Assembly: GCA_021613535.1 (NCBI GenBank)
Contig: CP075496.1
Location: 9,362,001-9,426,000, forward strand
Reading direction: 5' to 3'
Length of the DNA: 64,000 nucleotides
From: Adineta vaga
Taxonomy: Eukaryota; Animalia; Rotifera
Shown: one piece after another, positions 1 through 64,000 of the stretch
Layout of the letters: the number at the start of each line of letters is the position of its first letter
Numbering within the stretch: position 1 is the first letter of the stretch
The notes under the pieces: generated by a model
Told to the model about the DNA's origin: nothing
Seen by the model: only the letters and a program-made list of their open reading frames with translations
The model's database searches: none
Program-made: the position numbers and the translations under genes

Positions 1-41
1 ATCTATCAAGAATTCTATCGAATATTCTTTTCATCATATAG

Positions 42-380
42 ACTCTCAATTTAACTCGTTTATGTATACATAAAAATACTACTGATACAAAACTTCTCCT
101 CACTCAAAAATTTCAATCTAAACCGCCAACTGAAATCTATCATTTACATGCTTATATTGATTTATATTTAGCAAAAAAACAAGCAGAATCGTTAGATCGA
201 ACGACAAATACTTCAATATATTCAATTGAATTTAGTAAGAAATTTCTTTCACCTATTTCTTTTCAAAAGAACATTACAATTGATAATCAAACATATCCTA
301 CTGTTGATAATATTGATGAGCATCTCGTGCATTTTTATACAAAAAAATACATGCATGATGTAATACCAAGTCGACCTTGA
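42..380 (+). CDS. Terminal exon of a gene starting left of the window; LicD/fukutin-like nucleotidyltransferase C-terminus (tentative)
   Basis: Acceptor ttttcatcatatAG ends at 41. Open frame of 112 codons to TGA 378-380 (…AYIDLY…FLSPISFQKNITIDNQTYPTVDNIDEHLVHFYTKKYM…), resembling LicD-family C-terminal motifs. AATAAA at ~454. Not in the ORF track because it has no start codon. Confidence 0.5.
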   Translation, partial: TLNLTRLCIHKNTTDTKLLLTQKFQSKPPTEIYHLHAYIDLYLAKKQAESLDRTTNTSIYSIEFSKKFLSPISFQKNITIDNQTYPTVDNIDEHLVHFYTKKYMHDVIPSRP

Positions 381-557
381 AAACGTTCTTGTATGAATCA
401 AACAAATTCAGATCGATAAAACTATTTTAGTTTCTTTACTATAGATTATTTGTAATAAAATGCATCGTTTTTATCTCATTTTGATTACTTGTATTTTTTC
501 GATAATTACTACATTCAAACATACTCTATAATTATATGTGAAAAGTTCATACATCAT

Positions 558-1842
558 TTATTCGTAAAGAATCGTACATTGAATTCCATCATCCTTTTGT
601 TGTTTTAAATCTTGAAGATCGATATCTAACATACAGTGTTGATGTTCATTTGTTGGACATAAATGTGATGTAAACCACCATTCTGATTCAGGTAATAAAC
701 CGGGATGATTATCTGTAACACGTACCATCAGACCAGTGCAAACAATAGTCGAATTTGGATCATTAAAATCCATAATTGTTTTATTTTTTGCATCAATAAT
801 CCATTCAATAACATCGTTGCTTATATTAGGATCTATAATAGGACTTTTAGCATCCAAGGTTTCACGATCAATCTTTTTTATATTCTCTGGACGAACTCGA
901 CACTGTAATACAAATTGAACATATTTACCATTTTTAACAAATATTTTTTCGTCTGTTGATTCAATTTCTTTCACTTCACTATATCTTGGATGAGATGCAT
1001 AGATAATCGATGGGGTAACATATATTCCTGCACCGTGATTAACTGCCGTAGCTGGTCTTAATCCACTTAATAAAATTGATAGACCATTTGAAAATTTCGT
1101 ACCATGGTAACATATACACCATCCTTTAAATTTCTCATAGAATTGATCAGTTACATAAAAGGAATGCCTTTTCCATCCAACTGGACAATAATATGGATGT
1201 TGGCCACGATCTCGTCCATCTTCAAGATTACCTGTCCAATGCGAATGATCTATATCATAAATACGATTATATTTTGGATATAGATTTATTTCATAACGCA
1301 ACTCTTGTTTTGCAGGCAATTTTTGAATATTACCCATATACATGAATATGACTTTTAATCCAGCTAAATCTTGTATTCTATCTGTTAGTGAGTCATAAAA
1401 AGCTTTAATATTGATTTTTCGCCTAACAGAAAGAAAATCTTTGAAAATCTCTGTAATTACTTTAACACAACCGATCTGTATTTTTCGAATAACGATATCA
1501 TCCGTATTGAATATTTCACAAATTTGTTTTAAAAAGATTTTTGCATCAAATTCATTATAATCTACATCAATGACAAATATTAAATATATTGATGTTAAAT
1601 TAGTATCATTTTGAAACAAATCATCAGACACAGATATGAGTGGCATTTGTGTAATGTGAAAATATTCTTTACACTTTTTGTAATATGTTTCTTCTTCTGG
1701 TGGTATTGATTCTTCAAATGTTTCAATTGTTTCTTCGGAAGACACATCTGAATTATGGTCGGCACAAAATAGAAGAAGGATTATATTAAAAACTTACTTT
1801 GATCATTGGATTTCTGTAAATCAATGTGAGGTAAAGTTTGAT
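558..1842 (-). CDS. PARP-like (H-Y-E, NEURL4-type) ADP-ribosyltransferase domain protein with a preceding SEA/ferredoxin-like domain; 3' exons
   Basis: Motifs RGQHPYYCPVGWKR, YHGT, GIYVTPSIIYASHPRYS, QFVLQCRVRP and VIEW. The ORF 'start' at 1745 is a GTG just after an acceptor. In-phase exons 1747-558 and 1842-1798 flank a 50-nt GT-AG intron. Confidence 0.8.
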
Positions 1843-1939
1843 CTATAAAAAGTATAACATTGAAAGTTTTAAAGTTTTGAAGTATAAAAAAACTGAAGTA
1901 TGGGATGAGAATTCTCTGAACTAGATTTCTATCATTTAC

Positions 1940-2738
1940 TTCGTTTCGTCAAATTTGTATTTTAAAGAATTCTGAGATTTTTTTTATGATAATAGACAAA
2001 TCATGTTCTTCTATAATAGTATAGATTTTAATCGCAAATAATGGAAACTTAATATACTTTGACTGTTCAGTTATAGACACTTACTTATTTTCATCCATAT
2101 TTCAGTTAATTGTAAATCATGGTTTCTATACTGTTCATTTAGAGCAACTATTTGTTTCTGTAAATCATCCTTATCAATTTTTAATACTTTGCATTCTTCA
2201 TTCAAATCATGGATTTGTGTTTTCAATTGATTTTCCCATTCATTTCTATGATTTATTTTCTGTTGTAGTTGTTGATTTTCAATTATTAGATCCTCAACTT
2301 GTGTTTTGAGTTCCTGATTTCTATTAACAAGTATATCAAACAATGTATCAAGTCTCTTGATCTTCTCTTGAAGTTCCTTGTTATCATTTTCAAGTTGTTC
2401 GTATCGTCTATTACTAACAATCAATTGTTTAATACTGGAGTTCTCCGACTGAATGTATTCGTCGCGATTCTTATATTCCAGATTTGATTTTTTGCAAGCT
2501 GTACGATTTGAGAAGCGTTGGTCAACCATATTAATCTTCGTACGACTATTCAGCTGAAATCTTTCTGAGACATATATGAACTGTCGTGATAATCAGCCCA
2601 AGGACGATCATCCTGCACTTTGTTCTCAGAGTTCAATTCATAAGATACACGACCATAAGACGTCGTTCTTGTTCGACTAATGGCAGCATTTTCACATACT
2701 CTACACTTGAATTTTGTATCGTTCGCTTGTCGTTCCAT
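1940..2738 (-). CDS. Coiled-coil coding segment, probably the 5' part of the ART gene at 558-1842, interrupted by two 1-nt frameshifts
   Basis: ORF 2529-2071 is heptad-rich and ends at donor GTAAGT (2084). Intron 2084-2011, exon 2010-1940 and intron 1939-1843 follow. Adding one A at ~2563 and one at ~1955 gives one continuous frame into the ART exons. Confidence 0.5.
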
Positions 2739-4511
2739 GTATTTCCAGATTTTTTGTCGTTATTGTTTATTCACAGTTTGTATTTCAACTCACCCGTTCG
2801 ATGTAATCTTTTACAAATGAAAAGAATCTATCCGTGATAAAAGTAAACTCATTTGTAGTGTTTCTGTTTACTTTCTCCTGATCAGACCGAAGGAGGAATG
2901 GAAGGAAACATATAGAAATTACAAAAGACGATTGTATAAAAAGCATCGAATAGAAAACGTAAGGAGAGAGACAAAACGTTTGCCGATGAAAACAACAATC
3001 TATATGATTTCATGACAGTTTTTATTAAATGAGCAAATGAAAATAAATTATAACAATAGTACAGTAGGAGTAAAAAACCTTGCACAAAATTGAAATTTTT
3101 TTAGAACGATTTTCTTACTCTTCGAAAGCAATTATGAAATTCAGTTGTCCAGGAATATATGTACGCTAGCTATAGGACACATGGACCATACGAAAATGTG
3201 ATTTGTTTTCTTTTTTGTATATATATATATACATTTAATTATGACCTTATCTAGTTATTTGAATCACATATCAATATAATGTTACTGGAACAAAGATTTA
3301 CGATCTACGTCTACAATCCATCTTACAACAAATAACCTACTCAGGACTGCCCATTACAATCTTAATAGATTGAAACAAACGAATTCACTTAGACATCGAA
3401 GATGTATAATAGTCGACCACGCATTCTAGTGAAAATGAGAAAAAGTTATCGACAACATATTATTTATCCGTATCTGCACGAATGTGGTTATAGAAGTATT
3501 TTAACCAAAAAATCATATGTTAACATTTGATCATAAAAATTATGTGTTCAATGGGATAAGCATTACACAAACGATAACTTTACAAATACAATATTTACAG
3601 GTCAAGACTCATTCTATTTTTTTTAACTGAAGAATTCAAAAATACTGAAATGTGGTGTCCAATAGCATTTTTTATAGGCTTTCAACTATATACAAAACTG
3701 CTTGAAAGTCACATACATATAGGAATATATTTCCATAACAAGATGTGCAAGTTTGTCTGACTCCAACTTTACATATGCATAAAGAGAAAGACACTGAAAA
3801 ATATATCGTAAAATATTGTGGAACAGACCAATGGTTTAAGATAAATATTGGCTGAATGAGAAGTGAACTATGTTCATATATAATATCCTCATATGAGATG
3901 AGAAAAATAATCTTGTATTTGATTCGCCGTAAGAAGACGATGCGGACGACACTAATAGAGAAGAAAACACATTTTTCTTGAGTTTTTATCCTGTTATTGA
4001 AACCTACAATTGTATACTTGAATAATTTGTATTTATACAACAGAGTTGTTCAGCAAGGTGATACTTTAATTATATAAGATATAAAACACTCTCTTAATTA
4101 CAATTAGAATATATCTATTATGTTCGTTGTACCAGGTAATATAGATGCGAAAGAATACATAATTCTCAGTACGTCTCTATTATTGTTATATACAATATAA
4201 TGCCACTGAACGTGATATAATCGAGAAATCGAATAGAAAGGTTTGTTCTCGTTTCGTCAAAAACCAAAACGAATCAATGTTTTCGAATAATTCAGTCACT
4301 ATAGACATGTATTAGGCTAATCAAGAAGTCTCATCAGTTGTCTATTTATCAATGAATGATAGATACATTTTACTTAATTTATTGAAGTCATGTTCTTGGA
4401 GTATTTCACTTGTAGAAAACTATTTACTAATTTCAACTACGAAATGAACAAGACATACGCAAACACAGATTACTGGAAAAAAGAGTGGGTGTGTTTCTAT
4501 TCATTGATTAT

Positions 4512-5240
4512 TTAAAATGATATTTTCCATATGAATGACACATGAAATAGTGTTATTAGTAAGGAAACGGAGAGAGAACCCAAATGAGATGCATGATTAT
4601 TCCAACTTTCGCCATCTTTCTCACTTTGATTAAGTAATAGATCGAAATTCAATGGTTGAAATAGTTCCAAACGATGAAAATCCGGTTTAGTACTTTCAGG
4701 TGGTGCTGGATACAGTGCTTCATAAGTACGAGTTGCATTTTGACCATGGATAGCAAATGCATTAAAACGATCCATGCGACCAGGAAGATGAGCACGCGGT
4801 ATAAGTGCCCGACCAATCCATTGATTGCCTGACAGCCATTCAACGCGATAGTCGGGTAATGGTAGCAGTTGTTTGAGTGTTTTACGTTGATCGATTAATA
4901 AGAGAACGATGTAATGTCCATGAGGAGAAAATTCTAGTTCTATATAATGATTTGTTGATGATGATAAGAGAAAGAGTTCGACAACTTCATAATTCCATAG
5001 TTCTGGAAAAGGACCTGGAGGTGTCATTGCAGGAGCTGGATCGTTAAAAAATGGTGCATTAATCTCAACGAGTAGATCATTTCTATCAGCGGTTGATGAA
5101 AGAGTAATTTGTATTGGTGAATGATTCGAAATAACAGTGGAATTCCACAATCTTCTGATTGTAAAATTCATTATCGTAGATGTTACTGAATATTTACAGC
5201 AGAGTAGAAAAAAAGCATGAAAGATAGGAGATGGTCGCAT
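4512..5240 (-). CDS. C4orf33: UPF0462/C4orf33-like protein (DOMON/CBM9-like fold) with predicted signal peptide and hydrophobic C-terminal tail
   Basis: Family motifs APFFNDP.P…PGPFPELWNYEVVELF…HYIELEFSPHGHYIVLLL…FNAFAIHG…YEALYP…PDFHRLELF. Intronless, 242 aa. Confidence 0.85.
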   Translation of the reverse strand: MRPSPIFHAFFLLCCKYSVTSTIMNFTIRRLWNSTVISNHSPIQITLSSTADRNDLLVEINAPFFNDPAPAMTPPGPFPELWNYEVVELFLLSSSTNHYIELEFSPHGHYIVLLLIDQRKTLKQLLPLPDYRVEWLSGNQWIGRALIPRAHLPGRMDRFNAFAIHGQNATRTYEALYPAPPESTKPDFHRLELFQPLNFDLLLNQSEKDGESWNNHASHLGSLSVSLLITLFHVSFIWKISF

Positions 5241-5582
5241 AATAATTTTCTGTATGTCTTTTCAGCAAGAAAAAAAAAAGAAATTGACTAATCGTTTTTA
5301 TAACTTTCACACAAAACAGATTCAACTCTGACCGAAAGAAAGAAAAGAACAGAAAAAGAATTTATTACGAATCGATTATTCTTATCTATTAAATGCAGTA
5401 CGACCCATATAGTGTGTCTTATCGCGTTCTGTTATTTTCTCTGTAAAGATCAATTGCATCTTCTTACGTTTCTACTTATATATCAAATAAATGTTAAATA
5501 GATTTTGCATATCATATTCTTTTCAATAAGATTGATATTTATGTATATTGTCGTTATATCAAACAACTTTCAAACATATAAT

Positions 5583-7931
5583 CTAACAGTCATTCAAAGC
5601 AACACTTTCGTCAAGAGATATGAATTGATTTGCTCTTTTATCAATGGTTGATGTTGTAGCTACATTCCATCGCTGTAAATAAAATAGAGAAAATGAAAGT
5701 TAACTTTCATAATTAAAGAAGAAGAAGAAGAAGTATCAATACCTCTTTGAATGTTCCCTTTTGTCTTACAAAGAAAATAATTGCATAGATAGGAATAGCT
5801 AAAATAGATGATAGAGCAATACACCAACCAAGATATTCAGCCCATTTTGGAAAACGATATTTCTTGTAGGTAACTGGTTCATATTTTACAAGACTGAAAA
5901 TAGCTATACTCTATAGAGAAGAAGCAGCATTCATCGATTTCTCAATGAAAAATATCAATTATTTCTTACAATGCATAGTAAAGGAGTTAATACTTTCCAA
6001 CACCATTTCCAATATCTTCCTGGATAATAACCAATCATATCATTGATGTCTTCATAGAAACGATCAGCACCGTAAAACCATGCCACGCCAATACATTCAA
6101 AGAAAAGTACAACAAGTAAACACCAACCACTTGCTGAATAATAATCAAAGATTTTGAATACATACATTCCGCCCTAACTCAATGGACAAATTTTAAAAAA
6201 AGAAACTTTCATCTATCGAATAAAGCATACTTGAGTAACTGTTGATAAACCAATGGCATAGGAAATAGCACAAACTATAGCTATGAAAATTTCTTTATGA
6301 CGACGAAATACTGCCCATTCATCAACACATGCAGTAATGAAACCTTCTAGAGCAACAAACTATTGGAAGAAAAACAAATCAATTATCGCATACAAAAATT
6401 GACTATTTACGAAACCTGACTATCCAGACCGATGAAGATGAGCATAACAAAAAATAATATAGACCAAAATGATGAAAATGGTAACTGAGCAACAGCTGCT
6501 GGATAAACAACAAATGCTAAACCGGGACCTACAACAGATCATATAGTGTTCATAATCATATTTATTGGATGTAAAGTCATAAGATGATATAATTTACCCG
6601 ATTCTGCCACTTCATTGATCGCTTTTCCTTCCGATTTAGCTAAAAATCCAATGACAGAAAATATGACAAAACCACTTAATAAACATGTTCCTTCATTAAA
6701 TACTGTTAATATAAGTGTATCTCTAAATTTCGAATTTCCTTTTTTTAGCAAAAACTATTGCTATTATATACAGTTACCTATAACAATTGATATGACGTTT
6801 ATTGTAGCTACCTAATGCTACAAGAACTCCTAATCCAAGACCGTAACTGAAGAAAATTTGTGTTGCTGCGTCGATCCAAAGCTTCAAAAGAGAAAGAAAA
6901 ATGATACTAGTAAATTCGTTTCCTTATTGAATAACTTACTGCTGAAGTCATTAGTTTAGACATATCAGGTATGAATAGATATTTGATACCATCCATGGCA
7001 CCATCGAGTGTTAAACCTCGGATTAATAAGATTATAAGAAGTAAATACGGAAACATTGATGTGAAATAAACAATCTGTCAAACAATTTACATATGGAAAT
7101 TCATTAAAAAGATTGTCATTGTAAATTACTTTTCCTGTCCATTTAATTCCTTTCCATACACAAAAATAACATAGGATCCAAGCAAATGCCAATGTTATAA
7201 CTAAAGGAATACGGAATGAACCAGATTCACTGATATCATTAGTGATTTGAAGAGCATTATGACTGAATAGCACGTGAATAGATATTTATATGGCATTAAT
7301 TCTTTTTTCAAACTTACTCCCAAAATTCTTTTACAGGATTAGTGAATTTTTCACATGATGTACAATTCATAACCGATGTATAATTACGCAATTGAGCTAA
7401 TGTACGGCATGAATCTTGATTCCACCAGTTACCACATGTAGACCAAGGTAATTCAGATGAACGTGTAAATGAATTATAGATATAATAGAAAGCCCATGCC
7501 AAGACAACAATATAATAACAATTGAGCCAGAATACAATTATTGTTGCTGCATAACCAGCACCTTATACAGAAATCGATCTATAATACAATATGACAGACA
7601 GATGAAATAGTTTACCTTTCAATATAGGACATATTTTCCAAATACCTAAACCACCAATACTTGTAAATTGTCCAAGAGCAACTTCCAGAAAAAATAATGG
7701 AATACCAGCACAGATCAATGTTAAATAGTATGGAATAAGAAATGCTCCTAGAAATATGAAACTAATCGATTTAATCATTGATTTGACTCATAAACTAATC
7801 AAACCTCCTCCATGTTCATAGCATAAATATGGAAATCGCCAAACATTACCAAGACCAATAGCAAAGCCAATGCAAGAGAAAAGGAAATCTGAATTACCTG
7901 ACCACTTATCACGTTTTTCAATATTATTCAT
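5583..7931 (-). CDS. Sodium/chloride-dependent neurotransmitter transporter (SLC6, GABA/taurine/creatine-like), ~12 exons
   Basis: Exon 1 reads [42 protein letters not shown]. Further motifs: [59 protein letters not shown]. Short GT-AG introns; stop TAG 5585-5583. Confidence 0.93.
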
Positions 7932-8950
7932 GATCTAATTTCACAGTTTGTAGGAGACAGTGAAGTACTTACTGTAGCTTTTAAAGTAATTTTGAGAAAT
8001 TCTTCTTATCGTATTTATGTGAATGCTATTATATAATGAATTTAAAACGGAAGTATTTAATAATCAGTCCCCAATCATGTGCAACTTTATGTCAATATGA
8101 TGAAATCTGAAATTTTGACAACGAATAATAACAGAACTAGTTATTGCGTGTATGTAGAAATCATAGTAATGCTATCGTCGATAAATCTATTTTTATCACA
8201 GTAATCATTGTGAATAAAAAATAGTCGTTCTCTTAGTTATATTAATTTCTTCCTGTTGCATATTTATTTACTTTGAATCATACTGCAAACTTAAGCAGTG
8301 TACTTTTAGTAAAGTTTATTTTAATACAGTAATTCTTTCTAAAGAATAAGAGAATATTTTGATTCTATATGTAAATAAAGTGTTACAATGTAATGCGTAT
8401 AGCAAATGTAAATGCATTTCATAAATTCAGAAAATGAAAGCGTCGCTAAAATTTAGTTATCTGTTGACAAAAATCATTAGATGAAAAAACTTGATCGCCG
8501 GAAGAATGATGCAATCGAAATTATTTCAGATATCTGTTGTGCTGTTTACTTTTACTTCGTTGATTATTGTTCAAAAAAAGATATTGATTTGGACATATCA
8601 ATCACGACTGATAGGATAACAATTGAAGATCCATGTGCTTTCTAAAGAAAACACTCATAAACTATAATTCAAATCTGTTCCATTATCATGAAAAATAATC
8701 AACAACGATACGCTTCTAAGGTGCATAAATGCATAATGTGTTCACACCATTATTATAAGGAAAAAAATGTCCTCGTTGTTCATCGTTCTATACGTCTTAG
8801 AAACGATTTTCTTTTCACGAGTTTTCTTCCCGTTCTGTTGTTTTCTTCTCGTACTCAAAAGAGAGACAAAGTAAGAATGCCCGTTGTCATGTAATGTTTT
8901 TCATCACCAATATACTTTCGTAGTAAACGCATTCCTATATATATAGATCA

Positions 8951-10732
8951 ATGTCTTCATCACTTCGTGTAAAAATTGAATTTAATTATAAAAACCAAAA
9001 GAATAATACTCCATTGAAATTCATGTATTTAATTCATTCTCCTGCCACAACTACGATCGAAAAACTTATTTCAATTCTTCAACAGTATATTATTGATCAA
9101 TTTATTTATGAGAATATACATATAGTTAATTTACTTACTGAAGATGGATATTTATTAATGAAAAATGATCTATGCAGTGATATTCTTAATCGTAATGAAA
9201 AGTTAATCTGCGTTGACATGTATCGATTCGTCGTAGAAAACAGTAATACAATAGACATGGACAAAGCTTGGTTAAAACTCGAACATCATGATACTACAGA
9301 TGATATTCAAAAGTATCTTTGCGTTGGTTTAAATGATGTTGGTAAATTCTATATATATTTATGGGGTGGACGATTGAAGAAAGAGTTATATTTATTTAAT
9401 ACCATTGAGCTACTTGCATTAGTACATAAGAAACAAAAAGGTAAAGAATTATCTTCTAAAAAATTATTCATATGTCATTCTTTAGATGTTAGTCTTTCTG
9501 TCATGAGAGTTTCCGAAACATCACCATTTGAATGGTTTATAGAAGCAATATTCGAACAAGATTTCACTACAGATAATACTTTGATACTAAAAGGTAATCT
9601 TAGAGCAGGTGATATGACTCAAATTAAGACTGGTACACTTCGAATTAGTCTTAATAAAAACACGAAAACAATCGAGCATTGGGAAGTGACACACTTATCA
9701 ATTGAGTCTGACGATCTTAGTCATACTACAGAACAAGAACTAAGCCGATTAAATCAACTGAAAGATCTCGTTTCACCTCCAAAACGAACTGGTCCTACAA
9801 TTGACACGACTGTACTACCTACTAAAATAGATACCTATGAATGTGACGGTGATTCAGTTCTACGAATAGTTCAAGGTAATGCTTCCGTTGAAATGGCACA
9901 AGACACTCATGCACGTGATAGTAACTTTCGTAATTTTATCACTATTACAAATCTGATTATTTCAAAGAAACCAGTTGTATTACCCGAAATTTTAAATCAT
10001 AAACGATCAACACCGGCTGAAAAACCTATTTCTATTGTTCGTGTCAATGTTCAATACCAAAAATCTGATGGTAAATGGATTGATTGTCAGAATTCTAAGA
10101 TTATCGTCACATCTGCGCAGTCGAATGAAAAACAAAGACAGGGTAGTGCAATCCTAAATATTGAACCAGATAAAATCGTTTCTGTATCTATCGAAACAGC
10201 AATTCTTGTGAAAGGTAAACCAAACAGATCAAATGATACTCGTAATCGTGCTCATCGAAGTTTACCACAACCATTAAAATTAAAGATTATTCTTACTGAT
10301 AATCTAACTAAAACATGTTCTCTCATTATTGAACAGATAAATGAACCATTACAGTTGATAACGAAAGAAATCTTTGGTATGAAATGGAAAAATGAGATGA
10401 AAAAACTGATCGCATTTATTTATGCTGATGATTGTGAATATGATGAACGTATTTATATTGGAATTTATCTTTCAAATAATGATTTGTTAGTAGTCGATGA
10501 TGGAAGCAAACGTATTTGGATGCAAAAATCACAAATGCGTACAATGCAATGGAATGCGAAAAAGAATAAAATAACAGAAGAATCTGCAAGTTTTCTCGGT
10601 GATTCACAAACGAAAATCATCTGGTTATTTGATTCAGAAACATATTTATTCTACGCACTTCGAGTTGAACTAACGACAACAACATCACAAACCATAGAAA
10701 CAGTACTATTACCATTGGATGAAATGGATTGA
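8951..10732 (+). CDS. Uncharacterised protein with N-terminal coilin-N-like (beta-grasp) domain
   Basis: 593-aa ORF. N-terminus RVKIEFNY…TIEKLISILQQY…EDGYLL…DILNRNEKLICV follows the coilin N-domain pattern. Probable in-frame 45-nt intron 9441-9485. Confidence 0.75.
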   Translation: MSSSLRVKIEFNYKNQKNNTPLKFMYLIHSPATTTIEKLISILQQYIIDQFIYENIHIVNLLTEDGYLLMKNDLCSDILNRNEKLICVDMYRFVVENSNTIDMDKAWLKLEHHDTTDDIQKYLCVGLNDVGKFYIYLWGGRLKKELYLFNTIELLALVHKKQKGKELSSKKLFICHSLDVSLSVMRVSETSPFEWFIEAIFEQDFTTDNTLILKGNLRAGDMTQIKTGTLRISLNKNTKTIEHWEVTHLSIESDDLSHTTEQELSRLNQLKDLVSPPKRTGPTIDTTVLPTKIDTYECDGDSVLRIVQGNASVEMAQDTHARDSNFRNFITITNLIISKKPVVLPEILNHKRSTPAEKPISIVRVNVQYQKSDGKWIDCQNSKIIVTSAQSNEKQRQGSAILNIEPDKIVSVSIETAILVKGKPNRSNDTRNRAHRSLPQPLKLKIILTDNLTKTCSLIIEQINEPLQLITKEIFGMKWKNEMKKLIAFIYADDCEYDERIYIGIYLSNNDLLVVDDGSKRIWMQKSQMRTMQWNAKKNKITEESASFLGDSQTKIIWLFDSETYLFYALRVELTTTTSQTIETVLLPLDEMD

Positions 10733-10753
10733 TTTTTTTCTTTTGTTTTATTG

Positions 10754-12409
10754 TCAGAAGATACGACGGTTCATACAGGAATTGTTCAATAACCATTGGG
10801 ATAATTGACGACTTTGAAAAGGAAGAATATCATTGAAGTTAGCCGGTGATTCTAGAACATTCGGATCAAGAATAGAACGAAGATGATTTAAGGGTAAAAG
10901 TAAAGTTTGATCAGTAAAATGAAGTCGAATCAAATTTGCATCTTTATCCCATGTTATTAAACCATGTCGATACATATAATCAATAATATTATGATATTGT
11001 TCAAAACTGTTGTCGGATTGAATATTATTACCTGTTATTGATCCTAATGATTGAGATAAATCTTGTATACTGAAAGAAGATCGTTCGTCTGAAGTAACTG
11101 TCGATGATGATGGAATAATTGACGATGGTAGTTTTATATATTGATTATTATAGTATAGAAACCAATTATGAGATTTATCTTGTTTAATTTGTGCATTTTT
11201 AACTAGTAGATGAATAACGTCTTGTCGTTGAAATTGATTCTGTCGAATGAAATGACTATCTTCCAATGTGAAATTTAAATGACAACCGTCGGTTGGATTT
11301 TCCAACAAAACTAATTCAGACGTTTCATCCTGTTTTGCACCATCATTTTCGATAATTAAATCAACGTAGTATCGAATAAGATCATGTTTTTGTCTCATTG
11401 ATAAACTCAATGTTTTCATAGGTGTCGATGGTGTCATAATAGATGTTGTTGTAATTTTGTGAGTGTCTCGTAATGCATAGACTTCATTCATGAAAATAAA
11501 TGTATCTCGATCAATGATCCCACCATTTGCAAGAAGGATATCAATAATATAATCACGATCGAAATTATGCATTTCTGCTCGATAATACCAATGAACTGGT
11601 AGAACAAGATGATGATTCGGTTCATGAACAAATTCGACCATAATACGTTTATTTTGTTTATCGACATGAATTTGTCGAAGATGGAATGAAAGTAGATGAT
11701 GTTGTCTTCTACGTTCTGGTGATTTTGTTTTTTCATCAAGTAGAACATCCGGTTCAATATATCGATAAACATAAGTACCACTATCGATATCATATCGAAT
11801 ATGACCATTTTGAAAAAGATAAGTCGCTACAGTTCGCACATCTTCCGTTGGTGACATATGTTCATATGGAATAGATAATAATTGAGTCATTTCACCATCA
11901 AATAATTTTATATCAGTTTCATACGTTTGTGAATTAGGTCGAGCATCATGTATGATTGATATCAACCATTCTAATTCCTTACTATCCAATTTCATAGTAT
12001 AGGCCATAAATGATAGTTGTCCAGATAATTCTTTCACATAATCGAAATCAAGTAACATTTGAGCAATATCTATCATATTGATCATGTCTGCTTCATCACC
12101 ATTTATTTTAAGTTTGTCCCTTTTTGCTTTCATATAAGTATCAACATCATTACAATTGATGAAAATCTGTTGAGCTTGATCATTTTTACCACCAGGCATA
12201 ATTACAATATCATTTTGATCGGTAATTGTAATCAATTTTTCTTGATTCAATTGTTCTAACCATTGTGTTAGAATGTTAATATGATTTTCATCGACATTGC
12301 TTCTATCCAATGATATTGTTGATGGTTTATGATTATTTGATGTCAAATCGTGCTTTTCAGTGAATGATGATTGTAAAAACTTTTGTTTGAGACTTTTAAA
12401 CTTTGACAT
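10754..12409 (-). CDS. Uncharacterised protein with degenerate internal repeats
   Basis: Long ORF, first ATG (MSKFKSL) at 12409. Recurrent helix-'L.NG.I..D'-beta units. Confidence 0.75.
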   Translation of the reverse strand: MSKFKSLKQKFLQSSFTEKHDLTSNNHKPSTISLDRSNVDENHINILTQWLEQLNQEKLITITDQNDIVIMPGGKNDQAQQIFINCNDVDTYMKAKRDKLKINGDEADMINMIDIAQMLLDFDYVKELSGQLSFMAYTMKLDSKELEWLISIIHDARPNSQTYETDIKLFDGEMTQLLSIPYEHMSPTEDVRTVATYLFQNGHIRYDIDSGTYVYRYIEPDVLLDEKTKSPERRRQHHLLSFHLRQIHVDKQNKRIMVEFVHEPNHHLVLPVHWYYRAEMHNFDRDYIIDILLANGGIIDRDTFIFMNEVYALRDTHKITTTSIMTPSTPMKTLSLSMRQKHDLIRYYVDLIIENDGAKQDETSELVLLENPTDGCHLNFTLEDSHFIRQNQFQRQDVIHLLVKNAQIKQDKSHNWFLYYNNQYIKLPSSIIPSSSTVTSDERSSFSIQDLSQSLGSITGNNIQSDNSFEQYHNIIDYMYRHGLITWDKDANLIRLHFTDQTLLLPLNHLRSILDPNVLESPANFNDILPFQSRQLSQWLLNNSCMNRRIF

Positions 12410-13221
12410 GTGTCTTTGGAGAAGTTTCAGAATGAAAAATGTATCGTGCAATCAAACGTAACGATTTTAAATAAAATATGAGAGAACCTTCACCGTTATA
12501 GTTTATATTTATTTGATGTAAAAACGAGTTACGATTATATATACAATCATATATATTTCTTTTTTCGTTCGACAATCCAATAGCTCCTGTCTACGGTGCA
12601 ATGTGAATAAGGTGAAATAGAAAAAAAACAGTTTTTTTTCACCTATTCTGTTTTGCATTGATACTTTATGGCTGTCGTTAGTAACTATAAGTTGAATATT
12701 TTTGTTTGATTCTCTTTTCATTCCTGCCAATCATTGTTGACAGTGATTTAAGTACTTTGTCAAGGATAAATTTCAATTTTTGTTGACTGATAATCAACAA
12801 CAGAAAAATCCGTGATTATGCTTATACAAAAACGTATCAATTTGTTTAAATGACACTGCATAAATGAGAATTTTCCTTTTAAATCATCAGCTTTTTCTCC
12901 ATCTCTTTATACATCTATATTTAATCCACTTACTCATTACAGGATCGAAAAAACACTATTGATGTAATATTGCTCTTTTTAAAATGAGTTCAAATGTTTT
13001 CTTCCTTGGAAATTTCGATGCTACCACCTTAATCTCTCAATCGATTCTACATGAGTAAAACAAGTAAATAACGAATCATACTATTTCCAGGCAACGAGGC
13101 GTCATGAAAAAAAGAATTTTCCAATTTAATTTCGTTCACTTTTGTATATTATATAAACGATGTAAATTCGATAGTAGTGTATTATTTGCGTGATATATTC
13201 CTTTCATTTGAAACAATTGAC

Positions 13222-13677
13222 ATGGCACAATCACTTACGATTTTTATCATTTTTCTCTCAGTTCTATGCGTTTGATCGAGTAATAATACAACAATTATAA
13301 ACGGGACTCATCCTACCAAAATAAATAGTCGTGGCGTTGTTAACGTTACTTGTACAACATCACAACAATGTGGTTCGCATGGTCAATGCAGTTCAACATT
13401 ATTTATCTGTGAATGTAACAAAGGTTACACAACAAATAATTACACACAACCATGTGAATATGAACAGAAATCAAAAGTTACAGCGATTTGTTTATCAATC
13501 TTCTTTGGAGGTTTCGGTGCTGATTGGTTCTATCTGAATGCTGGATATTCTGGCTATATTGTTGGAGGCGTTTTTAAAATATTAATCTTAGGAGGTGGAG
13601 GAATATGGTGGATTGTGGACATATTTCGCATTGGATTCAATGTTTTTCTTGATGGACAAGGTATTCCTTTAGTGTAA
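13222..13677 (+). pseudogene. Signal peptide + EGF-like + TM2-domain protein with one in-frame TGA (codon 18)
   Basis: MAQSLTIFIIFLSVLCV*SSN…CTTSQQCGSHGQCSSTLFICECNKGY…PCEYEQKSKVTAICLSIFFGGFGADWFYL…GVFKILILGGGGIWWIVDIFRIG…DGQGIPLV*. TGA at 13273-13275. Missed by the ORF track. Confidence 0.85.
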
Positions 13678-14066
13678 TGCTGATACAAAAATTAGCCTAC
13701 AGTCTTATTTCAAAAACATTTAAGAATGAATTGCTCAAAAATTTTGTTTTTCATTTTTATTCTCAGAATGCAGAAATTTATGCGTGATATTTTTACCAGA
13801 TTTTACCAGAAAACTAACAATTTGTGTATAAATTTACACTTCTTTTTTTCAAAAAAACTGCGTGCTCTTTTAACAAAATAGTTCTCATGATTAACGTCAA
13901 AATAATTTTTCTCTTCAAATAAAATTCCGAATAAACATATCAATTTTTTACGAAACATTCAAAAGTTTTACTTTTATTTTATCTTGAGAATAACAACAAC
14001 AACAAACTTCACATGAATAGCTCAAGTTAGTTTTCTAAAACAGTTTTAAACTTTTTAAAAAAAGTA

Positions 14067-15107
14067 TCATTTATCACGGAGTAGTTTCTTTCCTTCTGTC
14101 TGAACATATTCCATTTGTTTGGGTATAATAAAACATAATGTCCAAAAACTTTTTATAAAAAACTTCAACGTTTGAGTCATTGAACCCCATTTTATTACTC
14201 GTAGATCATTATTTGCTTTCTTTTCAATATTATCCGATGGAAATTGTAAAACTGGTTTCTTCTTTATATCATCAGTAAATACGAATTGCAATGGATATAA
14301 AAGAATTGAAAATATAAACCAAAATATATTTCGAATCATCGGAGGAGTTCTTTTCGGTCGATTTTCATACAGACGTTGGGCGTTTGGTTTATAATTTTTG
14401 TTTGGATCATGTAATGCTCGTATACGATCACCATAATCAAATATCATTCGATATTTTTCATAAATAGCTTCAACAAATCTTAATGGATAAATTAATGAAG
14501 TTAATGTTAAATCAGCAGCTGTAAATTGATTACTAAATAAATATTGTTTTCCTTGTAGATCATTTTGTATTTCATCGAGAACACAAATTGTTTTTTCGAA
14601 AATATTTTCTTCTTTAATTCGATCAATTCCAACTCGACCAATGATAATACACGAACCAGCTAAACCACGAAAATAAGATTTCCAATCGTTACATGACTGT
14701 TTATCAAATTGATGATCAAGAAATACAGATAAAATTCCTGGATGTTCACTAATAATATGAAGATAACCTAAACGTCGAGAATATAAACCTAATTCACTAT
14801 CTAATTTCAAACAGTATCGAGTAATTTCATCTTTTGTATTTGCTGGAAATAATTTTGTCTTAGTTCCATAACGTTCATCAAGATAAAGTAAAATTGGTGT
14901 TGAATCAGAAATAAAAAATGAATTATTATTTGGATCTTCAATAAGTGGTGTTAACTTTTTTACTTCTCGTGGCGCTTTTTGATATCCAGGTGTTTGACGA
15001 CCAGTATAATTGCTTGTTTCATATGGTAATGAATAAAAATCTAATGCCCACCGTATTTTATCACAATAATGTGAAAATGGAATCTGATATAAAACAATTG
15101 GTTGCAT
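14067..15107 (-). CDS. Glutathione S-transferase family protein (bacterial-like) with C-terminal hydrophobic extension
   Basis: LYQIPFSHYCDKIRWALD, TPLIED, ISDSTPILLYLDERY and YLFSNQFTAADLT motifs. Intronless. Confidence 0.88.
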   Translation of the reverse strand: MQPIVLYQIPFSHYCDKIRWALDFYSLPYETSNYTGRQTPGYQKAPREVKKLTPLIEDPNNNSFFISDSTPILLYLDERYGTKTKLFPANTKDEITRYCLKLDSELGLYSRRLGYLHIISEHPGILSVFLDHQFDKQSCNDWKSYFRGLAGSCIIIGRVGIDRIKEENIFEKTICVLDEIQNDLQGKQYLFSNQFTAADLTLTSLIYPLRFVEAIYEKYRMIFDYGDRIRALHDPNKNYKPNAQRLYENRPKRTPPMIRNIFWFIFSILLYPLQFVFTDDIKKKPVLQFPSDNIEKKANNDLRVIKWGSMTQTLKFFIKSFWTLCFIIPKQMEYVQTEGKKLLRDK

Positions 15108-16042
15108 GCTGAATGTTTGCTTTTAGAATTTGTTGTTTTGGTAATATAAGATATTCAATATTAAAGAGCTATGATGATATGATAGAAACTCGACAAAATA
15201 AAGGCTCGATGATGTTACATTCATCAAAGATAAAATTTTATAGCAAAAAATAGACTTATTTGTGTGTTTTTGCAAGAAATAAGATATCTTTTTTATTCGA
15301 TGATTTTGCTCAAATATGAAATGAAATCTGTTATAGAGGGCATTAGTTTCCTAGACATCTGTTATTTATCTCGTCTAATGTTAAATAGATGTCTTTTGAA
15401 ATTCACTTACTAGTTAAAATAAACTTTATATTTAATAGTCGTAAAACTTCCTTTTACTTATTTTTATCTGACAAGTATAGAAGAAACAATTATGTGATTG
15501 ATATTTACGCACATATTGTGCAAAACCATTTCTTATTGTTGAGTGCACACAGGAATGTTTTTCTTCGGAAAAAAGTATGTTGATGCAAGACTTGCAACCA
15601 ACAAAGCGTTTTTCTCGAGAGTCATTTTCTCTAGTAATTATATATGGTAAATATGCAGCGATATTCTCTTTTTTCTCAAACTTCAAAAAAAATATTTTAC
15701 TAAAAACAATTTTTTCAATGAAAAACAAATTTGTGAGAAGAATGTTTGAAAGTGTACTGACGATTATAACTGCTAATAATATAGTCATTAGGAAAAAACC
15801 AATTTTAATAGAATAAGTTTCGATTTAAGTATAGTATTAAGATTACAAAAATAAAGCTTGATAGATATTTTTTGCAATTTTTTATTCAGTTTCTACAGTA
15901 AGTTCATAATCATTGAAAAGCTAATAGAATATAACGCAAATAAGCGTGATGTTGCAATTATAGTTTTGTACATTTTAAAATTTCTCTATAGTTCATATAA
16001 TTTCTATAATAGATTATTCTGTTTTCTTCATTCAAACGAAAA

Positions 16043-18018
16043 ATGGCAACTTTGCTAACTTTTTCTGATCTACCGGATACTGTGATTCTTGATATAATGG
16101 AATATTTATCTCCCATTGATGTGTACCGAGCAATGCATGGTATCAATAATCGATTGGATAATATTATTCGATATGGTACGACTCGTATCAATCTGTCAAA
16201 TATAGAATCAAAACAAGATTTTGATTATCATATGGAACATATCTTGCCTGATGTTACTACCAGTTTGCGTTTTTTAAAAGCAGCAAATAATTTCTTATTC
16301 GACCAAGAACAAGGTCATAGTGATTCAAGACAACGACCAGTTATGTTTGGTATCATTAAAAAAGTTCAGGCAAAACTAAAGTTGGCTACGTATGAAAAAT
16401 TAGAAGAATTATCATTGAAAAATGTCAATGGTACTCAATTAAAACTCATTTCAGATGAAATAGGCAATATGTTTCAGTTGAAACGTTTGACCATTTCTTT
16501 TTATGGGACAACAGCTGATTTTTGCGCTTCATTATTGAGCAATGCTGTTATACGATCAAAATTAACAACATTGGATTTATTTCTAACTGATGCTAATGCA
16601 TCTTTTCCAAATATTCCTTCGACACACATCCTTCCCAATCTTGATCATCTAACGGTAAATGCTTGTATAATTGGAAATGCTGCCGTATTATGTAGAATGG
16701 TTCCAAACATAAAATATTTGAGTATATGTATTTGGAATTTTCCTAATCAACGTCCAACAAATTCAACAGAAACATTTATACTGACGAACTTGACATATCT
16801 AAAATTAAAACTAGATGAAGTAAGATGGAATTTTGCAGAAAATTTTTTAAAACAATGTGGTCAAAATGTGAAGCATTTAACGTTCAAAGGTAGGATATGG
16901 TAACTGCTAGAGTTTATGTTTGGAACAGGTAATATATGTTTGAGTTTTCTCTCTCATAATTCACGTTATCCTTTCACTTCATTCAATATTTGAAAGAAGA
17001 AATCTGTTTGACTATCACCATTGATTGACCTCACTATCTCTTCTTCAATTATTAATCGAATAATTTTATGTATTTTTCTAGCGAGTGATGATTTCGTATT
17101 TATCGATGCAACTAAGTGGGAAAATTTAATGACAAATCATATGAAAAACTGATAAAATTTCATTTTCATATTTCATTATGGGATGCATCGATTAATGACA
17201 TTAATTTGGAACCATTCAACTCAGAGTTTTGGTCTCAGCTGAATGTTCATGTTGCATGTGATTGGATGAAAGGTTCATTCGAGGAAGATGGAGATATTAT
17301 TGATGTTTATACTGTACCATTCTGTCTATCTTCTTTTCGGACTGGAATATCGTCAATTAATATTGTATCTCCATCGATAAATAGACCCTATGAACGCATT
17401 AAAGGATTAAGTATTCTTATGAATGAAGAACCAATTCATGATACAAAACGTTTTTATAAAAATGCTGATTCAATTACATTAACTTGTATCATGTGGCATA
17501 GCAATAATGTATTATCTTTCCTAAATATGTCTGTTCATTGTGATACTATTCGTCACATCGGATTTTCATCTGTCTGCGCGGTATTAAAGCCTCAAGTTTT
17601 CTATCACCTATTACAACTATGTCCAAATCTATATTCAATGAGAGTACATGCAAGAATACTCAATGATATGACTACTAAATTTACGGATAATCAAACTTGT
17701 TTACTTTTAAATAAAATGATTAAACATATAGAATTCAATACTAATCCGAATGAAGACGATTTCGATGAACAAACGATGAAACGATTTGTGGCAACATATG
17801 GTAGCCTTGAACGAATATTAATTCATATGAAATCGCCAGATAATATACTAAGACAATTAACTATAATGATCAATAGTATGAAAGTACTGAATAAAATATT
17901 TATTCAAACAGTCAACAATTTACCACATGGATTTATTGATCAATTGAAAGAAGCAATCCCTGATTTGAAAGAATCGTATATACGTAAAGAAAAGTCATGT
18001 CTATTCATTTGGCGTTAA
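16043..18018 (+). CDS. F-box/LRR-like protein, 2 exons, with a 1-nt frameshift in exon 2 (pseudogene or assembly error)
   Basis: F-box LTFSDLPDTVILDIMEYL. Exon 1 16043-16889, intron 16890-17081. Exon 2 reads ASDDFVFIDATKWENLMTNHMKN*; one extra A in the A5 run 17144-17148 restores MKKLIKFHFHI and joins ORF 17116-18018. Confidence 0.82.
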
Positions 18019-18231
18019 ATAATTCTGTGAATTGATTTAATTTTTTTTATGTTTGATGTAAACTTCAACATTATTTTCTTCTGTTTATCAATTGAAATAT
18101 ATTTAACTATACAGTAACTGGTTCGATTCATTTAAAACTATAGAATAAATTTTTCAAAGAGATCACCGCGCAATTATAATTCATATCTCTAGAAATACAG
18201 AACACTCGTATATATCGAGAAAGATATTGTT

Positions 18232-19117
18232 TTAATAGCGAAGAAATTTTTGTATTCGATAGTTATTTGAATCATTAACATAGAAATTAAGTTGACCGTT
18301 AAGTTCCACACCCTATGTTCGACTAAACAAAGTAGAACTATTGTTATTGCTTCCGTTTTTCCAACCATAAATAATTGGATACGATGATTCTTTCTGTCTG
18401 CTATACATATATATATATATATTTCTCATAGGATTAAGTGTATTAAAATAAGGTAAGATAACGTTGTTGATATATTACCTGAAGTGGTATTTGAACTGCC
18501 AGCTAAGAAGGACAAACTATGTGTACCTAATATCCATCGAACGATACTGAAAGCGTAGTGATTCATAATAAAACGACTGGACAATGAATCAAAGTACAAT
18601 CCAACGAGAAAACCTAATTGTTTGATAAGCATTCCATTTCCATTTCCACCTGCGACAACGTTTCCAAATGATTCATTCTGTGGAAAACTTATCACACGAT
18701 GATGACTATAATCAACGACATATAGTGTGCCAGTGCTAGTATCATGTCCAATACCGTATGGCGTTGATAATTGAGTATTTGCAGTACCAAACCCAGCAAT
18801 TGTTGCTCCGAATGCTGTACCTTTCTTTCAAAACTGAATTCGATGATTTTCTGTATCTAATACATAAATGTTTCCGTTTGAAGCGATCTCGAAATCAGAC
18901 GGCTTGTCGAGTAACTTGTAGTTGGGTTTAATGTTCCATCGTAGCACAGGTTCAAGCTCTCAAAACTTTAATTAATTTTGATGAAGTAAAAATGACTAAA
19001 GAAACTACTCGTATTTATCTTGGCATTTGACTTAGTTTTGCTCATAATAGCTACTAAAATCACACTAATGATTATTACGATCATGAGAACAATGAAAAGC
19101 GATAGGATGATACGCAT
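18232..19117 (-). pseudogene. Degraded secreted NHL-repeat (beta-propeller) gene
   Basis: Signal-like MRIILSLFIVLMIVIII. NHL motifs GNIYVLDTENHRIQF*KKG, LSTPYGIGHD…LYVVDYSHHRV, VVAGGNGNG, YVADRKNHRIQLF and FYVNDSNNYRIQKF. Internal stops and frameshifts. Confidence 0.8.
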
Positions 19118-19657
19118 TCGTGCATAACAACTACAAGAAATTATCTTAGTATATAAACGCTCAATTCAGATAGGTACTTTTTTTTCGCTTCTTCTTTCGT
19201 TTGATCGATCGATGATGATCTCTGATTGTTTCCTTTCCATCTGATCATATTTCCTTTATCCTCATATCGGAAGGAATCGTCACAAACCATATTCTAATAT
19301 CAACATCTATGTTGGCTTTCAAAAATAAAAGAAAAATAAAGTACCATCTTTAAAGATCGATGTCGTTTTTCTATACTTCTCATAACATTCTGCTTATCAT
19401 TGCGACAACGTTCGATTCCTATTTTCATAGATAAAATGTCAATTAGAAAATGGTCAATGCATAAAACTAATCTGTTGCACTCTCGTTGAATGATTTAATT
19501 TATGTTTGTTTGAGGAAGATCTGATTGCCACATCCTCACATTTGCCGATAATGATACTATGGTGAATAGACTTTCTTCATATTAAATGATCGATATTGGT
19601 TTTGAGAAAAATGCATGAATATTCATAGACTAAAAAATGATGTATTGATATCAAAAG

Positions 19658-21228
19658 TTATTCTGGTGAGGACACGGGTGGTCCAGTGAAATGTTTTCTT
19701 CCCCAGAAAATATACCAAAGAATGCTGATAGTGGCAAAAAATACGAATAAAGCACTAGCATAGTTCATAGTCGAAGCATTTACTGGTATTGAAGTTGGCA
19801 TTGTAAATATGACAATAGCCAAGAGAATCCAAATGATTGTTGCTGTATTGATAATGTAGCCAAATTTACCTAAATGAAAAGGAGCACCATTGACTAGATA
19901 TCTTCCTCGTACAACAAGTACAAAAACAGGTAATGCATAAGATGTTGAAAGACATATAGTAGCAACACCTGTGAATGCGTTGAAGGCAGCTGATGAACCA
20001 AGATAAATGAGACCGAGAAGACCTTGAATTAATGTTGATAATAGTAAAGATTAAGTGGAATAGCATAGTGTCTGTTGATTTTTGACCACATCGTCGAACC
20101 TGGTACTGCTCCATCTCGACTAAATGCATAAAGACATCGTGAAGCAGCTGTTAGAGAACCAATACCAGCAAAAAATTGAATACCAAGAATAAGACATAAG
20201 AGACCAAATCCACCAGCTGCTGAACCTGTAGCCGTCATGAAGAGATAACCAATAGGTTGACCAGTTGACACGGTAAGTAATTTATCAACATCAGGCATAA
20301 CGAAAAGGATAGGAATCAGATAAACGACACCAGTTATACCTGCAGCGACTACAGAAAGAACCATAGCTTTTGGTACTTCTTTTTCTGGATTTTGAACTTC
20401 TTCACACATGGCTGCAACCATGCCATAACCCGTAAGAGTATAAGCAGATTGTAGTAATCCGACAAAAAATGCCCATCCCGGTGGCCACCCAGCTCGTGTT
20501 GCATCAAATTCTGTAAATACATACCTAGCATTTCTTCGTCCTCCTTTTGCCATTGCCAATACAGTAATAAGAATAATTATAACCGATGCGCCTGTCCAAT
20601 AAACACAGATAGTATTAATAAAACTTAAATGTTTTGCAAACCAAATATTTACAGATAAAGCTACAAGTAGCACAGCCCAATACATAAGTAGAACATGCCA
20701 AGCAGCAGGAGTATAAGTCTCGTTCCATAGTCCAATAGCTGAGAGTATAAGTTGTCCACCAGAGAAACAGATCGATGTGGTTACAGTCCAATTTCCAACG
20801 AGACCTAACCATCCTGTTATCCAAGAGGTAATCGGTGCCCATTTCTTATTTGCTAACATTGCTGACCAATAATAAACACCTCCTGATGTTGGATATGCTG
20901 AACAGATCTCTGCTAAACTCGCAGCAATACATATGGAAATCATTGTAAGTAATATCCAGCCATAGAGAATTGTAACTGGACCACCATCAGTAAGACCAAT
21001 ACTTAAAGTAGCTGATTCACCGAATGGAACAGCCATAATCGCAAAGGAAAGTCCAAGTACAGAGAAAAAAGATAACGAACGTGGTAATTCAGACTTATAA
21101 CCCATAGCAGCAAGTTTTGCATCTGCTTCTTGAGTTACAATTTCTTGTTGATGATCTATTGTTATATGAGAAGAATTATTTCCATCAATAGTGGAAGTCG
21201 ACGATTCTTGACAAGTAACCGAAGTCAT
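19658..21228 (-). CDS. Fungal-type amino acid permease (APC superfamily, GABA/choline transporter-like), with a 1-nt frameshift at ~20048
   Basis: LAAMGYKSELPRSLSFFSVLGLSF, SLAEICSAYPTSGGVYYW and ASRCLYAFSRDGAVP. After IPLN the family C-terminus continues in another frame (LLLSTLIQGLLGLIYLGSSAAFNAFTG…MNYAS…WGRKHFTGPP) to TAA 19660-19658. Intronless. Confidence 0.9.
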
Positions 21229-22216
21229 TGAGTTTATAATAGTACAAACTAAGATTTATCTACTAATAGGTTATCTGAAATCATTTTTTATTATTTTCAT
21301 TATGTTACACTAAGAACTATTTGAAATATAGATGCTGTGATGTACAGTAGACAAGACAAATATTCATACTTCGAAATTAATCTCATCGTATGTATGTCTT
21401 AAGGGTGATAATAAAAAGTGAATATACTTACAGTACGCGTGCATAATAAAACAAATATATATACATTTCTTTTATGTTTCAATGTGATTTTATTCATACC
21501 ATTAAACATTATCAAATGAAGATAAGAAATACAACAGAATTTTATATGAGACCATTTCTTTTTCATTATTTCAACTTGATTCTTAATATAACAAAAATAC
21601 AGCGTGTAAACCTTTTCTATACCGTTGATATTAAATATAAAGACCACATGACGGAAGAACGTATTCGTTTCTTCTTCATTTAAGAATAACTCAATAAAAC
21701 TATAATATATGGAACGAAACAAATAAGAAAAAAGACAAGAATATATCGTAGTTAACTTTAACTCATTATAAATACTTGCCCAAATAAAACTTCATTGATG
21801 TCTTGTTAAGCATGAAAGATAATATGCACCAGCGTGTTTTTAGTCACGTTCTAAAAATCAAATAGAATATAATAATTACATTACTTACGATGTAAGAATT
21901 TATCGAAATATACCTATAGTAAATTTGCGTCTTATTTAGTTTGAAAGGTTTAGATTAGAGGTAAACAGAACGAAAAAGAAAAAAAAATCTTTTCTTTCTA
22001 TTTATCTGACGATTCCTTTTATTCACGTGTGCTGTTGTCCCATAACGGGTAAGTGATTAAATCATTTTTGCTTCAAATGCATTGATTTCTTTTTTTTTTA
22101 CCCATTAAACTAGTTGAATGTATATTCACACTGATATAAATAGGAAGATTCTACATATTTATACTTTTACATATGAAAACAGACTCACACCGATTTATTT
22201 TTCTTCTTTTTTCTAG

Positions 22217-23999
22217 ATGAAAACTAAATCTCTATGTTATCAATGTGGACAACCGGGGCATATTGCTCGACTTTGTCCTCAGAAAAATTATGAGCTTAAA
22301 GTTGAAACTCGAACTTCGTACGTTACATCTTATTTATTTCACTTCAGGTGAAAAAATTAATAACTCTTGGATGATGTTTATTTTTAGTCAAATCGGTCAC
22401 CAACGTAGTCATTTAGAACATGCATATGATAGAAACCTATTCATGTCAGTACAGTGTTTTCAATGCGGATGGTATGGTCACTTTGCGCGAGATTGTACGA
22501 TGAAAACGAAACGGTATTGTCACAAAAATGCAAAGACAACAGCAAAAAATCAACAACAGTCGTTATCTTCTACGACTATTCCTAAAGGTAAGTTCTAATG
22601 AAAATGTGTCATAATCACATTACAAATGTGGATAATGCCTTCTTAGCAATCCATCAAACAAATGCAGCAACATCATCCACTCAAAATCATCGCATTCGTA
22701 AAGACATTATACAAAACGTGTCGGTAAGTAGAATATTTCTTCGTATACATAGTTCGTTAATAGAGCTAATTATATTTTGAAAGTATCTCTCACAATATGA
22801 AACCTACTGCAAATAGGCTTTTTTTAGTAGCACCTAAACTAGAATTATACTTTCATTTTTAGAATGATCGACGTTTGACAACTAATAGACGGAATCGAAA
22901 TACAAATCTGGAAGCACTAGCCAATGAGCTTTTGTTCAATGTATTTGAATACCTTTCAACCGGACATCTTCTCAATGCATTCCATGATCTCAATTCCCAT
23001 TTTGATACACTACTGTTCGCGCATTTTCGTGTTTGTCACTTAGATTTTCAGGCGATGTTGCAATCTAATCTAAAACAAATATGTCAGCGATATCTCTCAT
23101 TGATTAAAGATCGAATGGCTTCAGTTCGAATCTCTGATCAAAATCATAAAATGAAGCAAACGCAACTTTTATCATTAAACAGTGTGAATTTACGTCATTT
23201 CAATCATTTAAGATCAATAACATTGTGTCATATTTCTTCCGAACAAAGAATGAATAAAATAATGACTGATTGGTCTTATCTAAATTGTCTTACTCGTCTT
23301 AAGATAATAAAATGTCATTCATCGTTTCCATATCGACGATCTATTGACCTATCCAACATCATTTGGAGTTTACCTAAACTAACCCATATCTATCTGGATA
23401 CCGACTATCACAAATTCTACATGCCTGAAATAAGATCATTGTCGATTGAATATGTGGGTATTGTAGGTCATTGTTCTCGGTTAGAAGATATAGTTCAACT
23501 GATAAAAAAGACAACGTCTGTTCGTGGTCTATGCATAAGCCATCGTGATCTTAACGACGACCAATATTTTACATCACCTATTCTATCAATAACTACGTTG
23601 AAACTTTACGACATACATTCACGAGAAGTACTGATGAATCTACTACAAACAATGATCAATCTATGTCATTTAACTGTCGAAACGTACTATCTTAATTTAG
23701 ATGGTTATCAATGGGAACAGATCATTACTCAATATTTACCGAAACTACAAGTTTTCCGACTAAAAATGGATATTCAACTTACTGGGAAAAGAAACAATGA
23801 ACAAGAAGACGGTATACTTCTCGATTCATTTCGGCACCGTTTCTGGCTTGAGGAACATCGATGGTATGTTCGTTGTCATCGAAAATCACAACATAATTAT
23901 AGTGACATACTTATCTACACACCATTGTTGTTCAACAATGTCAACACAAATACAGTAGATTGTCCATTTAAATCGACTTGTCCCAGTGACAGAACTTAG
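22217..23999 (+). CDS. Double CCHC zinc-knuckle / F-box / LRR-like fusion protein, 4 coding exons, C-terminally shortened
   Basis: Exons 22217-22317 (CYQCGQPGHIARLC), 22388-22587 (CFQCGWYGHFARDC), 22647-22723 and 22863-23999 (F-box LEALANELLFNVFEYL). All introns are GT-AG and phases 2, 1, 0 match. Confidence 0.78.
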
Positions 24000-24705
24000 T
24001 CAACTTCATTCAAATCCAATCGAATATGATTGTGTTGTTTACCTATCTTTGGACACAAATTTCGCTTGTACCCTATCCTTTCTGTTTTTGATAAATTCGA
24101 TCAGTACAGTGTGTTTATCTTTATTAATATATGATATTTACCGTTTTTTTTACAAAGGATTATTGTATGTTTCGTAACGTCACAAAAAAATACTCAACTC
24201 AATGATTCAAGATAAGATCATGGAAAAAGCGATATCAAATACATGGAGAGTAACGAAAGAAAAATATCATACTGAATACCTATGATAACTGACTAAAAGA
24301 AGCACACACAATGCATAATAAGAATAAATGACTTGTTCGTATAAGAAAAACACGACATCAGTGAATATTCGATAATAAATAATTCACGTATTCTAGTTCT
24401 CCTCATTTAATTTATCATGAAATGACAAAGACATGAATAGAATAGAAATTTATCACATGGTCAAATTAATCTATATTCATAATCGATCAAAGTAAAAAGA
24501 AACATTTGCGAAAGACATGAAATTCGATAAATGATAATAAACCAAAATAGAATCAACACCAAACATGATCATTATACTATTAAGTTACACACTGTTTCCT
24601 AGTTCAACGGTACCTGAAAGAAATTGTTTTTCTTTTGGATTTCCTTTTTTTATATATAAATGACGAATTTCATTTTCTACTTGACGTATTTAATACAGTT
24701 GACTG

Positions 24706-25818
24706 ATGCTTTCAACTAAATGTATGTCAATAGTATTCAAGAATAATAGTTCAGATTTGCTTGCCGCTGCTAGTGCCTACACTCAAAGTGGTGTTCTATT
24801 TGTTGAATGTTGGGCATTGATCATGTTAGTTTTTGGTGGTATAGGACATTTGATGTCCATTTATGTGTTCACTCATCCTGCATTATGCAACAATCCATGC
24901 TCCATGTACTTTCTAGCAGCAACATTTGCTGGTCTCTTTGTGACATGTTTCAATCAACCAGTACGATTACTTCAAGTCGCTTTTAACAGTATTGATCCGG
25001 CAGCCCACTCAATAGTGTTCTGTAAGATACCATGGTTTCTACTCTATACATCACAGTATGTCTTATGATAATCTGTCTCAACATATATATATATGTATAT
25101 GAAGACTTTATTTTTTCATCCATTTCTTCTTAGATCCTTAGCACTTTGGTTTCTAGTCTTAGCATGTGTAGATCGTTTTTGGTGTAGTTCTGCGTCAACT
25201 GGTGCTCGTCGATGGAGTAGTATTCGAGTCGCCATTCGAGCAATCATTATTACTGTCATATTGATGAGTTTGGGTTATTCACATCTATTTGCTTTCTCAG
25301 TTATTGAATATATTCCGGCACTTCAACAATATTCGTGCAATAGCCAAAGTGGTATCTATCGAATACTCTTTGCACTTTGGAATTTGGTTATTTTCAGTCT
25401 TAGTCCACCAATTTTGATGTTTGTGTTCAGTCTCTTAACATTACGACATCTACATCAAGCAAAACGAATACACGACCATCCTCTAAGTACTAATCATAGT
25501 GGAATATTAGCAAGCAGAAATTCGAATTATATGATGCGCAGTATAAATCGACATGTCTTACGAATGTTACTGGTTCAATGTTTGGTAATTATTATTACAG
25601 GTGCACCTTTTTCCACTGGATGGTCATATGTATCGTCGACTAGCAATCAAAAGAAAGATGTACTTCAACTAGCCAAAGAAAGTTTATTGATCAACGTTGT
25701 GGGTTATTTGTCAGTAACAGGATCATGTATCAGTTTCTATCTGTTCACTTTGTCAAGTAGTCTTTTTCGATGTGAACTGATGGGTTTATTTAAATGGCGT
25801 ATTTGTCATCGACAATAA
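24706..25818 (+). CDS. Rhodopsin-like GPCR, 2 exons
   Basis: Seven hydrophobic segments; NNPCSMYFLAA, FCK, LACVDRF and SFYLFTLSSSLFR. Intron 25056-25133. Confidence 0.88.
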
Positions 25819-26624
25819 TATGAATTCAAATTTGGCAACTATATATACTTTCTTTCTATATTCTCTATTAATATTGTCTTTGTAATAACAATTAATTTTA
25901 TTCGTCATTCTTTGGATTTCATATCAAAATAAATATTGTATTTAATTTAGTTTTTATGTCGAACTATATAGTTGTGTTATCTTGCATACTTTTGTAATCC
26001 ATGATTCTATGTAATTTCCGTTCATTATTAGTAGTAGATGCAGTAAAAGTGTGATAGAAAAATGTTCAAAACTTCTCTTTTCTACTACTCTTTCTAAAGT
26101 AAAACTTATCAGATGTAAGCTAATTAGTTATGGTATTTTCTTCATACTCTTTCTCGAGAATGCTGTCACTTCACTTTACCAACAGCTTCAAACTGATTTC
26201 AATAAATCACTAGTAATGCATTCAAATGTTGTGATGTGATCGAAAACTAGTTGGTGCGGAAAAAGGATAAAAATAAGAAGCATCAGAACAAGCAGTTCTT
26301 CCAGAGAAAAAAATCGATTATGCTTTGAATGCATTACAAGTTATTTTTCAATTCAAGATGAATCTACAGAAATATCTCGAGAGTGTAGTTGCGGTTAAAA
26401 CAACTATTTCACACACTCACCTACACCCTATATACTTTCATAATGATGGTGCAAGTACAGGTATGTTTTATTTGAATGTTTCTTTAAAAAAAGTACGTGA
26501 TGCGTCACTCGTCAATAGCATATAATAAATCACACATTTCTGGAGAGTAATTGCACAACGATTCTTTTTTGGTTGCAGAAACGACTATATTTTCCAATTT
26601 TCAATCATATAAATTATAATAAAG

Positions 26625-28190
26625 ATGGAATCTATACCCGATGAATTATTTCTATCAATTTTTCGTTATCTTGATAAATTCGACTTAATCTGTGCATTCA
26701 ATAATTTAAATCAACGTTTTCAACATCTTACTCAATCATATGTATATCACATTAATTTAATTCAAGGAAACATTTTTTATAAACAATTTCAACATTTCTG
26801 TTATAATATTCTTCCATCTCAACAAAAAATAATACGATCTCTTCAGTTCGATCAATGTCAACAACTTCAATTGTTTCGTCCTCATATTCGTCAATTGATT
26901 AATCTCGAATCTTTAACTTTAAAATTACATGAAACTTATGATTACACTCCTGATGTACTCAGACATTTTCTTATCGATGCTTTATCATTAGTATCGTTGC
27001 GTGAACTTTCAATTTCTGTTCGAGGTAGTCGAACAGTATTGAAAACAATTTCATCCTTTGCAACATCAAATTTGCAAACATTGACATTATTACATTCACA
27101 TACTTGTCCAGATTTTTATGACATCTTACCAATGCCGTATATCAAATATTTTTCATGTACTGTACAATCAATTAAAACATTAGAAAATGTATTTCAAACT
27201 ATGATAAATCTCAAAGAATTGAACTTATCCGTATCCGAATGCAATAATATCAATTATTTGAATTGTTTAAAAATACCAAAAACATTTGAAAAACTACATC
27301 TAGAATGTGGACGATATGGGTGTGATCAATTTCAAAATTTACATGTAATGAGACAATTGTTCAATATATTTAAAAATAAATTTCAATCATTGAAACCTAT
27401 TGAATCACATGATAAAAAGAAGTTTTTCACCATTTCTCTTGATCATGAAAACATGCAAATCGTATTTAATAATGGTCAATTTCAACCATTTGATCTTATA
27501 TCTCGACGAGTAACATTAAAATATGGTTTTTCATCAACACTTTCTTCACAACAATTAATATATTGTACACTACTAGAAATTCCTTATATTTCTTCTAGTC
27601 AAGTTCTGCCCAATATAGATACATTCAAAGACAATATCAAATTTGTGAATTTGAAGAAAATTATATTTACTCTTCTGAATGAAGATATTGTGCCTAACAT
27701 GTATCAGTATTTATCGAAAATTATTGATCATTCTCCAAATCTAAATACTCTAACTATTAGTATTCGGAAAATGCAACTAGTAATAGAACATTTGCTTCAA
27801 TTAATTTCTCCGAAACACGCTTATCAAATAACTGATATTGAATTTGAAACAAGTTGGCATCATTCTACTTACGAAGCAACATTCTTCTTTAAATTATCAC
27901 AAATTCTACCAAATTTGAAATCAATTACTTTCACAAGTTATAAACAATTTATTAATCATTATCCGATAACATTGAATAATTTATTAGAAGATTTACAAGT
28001 TTATTTTAAAAAATTAGTTCATTTTAAATTATTAATGTATTTAAATCTTGAGATGAATCAAAACGCATTTGAAAGTTATAAGAAATCTTTAGATGAACAA
28101 CAACAACAACAGAATGATAATAGATTTTATTATACAGTAAAGAAATTCAAAACAGGTCACCGAAGGATTTGTCTTAATATATGGATCTGA
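26625..28190 (+). CDS. F-box/LRR-like protein
   Basis: MESIPDELFLSIFRYLDKFDLICAFNNLNQRF, followed by degenerate LxxLxL repeats and terminal IWI. Intronless, 521 aa. Confidence 0.88.
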   Translation: MESIPDELFLSIFRYLDKFDLICAFNNLNQRFQHLTQSYVYHINLIQGNIFYKQFQHFCYNILPSQQKIIRSLQFDQCQQLQLFRPHIRQLINLESLTLKLHETYDYTPDVLRHFLIDALSLVSLRELSISVRGSRTVLKTISSFATSNLQTLTLLHSHTCPDFYDILPMPYIKYFSCTVQSIKTLENVFQTMINLKELNLSVSECNNINYLNCLKIPKTFEKLHLECGRYGCDQFQNLHVMRQLFNIFKNKFQSLKPIESHDKKKFFTISLDHENMQIVFNNGQFQPFDLISRRVTLKYGFSSTLSSQQLIYCTLLEIPYISSSQVLPNIDTFKDNIKFVNLKKIIFTLLNEDIVPNMYQYLSKIIDHSPNLNTLTISIRKMQLVIEHLLQLISPKHAYQITDIEFETSWHHSTYEATFFFKLSQILPNLKSITFTSYKQFINHYPITLNNLLEDLQVYFKKLVHFKLLMYLNLEMNQNAFESYKKSLDEQQQQQNDNRFYYTVKKFKTGHRRICLNIWI

Positions 28191-28600
28191 CTTCAAAGCA
28201 AAATAATGATGATTATTATCTGTTTTATATACAATATCTTCGAACATTTTTGTTTTTGAAAGTGAAAAGATCTTGAAGGTGTAGAATGAGACAAGATGAA
28301 AGAAAATAGTGAGAAACTCGTCCCTATATATAATAGATACTCTTTTTGGATTCTGATAGTTCTTACATTAAACTGGTTTTACTATATATTTAATTAGTTA
28401 TATAATCTTCAACCATACATTTGCGTCATCTTTAATGTTAATTCTCTTCTTTTCTTCTGACATGGTACAACAGTATGAAATAAGATTCAGAATTGTAATT
28501 TCACATTGTTATTGACAGTACATGCAATGACAAACTCTTAAAACAAACATATAAAATAATGAAAATTTTTTACATACATTAATTGGAAATCTTTCGTAGG

Positions 28601-30201
28601 ATGTCTTTACTTAAACATTTAACAACTACAACTGAAATTGAACAATCATCATCATCAATAATTGATCTAACAGATGAAAATCCTGATTTGAATTGAATAT
28701 GATGTATTTAAGTGGAACGATTCGATCAAAAGTGAATCGGTAGGAGAAAATGAACAATGCAACTATATGAAATAAATGTAAACAAGAAGCATTGAACCAA
28801 AACATTCATATAGAGAAACGAATTGATTATGTTTCAGCTGAATTAGAATATTATTCTTCAATTAAAGATGGATCTCTAGAAATGTCTGCTGTTGATGGTG
28901 TATGGCAAAGTGATGGTTTAATACTGGTTAATATCAAAGAATCATTAATTACAAATATAGCATCATTCGAAAATGTGCCGGAACAAGAAAAAGATTGGCA
29001 TCCTAATACGAATCAACAAATATTAGATCTGGTTCATCCATCATTATTTTGTCTTATTAATGAAGTTTCAAGAATTATTATTGATCAAAATCAATTGGTT
29101 AATCTTTAAAATGCTATAGAACATATCGGTGACGGAGAAATTATTGATATGAACTCAAAAGCTAATATATCATCAATAAAAATGCAAAGAAGAGTATCAT
29201 CGAGTTATACGCGATCGAATACATATCAATGGTTACCAGCTGGATTTAGTGTTTCCCCAACTGGTCAAGTTAAAATTGAATCTTATATTAATAATTTACA
29301 TCCTATTGAACAAATTTTTGAATATGTTTTTTTCCTTTATTTAACAAAGTTTTAACAGATTTAATTGATGTGAAACCCAATCGACTCAAAATGGACCCAT
29401 ATAATTGGTATGATCAATCAGATGAAAACGATCTTGAAGTAGATAGTGATGATGATGATCCAATGGAGTCTTTGTCATTAAATATCCGTGATTTAACTAA
29501 ATTTCAAATGCCTATATTGTCATCTTGAAAAATCGATTTACCTGGAAGAAAATTACAAATTATTGTTAACTTAGCAAATATTATTTTAACACCAGATAAT
29601 CGAACAAATGATGGTGGTGTTTGGCATGTTGAAGGAATGGAAAATGAACATTGTTGCTTCAGGAATATATTACTATTCAAGTTCAAATCTGACTCAATCA
29701 GATTTACAATTTCGAACAGCTATATGTGAACCATATTATGGACAAGATGATCATCGAGGTCTTCGAAGAGTCTATGGTTTGGCTGATGAAAGTCCATTGA
29801 ATCAATTATTAGGTTCAGTAATTACACAAGAAAATCGTTGTATTGCATTTCCAAATATTTACCAACATCGTGTAGCACCATTTCAGTTGAAAGATCCGAC
29901 ACAACTAGGTGTGCGCAAAATTCTTGTCTTTTTTCTAGTAGATCCATCACTTCGAGCTATATCAACTGCTCATGTTCCGCCACAACAATTTCAATGGTAT
30001 CACAATATAATCCGTAATATTACTCCCTTTGATCAATTAACATCCATAGTCATTGATAGAATTTTGAATTATGTTGATTATCCGATGACATTATAGGAAG
30101 CAAAACAATATCGAGAAAAATTAATGGTAGAAAGAAAATATTTTATTGCACAAAATACCAAATTATCATTTGAAAGACCGTTTTCATTATGTGAACATTA
30201 A
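28601..30201 (+). pseudogene. DUF4246-family (fungal/actinobacterial, 2OG-Fe(II) oxygenase-like) pseudogene
   Basis: Ordered motifs DWHPNTNQQILDLVHPSLF, YQWLP, SYINNLHP, LQIIVNLANIILTP, GGVWHVEGMENE, IVASGIYYY, IAFPNIYQHRVAPF, RKILVFFLVDP and FERPFSLCEH*. Several nonsense codons and frameshifts. Confidence 0.88.
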
Positions 30202-31214
30202 AGGAATGTAAAAGTTTTTTTCGTGTTTTTACTGGAACCCAAAAATTTGTATTTTTATATTAATAAAGCAGATGACTTTACCATTGAGGATAGATATGTA
30301 AGTTTACGTTTTGGTATATAGAATCAAAGATGAATTAATGTGAAGAACGTTACTTGTAGAGAAGACTATGAAACTGAAAGTTCAGCTATCACAATAACGA
30401 AATATAGTAAGTAGAATTTGGTTTGGTAACGATTCTAAAGTCATCAAGTTATTAGTTGACCAAGGACATTATTTTATTTTATTTTTCTTTGTTTTTTTAA
30501 CGAACGGTATGCATTAGAATGTTTTGTTTTTTGGATCGATCAGCAATGACATCTAATTCTATATAACTTTTCAAAGATGAACACGTGAATGCAGGTTATA
30601 TAATCTATATATAATGAGTTTAGGAGTAAACAATGAAAAAAAAAAGAGTGAATTGTATTACATTTTAATTACGACGAGTGTGTACTTATCATTTGCGTCT
30701 AATGGTACAAGAAACAAATGATTTTCGTTTTGATCTTTAGAATTCAAATTACACAGATCATTCACTATGAAACGATCAACTAAAATCTAATATCTACTTC
30801 GTTTCAAAATCGCATATAAAATAAACTTATTTTGTAAGATTTTGATTGTGTTTGAAATGTTTAAAAATTTTCGAGTGTCATCGATGAAGTAGAATTGAAA
30901 ATATTTGATATTCAATAAACATTTTTAACACTCAAATAAAATTGCGTTAAATGTATATATTTGTTTCTTTGTTATTTTGATTTATCAATAGTGGTTGAAT
31001 CAATATTCTCATTTTTTGTTCTCTTTTCTGTTGGTGATAATGATTTCACTTACAATGAGAACCATTTTTTAACGACTTCTCAACTTACATCTGATGCACC
31101 ACATGACGACAGAGAATGAGAAATTCCAATAACTTTATTCAAGGAAATTTCCAGACAAATATTCTCACATAAATATGGACATGTTTCACCATCCAAGTTA
31201 TCTTATACGTATAT

Positions 31215-32006
31215 ATGGCTGCAATATTTGATACGCATGAAACACAAAATACATCTGACAATTACAATCAAATGTTGGATAATTTTATCAAAAAACGATT
31301 AAATCTTGTTCAAAATGATGCACATCCATGTTTACAGAAAAAGCTTTGCAAAAAAGGTTCACAATGTCCCTTTATCGGTTTACCAAATGATACGTGTTTA
31401 TTTCATCTGACAGACGAGTGTAACTATGGAAAAAAATGTCGATATACTCATTATGATGAATATGCAAAAATATACAAAGATGCAAAACACGAATTTAAAA
31501 AGATGCTGGAAGAAATGCGTTTAAATGCTAAAAAAGCTATAGAACTCGACAAAGAATGGTTGGATCAAAATACACGTGTATGTCCAAAGTGCACTGTACC
31601 AGTAGAAAAGATCAATGGTTGTCCATCAATGTCATGCCCAGTTTGTCAAATACAGTTCAATTGGGATCAAATGAAATATGCAAAAGGTGCTGCTAATCTA
31701 CACAAATTTGATCGAGCACTAAATGAAGCAGAAAATCTACGTTTACGACCATTGTCTGAACAGAAGATTAATGTGATCGTTATTGCATCGGCAGGAAAAG
31801 GATATAGTATAAATCTTGCATTATCCGATGCTCAAGTGGAAGACATTATGAAAGAAATGGAAGAACGAACGAAGATTCCAGTTAACCGACAGCGAATGAT
31901 ATCTTGTGGGAAAGAATTATGCAAAGAAAAATCAATCGCAGAATATGCCATTAAGAATGGCAGTATTATTTTCTTAGTTCAACGCTTACCTGGTGGGTCG
32001 AATTAA
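31215..32006 (+). CDS. CCCH zinc finger + RBR RING2(Rcat)-like + C-terminal ubiquitin-like domain protein
   Basis: CLFHLTDECNYGKKCRYTH (C-x7-C-x5-C-x3-H); EWLDQNTRVCPKCTVPVEKINGCPSMSCPVC; IPVNRQRMISCGKEL…YAIKNGSIIFLVQRLPGGSN*. Intronless, 263 aa. Confidence 0.88.
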   Translation: MAAIFDTHETQNTSDNYNQMLDNFIKKRLNLVQNDAHPCLQKKLCKKGSQCPFIGLPNDTCLFHLTDECNYGKKCRYTHYDEYAKIYKDAKHEFKKMLEEMRLNAKKAIELDKEWLDQNTRVCPKCTVPVEKINGCPSMSCPVCQIQFNWDQMKYAKGAANLHKFDRALNEAENLRLRPLSEQKINVIVIASAGKGYSINLALSDAQVEDIMKEMEERTKIPVNRQRMISCGKELCKEKSIAEYAIKNGSIIFLVQRLPGGSN

Positions 32007-32344
32007 TATAACTTATTATATTTCATTGAAAAATAATAGTTCCAAACATATTTGTCTGCGAACATATAACGAATAAATATATTTCATGCTAATAAAAGAA
32101 TCTATACCTAACATTCTTTTTTTATAAAAGAATACTCTCAAATGAACATCGAAATGTTTGTCGTACTGAAATCGACCTAAAAAGATGTAGTATTGAAGCT
32201 GAACTTATATTGTTGCTATAGATTGATATCGATCAAATGATAATGATATAAAATATTTCAACCTGACTATTTTTTGATAACGAATTATAAAAATAATTGA
32301 ACGTTCTTTTTATTTTATTACCCACACCTATACAATGTGACATA

Positions 32345-33424
32345 TCATAAATTGTTCATTTGAAAAGAAGATTTGACTTGTTGTCGATCATGGTAAATTT
32401 GTTGTTGACAAAGGCATTGCCTTTGACATCGTTGAATCAAGCGACCAATTTCATTACGAAATGCTTTGCCCGATAAACAATAAACATAAAAATTCAATGA
32501 ACAATTTATCAAAACTGATAATATCACCCACCACGATTCGTGTGCTTCACGAGCAATAAAATGTCCAACAATATGTGAAAAAAGTGAGGCAAGAAACAGT
32601 AATGAATGAAGAACAAGTACAATATTCATCCATGATCTTGTTTCGGACTGTCTTTTGTATGATCTATGACTAATTCTTTTCGATAGACGATGATGTGTTT
32701 GAAAAAGCTGATAGTTTATAATACAGTTAAACAAAATAATCACTCCAGTTGGAATTAATTCCGAAAACAAACATCGAATAGTAAAATGATTAAATCCTAA
32801 ATTAAGTTGATGAAAATATCGTTGCCATTCTTTCGATGCATTCAAATTAACTACACAGATCATTCGAATTGATGTTGAATTCAATCCATTATTATTAGTA
32901 TGTATTAACATTTGTGGTTGAAACATGTACACAGGAGGTCCAATTACACAAATTAATATTATAATAATTAGCCCACTTGGAACGATGAATTTCATTTTAA
33001 TTGACTTACATCGATTAAATATTAATTTTAATCGTGTTGATACACACATTAAACGTTCAAACATCCAGAATAATGTAATCCAAGATGAAATAACTCGGAA
33101 TGAAAATGTTAATTCATAGAATTTGCAAAACCACCAATAATTTCCCACTAATTCATGAATAATATATCGTATTGATGAATGAAGAAGAGCAGAATATCGA
33201 ATGACACAAAGAAGATTTGTAATCGAACTACAAGTTGCCAGAAATGCATACATAGATGATGTTCTCCACGAACGACGAGATAGTGAGAAGATAAAAAGTC
33301 CTAACACATTTCCAATAATACCTAGGAGAACTAAAATGTAACATAATATATTAATTATTTGTTTCTGCCAAGGAAAAAATATTTTTTCTTCAAAAAGGAT
33401 TGATGCAGGTCCATTATTTGACAT
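32345..33424 (-). CDS. Rhodopsin-like GPCR
   Basis: LGIIGNVL, FCK, MFERL, ELIP and INCSLNFYVYCLSGKAFR. Seven TM segments; first ATG at 33424. Intronless. Confidence 0.88.
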   Translation of the reverse strand: MSNNGPASILFEEKIFFPWQKQIINILCYILVLLGIIGNVLGLFIFSLSRRSWRTSSMYAFLATCSSITNLLCVIRYSALLHSSIRYIIHELVGNYWWFCKFYELTFSFRVISSWITLFWMFERLMCVSTRLKLIFNRCKSIKMKFIVPSGLIIIILICVIGPPVYMFQPQMLIHTNNNGLNSTSIRMICVVNLNASKEWQRYFHQLNLGFNHFTIRCLFSELIPTGVIILFNCIINYQLFQTHHRLSKRISHRSYKRQSETRSWMNIVLVLHSLLFLASLFSHIVGHFIAREAHESWWVILSVLINCSLNFYVYCLSGKAFRNEIGRLIQRCQRQCLCQQQIYHDRQQVKSSFQMNNL

Positions 33425-34527
33425 GATTAGTTTTGTTTTATTTTCTTCGTCTAAAATTAACAATAGTGCAAATAATAATCAATGAAAACTTTATACCTTT
33501 TCTTTTAATAGTTCATCCTTATTCAATAGAAAATCTTATCACTCACGATAAACACATGTTCTTGTCATCTATAATTATCCAACAACTTTTATATCGAATT
33601 TCTGTTACAAATCATTAACATAGCTTTAAGAACAACGTTTCACAATTGAGCACATCACTTAAACATGTTCCTCCTATTCATCATGACATATTTAAAAGCG
33701 ACTCATCACTCATCTTCTCACATCGTTTTTTCTTTCTTATCATTGTTACATGAAATATACATTCTTTCTGGAACTAAAATGTTCATATATTTTGTTAGAC
33801 ATTGTCAAGATCTGTTCTTGAAATCCTATGTTCTCCTATGTTAACCATGAAAAGAACGAAAATATTTAAGACATTAAACATTATGACAGATTACATTTAT
33901 AGAATATGTCATCATGATAAACATGCATTGTCAGTGCAAAAGGTGTGCTAAATCTCTTTACTTCATCAATAAACATCGTGCATTTGTAACATTAAGAAGG
34001 ACAAATGTGAATTAGAGAAAATATTCATTGATTCTGGCAGATTTTTTTCCGCTAAGAAACAATTATATGATTGAAACCGATTCACATATCTGCAATCATT
34101 ATAACATAACGATGAATAAAATTTCTATCCAATGTTAAACGAATATATTGTTGATAAATGGCAGTATTATATAAATTTCATTTTTTATTTTTAGCTAACA
34201 CAGAAAAAGGACAAAGAAAAATTTAAATAGAAAGCAAGAACAGACGACAAACATGCTTATTGTATTTGATCGAAATAAAAGAAAGAGAGTAATACATCAG
34301 AATAAACAAATTTTTCTTTTTTTTCTTTTTCTGTAAGATGTATGTATTATATTATTCCATAACAATAGTGCTTCGTCATCTTGTTTTGTAGTCTTTATAG
34401 GAAGTAGAGTAACATAATGAATCATTGAAGAATCATGCCAAAATTGAATTTTTGATGAGGGACATTATATAACTATGAGCATTTATCTATTTTATCTTTC
34501 TAGAAAAGTAACGACACTGTATTAATT

Positions 34528-36210
34528 ATGGATCATTTGGATGTAGTCTACAGTATTAATCAACGAATTAAGACATTACAAGAAAAAATTGAAAAGTTAC
34601 GAGCAAAAAGTGCAGAAAAAGGTAAAGGAATTGATGTTGATACTGAACATCGTATTGATGATATAAATATGAAAATCAATGAACTAATATTAGAACGTAC
34701 TCGTGAGCTTAAAAGAGTACGATGGAGTGAGAAAAGAAAACCAAAAGTTAAACCAACTCCAACACCTATGGTCGAAGCCTCTTCTCCATCTTTACCAGAA
34801 CCAGTAGTTATCGAACGAACTCCTTCGCCTGTTCCAATCGTACTTCAATCTATTCTTGCACCATCTACACTCAAAGTATCTGATGTACAGGTTGGAACGG
34901 ATTCTACAACGTTGAAAATGGTTCCGACTTGGTTTAAGTCTGACAATGATGACGAAGCTTTGGATGGTATTGTTTATCCAGAAGAAAATATCGATCATCA
35001 ACAGATTGTCACAGTGGCACGGTTTCGAGCAGTATTTGGACAATCAAGAGATTTTACTCTCCATCCATTAGATACGAGTGAACGATCGACAGAAACGTTA
35101 ATACTGTCGCTTGATGCTTTTGCTCGACAATTTGGTGGACAATTGAGTTTTACTAATCGAGATTTAACGTTTGAAAATAGTGCAGAAAATGCTACTTGTG
35201 GTGTACCTAATTTAGGTAGTGCTCATTTACTTGCTAATAGTAATGTACCAACAGCAAATTTTTCATTTATTGTCGAACTTGACTATGATAGCGAACTTGC
35301 TCGTTCAGAAGAAACAATGGAAACATTTATTATTAATTTTGCTGTCGCTATTGCTCAAGTACTTGGATGTAAGAAAGAATACGTTCGAATATTTTCCATT
35401 GATAAAATAGATGGACAACACGGTTTCGTGCAAGTTAATTTTGGTTTAACAACAGCCAATCAAGAAAATACAGAATCTCTGGCCGTTGAATTACAAGTAA
35501 GTTAAAAAATCGTACACGAATGAATAGATTTCTATATGACTTTATTAAATTGTTAGGACATGGCAAAGTCAGGTTTTGGTGATAATGAAGTTCTACAGTT
35601 TGTTCAATTGGGTGAATATGAATATAAATGGCGATCCGTTTTATCATATTTAGAATTAAACCCATCAGATTTTGATCCACGTTTCAATTTTGATTATACA
35701 CGACCTGGTCTACCTGAACAGCAAGAACGCGGTAATCAACCATATTTTTTACCTCTAGGTTGGTATCGTCATGCTCTGAATGTTAGTCAAAAATATTCAG
35801 ATGGTGCTATTTGGCTTGGTCATGATAATAGTTCTGGTGAATGGCCCGTTGCTTTTCATGGTACACATTCCTATGCAGTTGGAAGCATTGCACGACATGG
35901 ATTGTCTGTTGGTACATCGACACGCGATCATATGCTTGAAGAAGCCGTTCAACAGAAAGGCCCTACAATGAATCGACCAGGACTATATCTAACGACGCAT
36001 TGTAATGGGGGTTCTGATGCATACGCAACAACATTTGAAGTACAGAATGGTGATCAAACTGAAATATTTCAAATTGTATTTCAATGTCGAGTAAAACCTA
36101 ATTCATTTACAGTTCATACGTCTTGTGTCACCAAAGGTCATGACTGGCGTGTTGTTGATCCCACGGCAGTTCGACCATACGGTTTATTGCTCAGAAAAGT
36201 GGATACATGA
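34528..36210 (+). CDS. Coiled-coil / Pro-rich / SEA-like / PARP-like ART-domain protein, 2 exons
   Basis: Exon 1 34528-35496, 60-nt GT-AG intron 35497-35556, exon 2 in phase. Motifs FDPRFNFDY, RGNQPYFLPLGWYRHALNV, EWPVAFHGT, GLYLT, FQCRVKP and VRPYGLLLRK. Confidence 0.82.
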
Positions 36211-36576
36211 TTCAAGAAGCAATTACTATTTGCATTTTATTTGATACTGAAGCGTCATAGTTTTACTTGGATAAGATTTTCACGTTTGTTTTTCGATTCA
36301 TATAGTCACATATACTATTAAACCATTATATCTCCACGAATAAGCTTGTATATAGAGTGGAATATTTGTTTGTCCGTTACTTATACATTCAATCTTTGTA
36401 AGTATCATCAGAGCAACTAAAGTTTATATAGTATTTCTTCAAGTCCCGTGAAACAGGTCACGATAGGATTGATGATTTCAAACAAGGAGTAGTGGGTGTT
36501 GTTTCGCATCTACTCTTGACCATACTTCGCATCGCTATGAAAAGATAAAGAAATAGAAAAGAAAAAGAACCTTCCG

Positions 36577-37171
36577 TCATTGAAAAAACTGCAAACAGAT
36601 TACATTGATCTTCTTTGCGTACATTGGTAAGAATTCTAATGCAATCTTTATTTTTAAAAGTATTGAAGAAATAAAAGTGGATACGATTTGTAGGTCGGAT
36701 TATACTTGTTCAATTTCTGAGCTAATGCAATCGCTTGATCATTTAGTAAAATCTGGTAAAGTACTGTACTTAGGTGTTAGTGATACACCAGCATGGGTTG
36801 TGGCCAAAGTAAATCAGTATGCAAGAGATTATGGACTTCGTCAATTTTCAGTCTATCAAGGATTGTACAATGCTGCAAAACGAGATGCTGAACGAGAAAT
36901 TCTTCCAATGCTTCGAGATAAAGGTATGGCATTTGCACCATGGCAAGCTCTAGGTGGATGTAAATTTAAAACTAAAGAACACACTGAAGCAGTGGGAAAA
37001 GTGGGTGATCAAGGGAGATCATTTGGCGGTTTTCGAAAAGGTAATAAGTGTTATACTGATATTTAAAATCGATTAATCATATATAAGCATTCGCACATCA
37101 ACCATTTAGGTCCATCAGAAGAAGATAAAGCTGTTACAGCTGTATTAGATAAAATTGGCTTTTACAAATGA
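36577..37171 (+). pseudogene. Internal fragment of a fungal-type aryl-alcohol dehydrogenase / norsolorinic acid reductase (aldo-keto reductase)
   Basis: SLKKLQTDYIDLLCVHW|…ELMQSLDHLVKSGKVLYLGVSDTPAWVVAK…FSVYQG…RDAEREILPM…APWQALG. Introns 36627-36693 and 37041-37109. N- and C-terminal parts of the TIM barrel are absent. Confidence 0.8.
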
Positions 37172-37715
37172 CGGCTCGTTATGATTGGATTGAGAGAGAA
37201 AAGAGTTTAAACGCGAGTTAAAAATAAAATATATAAGATTTTCGAGATTTTGTTTGTCACCTTACTTTTGATTTTCTTTCAATAAAGTTTAATTAAGTAT
37301 TTACGATGCTGTTATTGCCGTAATAGATAGAGAGGGATATTGTTATGATTGGCAGTCTTTATCTGAAAGAAAAATTAAAAAAATATCAACATCTCTCATC
37401 TCTTCTATTTAGATTATCTTCTTAATGCTGATCTTCTTTAAACATCCGAAGAATAGTTATTGGAACAGTCAAATCAGCTGATAATCACTTTTTACTCACC
37501 TTGATTGAACGTAAAATGGAAAGTATAGTTTTGTATGATTTGCAAATGTGAATCATTTAAATTATTATGAACCGATACATGTAAAGGTAGATGTCATTCT
37601 TATCTATATATATGCATCTCAGTTATGATTGGTAGTTTGCGTTTTATTTAAAAAAAGAATACTATTCAGTTTGTTTTGCATTCTGTTCGTGCTCGCGACT
37701 GAACATGAACATATA

Positions 37716-39464
37716 ATGAATCTGGAATGGTTACCAAACGAAATTCTTCTTATCATATTTGATCATCTAGAGAGTACGGATTTGCTGTATGCATTCTATG
37801 ATCTTAACTATCGTTTCAATCATCTCATTCGCAAACAGTATTATCAATACTGTTTCAATTTCAAATCAGTATCAAAGCGCACTTTCGATATGATTTGTCA
37901 TCAACATCTGCCATTTATAACTGATCGAATCATTGCTCTTCACCTGGATAATAATGGTGTAACTCCTGGACAGACTGATCTTTTTTTGTCATATACACCA
38001 TCATTCGCTCACTTCACTCATCTAAGATCGCTTTCATTCCGTTCCATCAGTTCATATGAAATGTTGATGAATATCCTCGACCAATGTGATTATCTCGCTA
38101 ATCTCATCTATTTGAAATTTATCTCTTGTGAAATACACGATGCAAACACTGACGATCAGTTGATTATCAATAAGATTTGGGGTTTAAAAAAACTTACTCA
38201 TTGTGCTTTTGGTATTTCGAATACTATGAAGTCTATGCGTTTTCATATGCCAGAAGTGATTTCTACATCGATTAAGGATCTTTGGATTTCCAATCACCAG
38301 AACAAAATCAGATTGAATCAGTTAAACAGCTTTTTTGAATACACACCACATCTTCGCTATCTATCGACATGTGCTGCACTTCGTGAAAGTCAAAATTATC
38401 TAGCATCAACGTTTCCATCACTTCTTGTATTAAATGTCAAAATAACTGATGTTTGTAGCGATTTACAAATCCGTCTTTTTCTCACAAGTTTTCCTAGTCT
38501 ATGTCGATTAACTATCAATATCTGGTGGATATTGATTGATGGTCACCAATGGGAAAATATTATTCATCATCATTTGCCTAATCTTCAAGTATTTCGGCTC
38601 AAAATGAATCAATCATTCTTTTCAGTTCACGGAATTACAGAACGAGCTAAAACATTATTAACTTCATTTCAAAGTCCATTTTGGATCGATCGACATCAAT
38701 GGTTTGTTCGATGCTTGACATTTAACAAACTTATTCTCTTGTGTACTCTATCTCATAAATATACAGATATAATGATGACATTCCCTGATTCCTTTAATTC
38801 CACATGTCCACAAGATGATCTACAACAATTTTATAATGATATAAAAAATATTTACAATCATACATTATTTGAAAGAAGCAATTCTTCTGATTTTCAATTA
38901 CCTAACATTGAACGTCTCAATATAAAAATGCCTATTAACGATCGATTCTGGTCCATTGTTCGAAATTTATATCGACTGACATCTCTGACTATTTTATCCT
39001 ATGCTGATATTCATTATGATCAGTTGCAGATGATATTTGATCGATCACCTAATTTACGCTTTCTACGAATTCATCAGGATAATTTGCTACCTTGTCAGAT
39101 GTCATTATTTAAATCTAAATCTGTATCATTTGACATCCTTCGTTTAAAAGGTCAATTACGACAATTCAATCAATATTTCAATCAAGATGAGTGTGTTGTA
39201 TTGACTTCATCAGAGATAGTTGCAAAATGTGAACAAATGTCAATTTGTGTGTTAGATCGCGAAAGTATTGTTTATTTAATTCAAACTATGGCTAATCTAA
39301 AAATTTTATACGTTGAATGTAAAGATGATCCGTATTTTAACAGTACATCAATTTCGCGAAGAGATGATGCATTTCTGGCATGGTTAAGTGATCATTTACC
39401 ATCATGTATGATCAGACGAGAAGTCAAGAATAAATCAGCTATTGAAATTTGGATTGATCATTAA
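37716..39464 (+). CDS. F-box/LRR-like protein (tandem paralog A)
   Basis: MNLEWLPNEILLIIFDHL (first ATG 37716); family motifs IDGHQWENII and FWIDRHQWFVRC; terminal IWI. Confidence 0.9.
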   Translation: MNLEWLPNEILLIIFDHLESTDLLYAFYDLNYRFNHLIRKQYYQYCFNFKSVSKRTFDMICHQHLPFITDRIIALHLDNNGVTPGQTDLFLSYTPSFAHFTHLRSLSFRSISSYEMLMNILDQCDYLANLIYLKFISCEIHDANTDDQLIINKIWGLKKLTHCAFGISNTMKSMRFHMPEVISTSIKDLWISNHQNKIRLNQLNSFFEYTPHLRYLSTCAALRESQNYLASTFPSLLVLNVKITDVCSDLQIRLFLTSFPSLCRLTINIWWILIDGHQWENIIHHHLPNLQVFRLKMNQSFFSVHGITERAKTLLTSFQSPFWIDRHQWFVRCLTFNKLILLCTLSHKYTDIMMTFPDSFNSTCPQDDLQQFYNDIKNIYNHTLFERSNSSDFQLPNIERLNIKMPINDRFWSIVRNLYRLTSLTILSYADIHYDQLQMIFDRSPNLRFLRIHQDNLLPCQMSLFKSKSVSFDILRLKGQLRQFNQYFNQDECVVLTSSEIVAKCEQMSICVLDRESIVYLIQTMANLKILYVECKDDPYFNSTSISRRDDAFLAWLSDHLPSCMIRREVKNKSAIEIWIDH

Positions 39465-39868
39465 CAACGCTCATTATCCGAAAATATATATTTTTATATC
39501 TTGAAGACATAAGATAAGAAGTGTCGATCTATGTAATATTTTACTTTGAATGTGACTTATTGTACGCGTGGAGAAGTCAGTCAATGAATAAATCAAACTA
39601 TTTTACTTTAATTACATAAGTAAAATGTGTGTGATTTTCTTTATACGATAGGGTGGGTAATAACATAATTCAAAGTGAAAGATAACAAAAAACAATGTTT
39701 GATTACACTAAATAAAGTTATCGCACGACTACGCCAGAATGAGATGTCGTTGTTGAAAGATGTAGAGGCCATGATTTGTATAGCCATCACTAGAAAAAAC
39801 AAACAAACAGAAAAGTGTAGTGATTACGATTTGTTTTATTTTATTCTTGCTCGACGAAAAAAAAAGAA

Positions 39869-41611
39869 ATGATCACTTTGGAATCATTACCAAATGAGAT
39901 TTTACTTGCTACATTCTATTATCTTAATAGTATTGATCTTCTCCGCGCATTCTATGCACTGAATTCTCGATTTAATAATCTTCTTTACAAACAGCACTAT
40001 GATCGTTGTTTTATTTTCGATTCTATACCAAAACATATTTTCGATATGGTCTGTCAACAACATCTACCGTCCATGGCTGATCGCATTATTTCTTTGCATC
40101 TCAACAATGAAGGAGGTACACCTGGACAAATCGATATCTTTCGATCATATATACCATCATTCAGTCCATTTACTCATTTACGATCACTCACATTTCGATT
40201 TATTCATTCATATCAAATGATAATGAAAATTATCAATGAATGTCATCAACTTGCTAATCTAATGTTTCTGAGATTCTTTTGTTGTCGACTGAAAGCTAAT
40301 AATAGAAATATGCAATGGATTGTCGATAATATTTGGAGTTTATCAAAACTAACCCATTGTACTTTTGATATTCATACTGTTGGACAACAATCTTTCAATA
40401 TGCCCGAAAAGCGTTCACTATCTATGGAATACTTACATATGTATATTGAAAATCGTATCGAAGCATATAAAATACATTATTTGATTGAACAAACACCTCG
40501 TCTTAAACATTTGACAACCTATACACAATTTAATGTTGATTACAACTGTGCATCATCGACATGTCCAATGATGAATGAATTAGAAATGATAATTAATGGA
40601 TCGCCTACAGTTGATCAAATGGATAGATTTTTGCAAAGTTTTCCTAATTTACGTCGATTAAACATCTATATGTGGTTTACATTGATTGATGGTTATCAAT
40701 GGGAAGAAATTATTCACAAATATCTACTTCATCTTCAAGTATTTATACTGAAGATGAAGAGTACAGTCGATGATGACGAAAACATAGATGTTATAACTGA
40801 TGCATTGATCAATTCATTTCGAAGTTCATTTTGGCTACAGAAACATCGGTGGTTTGTTCGATGTGTCACATTTAATAAAACACTCTTTCTTCATACCCTA
40901 CAGAATATATCTGTTTGTGGGAAAGAAACAATTCCTGATACATTCAAGTCAACATTTCCGCAAGATAATGTGCAGAAACTCTATGATGCAATCACCGATA
41001 TATATACGCAGAATTTTTTTGACTCAATAGCATCATCTAACATTGGTTTCTACAATATTAAGAATCTTAATATAAAAATGCCAATCAATAATCAATTTTG
41101 GTTCGTTGTTTCGAGTTTATATAGATTGAAATCACTGAACATATCATCGTATTCTGTTATCTATCAAGATCAACTTCAGGGTTTGTTTGATCGAGCTCCT
41201 AACCTATATTATTTAAATATTCATCAAGACCAACCAACATCATCTTATACATCACTTTTCAAATGCAAATCTCCATCTATTCGTCATATTTGTCTTCGAT
41301 ATTATGTTCGAAATCATAATTACTTTTTTATGAAAGATGACTGTAGAATATTGGTGCACACATCATTGGGTAGACAATGTGAAAAACTTTCGATATGTGT
41401 CAAAAATCGTGAAAATATTATTTATTTAATTGAACATCTCAGGAATATGTTCTTCCTGGAAGTAGAATGTGAAGATGACAAATATGTTCAAACTTCACAT
41501 GGAGCAGAAAATAACGATGAACTTATTCATTGGTTAAAAGAACAATTATCATCAAAAATTCTCATTACACGAGATCCAAGTATTGGTAGAACTGTACGAC
41601 TATGGATTTGA
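39869..41611 (+). CDS. F-box/LRR-like protein (tandem paralog B)
   Basis: MITLESLPNEILLATFYYL. Colinear with paralog A (FDM.C.QHLP…DRII.LHL.N.G.TPGQ.D, IDGYQWEEII, HRWFVRC, LNIKMPIN). Confidence 0.9.
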   Translation: MITLESLPNEILLATFYYLNSIDLLRAFYALNSRFNNLLYKQHYDRCFIFDSIPKHIFDMVCQQHLPSMADRIISLHLNNEGGTPGQIDIFRSYIPSFSPFTHLRSLTFRFIHSYQMIMKIINECHQLANLMFLRFFCCRLKANNRNMQWIVDNIWSLSKLTHCTFDIHTVGQQSFNMPEKRSLSMEYLHMYIENRIEAYKIHYLIEQTPRLKHLTTYTQFNVDYNCASSTCPMMNELEMIINGSPTVDQMDRFLQSFPNLRRLNIYMWFTLIDGYQWEEIIHKYLLHLQVFILKMKSTVDDDENIDVITDALINSFRSSFWLQKHRWFVRCVTFNKTLFLHTLQNISVCGKETIPDTFKSTFPQDNVQKLYDAITDIYTQNFFDSIASSNIGFYNIKNLNIKMPINNQFWFVVSSLYRLKSLNISSYSVIYQDQLQGLFDRAPNLYYLNIHQDQPTSSYTSLFKCKSPSIRHICLRYYVRNHNYFFMKDDCRILVHTSLGRQCEKLSICVKNRENIIYLIEHLRNMFFLEVECEDDKYVQTSHGAENNDELIHWLKEQLSSKILITRDPSIGRTVRLWI

Positions 41612-42177
41612 TATTTAGAAAAACTTGAATATTCAATGATTACATTCATATTGAGGTAACTTTTGTTTGCGTCATCGTAGATCTATAGTATTAAATTTAA
41701 CTTTTTCATTCTTGTAAAATTTTCTTATCCATTAACTCAATAAATACTAAAATAGGCTTTCCTATTGGATTATGTTGTGAAGAATGTGTTAGATATATTT
41801 CATTTCATACTCGATTATTTTCTAAATAATGATATAAGTTTTTTTTATAAAACAATTTAGTTCCTTTGTTTTTCAATTTTTTACCTCGGTCGTGAAAAAA
41901 TAGAATGACTATATAAATGAATGATTCTTATTTTTCTTTTTGTTCTATTCAAATCTTTTTTTTTGTCGCCCATGAAAAGACATGTAATAATGTAAACATT
42001 TGCTTTGTGTATGATGATGACGGGTGATCGAATTGGAAGAAACCATCAATAAAGAAAGATTTTTTATTCAAACTATTTCAAAGAAAATTCCTATCTTTAG
42101 TTGTAATAAATATAACACACGTTTTTCAAGGGAGATGTCATTTCTAATAAAGCATATAACGGTATAATTCATTCAAA

Positions 42178-42756
42178 ATGGCCAAACCACACTTTTATCA
42201 ACAATTATCGATCGATGATTCTACAGATGCCATGGAAAACTATGAAGACATTTATTATGATGAATTTTATAGTTTTTTATTCGATCATTTATTACAATCA
42301 ATTAAACATATACCTTTTGATGATATTATTAAAACTCAACTACAATCTAATAATTCTGTTTATAAAACTAAAGAATCGAATTCTCTCTATTGGCTTTATA
42401 GAGCTGATCGCAAATTAATACATACAGTAACAATCTATTCATTTCGATTTGCTAATTCATGCCATCCAGACCTTTATCGAATATTTGAAATTAAAAGACA
42501 TCATCTTTTCAAACAAGTATCTGAACCAAGACATAAGTTTGTAGGATGGTACACATACATTGGAAAAGAATTATTAAATCATATCGCAGCATTTCTCAAA
42601 CTCGAAAGAATAGTTCAAAATCAACGTCATCATTACATAAAATTATTTATCCATCAAGAACAAGAACGTTTAGATATTCAATTTCATTTTCCATCCATGA
42701 ATGAACGAATAGCAATTTGTTTCGAACCAGGATATCCTGCTGATGGTGAAGAATAG
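42178..42756 (+). CDS. Hypothetical protein
   Basis: 192-aa ATG-initiated ORF with protein-like composition and AATAAA ~35 nt after the stop. No family recognised. Confidence 0.6.
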   Translation: MAKPHFYQQLSIDDSTDAMENYEDIYYDEFYSFLFDHLLQSIKHIPFDDIIKTQLQSNNSVYKTKESNSLYWLYRADRKLIHTVTIYSFRFANSCHPDLYRIFEIKRHHLFKQVSEPRHKFVGWYTYIGKELLNHIAAFLKLERIVQNQRHHYIKLFIHQEQERLDIQFHFPSMNERIAICFEPGYPADGEE

Positions 42757-43290
42757 ATTAATTTATATTATTCTTTTTTTCTGTAGCAAAATAAATATAA
42801 GTTAATTCTTTAAAATTAATTATTGCACTTTTGTTTCACTATCTTCAATATTTACATTATCTGGAATACGAGTGACACGAATAGAAGAGTTTTTTCTTTT
42901 TAAAAACATCGTATCAGAAATCTGAGGATGATTTATGACAATCATCATGTCGATTTTATTTGATTAGATTTCACAGAGAAGAAAATAAAGACGAATAACT
43001 CTCTCTCACATATGTGAATACTATTGTTATCAATAGTTTGCCATCTGATAAAGCATTAAATAGAAATTGATGCGTCATGCAGTTTTTTTCCTGAGATGAA
43101 TGGGTATTTTAGTTCTACAGCATCGTGTTGCGTTCTTTACGATTAGAATAACAGAAATTTTACTAAATTACTTGATGGAAACTCGATATCAAATATAAAT
43201 AATGATGATACAAGAAAATATGGTTTCAAAACAACATTTAAAAAAATCAAATGGATAGTCTGTGTTCATTTGTATTTTGTTGTTTTAATT

Positions 43291-43560
43291 TTAGAGATTG
43301 CTAAAACATTGAGCTAATATACAGCAACAACAGCAAACTTCTATATTGCTTCCACAGCAATTCATACATTCTGTACAAAATAAACCGCAATCAGCGTCAC
43401 CGTTTTCGTCCTGATTTGCATTTCTTGTCGAATGATCCCGAATAGATATTAATGGAGTAGTGGCATCATATGAAGTATCGAATGGATCTTTAGATGAACT
43501 ATGCGGCTGTTTCGTAGCATAATATGTGGCGTACATGTTGCCGGTGTTAATATGCTGCAT
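43291..43560 (-). CDS. Small protein with cysteine-rich C-terminal (CYSTM-like) membrane module
   Basis: Polar N-terminus, then DADCGLFCTECMNCCGSNIEVCCCCCILAQCFSNL*. Confidence 0.6.
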   Translation of the reverse strand: MQHINTGNMYATYYATKQPHSSSKDPFDTSYDATTPLISIRDHSTRNANQDENGDADCGLFCTECMNCCGSNIEVCCCCCILAQCFSNL

Positions 43561-45969
43561 GTTTTTTTAAATAATACTACACCGATGTGAATAGTACATA
43601 TATATATAAGTGTTTTCATTTGTTTTGAGTCATATGGTGTGATATAGTATCTCTTGTTTCTCCTCTTATCAGAAAATTTGCTCAGCCAGGGAAAATGATT
43701 GCGACTATCATTCAAATTTTCAGAGAATTAAGCTATTTTTTCTTGACTGCACATTGATTAAAGCACTCGTGTTGGAGTAAATCGAATTTTAGTAAACGTT
43801 CTTCGATGACTTTGAGCAATTCTATAAATTTCAACCTGATTTCACAACAGTAACAAAATGTCTTTGATAAATGACAATTGAAAATTATCTTCACTCATCG
43901 AAGTAGATACAACATATGATGTTTTGTTTACAATGAAAAGTGCATCTTTGTGACATTTCTAATCGATTCGAAATACTTGGACAAAAAACTTATTTTCATG
44001 CGACAAATTCATCAGAGGAGAACAAAAAAGAAAAACAATAACATTATAGAATTTTTCTGTCAAACTTTGTATAATCAACTTGTCGCAAATAGTTGATATT
44101 ATCAACAATTGTACTGATTTGTCTGGTAACACTTGAATTATTTCGTGATACATAAGTCATTTGAATTGGATGATCGTTTGTGTCAATGTCTTCTAATGTA
44201 CGTGAAGTTGGAATAGCGTTATCATTTTATACGAAGTTATCAAACATTCATGTAAAAAAAGTATGTTTTTGAAAGAGAAAATAGATTTATATTTGCGTTT
44301 TTCTAACTGTAAATCAGAAGAGAGAAATCAAAAGTACTACACAATTTTCTTTTTGAAAAACATTTTCAGCTCTTCCAGCTCATTTATCGAAAATGACTTG
44401 AAATATAATCAACTGTATGAGAAAAGAAATGAATATTTTTCTAAAATCATTCGATTAAATATGGTTGTCAGTGTATTTTATCGATTCAAAAGTTTTAGTA
44501 AAACAGGCATTTATAAATTGCAGTTCTACATATCCATACGAATTAATCTGATGGTTTCAAGAATTTCCTTTCTCGATTATGATTGTTTGTCCTGGAATTG
44601 TTCTCTTTTCATAAAGATAATAGATACTCATGAGAATCAGTGTGTTGAAGTATAAGTATTTTCTGTCCTTGTTTTCTCTTGTAATTTAAGACATCTATAT
44701 AATAAAATGACTTTATTTAGATGTTTAACATGATGAAATAACACATTCAATGAAAAAGTTTGTCAAGATTTGTTGATAATTGCGTTTTATATATAAAACA
44801 TAGATTGTATCAAACTAGTTTTGAGTATTACTCTATGTTATTTTAGAAGATAGAGGCAGAAAAATATTCTTGTATTCCTTAGAGATCTTCATTCATTTTC
44901 TTTGATGATTTCTTTACTTGGCAATGATAAACAATAATAACACACTTTTGATATGGATTCTCAAGAAAGTCATGTCTTTCCTTTTAAAATGTTTTTTTTT
45001 CTTCCGTTAACTTGAGTATCATTTATTTTAATGATATAGGTGTGAATATTATGAATTATATTTCCTACGAAAAGAATTCTATCGATAAAAATACGATAAT
45101 TAACTTTTGTTAACAAATTGATTAATTCGATCAATCTTATGGATCGTATAAACAAAACAAAATAAATACATTGAATAAACGAGCTTTTTAGTTAAGCAAT
45201 ATTTTTTCAATATGCGTCTTAACTTTCACATAGCCATTCTGTTTTATTAAAGTAAATAGTGAAACTCAATCATCGATACGAATGGTCAATAAAATCTATT
45301 ATATTCGAAGATGGTTCAGCATATGAATACTTCATGAACTATTATGCCAAAACAAGGACAAATAAATATAAGATGATAATTTGTTTTTTACATTTTTCTA
45401 GTATAAAAAATCTCATCATGTGATATCAATAATCGAACTTTTTTATATAAGTGAAAAGGAAATGAACATTGTTGAAAATTAATTTACCATCGTTGACAAT
45501 TCTTTGCATATAATTCGATAAAAACATGATTTTTGGACATGTTAAGAAAACTAATACGAAAAGATAATTATTTTTAAAGTTATATTTATTTCACACAAAA
45601 TCTATATTAGAAAATTATAGATCTACTTTTTTTGACTTGATTTTTTCTAATAGTTTTTCCTTTATTAAAAGAAAAACATGTCTTTTATACAGGATAGTCT
45701 ATGTTTCATTCAATAACTGCAGTATTTATATTTTATAGTCTTAAATTAAAAGTATTTTTATCTAAATAAGTCATTTTGATTTTCACCATTATATATTATT
45801 CGAGAATAAATTGTAATAACCTTTCACCTCAAAATAGTTTTCTGCTGCATGCCAACAAAGTGATAAGAGAAGATTTTACCACTGGTAAGTTTATTACTAA
45901 AATACTTTTGTTTATCCAAGATCATTTATAATAATAATAATATCTTTCAATTTTACATAGACAAGAAAA

Positions 45970-48042
45970 ATGGCATCTTCAGAAAGAAAGAGAATTGTTG
46001 CATTTGCTATCAGTGCAATGACTTTGGTTCTAATATTTTGTATAGCTGTGCCAATAATCATAATATATGATCCTTTGAGAACTACAAAAACAATGATAAC
46101 ATCAAGTGAGCGTTTAAAAGAAAACATTTCTATTGTTTTCAGCTTTTTCTTCATACAATAACCGATGTAATACATTGAGATCATTTTTGTTATAAGAAAC
46201 AGCGTAAACAGAAAATGACAACAACTTTTAAACTAAGCACGACGAAGCGACATTTATTTACGTATTATAATCAGATAGACTGATGTACAGATGATGTATA
46301 TGGCTTAATTTTTCATTTGATTTTTAGTCTCAACAACAAATAGTATGACAAGCAGTGTAACGGATTCCTCTCCTATGAGCACTACGAGCAGTAGCAGCAC
46401 GACATCGACCAGCAGTAGTACCAGTACTACAAGTAGTACCAGTTCCAGCAGTAGTACTAGTACTAGCACAACAAGAAGCACCAGTACCAGTACTACAAAT
46501 AGTACCAGTTCCAGCAGCAGTACTAGTACTAGCACAACAAGAAGCACCAGTACCAGTACTACAAGTAGTACCAGTTCCAGCAGCAGTACTAGTACTAGCA
46601 CAACAAGAAGCACCAGTACCAGTACTACAAGTAGTACCAGTTCCAGCAGCAGTACTAGTACTAGCACAACAAGAAGCACCAGTACCAGTACTACAAGCAG
46701 TACTAGCGCCAGTACAACAAGCAGTGATATCACATTAGTCGGTAGTACTACTAGTAGTAGTATGATGGGCAGCACAACAAGAAGTACGACGAGCAGTACA
46801 ACAAGTAGTACCAGTAGTAGTAGTACAACAAGCAGTAGCAGTACAACGAGCAGTACAACAAGCAGTACTAGTAGTAGTAGTACAACAAGCAGCACCAGTA
46901 GTAGCAGTATGACCAGCACCACAAGTACTACTTCTGTCAGTAAGTGATCATCACATTCGCACTAACAACAAGATACATATATAGATATCTTACAATTTAG
47001 CAACAATATCATGTCCTGCTGGATATTCACTATCACCGTCTGGAATTTGTGTTAATCTTCAAATAGATTTTAATAACTGCGGTTCTTTTGGTTACGTATG
47101 TTCAAATACTTATAAAAGTTGTGCAGCCGGTGCATGTAGTAATGCACCTGCCGTACAACTTTCACAAGCAATTGCTATTCCAGGATGGGACGGTAGTCGG
47201 AATGTCGATGATGAAGTTGCCTCATTAACTTTACCGATGAATCTAACACTGACATTGTATAATTACACATCTGGGGTGATCTCGATTTCAAGTAATGGTG
47301 TAAGTATATAGAAGTTGAGTTATATGTATAGAGTAAAATGCAGACATTGAATATATCTAGTAAAATTGAATCATCAAATCGAATTACAAATCTTAGATGA
47401 TTGCGATTGATAAATATATGAGGACTCTTTTGAAAGAAGGAAAATTTCCAAAGTAGTAGCAAATTCTCTAGCTCTAAAGCATTTATCGTCAGAAGAAATT
47501 ATCTTCCTCTTACAAATCTTTATAGGTCATTTGTCTTAATGTTTGTTCGACTGCGTATACAAACTTCGCTTTACCAACGACTAACTTCTCTGGACCAACA
47601 GCTGTTGGCCTATGGGACGACTTAATGATTTATAATAATACAGCTCAAGGTGTCTACTATCAAATTTCCGGTATTAATCCTAATCGAACAACAACTTTTG
47701 AATTTTATACAAGTAAATTCCAGTCTCCCAATAGTTACTACCACTTTCAAATCAAGTTTTATGAGAACCTTCCAAATATTGTTCAATATATTTATTATGA
47801 TATAGCTAATAGAGGTAATAGCTCAACAGTCGGCATTCAAAGTGAGTGGTTATTATTCGAATGAAAATATTTTCTCTTATAATATTAAAAAGAAACATTT
47901 TTTCATTTAAAACTTAGATTCTATAACCGCTTCCTCTTTACAGTATTCTTTCAATCAAGGAAATACTATGTGGAATAATATGACACTAACATTTAATACC
48001 AATACAAATACATACATCAGAACTAATGGAACAGTAATATAA
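45970..48042 (+). CDS. Type II membrane mucin-like protein: TM anchor, Ser/Thr stalk, Cys-rich (Stig1-like) module, NIDO-like head; 5 exons
   Basis: In-phase exons 45970-46105, 46328-46939, 47001-47299, 47526-47841 and 47918-48042. Motifs ICVNLQIDFNNCGSFGYVC, VDD…SSNGVI…LWDDL…QGVYY. Confidence 0.82.
46420..46705 (+). repeat. 66-bp coding tandem repeat (~4.3 copies) encoding TTRSTSTSTTSSTSSSSSTSTS
   Basis: acaagaagcacc recurs at 46471, 46537, 46603 and 46669 with near-identical intervening sequence. Confidence 0.95.
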
Positions 48043-48343
48043 ATAATAGTAGATATCATCAAATGAAAATTATCTTTACACCTCTCTTATTATTCCAAAG
48101 AATATAAACAACCGCTTTTGTCGTCATTGTAGCTCATTATAATTATTCAATAAAACATGCTTTAACACTATTTTTTTCAATTCATTGAGTCTTTTCGATA
48201 ATAATCTTTTGATTCAATGATGATTATAGATATCATCAAAAAAGTTGCATCAAGTCTTGTTTATTACAACTCGGATATAAATGAATATATGCATTCGTAA
48301 TTAGTTCGTTCATAATGAATATTAAAAAAATTGTTAATTATCA

Positions 48344-48634
48344 TTATGGAATTTGTTGAAAAATATCGAAAGTCCATTTTAAATTTGTTTCATTTACTCG
48401 TATGAATTTTGAATCATATTGTGAAGCACTTAATTGATAACGACCAGTATCACCGATAAACACTGCCCATCGTTTTCCATATGTTGTTTCTAACCATTCT
48501 TTGATATCATTCGCAATTTTATATCTTTCCGTTGGTCCACGTGAATCAATAGCAGAACCGATTGTCGCCAATATATTTGTTTTCATAGTACCTGTAATTC
48601 CATATTTCTTTTCGACAACTTCCCATCGAACCAT
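48344..48634 (-). CDS. Divergent dynein light chain (LC8/DLC-type fold) protein
   Basis: 96 aa from ATG 48634. KIANDIKEWLETTYGKRWAVFIG matches the LC8 pattern 'IA..IK..FD..YG..W.CIVG'. Confidence 0.72.
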   Translation of the reverse strand: MVRWEVVEKKYGITGTMKTNILATIGSAIDSRGPTERYKIANDIKEWLETTYGKRWAVFIGDTGRYQLSASQYDSKFIRVNETNLKWTFDIFQQIP

Positions 48635-49313
48635 TTTAATCGTTTCTATATAGAGTACATGAAAGGATGTGAAATAAATTGTTTTCAATTTCTTGCAACA
48701 TGTGCGTTAATATTGACTTAAAAGAAAATGAATTTTGTTTTCGAATAAAAATAAATTCCTCTAAATTGTACTGTCGTCATACTGTCTTTCGAAATTTTTA
48801 AAAATGTGTACATATCTACCGATGAAAACAAGTTTTTTTTTCTCTACTCATATGAATTACAGAATGGCAGAGAAGAGTAAATAGAGGTGTGTACACAATA
48901 TGACTCAAAAATCATTCATTATCCTATTAATTACATTTGTTATGAACTATTTTTAAAAAACGAAATATAATCGATCCTTTTCTGAGCAATTTAGAAATTT
49001 GAATCCATCTTCTATACATTTGATATGGATTTTATTTCACTACTAGTAAAAAGTCGACGTGTATTCTTAAAAGTAGGTTAACAGAATATTTTGTATTTTA
49101 TGATTTTTTTTGTTGATCTTAATATATGCCTACGTCCCCATATGATATGTTAATAATTATTTTACTGATAGAAATGTATTTTGCTCATTTTATAAAAAAA
49201 AATAATAACATATGTTCAAAATTACATCTAACAATGTAATGATTCGTTAATCATACTAATTTCTACTAAAACTAGTCAAAACTTCAGTTTATTATTTAAT
49301 ATTCTATATTATA

Positions 49314-50262
49314 ATGACTAGACTTTCTCAAAAACTTTTCTTTTCTATTATTGGACTTTTTTCTTTAACTATGTTCTTATGTTTTCTTTATTGTATTCCA
49401 ATTATATGTATTAAACGATTTCATCATCGAATATATATATTTACATCTAATATATGTTTGATCATTTTATGTTTTGGTATCATACATATTATTTATTTGA
49501 CTACTCTATTTTATTGTGAAGGAATAATCTTTACTAATTTTACATGTAAATTAATAATCTATCTTCGAGTAATGATTACATTTCAATTAGCATTTGCATT
49601 TCTTATGGTGTCAATTTATCGTTTTGCTTATGTTATTTATCATTCAAAACGATTTTTTAAAACAAAAAAATGGTTTTTAATTTGTTTTGCTAGTCAATGG
49701 TTAATTGGTTTTCTTCTACCATTAGTATCATTATTAGCAAAGAATGATTCTGTAAGAAGAAAAAAAAGTCAATATACTTCTTCATAAAAATGATATTTTT
49801 CTTTAGAAATGCCATTATTCACAATGGGTATCAATTTATATGATGATTGTCATTGTTGTTCTTTGTCCAATAATAACTTTAGTTGTAAATATACGTATTT
49901 TTCATTTTGGTCATACTTCTTTTCGTCGTTTGCAATCTCATCATATGTCGAATCGTATAGAACCTATTTCAAGAATCGTATCGAATAGAACTAATCCAAT
50001 AATTCAAACAAGATCAAGAATTAATCGTCGAGATATTCGTCAATTAAAACATACAATTTACATGTTTCTCATGTTTCTTATTGGATGGGGACCTATTTAT
50101 ACATTAAAAATTTTCATGCATAATGCGAATGTGTCAACATCTCTACTTGGATTCTTTTTTGTTTGGGCACAACTTAGTCTTGTTTGCTTGGTTATAAATA
50201 TGTTTGTATTCAATCAGGAACTAAGAAAATATTTAACGAAAAAAATCTTTCTTGGCTTCTAA
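49314..50262 (+). CDS. Divergent rhodopsin-like GPCR, 2 exons
   Basis: TM pattern with TCKL, VSIYRF, FLIGWGP and NQELRKYL. Intron 49752-49806 is in phase. Confidence 0.82.
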
Positions 50263-50368
50263 ATATACAAGTTTTAATCCTATTCTTATCTGATTGAATA
50301 TAGATTTGTTTTTGTGAAGATTTATTTGATAAAAGAAAAAGATGATATTATATATTTGTAAATAAAAT

Positions 50369-50638
50369 TCATTTTTTATCATCGGAAGTGATTTGATGTA
50401 TTAAAGTATCTAAAGCACGTTTTGGACAACAACAATATTTCTTTATTGAAATCCAACATGTATAACCATCACCTTTACTACTTTCTAATGTTGAAAAACA
50501 TCCGTCTGGACAGGAATTTCCAATGAAACAAAATGGTGCAGTACCATACCATTTACACAATGCAATCGATGATGTAGGAGCAAAAATTAAAAGAAAACTA
50601 AGAAGTAAAATTGTATGAAGTATGATTGATGATGCCAT
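50369..50638 (-). CDS. Small secreted cysteine-rich protein (WYGTAPFC motif)
   Basis: Signal peptide, then CKWYGTAPFCFIGNSCPDGC…GDGYTCWISIKKYCCCP (8 Cys). Confidence 0.8.
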   Translation of the reverse strand: MASSIILHTILLLSFLLIFAPTSSIALCKWYGTAPFCFIGNSCPDGCFSTLESSKGDGYTCWISIKKYCCCPKRALDTLIHQITSDDKK

Positions 50639-51612
50639 TTGAAATCAGATTATTCCGTTACTGATAGTAATGAAAATGTCTCTTCGTTTTTATAGCTAGA
50701 TGACTTTTCATATTGCCTACAGAGGATGTATGTATTAACAAAAGATAAGCGTCTCATACGAAAGAACAGAAGAAGAAAATAGAAAAGGAAAACGAGACGA
50801 TGTGTCTGTGTCAACGACTTTCTTGATAGATAGGATAGCAGATGATAATGAAAAGTTCTTCCGATGTCTTTATTGGAATATATTTTTGTCTTCTTTTCAA
50901 CACGCATCTCGAATTCTATTTAGTGTGAATTGATATATTATTTGTAACATGTACGCATATATAGTGTTGAAATAACACTAAGAAAGTTAATCGTCAGTTA
51001 AGCATTATTTTAGAAATAAATCTTGTGAAAGTTAAATGAAAAGAAAATCTGAGTCATTTTTTTTTTCTTTTGATAAAATATTGTCTAGTAATTTTATTTA
51101 CATAAATTTGTATATAAAAAAAAGAAAACGCGCGCATGTTCATGTCAAATGTTCTTAAAAACGAACGAAAGAATAGTTTTGTCAGTTAAGGACATTAATT
51201 AAATACAGACATAACCGATCGAAAATATTTTTTGTTCTCCAACGTCAGTTATATATCATCAATAACAAAATGTAATCAATAACTATATTATTTTCTTTCT
51301 ATGTAAATAAAAACATCTTTCAGTCACTACGATAGATTTTTTCAGATAACTATTAAGAAGCTTTTTCTTCTTGTGACAAATTCTAATGCTTGACTATATA
51401 TATTCATTTTTCCATGATATAGTTACCATGCGTGAAATAGATGGTCATGTACTACACCTATAGAAATAAATAATTATAACTATGCTTGCTGAAATATATG
51501 TAAAAATACTGAGAAGAAAAGAAAAATAGCATTATTTCTCTTTTCTCACATGTTATTTATTTATAATACTTTACATTAGTTACTTTTTCTTCCCATTTAC
51601 AACACATATAGA

Positions 51613-52605
51613 ATGCATTTAGACGACAAAAATATATCAATAACAAAGAAATCTTCTCAAGAAACTAGTCAAAGAACAACACAGTTAAATCTTTTGGAAA
51701 CATGTCTTTCTGGAATGATAATGGGTTTTATTGCTTATAGTTTCTCATTTTCAATTGTTCCTCTGGTTTATACGATAAATGCATTAATTTTTGGTAGAAA
51801 CTCATTAATTACTATACTGACAACAGCATGTGCACAATTAACTGCTGGTTACCTTCATACGCATTCGTCACGAACTGGTATGGCAATTAGTACAAAAATT
51901 TTTCATGGATTCTATATTTCAAAACCGGAAATGCGTAATCGACGACAACAAAATGAGACGTCAATTCAATGTCTTCAACGATTTTTTGTCAGGCATCCAT
52001 TGAATGCATTTGTTCTCAATTTTATGTGGCAAACGTTTACAATATTTTATATAATACAAACTGAATTATTTCTCGCATACTCTGAAAGTATTAAATCAAA
52101 AGAAGATAATGAACAATATCTTCTTCTTGTACAATGTTTCACACGTTATATCGCTGGTTGTTTATCTGGAATGAGTACGGCGATAATTAATCATCTTTGG
52201 CAACGACATCTTGCACTTAAAACAGAATCACAAGCTGTATTTAATAGAGATCGAGAAAAATTAAAATTAAAAAAAAATGACCGAAGAAAATTATTAAGTC
52301 CATGTAGTATGGAAAATTGGATTAAAGTTTTTGCAATGTTAATTGGAGCATTATTCATTATTGCAAGTAATATACCTAATCCTACGGAATTTCATTTATT
52401 TAGTTTACGTAAAAGACGAATCATAACGGATATCTTAGTTATTAATGGTGGTTGGCTTTTTTTCCGTGATGCTGCCATGTTACTTTTTAAGAAACAAGAA
52501 AAAATTTCTTCCATTCCATTGAATACAGATCAATCGATATTTCCAATCAAAGAAACTCGTATAGGAGAGGATGAAAAATCAACTATGTTGACAACTAATA
52601 TATAA
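51613..52605 (+). CDS. Uncharacterised multi-pass membrane protein
   Basis: 330-aa intronless ORF with roughly six hydrophobic segments. No family recognised. Confidence 0.7.
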   Translation: MHLDDKNISITKKSSQETSQRTTQLNLLETCLSGMIMGFIAYSFSFSIVPLVYTINALIFGRNSLITILTTACAQLTAGYLHTHSSRTGMAISTKIFHGFYISKPEMRNRRQQNETSIQCLQRFFVRHPLNAFVLNFMWQTFTIFYIIQTELFLAYSESIKSKEDNEQYLLLVQCFTRYIAGCLSGMSTAIINHLWQRHLALKTESQAVFNRDREKLKLKKNDRRKLLSPCSMENWIKVFAMLIGALFIIASNIPNPTEFHLFSLRKRRIITDILVINGGWLFFRDAAMLLFKKQEKISSIPLNTDQSIFPIKETRIGEDEKSTMLTTNI

Positions 52606-53069
52606 AACACATGAACATTTTTGTATCAGTTTCTCTCTTATTTTTTTATACTACGTTTTTTTGTAATATCAATAGTTGATAGAAATGTATAAATATTATT
52701 AATGATTCAATTCATTCTTCTTTTTTTAAATACAATTTAAACTGATAATATATTATTTATATTGAAAAAAGTCGAATATTTTAACATCGAATAACGACGA
52801 AATGACTGTGATAGATTGAATATAAACAATCGTGTTCATATATTCTTGTTTCTCATTATTAAAATATTTATAATTGCCTAAAGATATAATCAGGAATAGC
52901 AACTGCTTTGCTAGATAGATCACATATTTCTTTTGATATACTCAAGCAGTACTTTTGGTAATGAATATTCTTTTTTTATTTTTACAAAAGATGCATTATG
53001 GCAAGCTTTGCAAAAACAGTAAAGAACAGTTCATAGTAGTTTGCTTAAATACTAAACTTTTTTGGAGAA

Positions 53070-54815
53070 CTATTTGACTAGTATAATAGGTGGAGGAAAT
53101 GTTGAATTAAATGCAGATGGTGGTAAATCGATCAAAGTACTTAAATTCATTTGACATGGATTAGTCGTATCATATCTATAATATTGATCTAGTTTTGTTT
53201 GAATATTAACTACTGTATTATTACTAGCGGTAATATTTCGACTGTTACATATTAATATCAATGGTTGTGAACTATTCGTAGCGATATAATTACCGGTAAT
53301 ATAAACATTATTAGCGTTATTCGATTGAATGAGACCTTGACTAAGACTTCCGAAATAGAATGTTGATGATTCGACACGAATATCGTCGATAACGGATACT
53401 AACTGGATAGGATCCGGTAAAATCGTTATAAAACCTTGTTGTTGTCCAATACCTTCATTACAGTGAATATAAAGATTTTCAGCTAAGGTTACATTTCGAC
53501 TTGGAAGGCCTTCATACCAATATAAAGATGGCTGAAAAAGAAGAGCTGGTCCACTTGTTTTATTGAATATTGATTGTCGAATATCAATATTTCGTGTTTC
53601 TAATAGAATACCACGAGCTCGATTATGTTCAACTGTAAAGTTTCGTATGGTTAATGAAGCAACATCTGCTACACAAACAAAATCACCTATACTAGCATTA
53701 ATTGAACTGGAAAAAGTGAATAATTGTGAAGTAGAAGTATAAAATGAAGACGAAACAATGGTTCCTGTCTCATATGCTGTGAATGGTCGTTTACTACTAC
53801 TAAATTCTAATTGTGTACCATCTTCAATCAACAGTGGATCAGTCCAATTAAATGCTTGAAGAATTAAAGCACTTGAATTGATAATATTTGCAACAGATAC
53901 ATAAGGTGTTAAAACATTTAATCCATCATCACCTTGCATTTGACATTTACTATCAGTTAATGTAATATATTCTCGATTACTAATTAAATGCATACAATCT
54001 GAATTTGCGCTTAGCCATCGTTCATTGTTCGGTGTTACATGATAATCAAAAATTGTCAGACGACGTACGCGATTGGTTACTAAGACCATACCCCAAGCTG
54101 AATGGACATTTATTGATTGAATGCTAACGTCTGTTGAATCATGTATATAAATAGCATGAGTAGATATATCATAAACAGCAACAATAGCATCACCTTGATG
54201 AAAATTCGTGAGTGATGCTATTGGTATACGTAGAATATTAGGAGAAATGAGACTAGTATTGACATTGTTGGGTGGAACTTGATAAAAATTATAAGTTTGA
54301 GAACCAAAAGCAGGTCTCATTTCCATAGGATCATATCGAATAAGACCAATCACTCGTCGGTTAATATCAGCACGATGTGGTGTTTGTACTTGAATATCAA
54401 GATAAATATTTGTTGCATTAATAACATAACCAGCAGTAAATGGATACGGATCATAATCGATCGATAATGATGATATTTTTATTCCATAGCAATACTGAGC
54501 AAAGAATATGAAAATTCGAGCTGTACCTAACAGTAATGTTTCATCCATACCTTGTCCCAGTATTGTCAGATTAGTGGCATTCGATATTTGAATTGTTGAC
54601 GATAAATTATATGTACCAGATTCAAAGATAAGAATACTGCCTGATCCATAGTTGATGGCTGTATTCACAGCCAGTTGAATGTTTTTTGCATCGTCGATAT
54701 TATCATTTGGAGAAGCACCAAAATTCGATACAAAAAATGTTTTGCCCCGGATTGTTAAACATTCAATCAGTATGAGAAATAGTATAAACCAACCCTCAAC
54801 ATACATTATTTTCAT
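53070..54815 (-). CDS. Secreted right-handed beta-helix glycoside hydrolase, GH110 alpha-1,3-galactosidase-like
   Basis: Signal peptide; FGASPNDNIDDAKNIQLA, LIFESGTY, IDYDPYPFTAG, RWLSANSDCMH, GDDGLNV (catalytic Asp pattern) and HNRARGILL. Intronless. Confidence 0.82.
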   Translation of the reverse strand: MKIMYVEGWFILFLILIECLTIRGKTFFVSNFGASPNDNIDDAKNIQLAVNTAINYGSGSILIFESGTYNLSSTIQISNATNLTILGQGMDETLLLGTARIFIFFAQYCYGIKISSLSIDYDPYPFTAGYVINATNIYLDIQVQTPHRADINRRVIGLIRYDPMEMRPAFGSQTYNFYQVPPNNVNTSLISPNILRIPIASLTNFHQGDAIVAVYDISTHAIYIHDSTDVSIQSINVHSAWGMVLVTNRVRRLTIFDYHVTPNNERWLSANSDCMHLISNREYITLTDSKCQMQGDDGLNVLTPYVSVANIINSSALILQAFNWTDPLLIEDGTQLEFSSSKRPFTAYETGTIVSSSFYTSTSQLFTFSSSINASIGDFVCVADVASLTIRNFTVEHNRARGILLETRNIDIRQSIFNKTSGPALLFQPSLYWYEGLPSRNVTLAENLYIHCNEGIGQQQGFITILPDPIQLVSVIDDIRVESSTFYFGSLSQGLIQSNNANNVYITGNYIATNSSQPLILICNSRNITASNNTVVNIQTKLDQYYRYDTTNPCQMNLSTLIDLPPSAFNSTFPPPIILVK

Positions 54816-55279
54816 TGGAAAAAAAATTGTTCTCTTTTCTTCGTTTCTTTTTTTTAATAACTGGGGACATAAAGAGTTTCTTTATACCTTTATCAACTTT
54901 CAACATTCGGTAAGATAAGAAAGAATAGTTCGAAGGAAAAGTAACTTACGAATCCTAGTATTCATTCGCTTTCATCAACGTAAAATTCGAAAAGCAATCT
55001 CTATGAATCGTATCTATCATTAATTTGCCATTATTAATCTAAAAACCTAACATTCTATCGGTATTTGATTGGACAATAAATAGTGTCGCAAATAACAAGA
55101 AAGAAGTGTGGCAAAACATTCAAAGGTTTACAAGAAGTCACAGATATTAAATAATTGCAAAACTGATTTCGTATTACCAATTTTTTTCACCATATATGAC
55201 GGTCGAATAGGAGACACGTCTCTGATGCTACTAGCTTCTTTATTTGAAAACAACAATGATTAGAAGAAGAAAAAAACAA

Positions 55280-57784
55280 TTATAAGTTGGTTTTAATATA
55301 GTCGATTCCATCTTTATATAATTTTAAATGTGGATGATTTGATGGTAATGATTGTTGTGATAATTCCAATGCTTGTTCATAATACCCAAGTGCCGTTGAA
55401 TTATCTCCAATATGAGCATAGACCATTCCCATATGTCCATATAATGGCGCAAAATATGGATGATTAGGTGGAAGTGTTAGATGAGAAACTTCTAATGCTT
55501 TTTTATAATATAGAAGTGCTTGTAAATAATCTTTTAATGACGTGTAAACTCCTGCAATATTATTATAAGAAATAGCAAATGATGGATGATTTGGTGGAAG
55601 AATTTCTTGAAAAATATCTAATGCTTTTTCATAATTAAAGAGAGCCATAAAATAATCATTTAATTCGTCATAAACACTTCCAATATTATTGTAAGAAAGT
55701 GCTAACGAATGATGATAAGGTGGAAGAATTTTTTGTTCAATTTCAAGTGCTTTTTCATGATAGATAAGTGCTTCAGAATGTTCTCCTAAATTACTGTAAA
55801 CTTCGCCAATATTCTTATAAGATGTAGCAAGATCTGCATGATTGGATGGAAGAGATTTTTGTCGGATTTCTAATGCGTTTTTATGAGCAGAAAGTGCTTT
55901 CGAATATTCACCCATAGAATTGTATACTAAACCAATAAAATTATAACAAATTGCAATATCAGGATGATCTGATGATAAGGCATTTGATTTAATTTCAAGT
56001 GCTTTTTCGAAATTAACAAGTGCTTCAGCAAATCTATTCAAACTGTGAAATACTTCACCAAAATTAATATAACATGCAGCAAAATCTAAATGATTCGGTG
56101 GAAGTGTTTGTTGATAAATTTCAAATGCTTGTTGATGATAGAAAAGTGCTTGCGAATATTCATTCAACTTGGTATATGATGATCCAATACTACTATAGGA
56201 ATCAGCTAAATCTGTATGATTTTTAGGAAGAATTTGTTGATTAATTTCAATAGATTTTTGATAGAATTCAATTGCTTCTGAAAGTTTACTTTGATTATGA
56301 TTAACTAATCCAAGTGTATGATAAAGTTCAGCCTTTTCTCCTTGACTATCCGTTTCTTCTAACATGTGTGTAAATATTTGTTCAGCTTCATCGAATCTAC
56401 CTAATTTAAGCATGAAATTTCCCAACCGATACCATCCATTATGACTAGAATACGTTTCTTTTCGTATAATTTTTGCTAGATTCTGTAATTGTACTTGATT
56501 ATTATCGACTAATGTTAAATTAATTTGCCATAAACGATTATTCGTCTCATCAATCGGTTTTATTTGTCCAAGACGAAAAGTTGAATGCAAAGCAAAAAGT
56601 AATTGTTCTTCATTTTGATAATAACTAGCTTCACGAATCATTGCAAATGCAGTGGAAGATGTCGAGAGATCGATTGAAATTTCAAAAACAACACCAATTA
56701 CACTGGAATTATCTTGATTTTGTTGAACAAATGCAAGGGATGAAGCTCGATCAAGAGTTGTCATCATAAAATTATTAAATATGATTAATCCACCTTGTGT
56801 ATCTTTCAATTGTTCAAAATCTGATTTAGATAAACCTTGTCCACGATAGACAGTATAAGTATTCGATCGATTTTGATGATTAAATTGTTCTTTATGTAAT
56901 TCAATAATTTGTTGTTGAAGATCATGAATAAAAAATCCCATCTTTGTGACTAAGTCCATTTCCATTGTTCGTAATACTCGATTTAACATTGAAGATAAAA
57001 AACAATCCGATGTTAACCACCAAATTGCTCGATGTTGATAATATTCTTGTTCGATTTGATCGATATTATATAATTCAATATCATTGTCAACAAAAATTTC
57101 TTCACGACAAAATGCTAAAAAGTCATCGAGATGTTTTTTATTGAACTTAAGTTTTGGTAAAATTTCTTTTAATATTTGAATAAAAACAAAAGAATGATCG
57201 AATTGATCTATACTTTTATTTCTAACATCATCTGCTGTTTTAATAAAACTAATTGTAAGATAATTTTGATCACAAATATCTGCTGATTGTTGTACGGCTT
57301 CACAAATCGAATCAATATTTGTAAAAACACCTTTGATTTTCTTCCATTCATTGATCCATTGTTCATGAACAGTTGTTTGTCCTGAAAAGATATAGACAGA
57401 TTGTAATTGTTGCATACTATGAACAATAGGTACAACAGTTTGACCGAATAGTCCCGAGGAAATTAGAAAGATTTTTTCATCTTCGGTATTCGATATAAAA
57501 TCAATACATGCATCAACATCAATAAAAATTTGAACACTATTGACTATTTCACGTAATTTAGTCACAATATTAAAACAATCAGAATTATTAACTTCAGTAA
57601 ATATATTATCCAACCAAACAATAACATAATTCTGATTAATACGTGTACTTGGCATTTGAAATGCTGTTGTTGCTGTTCCTGATTCAGATGGAGTTGGTTC
57701 ATGTATCTCTTCGAAAGTTGTATTGTGTAGACCTTGTTCATTTCCATTAGTCATATCAACTGTTGTATCATGTATATTATTCAT
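55280..57784 (-). CDS. Receiver-like domain / R-S-E-type ART-like domain / TPR-repeat protein
   Basis: N-domain IVWLD…CIDFI…EKIFLISSG; AIWWLT…LNRVLR; TVYRGQGLS…FNNFMMTT…EEQLLF…FRL. About nine 42-aa TPR repeats (…HPDLA.SY.NIG.VY…ALE). Confidence 0.9.
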   Translation of the reverse strand: MNNIHDTTVDMTNGNEQGLHNTTFEEIHEPTPSESGTATTAFQMPSTRINQNYVIVWLDNIFTEVNNSDCFNIVTKLREIVNSVQIFIDVDACIDFISNTEDEKIFLISSGLFGQTVVPIVHSMQQLQSVYIFSGQTTVHEQWINEWKKIKGVFTNIDSICEAVQQSADICDQNYLTISFIKTADDVRNKSIDQFDHSFVFIQILKEILPKLKFNKKHLDDFLAFCREEIFVDNDIELYNIDQIEQEYYQHRAIWWLTSDCFLSSMLNRVLRTMEMDLVTKMGFFIHDLQQQIIELHKEQFNHQNRSNTYTVYRGQGLSKSDFEQLKDTQGGLIIFNNFMMTTLDRASSLAFVQQNQDNSSVIGVVFEISIDLSTSSTAFAMIREASYYQNEEQLLFALHSTFRLGQIKPIDETNNRLWQINLTLVDNNQVQLQNLAKIIRKETYSSHNGWYRLGNFMLKLGRFDEAEQIFTHMLEETDSQGEKAELYHTLGLVNHNQSKLSEAIEFYQKSIEINQQILPKNHTDLADSYSSIGSSYTKLNEYSQALFYHQQAFEIYQQTLPPNHLDFAACYINFGEVFHSLNRFAEALVNFEKALEIKSNALSSDHPDIAICYNFIGLVYNSMGEYSKALSAHKNALEIRQKSLPSNHADLATSYKNIGEVYSNLGEHSEALIYHEKALEIEQKILPPYHHSLALSYNNIGSVYDELNDYFMALFNYEKALDIFQEILPPNHPSFAISYNNIAGVYTSLKDYLQALLYYKKALEVSHLTLPPNHPYFAPLYGHMGMVYAHIGDNSTALGYYEQALELSQQSLPSNHPHLKLYKDGIDYIKTNL

Positions 57785-58654
57785 CTAAAACTTACAGAAT
57801 ATTAATCAACAATTCGTTTCTTTTTTTTTCCTCCTGTACATATGCTGTTTTCTAATCGATCAAAATATCGATTTCATCTATAAGTGTATTGCTACCGGTA
57901 TCATCAAATATTTACTTTTAATTGGACAATATTATTTTGCTATATTTTAGTTTCTATTTCTCAATAGTCATGCTTGATTAATCGAATCATTTCATCTAAC
58001 GGGTTCGAATGAAAAAATATTGTTATGCGACTGTCTAACAGGCCATCACATATGTAAACACACAACTACACGTTCGTTTTAGTTTGTTTTTTTCTTTCGA
58101 TACTCAACATGAGAAAAATATAAGGCAATATAATAAAATTCACCTGTGGTTGATGAATGAAAACGCAAACGAACATGAATATGTATTTTTCTTTGATTAT
58201 ACATGCTTTACCTATAGTTTTTTTTATAAACAAAAATATTATTCTCAATAAAAATTGGTTTAAAAAGATGATTATATCTTCGTTCAAAAACAGTTCAGAT
58301 CATTTTAATTTTTCCATCAAAGATGAATGAGAATGTTAATAAGACTATAATGATCTCTTTCTTATCAATAACGGTGATATTTTATATTAATTCTATATTC
58401 GAAATCGCCTTTTTCGGTCTTTTGTTGGAAAAGTTCTTTGCAGAAGAGGACACCTTTTCTCTTGTTTAAATAATGCTACCATGTGAAGAGATTTTTGTTG
58501 ATAAAGTCGAATAACGCATATTCTTTTTTCTTTTTGTTCTTCTTATCTTTTCCATATAAATACAGATGTAATCTTTGACCATATGCGTTGTGTTTTAAAG
58601 CAGTATCAATTCTAATATTTTTATTTTACTGGAATTCAGGTATATTTTGTACAA

Positions 58655-60674
58655 ATGTCTCAATTAAGAACAGACGAAAATTCATTACTGCTGCAATCTG
58701 ACTATGGCATCCCTAGAAGGAAACCGGATAAACGGTCAGATCGTCAAAAGAAATCAGCCGAGATTTTCATACTATTGACTGTTTTATTTGAGCGCGCAGC
58801 ATTCTACTCACTCGTACTGAACCTTGTCAGTAGTCTTAGTTCAGAAGGATTACTACATTGGTCGGCGTCTCACAGTTCTTTGGCAGTTTTTATCTTTTCC
58901 GGTAAGTACAATATCAGTTATATAATCTTTCAATTGAATTATTATAAATCTGTAATCTAATAGGAATTACTAATATTTCTGCATTGATCGTCGCTGTCGT
59001 TAGTGATGGCTTGATTCGAAGGTCTATAATCATAAGTGCCGGTAAAAAATTTTGCCAAAACCTTTGTAATGTATACACAATTATTTTACATAGGATTCGT
59101 TATATATATAATTGGATATGCGTTCGCTATCGTAGTTACTAATCCACAGGTGAAAATGTGCGTACCGAATTCTAATATTACGAATAACGTTCAAAACATG
59201 AGTACCTTCATCGACGAGCCATGTGTCGGTTGGATTCTACCAGTATTAGTTATCATGTAATTATGTTTTGTCTGTAATATTCTTTTGATTATCTTTCATT
59301 TAAAAAGTGCCATTGGTAGTGGTGCCGTACAATCCAATATGGCTGTATTCGGTGCTGAACAAACGCAAACCTCGAAAGTAAAATCGCGATACTTTGATAA
59401 GTACCTTATTGCAGTAAACGTTGGTGGTATTATTGGTTCATTAATAATTTCTTTCATTCAAAAAGATATGTATTCGTATTTCATCGGTTATTTGGTAGCA
59501 GCGTCAATGCTTACCTTGTCTTTTGTTATATTCTTAATCGGTCGTTCATGCTATTATAATGTCAAACCATATGATTCAGTAGTTGCCACATGTATTCCAT
59601 TTTGGTTTGCTTCAATTCAATTACGATGTCAATCGAAACAAAATAGAGATGAATTCACAACATCTCTGGACACAACAGAGTCAATTAATAGTAAAGGATT
59701 TACTGATCGTATGATCAATGATAATAAATCACTTCGACGTGCAATAATTGTATTCAGTCTGCTTATTCCATATTTTCTCATATACAATCAAGTAAAATAG
59801 ATTTTCCTAAAGATTTTTTTATCTAATTTCATATAGATAAGTGCAACATTTCCATTGCAAGGTGAACATATGCATAAACCATCCGATGTTGGAAATATTG
59901 TTACTCTAATGACGCTATCTGATCCAGTAACATTGATCAGTAAGTTATTATTAGTTCGTAGACGTTCTATTTTGATTTATCAATTTATTTTAGTTGGACT
60001 TTTGATATTGTACTTCATTTTCCATAAAAATCGTGATATTTCCCATAGTGAATCGACTATTCATAAAAAATTTCTTGCTGGCATGTTTTTAGCTTTTATC
60101 ACAATGATAATTGCTGGAACAATGGAAAAGTATCGTCGAGACTATTGTGATCCAGGTAAATGATATGACAAATAATTTATTATACTTCTATTTTAATTCT
60201 TGACTTTTTCTTGTAGAAATAGATGAATCTAGTTTATCTGTTTACTATCTTTTAATTCAAAATGTTTGTATGGGTATTTCAGAAGTATTTGCTATGTTAG
60301 CAAGCTTTGAATATGCATATTTTGCTGCTCCACAATCGGCTCAATCACTCTTTATGAGTTTTCGATTCGTGTCTATAGGTATAGCATCATTCATTGGTAG
60401 TGGATTAATCAGTGCTTTTCCAAATCCATCGTTTAATTTAGACTTTAGCGTACGTAATATACTATTGAAAGAACTTTATTCATTATTTTCTATTTAGTGT
60501 CGATCTAAAGACTACATGGAATGGTCATTCTATACGTACTTTTATATTCTTGCGGGTATACAATTGGTCTTCCTCATAATGTTTCACGTACTTAATACTA
60601 GACTTCATCTAATCGAAATCAATCCACAACAGATAGACGAAAATAGTTCTGGTAATATGAATTCTTCATGTTAA
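58655..60674 (+). CDS. Proton-dependent oligopeptide transporter (POT/PTR, SLC15-like), ~8 exons
   Basis: LLTVLFERAAFY, GSGAVQSNMAVFGAEQ, AVNVGG, FPLQGEHM and MGISEVFAMLASFEYAYFAAPQSAQSLFM. Short GT-AG introns; stop TAA 60672-60674. Confidence 0.88.
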
Positions 60675-60700
60675 CTATATACTTTACATAAAAATCATTA

Positions 60701-62656
60701 CTACTTCATATAATAAACTATTGTTGATGAAAGAACAATGAAAAGAGAAGTTAATAAGAAATCATGGAAGAAAGAAATCGATGACCTATCATGAACAGGG
60801 GTTTTCTTGTGGAATGACAAAGAATTTCGAATATATATCATTTTGTAGTTTTTATCGATGTCATATTGACTTAATCTTGCTACAAGAGGTTCGAAAGCTG
60901 CTTTATCACCATAAGAAAAAAACTTGGGGTTTATAGTATAAATCTTTAAATTGATTAATTTTGAAAGATTTTTCAAACAATTTCCGATTAATTTCGATCG
61001 TATATCAATAATAGAATCATTTGTTGTCAAATTAAAAGTAAATTGTGCGTATCTAACATTGGAAAAATACATATAACTCATTTCAATGAATTCCATTGGA
61101 CCAATTGAAAACATTACATCTAATCGTTGAACTTTTTCTTGTAATATTGAAATTAATGAACTATTCAGTGGTGGTAAAAGAGTATTTTCTAATATTAAAT
61201 GTGTTAAGTTAGGTAATACTTTGAATAAATATTCAATTTCATCTTCTATCTCACCACCAGTCAAATGAACACATGTTACTGTATTTAATGATAAATCAGC
61301 ATTGTGTAAAAGTCGTTTATGTTTCAATTTCGAAGAATTTCTTTCAATCAATTGAAGTCTATTACGGCCACCATGAAGACTAATTGAATCAGTTCGATAA
61401 TATTTACGAATTTTGATTGTTTGTAAATAAGGCATGTGAATTTTGCATGATTGAATTAAATCATCTATGTTAACTTCTTCCGTTCGTACTAAACGAATAG
61501 TTTTGACTTTAAACCAAATTGAAGGTTTACTTTGAAGAAGTGTCCTATCAGAGAATTTCATACATTTCATATGATCAAATTCATACAATTCATCGTATTT
61601 ATATGGTAAAGAATATAAATAATATGAATTGATACCGAAATACCAGTGATGATCGAAATAAAATGAAGTTTCAAATATCGATAGAATCTTATATGAATGA
61701 CGGGAAGTTGTATATGATGATAATTTGACATTTAAATGGAAATCTTTCAATTGTTCTAGATATTGTAATAATTGTATTTTAAATTTCTCCCCATCGATTA
61801 GTACACTTTCCAAACTGTCGATATCAGAATTCGTGAAATTTAATGATAAACATATTAATGATTGAGAAAACGTTCGAATAAAACAAATTAAATAAGCTAA
61901 ATCTGTTTCGAATATTACGTAATCACTCGTTTTTGTCTCTTCTTCTTCTTTTCTTAATGTAATATATAATTTTTCTAATTTAATTTTCATTAAATTTGAT
62001 AAATCATATTCTCGATTAAATGAATAAATATTTGTTAATTGAATATTTAAATATTTTAAATTCGGTGTATATTGAATTAATTGATAGATATATTTAAAAT
62101 GATTTAAACTTAGTATTAAAGAATGAAGATGAAAATTTGTTTGTAAATCGCGAAAATTATTTTGATAACGAAGATGGATCATCGGTTGATAATGAAATAT
62201 TTGCAAAACATTTTCAGGATGAAAAACTTTCGTTAAAATAAACTTTGTTTCGATGGAATATGGACCTATAATTTTGAATGTATGTAATCGTTGAAAATGT
62301 TTTCGATTGAATAATAATTCAAGTTGTAAATAGGTCCAATCGGATGAAGATTTGATTATAATTGATGTTAAATTCGAGAAGATATTCAATGATATCCATA
62401 TTGAAGGATCGAAAATGATCAATGTCTCTATTTTAGATGAAACAGTATAGATGATTGTTCGCCAGAATTGAAAATCTGTTGATGGTAATTCGAAATAATT
62501 CAGATGACATTGAGGATGAAGAAGAAGTGTATTGAATCGTTCATTGAAATAGAAAAATGTATAGAAAATATCATTTGGAGATAAATAATCAAAAATTTCA
62601 TGAACGATTTCTGTAGGAAAGCGATCTAGCCATGTTTTCGATTCGTTTTTGCACAT
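60701..62656 (-). CDS. F-box/LRR-like protein with C-terminal transmembrane tail
   Basis: LDRFPTEIVHEIFDYL F-box; LxxLxL repeats; terminal FLLTSLFIVLSSTIVYYMK*. Confidence 0.87.
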   Translation of the reverse strand: MCKNESKTWLDRFPTEIVHEIFDYLSPNDIFYTFFYFNERFNTLLLHPQCHLNYFELPSTDFQFWRTIIYTVSSKIETLIIFDPSIWISLNIFSNLTSIIIKSSSDWTYLQLELLFNRKHFQRLHTFKIIGPYSIETKFILTKVFHPENVLQIFHYQPMIHLRYQNNFRDLQTNFHLHSLILSLNHFKYIYQLIQYTPNLKYLNIQLTNIYSFNREYDLSNLMKIKLEKLYITLRKEEEETKTSDYVIFETDLAYLICFIRTFSQSLICLSLNFTNSDIDSLESVLIDGEKFKIQLLQYLEQLKDFHLNVKLSSYTTSRHSYKILSIFETSFYFDHHWYFGINSYYLYSLPYKYDELYEFDHMKCMKFSDRTLLQSKPSIWFKVKTIRLVRTEEVNIDDLIQSCKIHMPYLQTIKIRKYYRTDSISLHGGRNRLQLIERNSSKLKHKRLLHNADLSLNTVTCVHLTGGEIEDEIEYLFKVLPNLTHLILENTLLPPLNSSLISILQEKVQRLDVMFSIGPMEFIEMSYMYFSNVRYAQFTFNLTTNDSIIDIRSKLIGNCLKNLSKLINLKIYTINPKFFSYGDKAAFEPLVARLSQYDIDKNYKMIYIRNSLSFHKKTPVHDRSSISFFHDFLLTSLFIVLSSTIVYYMK

Positions 62657-62781
62657 TCTTTCCTATTTTTTTTAAATAGTGTATATCAAAACTAAAGTTC
62701 TTTATCAATATAGAAAAGATAAAATTAAGTTCTTAAGATGAATCACGCAGATTCTGTATGAAAGACAATGTAAATATTAAA

Positions 62782-63861
62782 TTAATATGTTGTCTTATAA
62801 GTTTGTTTCGTACACGTTTGTGCACTCTTATATATTGCTTCGATCATTCGATGACGTATTACAGCATCTTCCCAAGTTGGATAGATACCATCTTTCTTGG
62901 CAAATTCATCATATGCTCGACTAACATTGATATGAGTACCTTGTTCTTCATCTAATTTGATTTCTGTCATATCTTCACCGTTAAAACTGGCATGAAGTGT
63001 CGGTGATGAAAGTTGCAAATGTCCAGTTGGACCTTTTATTTGTAATTCACCTTGAGTACCTTCCACTTCCCAAAGAAGATTAGTACCTTTATATGAGCCA
63101 CCACGTAAATGAACTGATGCATACGTACCAGATGTTAAGATTCCACTAACACTCATTTGATCATGAGATGTCAATGGTTCATCACGAATTTTATTTCCTT
63201 TATCATCACGAACTTCGATCATTTTCCTGGCATTATGTATCGTTGCTGTCACTGATTCAAATTCTCCAAATACATAACACATAGCATCCAATGAATGACC
63301 ACCTGGTATAGAAATCATCGTTGCTCCATTTTCAATATTAGCAAGATAAGCGTTGGTATTATCAATCGAAGCACCCCAAGCCGCACCACTAGCATACAGA
63401 TGAGTTGAAAGAATATTTCCTAACTTTCCAGAATCGATGATCTCTTTGATTTTTCTGATTACGGACGATTGACGTGCTTGCAATATTACCATAGTTTTTA
63501 TACCTTTTGATTGAGCTAATTGAGTTAATTCTTCGGCTTCTTGAAGATTTCGTGCAAGAGGCCATTCTACAATAGCATTTTTTCCTTGTAGTACAGCAGG
63601 CATGATCAATGGTTTATGTAATGGCACTTTGACAGATACAACAACAGTATCAACTTGTGAATCTTGAGCTAATTCTTCTGGTGAGCCATAATATTTCTCA
63701 ATACCAAATGCATCTGCTGCAGATTTTGCGGATTCAATCGTAGAATTTGCCAATGCTTTTATGCTATAAATTGAAGAATTCTGTAAATATCGTGCATGAG
63801 CATTTTCAGCCCAACGTCCTTTTGATAATCCTATGAATCCGATATTAATTTTAGAAGCCAT
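62782..63861 (-). CDS. Gfo/Idh/MocA-family oxidoreductase, Gal80-like subfamily
   Basis: INIGFIGLS..RWAENAH, VVVSVKVPLH, VEWPLARN, LQAR, IPGGHSLD and DAVIRHRMIEAI. First ATG at 63861. Intronless. Confidence 0.88.
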   Translation of the reverse strand: MASKINIGFIGLSKGRWAENAHARYLQNSSIYSIKALANSTIESAKSAADAFGIEKYYGSPEELAQDSQVDTVVVSVKVPLHKPLIMPAVLQGKNAIVEWPLARNLQEAEELTQLAQSKGIKTMVILQARQSSVIRKIKEIIDSGKLGNILSTHLYASGAAWGASIDNTNAYLANIENGATMISIPGGHSLDAMCYVFGEFESVTATIHNARKMIEVRDDKGNKIRDEPLTSHDQMSVSGILTSGTYASVHLRGGSYKGTNLLWEVEGTQGELQIKGPTGHLQLSSPTLHASFNGEDMTEIKLDEEQGTHINVSRAYDEFAKKDGIYPTWEDAVIRHRMIEAIYKSAQTCTKQTYKTTY

Positions 63862-64000
63862 CAAATTTGATAAAGACGACAAATTTCAATGTATTTATGC
63901 GTGTGATATTTCTATACTTATAAAGTGCATTCATCATGCTGACATAGCTCTTTTATATTTAAACGATGCAATTTACCGTACGTACGGTAAGGCCGCACGA

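What the first reader, a model, noticed from the sequence alone, without database searches (positions are those of the whole stretch)
31215..32006. CCCH finger + lone RBR catalytic (Rcat) domain + cleavable C-terminal ubiquitin-like domain in one 263-aa protein
Seen: one canonical CCCH finger (aa 61-79) preceded by a degenerate one. Then an Ariadne/Parkin-type RING2 segment (EWLDQNTRVCPKCTVPVEKINGCPSMSCPVC) that keeps the catalytic-position Cys (C136) but has Ser at the His position and has lost the 'FCWxC' Zn ligands (FNWDQ). Then a ubiquitin-like domain with I44-, K48- and R72-equivalent residues, ending RLPGG-SN. Established: RBR ligases need RING1-IBR to bind E2 and Parkin carries its Ubl N-terminally; a di-Gly followed by a short tail is the precursor form of conjugatable modifiers. 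Inference: after removal of SN the whole RNA-binding protein could be conjugated to targets (an ISG15/FAT10-like modifier carrying cargo), or Rcat could accept its own Ubl. I do not recognise this architecture from characterised proteins.
Basis: partly seen in the sequence, partly recalled or inferred. Interest (0 to 1): 0.82.

Follow-up and report, generated by a model that had tools for sequence, protein, structure and literature searches.

The report
Ubiquitin ligase core carrying own tag
A rotifer gene, one of a small undescribed family, fuses a probable RNA-binding zinc finger, the bare catalytic core of a ubiquitin ligase and a ubiquitin-like tag with an intact attachment end, so the protein may attach itself to targets without the docking parts such ligases normally need; this has not been tested.

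Summary
Observation confirmed. The 263-aa single-frame ORF in this bdelloid-type genome holds a double zinc finger, an RBR-type Rcat knuckle with C136 at the catalytic position, and a C-terminal ubiquitin-like domain ending RLPGG-SN. No RING1 or IBR lies in the 64-kb window. About a dozen metagenomic relatives (30-70% identity; bdelloids plus unidentified, compositionally different eukaryotes) share the domain order. C136 is invariant (12/12). In a Ubl only ~39% identical between members, R42, R72, L73 and G75 equivalents are invariant, and GG is kept in 10/11. One member stops exactly at GG, another has RLRGG. dN/dS is 0.21. Corrections: the first finger is not degenerate (H/C-P-C-x-C-x5-C); loss of the His and of FCWxC is common in complete RBRs. 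Against: Pro at position 74 may block processing; expression and activity are untested. The closest precedent is avian OASL; a 2014 review knew no isolated Rcat. This scan had not noted it on other DNA in this genome.

The parts
31215..32006 (+). Whole ORF, 263 aa, single open frame; single full-length copy in the genome
   Evidence: dN/dS 0.21 against a bdelloid relative
31323..31367 (+). First zinc finger of the double module, H37-P-C39-x5-C45-x5-C51 (His/Cys as inferred first ligand)
   Evidence: 95 instances of the unit among hits, H or C at the first position; C45 and C51 near-invariant
31395..31451 (+). CCCH zinc finger, aa 61-79
   Evidence: Pfam zf_CCCH_4 E 9e-5, below gathering score; weak matches to CCCH proteins in PDB; ligands near-invariant
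31455..31571 (+). Long helix, aa 81-119, leading into the Rcat; its end resembles the linker that precedes Rcat in RBR ligases
   Evidence: AlphaFold model, pLDDT 77-86; parkin alignment starts at aa 108-111
31551..31673 (+). Lone Rcat (RING2) knuckle, aa 113-153: Zn site 1 (C123, C126, C141, C144) kept, site 2 absent; catalytic-position C136 at 31620-31622; S138 in place of His
31764..31997 (+). Ubiquitin-like domain, aa 184-261, 30% identical to ubiquitin, ending R257-L-P-G260-G261 (GG at 31992-31997)
31998..32003 (+). Two-residue tail (SN) after the di-glycine; 0 to 8 residues and unconserved in relatives

Best explanation
A self-loading ubiquitin-like modifier. Shown: the gene is under purifying selection; the family keeps together a zinc-finger module, an Rcat with its catalytic-position Cys, and a Ubl whose conserved residues are those that ubiquitin uses for E1 activation (R42, R72, GG); RING1 and IBR are absent. 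Inferred: (1) a host protease removes the short tail (not needed in the member that stops at GG); (2) an E1 activates the GG end of the whole protein, with or without passing it to an E2; (3) because the Ubl is on the same chain as the Rcat, the activated thioester is already tethered beside C136, which does the job RING1 does in RBR ligases, and the Ubl end moves onto C136 of the same or a neighbouring molecule; (4) the charged protein discharges onto a lysine or hydroxyl near whatever the fingers bind (probably RNA or an RNP), or onto itself. In members without the His, discharge should be slow and the charged state long-lived; Pro74 could make conjugates hard to remove.
For: C136 invariant in 12/12 although it is not a Zn ligand in the Rcat fold. 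R42, K48, R72, L73, G75 equivalents 11/11 and G76 10/11 in a Ubl with median 39% pairwise identity, with differing Gly codons; L8, I44 and H68 equivalents vary. In a convenience control, 5 of 20 other divergent Ubls kept R72 plus GG (Fisher p 0.0006; members are not independent). Tails are 0-8 residues and unrelated; L097 has a stop right after GG; L093 ends RLRGG plus 5 residues. No RING1-IBR nearby, while controls score to E 1e-42. Precedent for each step: HOIP RING2-LDD without RING1-IBR makes linkages with E1 alone, and parkin IBR-RING2 works without RING1 (PMC3463842); chicken OASL is conjugated whole through its C-terminal Ubl, mostly to itself, and is made with a tail (PMC8764230); the His matters for discharge, not loading, in HOIP, and RNF216 is active without it (PMC7458406); Pro at the neighbouring position 73 allows conjugation but blocks removal (PMC5419743).
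Against: Pro at the R74 position (10/11) could block the protease step that 9 tailed members would need; no paper on R74P was found. E2-independent RING2 activity is described as weak and probably not physiological. The structure model does not place the tail with confidence (last block pLDDT 36) and its coordinates could not be read. His and third triad positions vary. One member (P0029) has RLPG-V and one (P0009) lacks a site-1 Cys.
Confidence: 0.45

Rival explanations
1. Non-conjugated adaptor. The Ubl is an integral domain that binds proteins or RNA, the tail packs against the Rcat or a partner, Pro74 prevents processing, and the Rcat is a structural zinc knuckle. The protein links an RNA target to ubiquitin-pathway factors.
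For: Pro74 in 10/11 and tails in 9 of 10 GG members. Model pTM 0.68 suggests packed domains. Integral C-terminal Ubls exist, e.g. SF3A1 binding U1 stem-loop 4 (PDB 8id2) and mammalian OASL. His absent in 8 of 12.
Against: The I44 patch used by most ubiquitin receptors is the variable part (I, L or Q), while the E1-facing residues are fixed. A member ends exactly at GG and one has RLRGG. A structural knuckle does not need C136.
Confidence: 0.25
2. Split or minimal E3 for ordinary ubiquitin. The Rcat accepts normal ubiquitin from a partner that supplies RING1/E2, or straight from E1; its own Ubl tail sits in the active site as a tethered donor mimic that keeps it off until the fingers bind RNA.
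For: C136 invariant; the residues kept in the Ubl (R42, R72, L73, GG) also face Rcat in donor-ubiquitin complexes (own knowledge); RBRs are typically autoinhibited, parkin by its own Ubl (PMC3940038). The genome has more than 25 other Rcat-like loci that could be partners.
Against: HOIP mutants do not complement in trans. No partner gene is linked: neighbours differ between bdelloid copies. A pure mimic would not explain a family-wide short, free tail better than a precursor does.
Confidence: 0.18
3. Conjugated by the ordinary host E1-E2-E3 system (as avian OASL), or acting as a bait for pathogen deubiquitinases; the Rcat Cys has no part in its own conjugation.
For: OASL precedent; two other genes in this genome end in Ubl-GG plus three residues without any Rcat (ankyrin-Ubl, L048 and L055).
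Against: Leaves the invariance of C136 and the strong constraint on the Rcat segment (dN/dS 0.12, the lowest of the five segments) unexplained.
Confidence: 0.12

Closest known systems
RBR E3 ligases (parkin, ARIH1/HHARI, HOIP, RNF216)
   Same: Rcat segment with Zn site 1, catalytic-position Cys and the preceding linker helix; parkin also carries a Ubl.
   Different: No RING1, no IBR, no second Zn site; the Ubl is C-terminal, 30 residues after the Rcat, and ends in a free or nearly free GG. A 2014 review knew no protein with an isolated Rcat (PMC3940038).
Avian OASL (OAS domain plus C-terminal tandem Ubl)
   Same: RNA-sensing part at the N-terminus, C-terminal Ubl with GG and a short tail; the whole protein is conjugated, mostly to itself (PMC8764230).
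   Different: OASL has two Ubls ending LRLRGG and no ligase domain; here one Ubl ends RLPGG and sits beside an E3 catalytic domain.
ISG15, FAT10, NEDD8 (type I ubiquitin-like modifiers)
   Same: Beta-grasp fold, R42/R72 equivalents, GG followed by a removable tail.
   Different: These consist of Ubl domains only and use separate E1, E2 and E3 enzymes; none has Pro at position 74 (own knowledge).
SF3A1 C-terminal Ubl (integral, RNA-binding)
   Same: C-terminal Ubl in an RNA-associated protein; structural match Z 11.0.
   Different: SF3A1 is not conjugated and its basic tail binds RNA (own knowledge); the tails here are not basic and not conserved.
CCCH plus E3 RNA-binding proteins (makorin, roquin, unkempt; own knowledge)
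   Same: CCCH fingers joined to a ubiquitin-ligase domain.
   Different: They use a canonical RING that binds E2, have no catalytic Cys and no C-terminal Ubl.

Membership tests
RBR E3 ligases | RING1 domain (E2 binding) | tested here: not met
   A RING1-IBR profile from nine RBRs of this genome finds held-out RBR loci at E 1e-5 to 1e-42 but nothing under E 0.19 in the window or in the family loci; no RING Pfam hit.
RBR E3 ligases | IBR domain between RING1 and Rcat | tested here: not met
   Only one IBR-fold segment per protein, and it is the one with the GC catalytic motif.
RBR E3 ligases | Rcat with Cys at the catalytic position | tested here: met
   C136 aligns with the parkin catalytic Cys; invariant in 12 members.
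RBR E3 ligases | Two Zn sites in Rcat | tested here: not met
   Site 1 kept; F-N/D-W replaces FCWxC in all members. The same loss occurs in complete RBR-like genes of this genome (L009, L065, L070, L072, L073, L085).
RBR E3 ligases | Catalytic His (common, not universal) | tested here: inconclusive
   Ser here; His in 4 of 12 members, Ser 6, Gln 1, Asn 1. RNF216 is active without it.
RBR E3 ligases | Cys-ubiquitin thioester intermediate | not testable with these tools
   Needs an in vitro charging assay.
Type I ubiquitin-like modifiers / avian OASL-like | Beta-grasp ubiquitin fold at the C-terminus | tested here: met
   Pfam ubiquitin above gathering score; fold matches.
Type I ubiquitin-like modifiers / avian OASL-like | Conserved di-glycine at or within a few residues of the C-terminus | tested here: met
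   10 of 11 members, tails 0-8 residues.
Type I ubiquitin-like modifiers / avian OASL-like | LRLRGG motif of ubiquitin, ISG15 and avian OASL | tested here: not met
   QRLPGG here; Pro in 10 of 11, Arg in one.
Type I ubiquitin-like modifiers / avian OASL-like | Processing, E1 activation and conjugation to targets | not testable with these tools
   No experimental data.
CCCH RNA-binding zinc fingers | C-x7/8-C-x5-C-x3-H spacing | tested here: met
   C61-x7-C69-x5-C75-x3-H79; Pfam score 22.8 bits is under the cut-off of 29 here, but relatives P0004, P0005 and P0008 pass it.
CCCH RNA-binding zinc fingers | RNA binding | not testable with these tools
   Inferred from the finger type only.

The most novel reading that the evidence does not exclude
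A one-chain conjugation system: a eukaryotic protein that is modifier, E3 catalytic centre and targeting domain at once, loads its own C-terminal glycine onto its own Rcat cysteine without RING1 (perhaps without E2), and attaches itself, hard to remove, to RNA-associated targets; passed among microbial eukaryotes and into bdelloid rotifers.
Probability: 0.3. Interest if true: 0.88.

Novelty: new variant of a known kind. Interest (0 to 1): 0.7.

Why it matters
RBR ligases are defined by the RING1-IBR-Rcat triad, and isolated Rcat domains were thought not to occur in nature (PMC3940038). This family is a natural, selected, lone Rcat. If tethering the modifier replaces RING1, it gives a 30-kDa system to test what RING1 and E2 really contribute, whether the E2-independent activity seen in vitro for HOIP and parkin fragments has a natural use, and how Pro74 affects processing and removal. 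It would also extend whole-protein conjugation through a C-terminal Ubl (avian OASL) to invertebrates and microbial eukaryotes.

Tried and rejected
Upstream RING1-IBR exons: none in the window or upstream of L089. Pseudogene or chance ORF: rejected by dN/dS 0.21 and a dozen relatives. Recent break-off from one of this genome's RBR genes: on a short 60-column tree the 12 family Rcats group together (SH-aLRT 81, not starred) apart from 18 RBRs of this genome; weak but consistent. Viral origin: viral contigs gave only an ordinary ubiquitin. Loss of His and FCWxC as a sign of a dead domain: rejected. Genome-wide DNA pattern for RLPGG-stop: at chance level, 57 against 65 control matches. Atlas searches by features and shape: only leads under 0.8 and Ubl-only matches. 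Paper searches for the architecture, RLPGG, R74P, RBR lacking RING1, bdelloid RBR, and the run accession of L093: nothing relevant. Bacterial promoter scan: not applicable, at chance. One pairwise comparison failed on a coordinate slip and was not needed.

Full report
Setting. The window lies on contig 4 of a 100.8-Mb, six-contig, 30% GC eukaryotic genome. It is the only full-length copy in the genome.

Checking the observation. Pfam finds ubiquitin at aa 194-258 (E 5.6e-11, above the cut-off), IBR_1 at 119-150 (E 3.5e-5) and zf_CCCH_4 at 61-79 (E 9e-5), the last two below their cut-offs. Residues 108-150 match parkin RING2 (E 4.5e-9) and the RING2 of ARIH1, ARIH2, HOIL-1 and CUL9. C136 sits at the catalytic Cys, S138 at the His, Q147 at the third triad position; C123, C126, C141 and C144 form Zn site 1; the site-2 Cys pair is gone. 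An AlphaFold model from 11 sequences (mean pLDDT 75.5, pTM 0.68) shows fingers, a 39-residue helix, a small beta knuckle, a linker helix and a ubiquitin fold; fold searches confirm the Ubl and say nothing about the rest.

The family. The word search found two relatives at 69% and 46% identity. A metagenome scan added partial ones. Because the claim rests on how far the architecture is shared, I ran the full profile search with the part before the Ubl. It gave further proteins with fingers, Rcat and C-terminal Ubl in the same order: P0004, P0006, P0007, P0009, P0029, P0153, plus P0014 (Ubl on the next exon of L093) and the partial P0005 and P0054. None carries an informative name. Two contigs are bdelloid by their neighbours: L089 has a BET gene 76% identical to this genome's and L024 a gene 85% identical; these neighbours map elsewhere in this genome, so the gene is not in a fixed neighbourhood. 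Five sequences, including the window's and both verified bdelloid lines, fall on one side of a branch (90/99, not starred). The others have coding GC from 0.21 to 0.67, which points to several unrelated eukaryotes; I could not name them. Transfer from a microbial eukaryote into bdelloids is plausible but not shown.

Is a RING1-IBR part missing from the model? A profile of RING1-IBR from nine RBRs of this genome finds held-out RBR loci at E down to 1e-42 but nothing in the 64-kb window or in the 10 kb upstream of the L089 copy. L090, L092, L097 and L022 have an in-frame stop 0-5 codons before the start codon. L090, L091 and L097 look like whole mRNAs (about 70 bases, the ORF, a short 3' part); I recall those JGI sample series as soil metatranscriptomes but could not verify it. 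So the lone Rcat is the family's normal state. A short upstream exon in this rotifer cannot be excluded without transcripts.

What selection keeps. Against L021, dS is 0.80 and dN 0.17 (ratio 0.21); the Rcat segment is the most constrained (0.12) and the Ubl is at 0.25. C136 is invariant in 12 of 12. The His position holds His in four, Ser in six, Gln and Asn in one each. In the Ubl, 30-45% identical to ubiquitin and 39% between members at the median, the R42, K48, R72, L73 and G75 equivalents are invariant in 11 sequences and G76 is kept in 10; L8, I44 and H68 equivalents vary (I44 is Gln in three). Position 74 is Pro in ten and Arg in one. Tails are SN, SD, L, F, LID, DIQL, SRIAL, an 8-residue one, or nothing: L097 has a stop codon right after GG. 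The one exception to GG (P0029, RLPG-V) lies on an AT-rich contig whose upstream part is split over three frames, and its G is followed by a possible splice donor; it may be a broken or spliced copy. In a rough control, 5 of 20 other divergent Ubls kept R72 plus GG; family members share ancestry, so the p-value (0.0006) overstates the case.

The first finger belongs to a recurring double module H/C-P-C-x-C-x5-C followed by CCCH, seen 95 times among the hits, with His and Cys exchanging at the first position as a metal ligand would. Loss of FCWxC is seen in complete RBR-like genes of this genome and in 54 of 87 Rcat motifs among the (query-biased) hits. RNF216 is active without the His, and in HOIP the His is needed for discharge but not for loading (PMC7458406). 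These features therefore do not mark the domain as odd or dead; the absence of RING1-IBR and the C-terminal Ubl do.

How it most likely works. RING1 serves to hold the E2-ubiquitin thioester near the Rcat Cys. If the activated Ubl is part of the same chain, about 30 residues after the Rcat, it is already held there. This explains in one step why RING1-IBR could be lost and why C136 and the E1-facing Ubl residues are kept together. HOIP RING2-LDD forms linkages with E1 alone, and parkin IBR-RING2 works without RING1, although the authors call this weak and probably unphysiological (PMC3463842). Chicken OASL shows that a whole RNA-sensing protein can be conjugated through a tailed C-terminal Ubl, mostly to itself (PMC8764230). 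Every step here is inferred; I give the model 0.45. Its weak point is Pro74: Pro at the adjacent position 73 permits conjugation but blocks cleavage of NEDD8 and ubiquitin (PMC5419743), so Pro74 could stabilise conjugates but could equally stop the tail from being removed. Rivals: non-conjugated adaptor (0.25), minimal E3 for ordinary ubiquitin with its Ubl as a tethered inhibitor (0.18), host-conjugated modifier or bait with a passive Rcat (0.12).

Comparison with what is known. It is not an RBR ligase by definition (RING1 and IBR tested, absent), but it may work like the second half of one. It meets the sequence criteria of a conjugatable Ubl except the LRLRGG motif. A 2014 review states that no protein with an isolated Rcat had been found (PMC3940038); my searches found no later description, but the library lacks most subscription journals. 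Earlier notes of this scan near the locus concern other genes and word searches were empty.

Limits. Model coordinates could not be read, so the distance from G261 to C136 is unknown. 

Verdict. A real, selected, undescribed domain arrangement shared by bdelloids and other eukaryotes; a new variant built from known parts, with a specific and cheaply testable mechanism. Interest 0.70; the most novel reading (one-chain self-conjugating system) has probability 0.3 and would deserve 0.88.

Noticed in passing
L002 (G000:C5:3207856-3208101, -); L025, L026, L028; P0011, P0015, P0019: A second family uses the same double zinc-finger module (44-49% identical) followed only by a hydrophobic, probably membrane-anchoring C-terminal helix, in proteins of about 135 aa.
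   Followed up: partly
L048 (G000:C5:16564252) and L055 (G000:C5:4732608): Two ankyrin-repeat-like proteins end in a Ubl with GG plus three residues (RLIGG-YRH, NLNGG-YTH): more candidates for whole-protein conjugation in this genome.
   Followed up: no
L014, L052, L053, L054: A family of divergent Ubls (about 60% to ubiquitin) with RLRGG followed by a shared extension of about 100 aa starting MY(H/D)(F/W)TSGR; probably cleavable fusions.
   Followed up: no
window 28792-30201 (+): DUF4246 gene directly upstream, in pieces over several frames with an in-frame stop at 30094-30096 before the last 35 codons; probably a pseudogene.
   Followed up: partly
window 34528-36210 (+): Two-exon-looking gene whose second part has an HGT motif and a later YLT motif that recall PARP-like ADP-ribosyltransferase folds (from memory); no Pfam hit.
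   Followed up: no
P0010, P0012, P0013, P0016-P0018, P0022-P0024 and others: The H-P-C-x-C-x5-C plus CCCH double finger recurs in tandem in many protist-like proteins; Pfam covers only its second half, so the module has no model of its own.
   Followed up: partly
31 hits grouped in the tree (e.g. P0077, P0082, P0086, P0090): A large group of RBR-like proteins with a one-zinc Rcat, mostly Gln at the His position and a GxxHN motif after the F-x-W; I recall such proteins from giant viruses, not checked.
   Followed up: no
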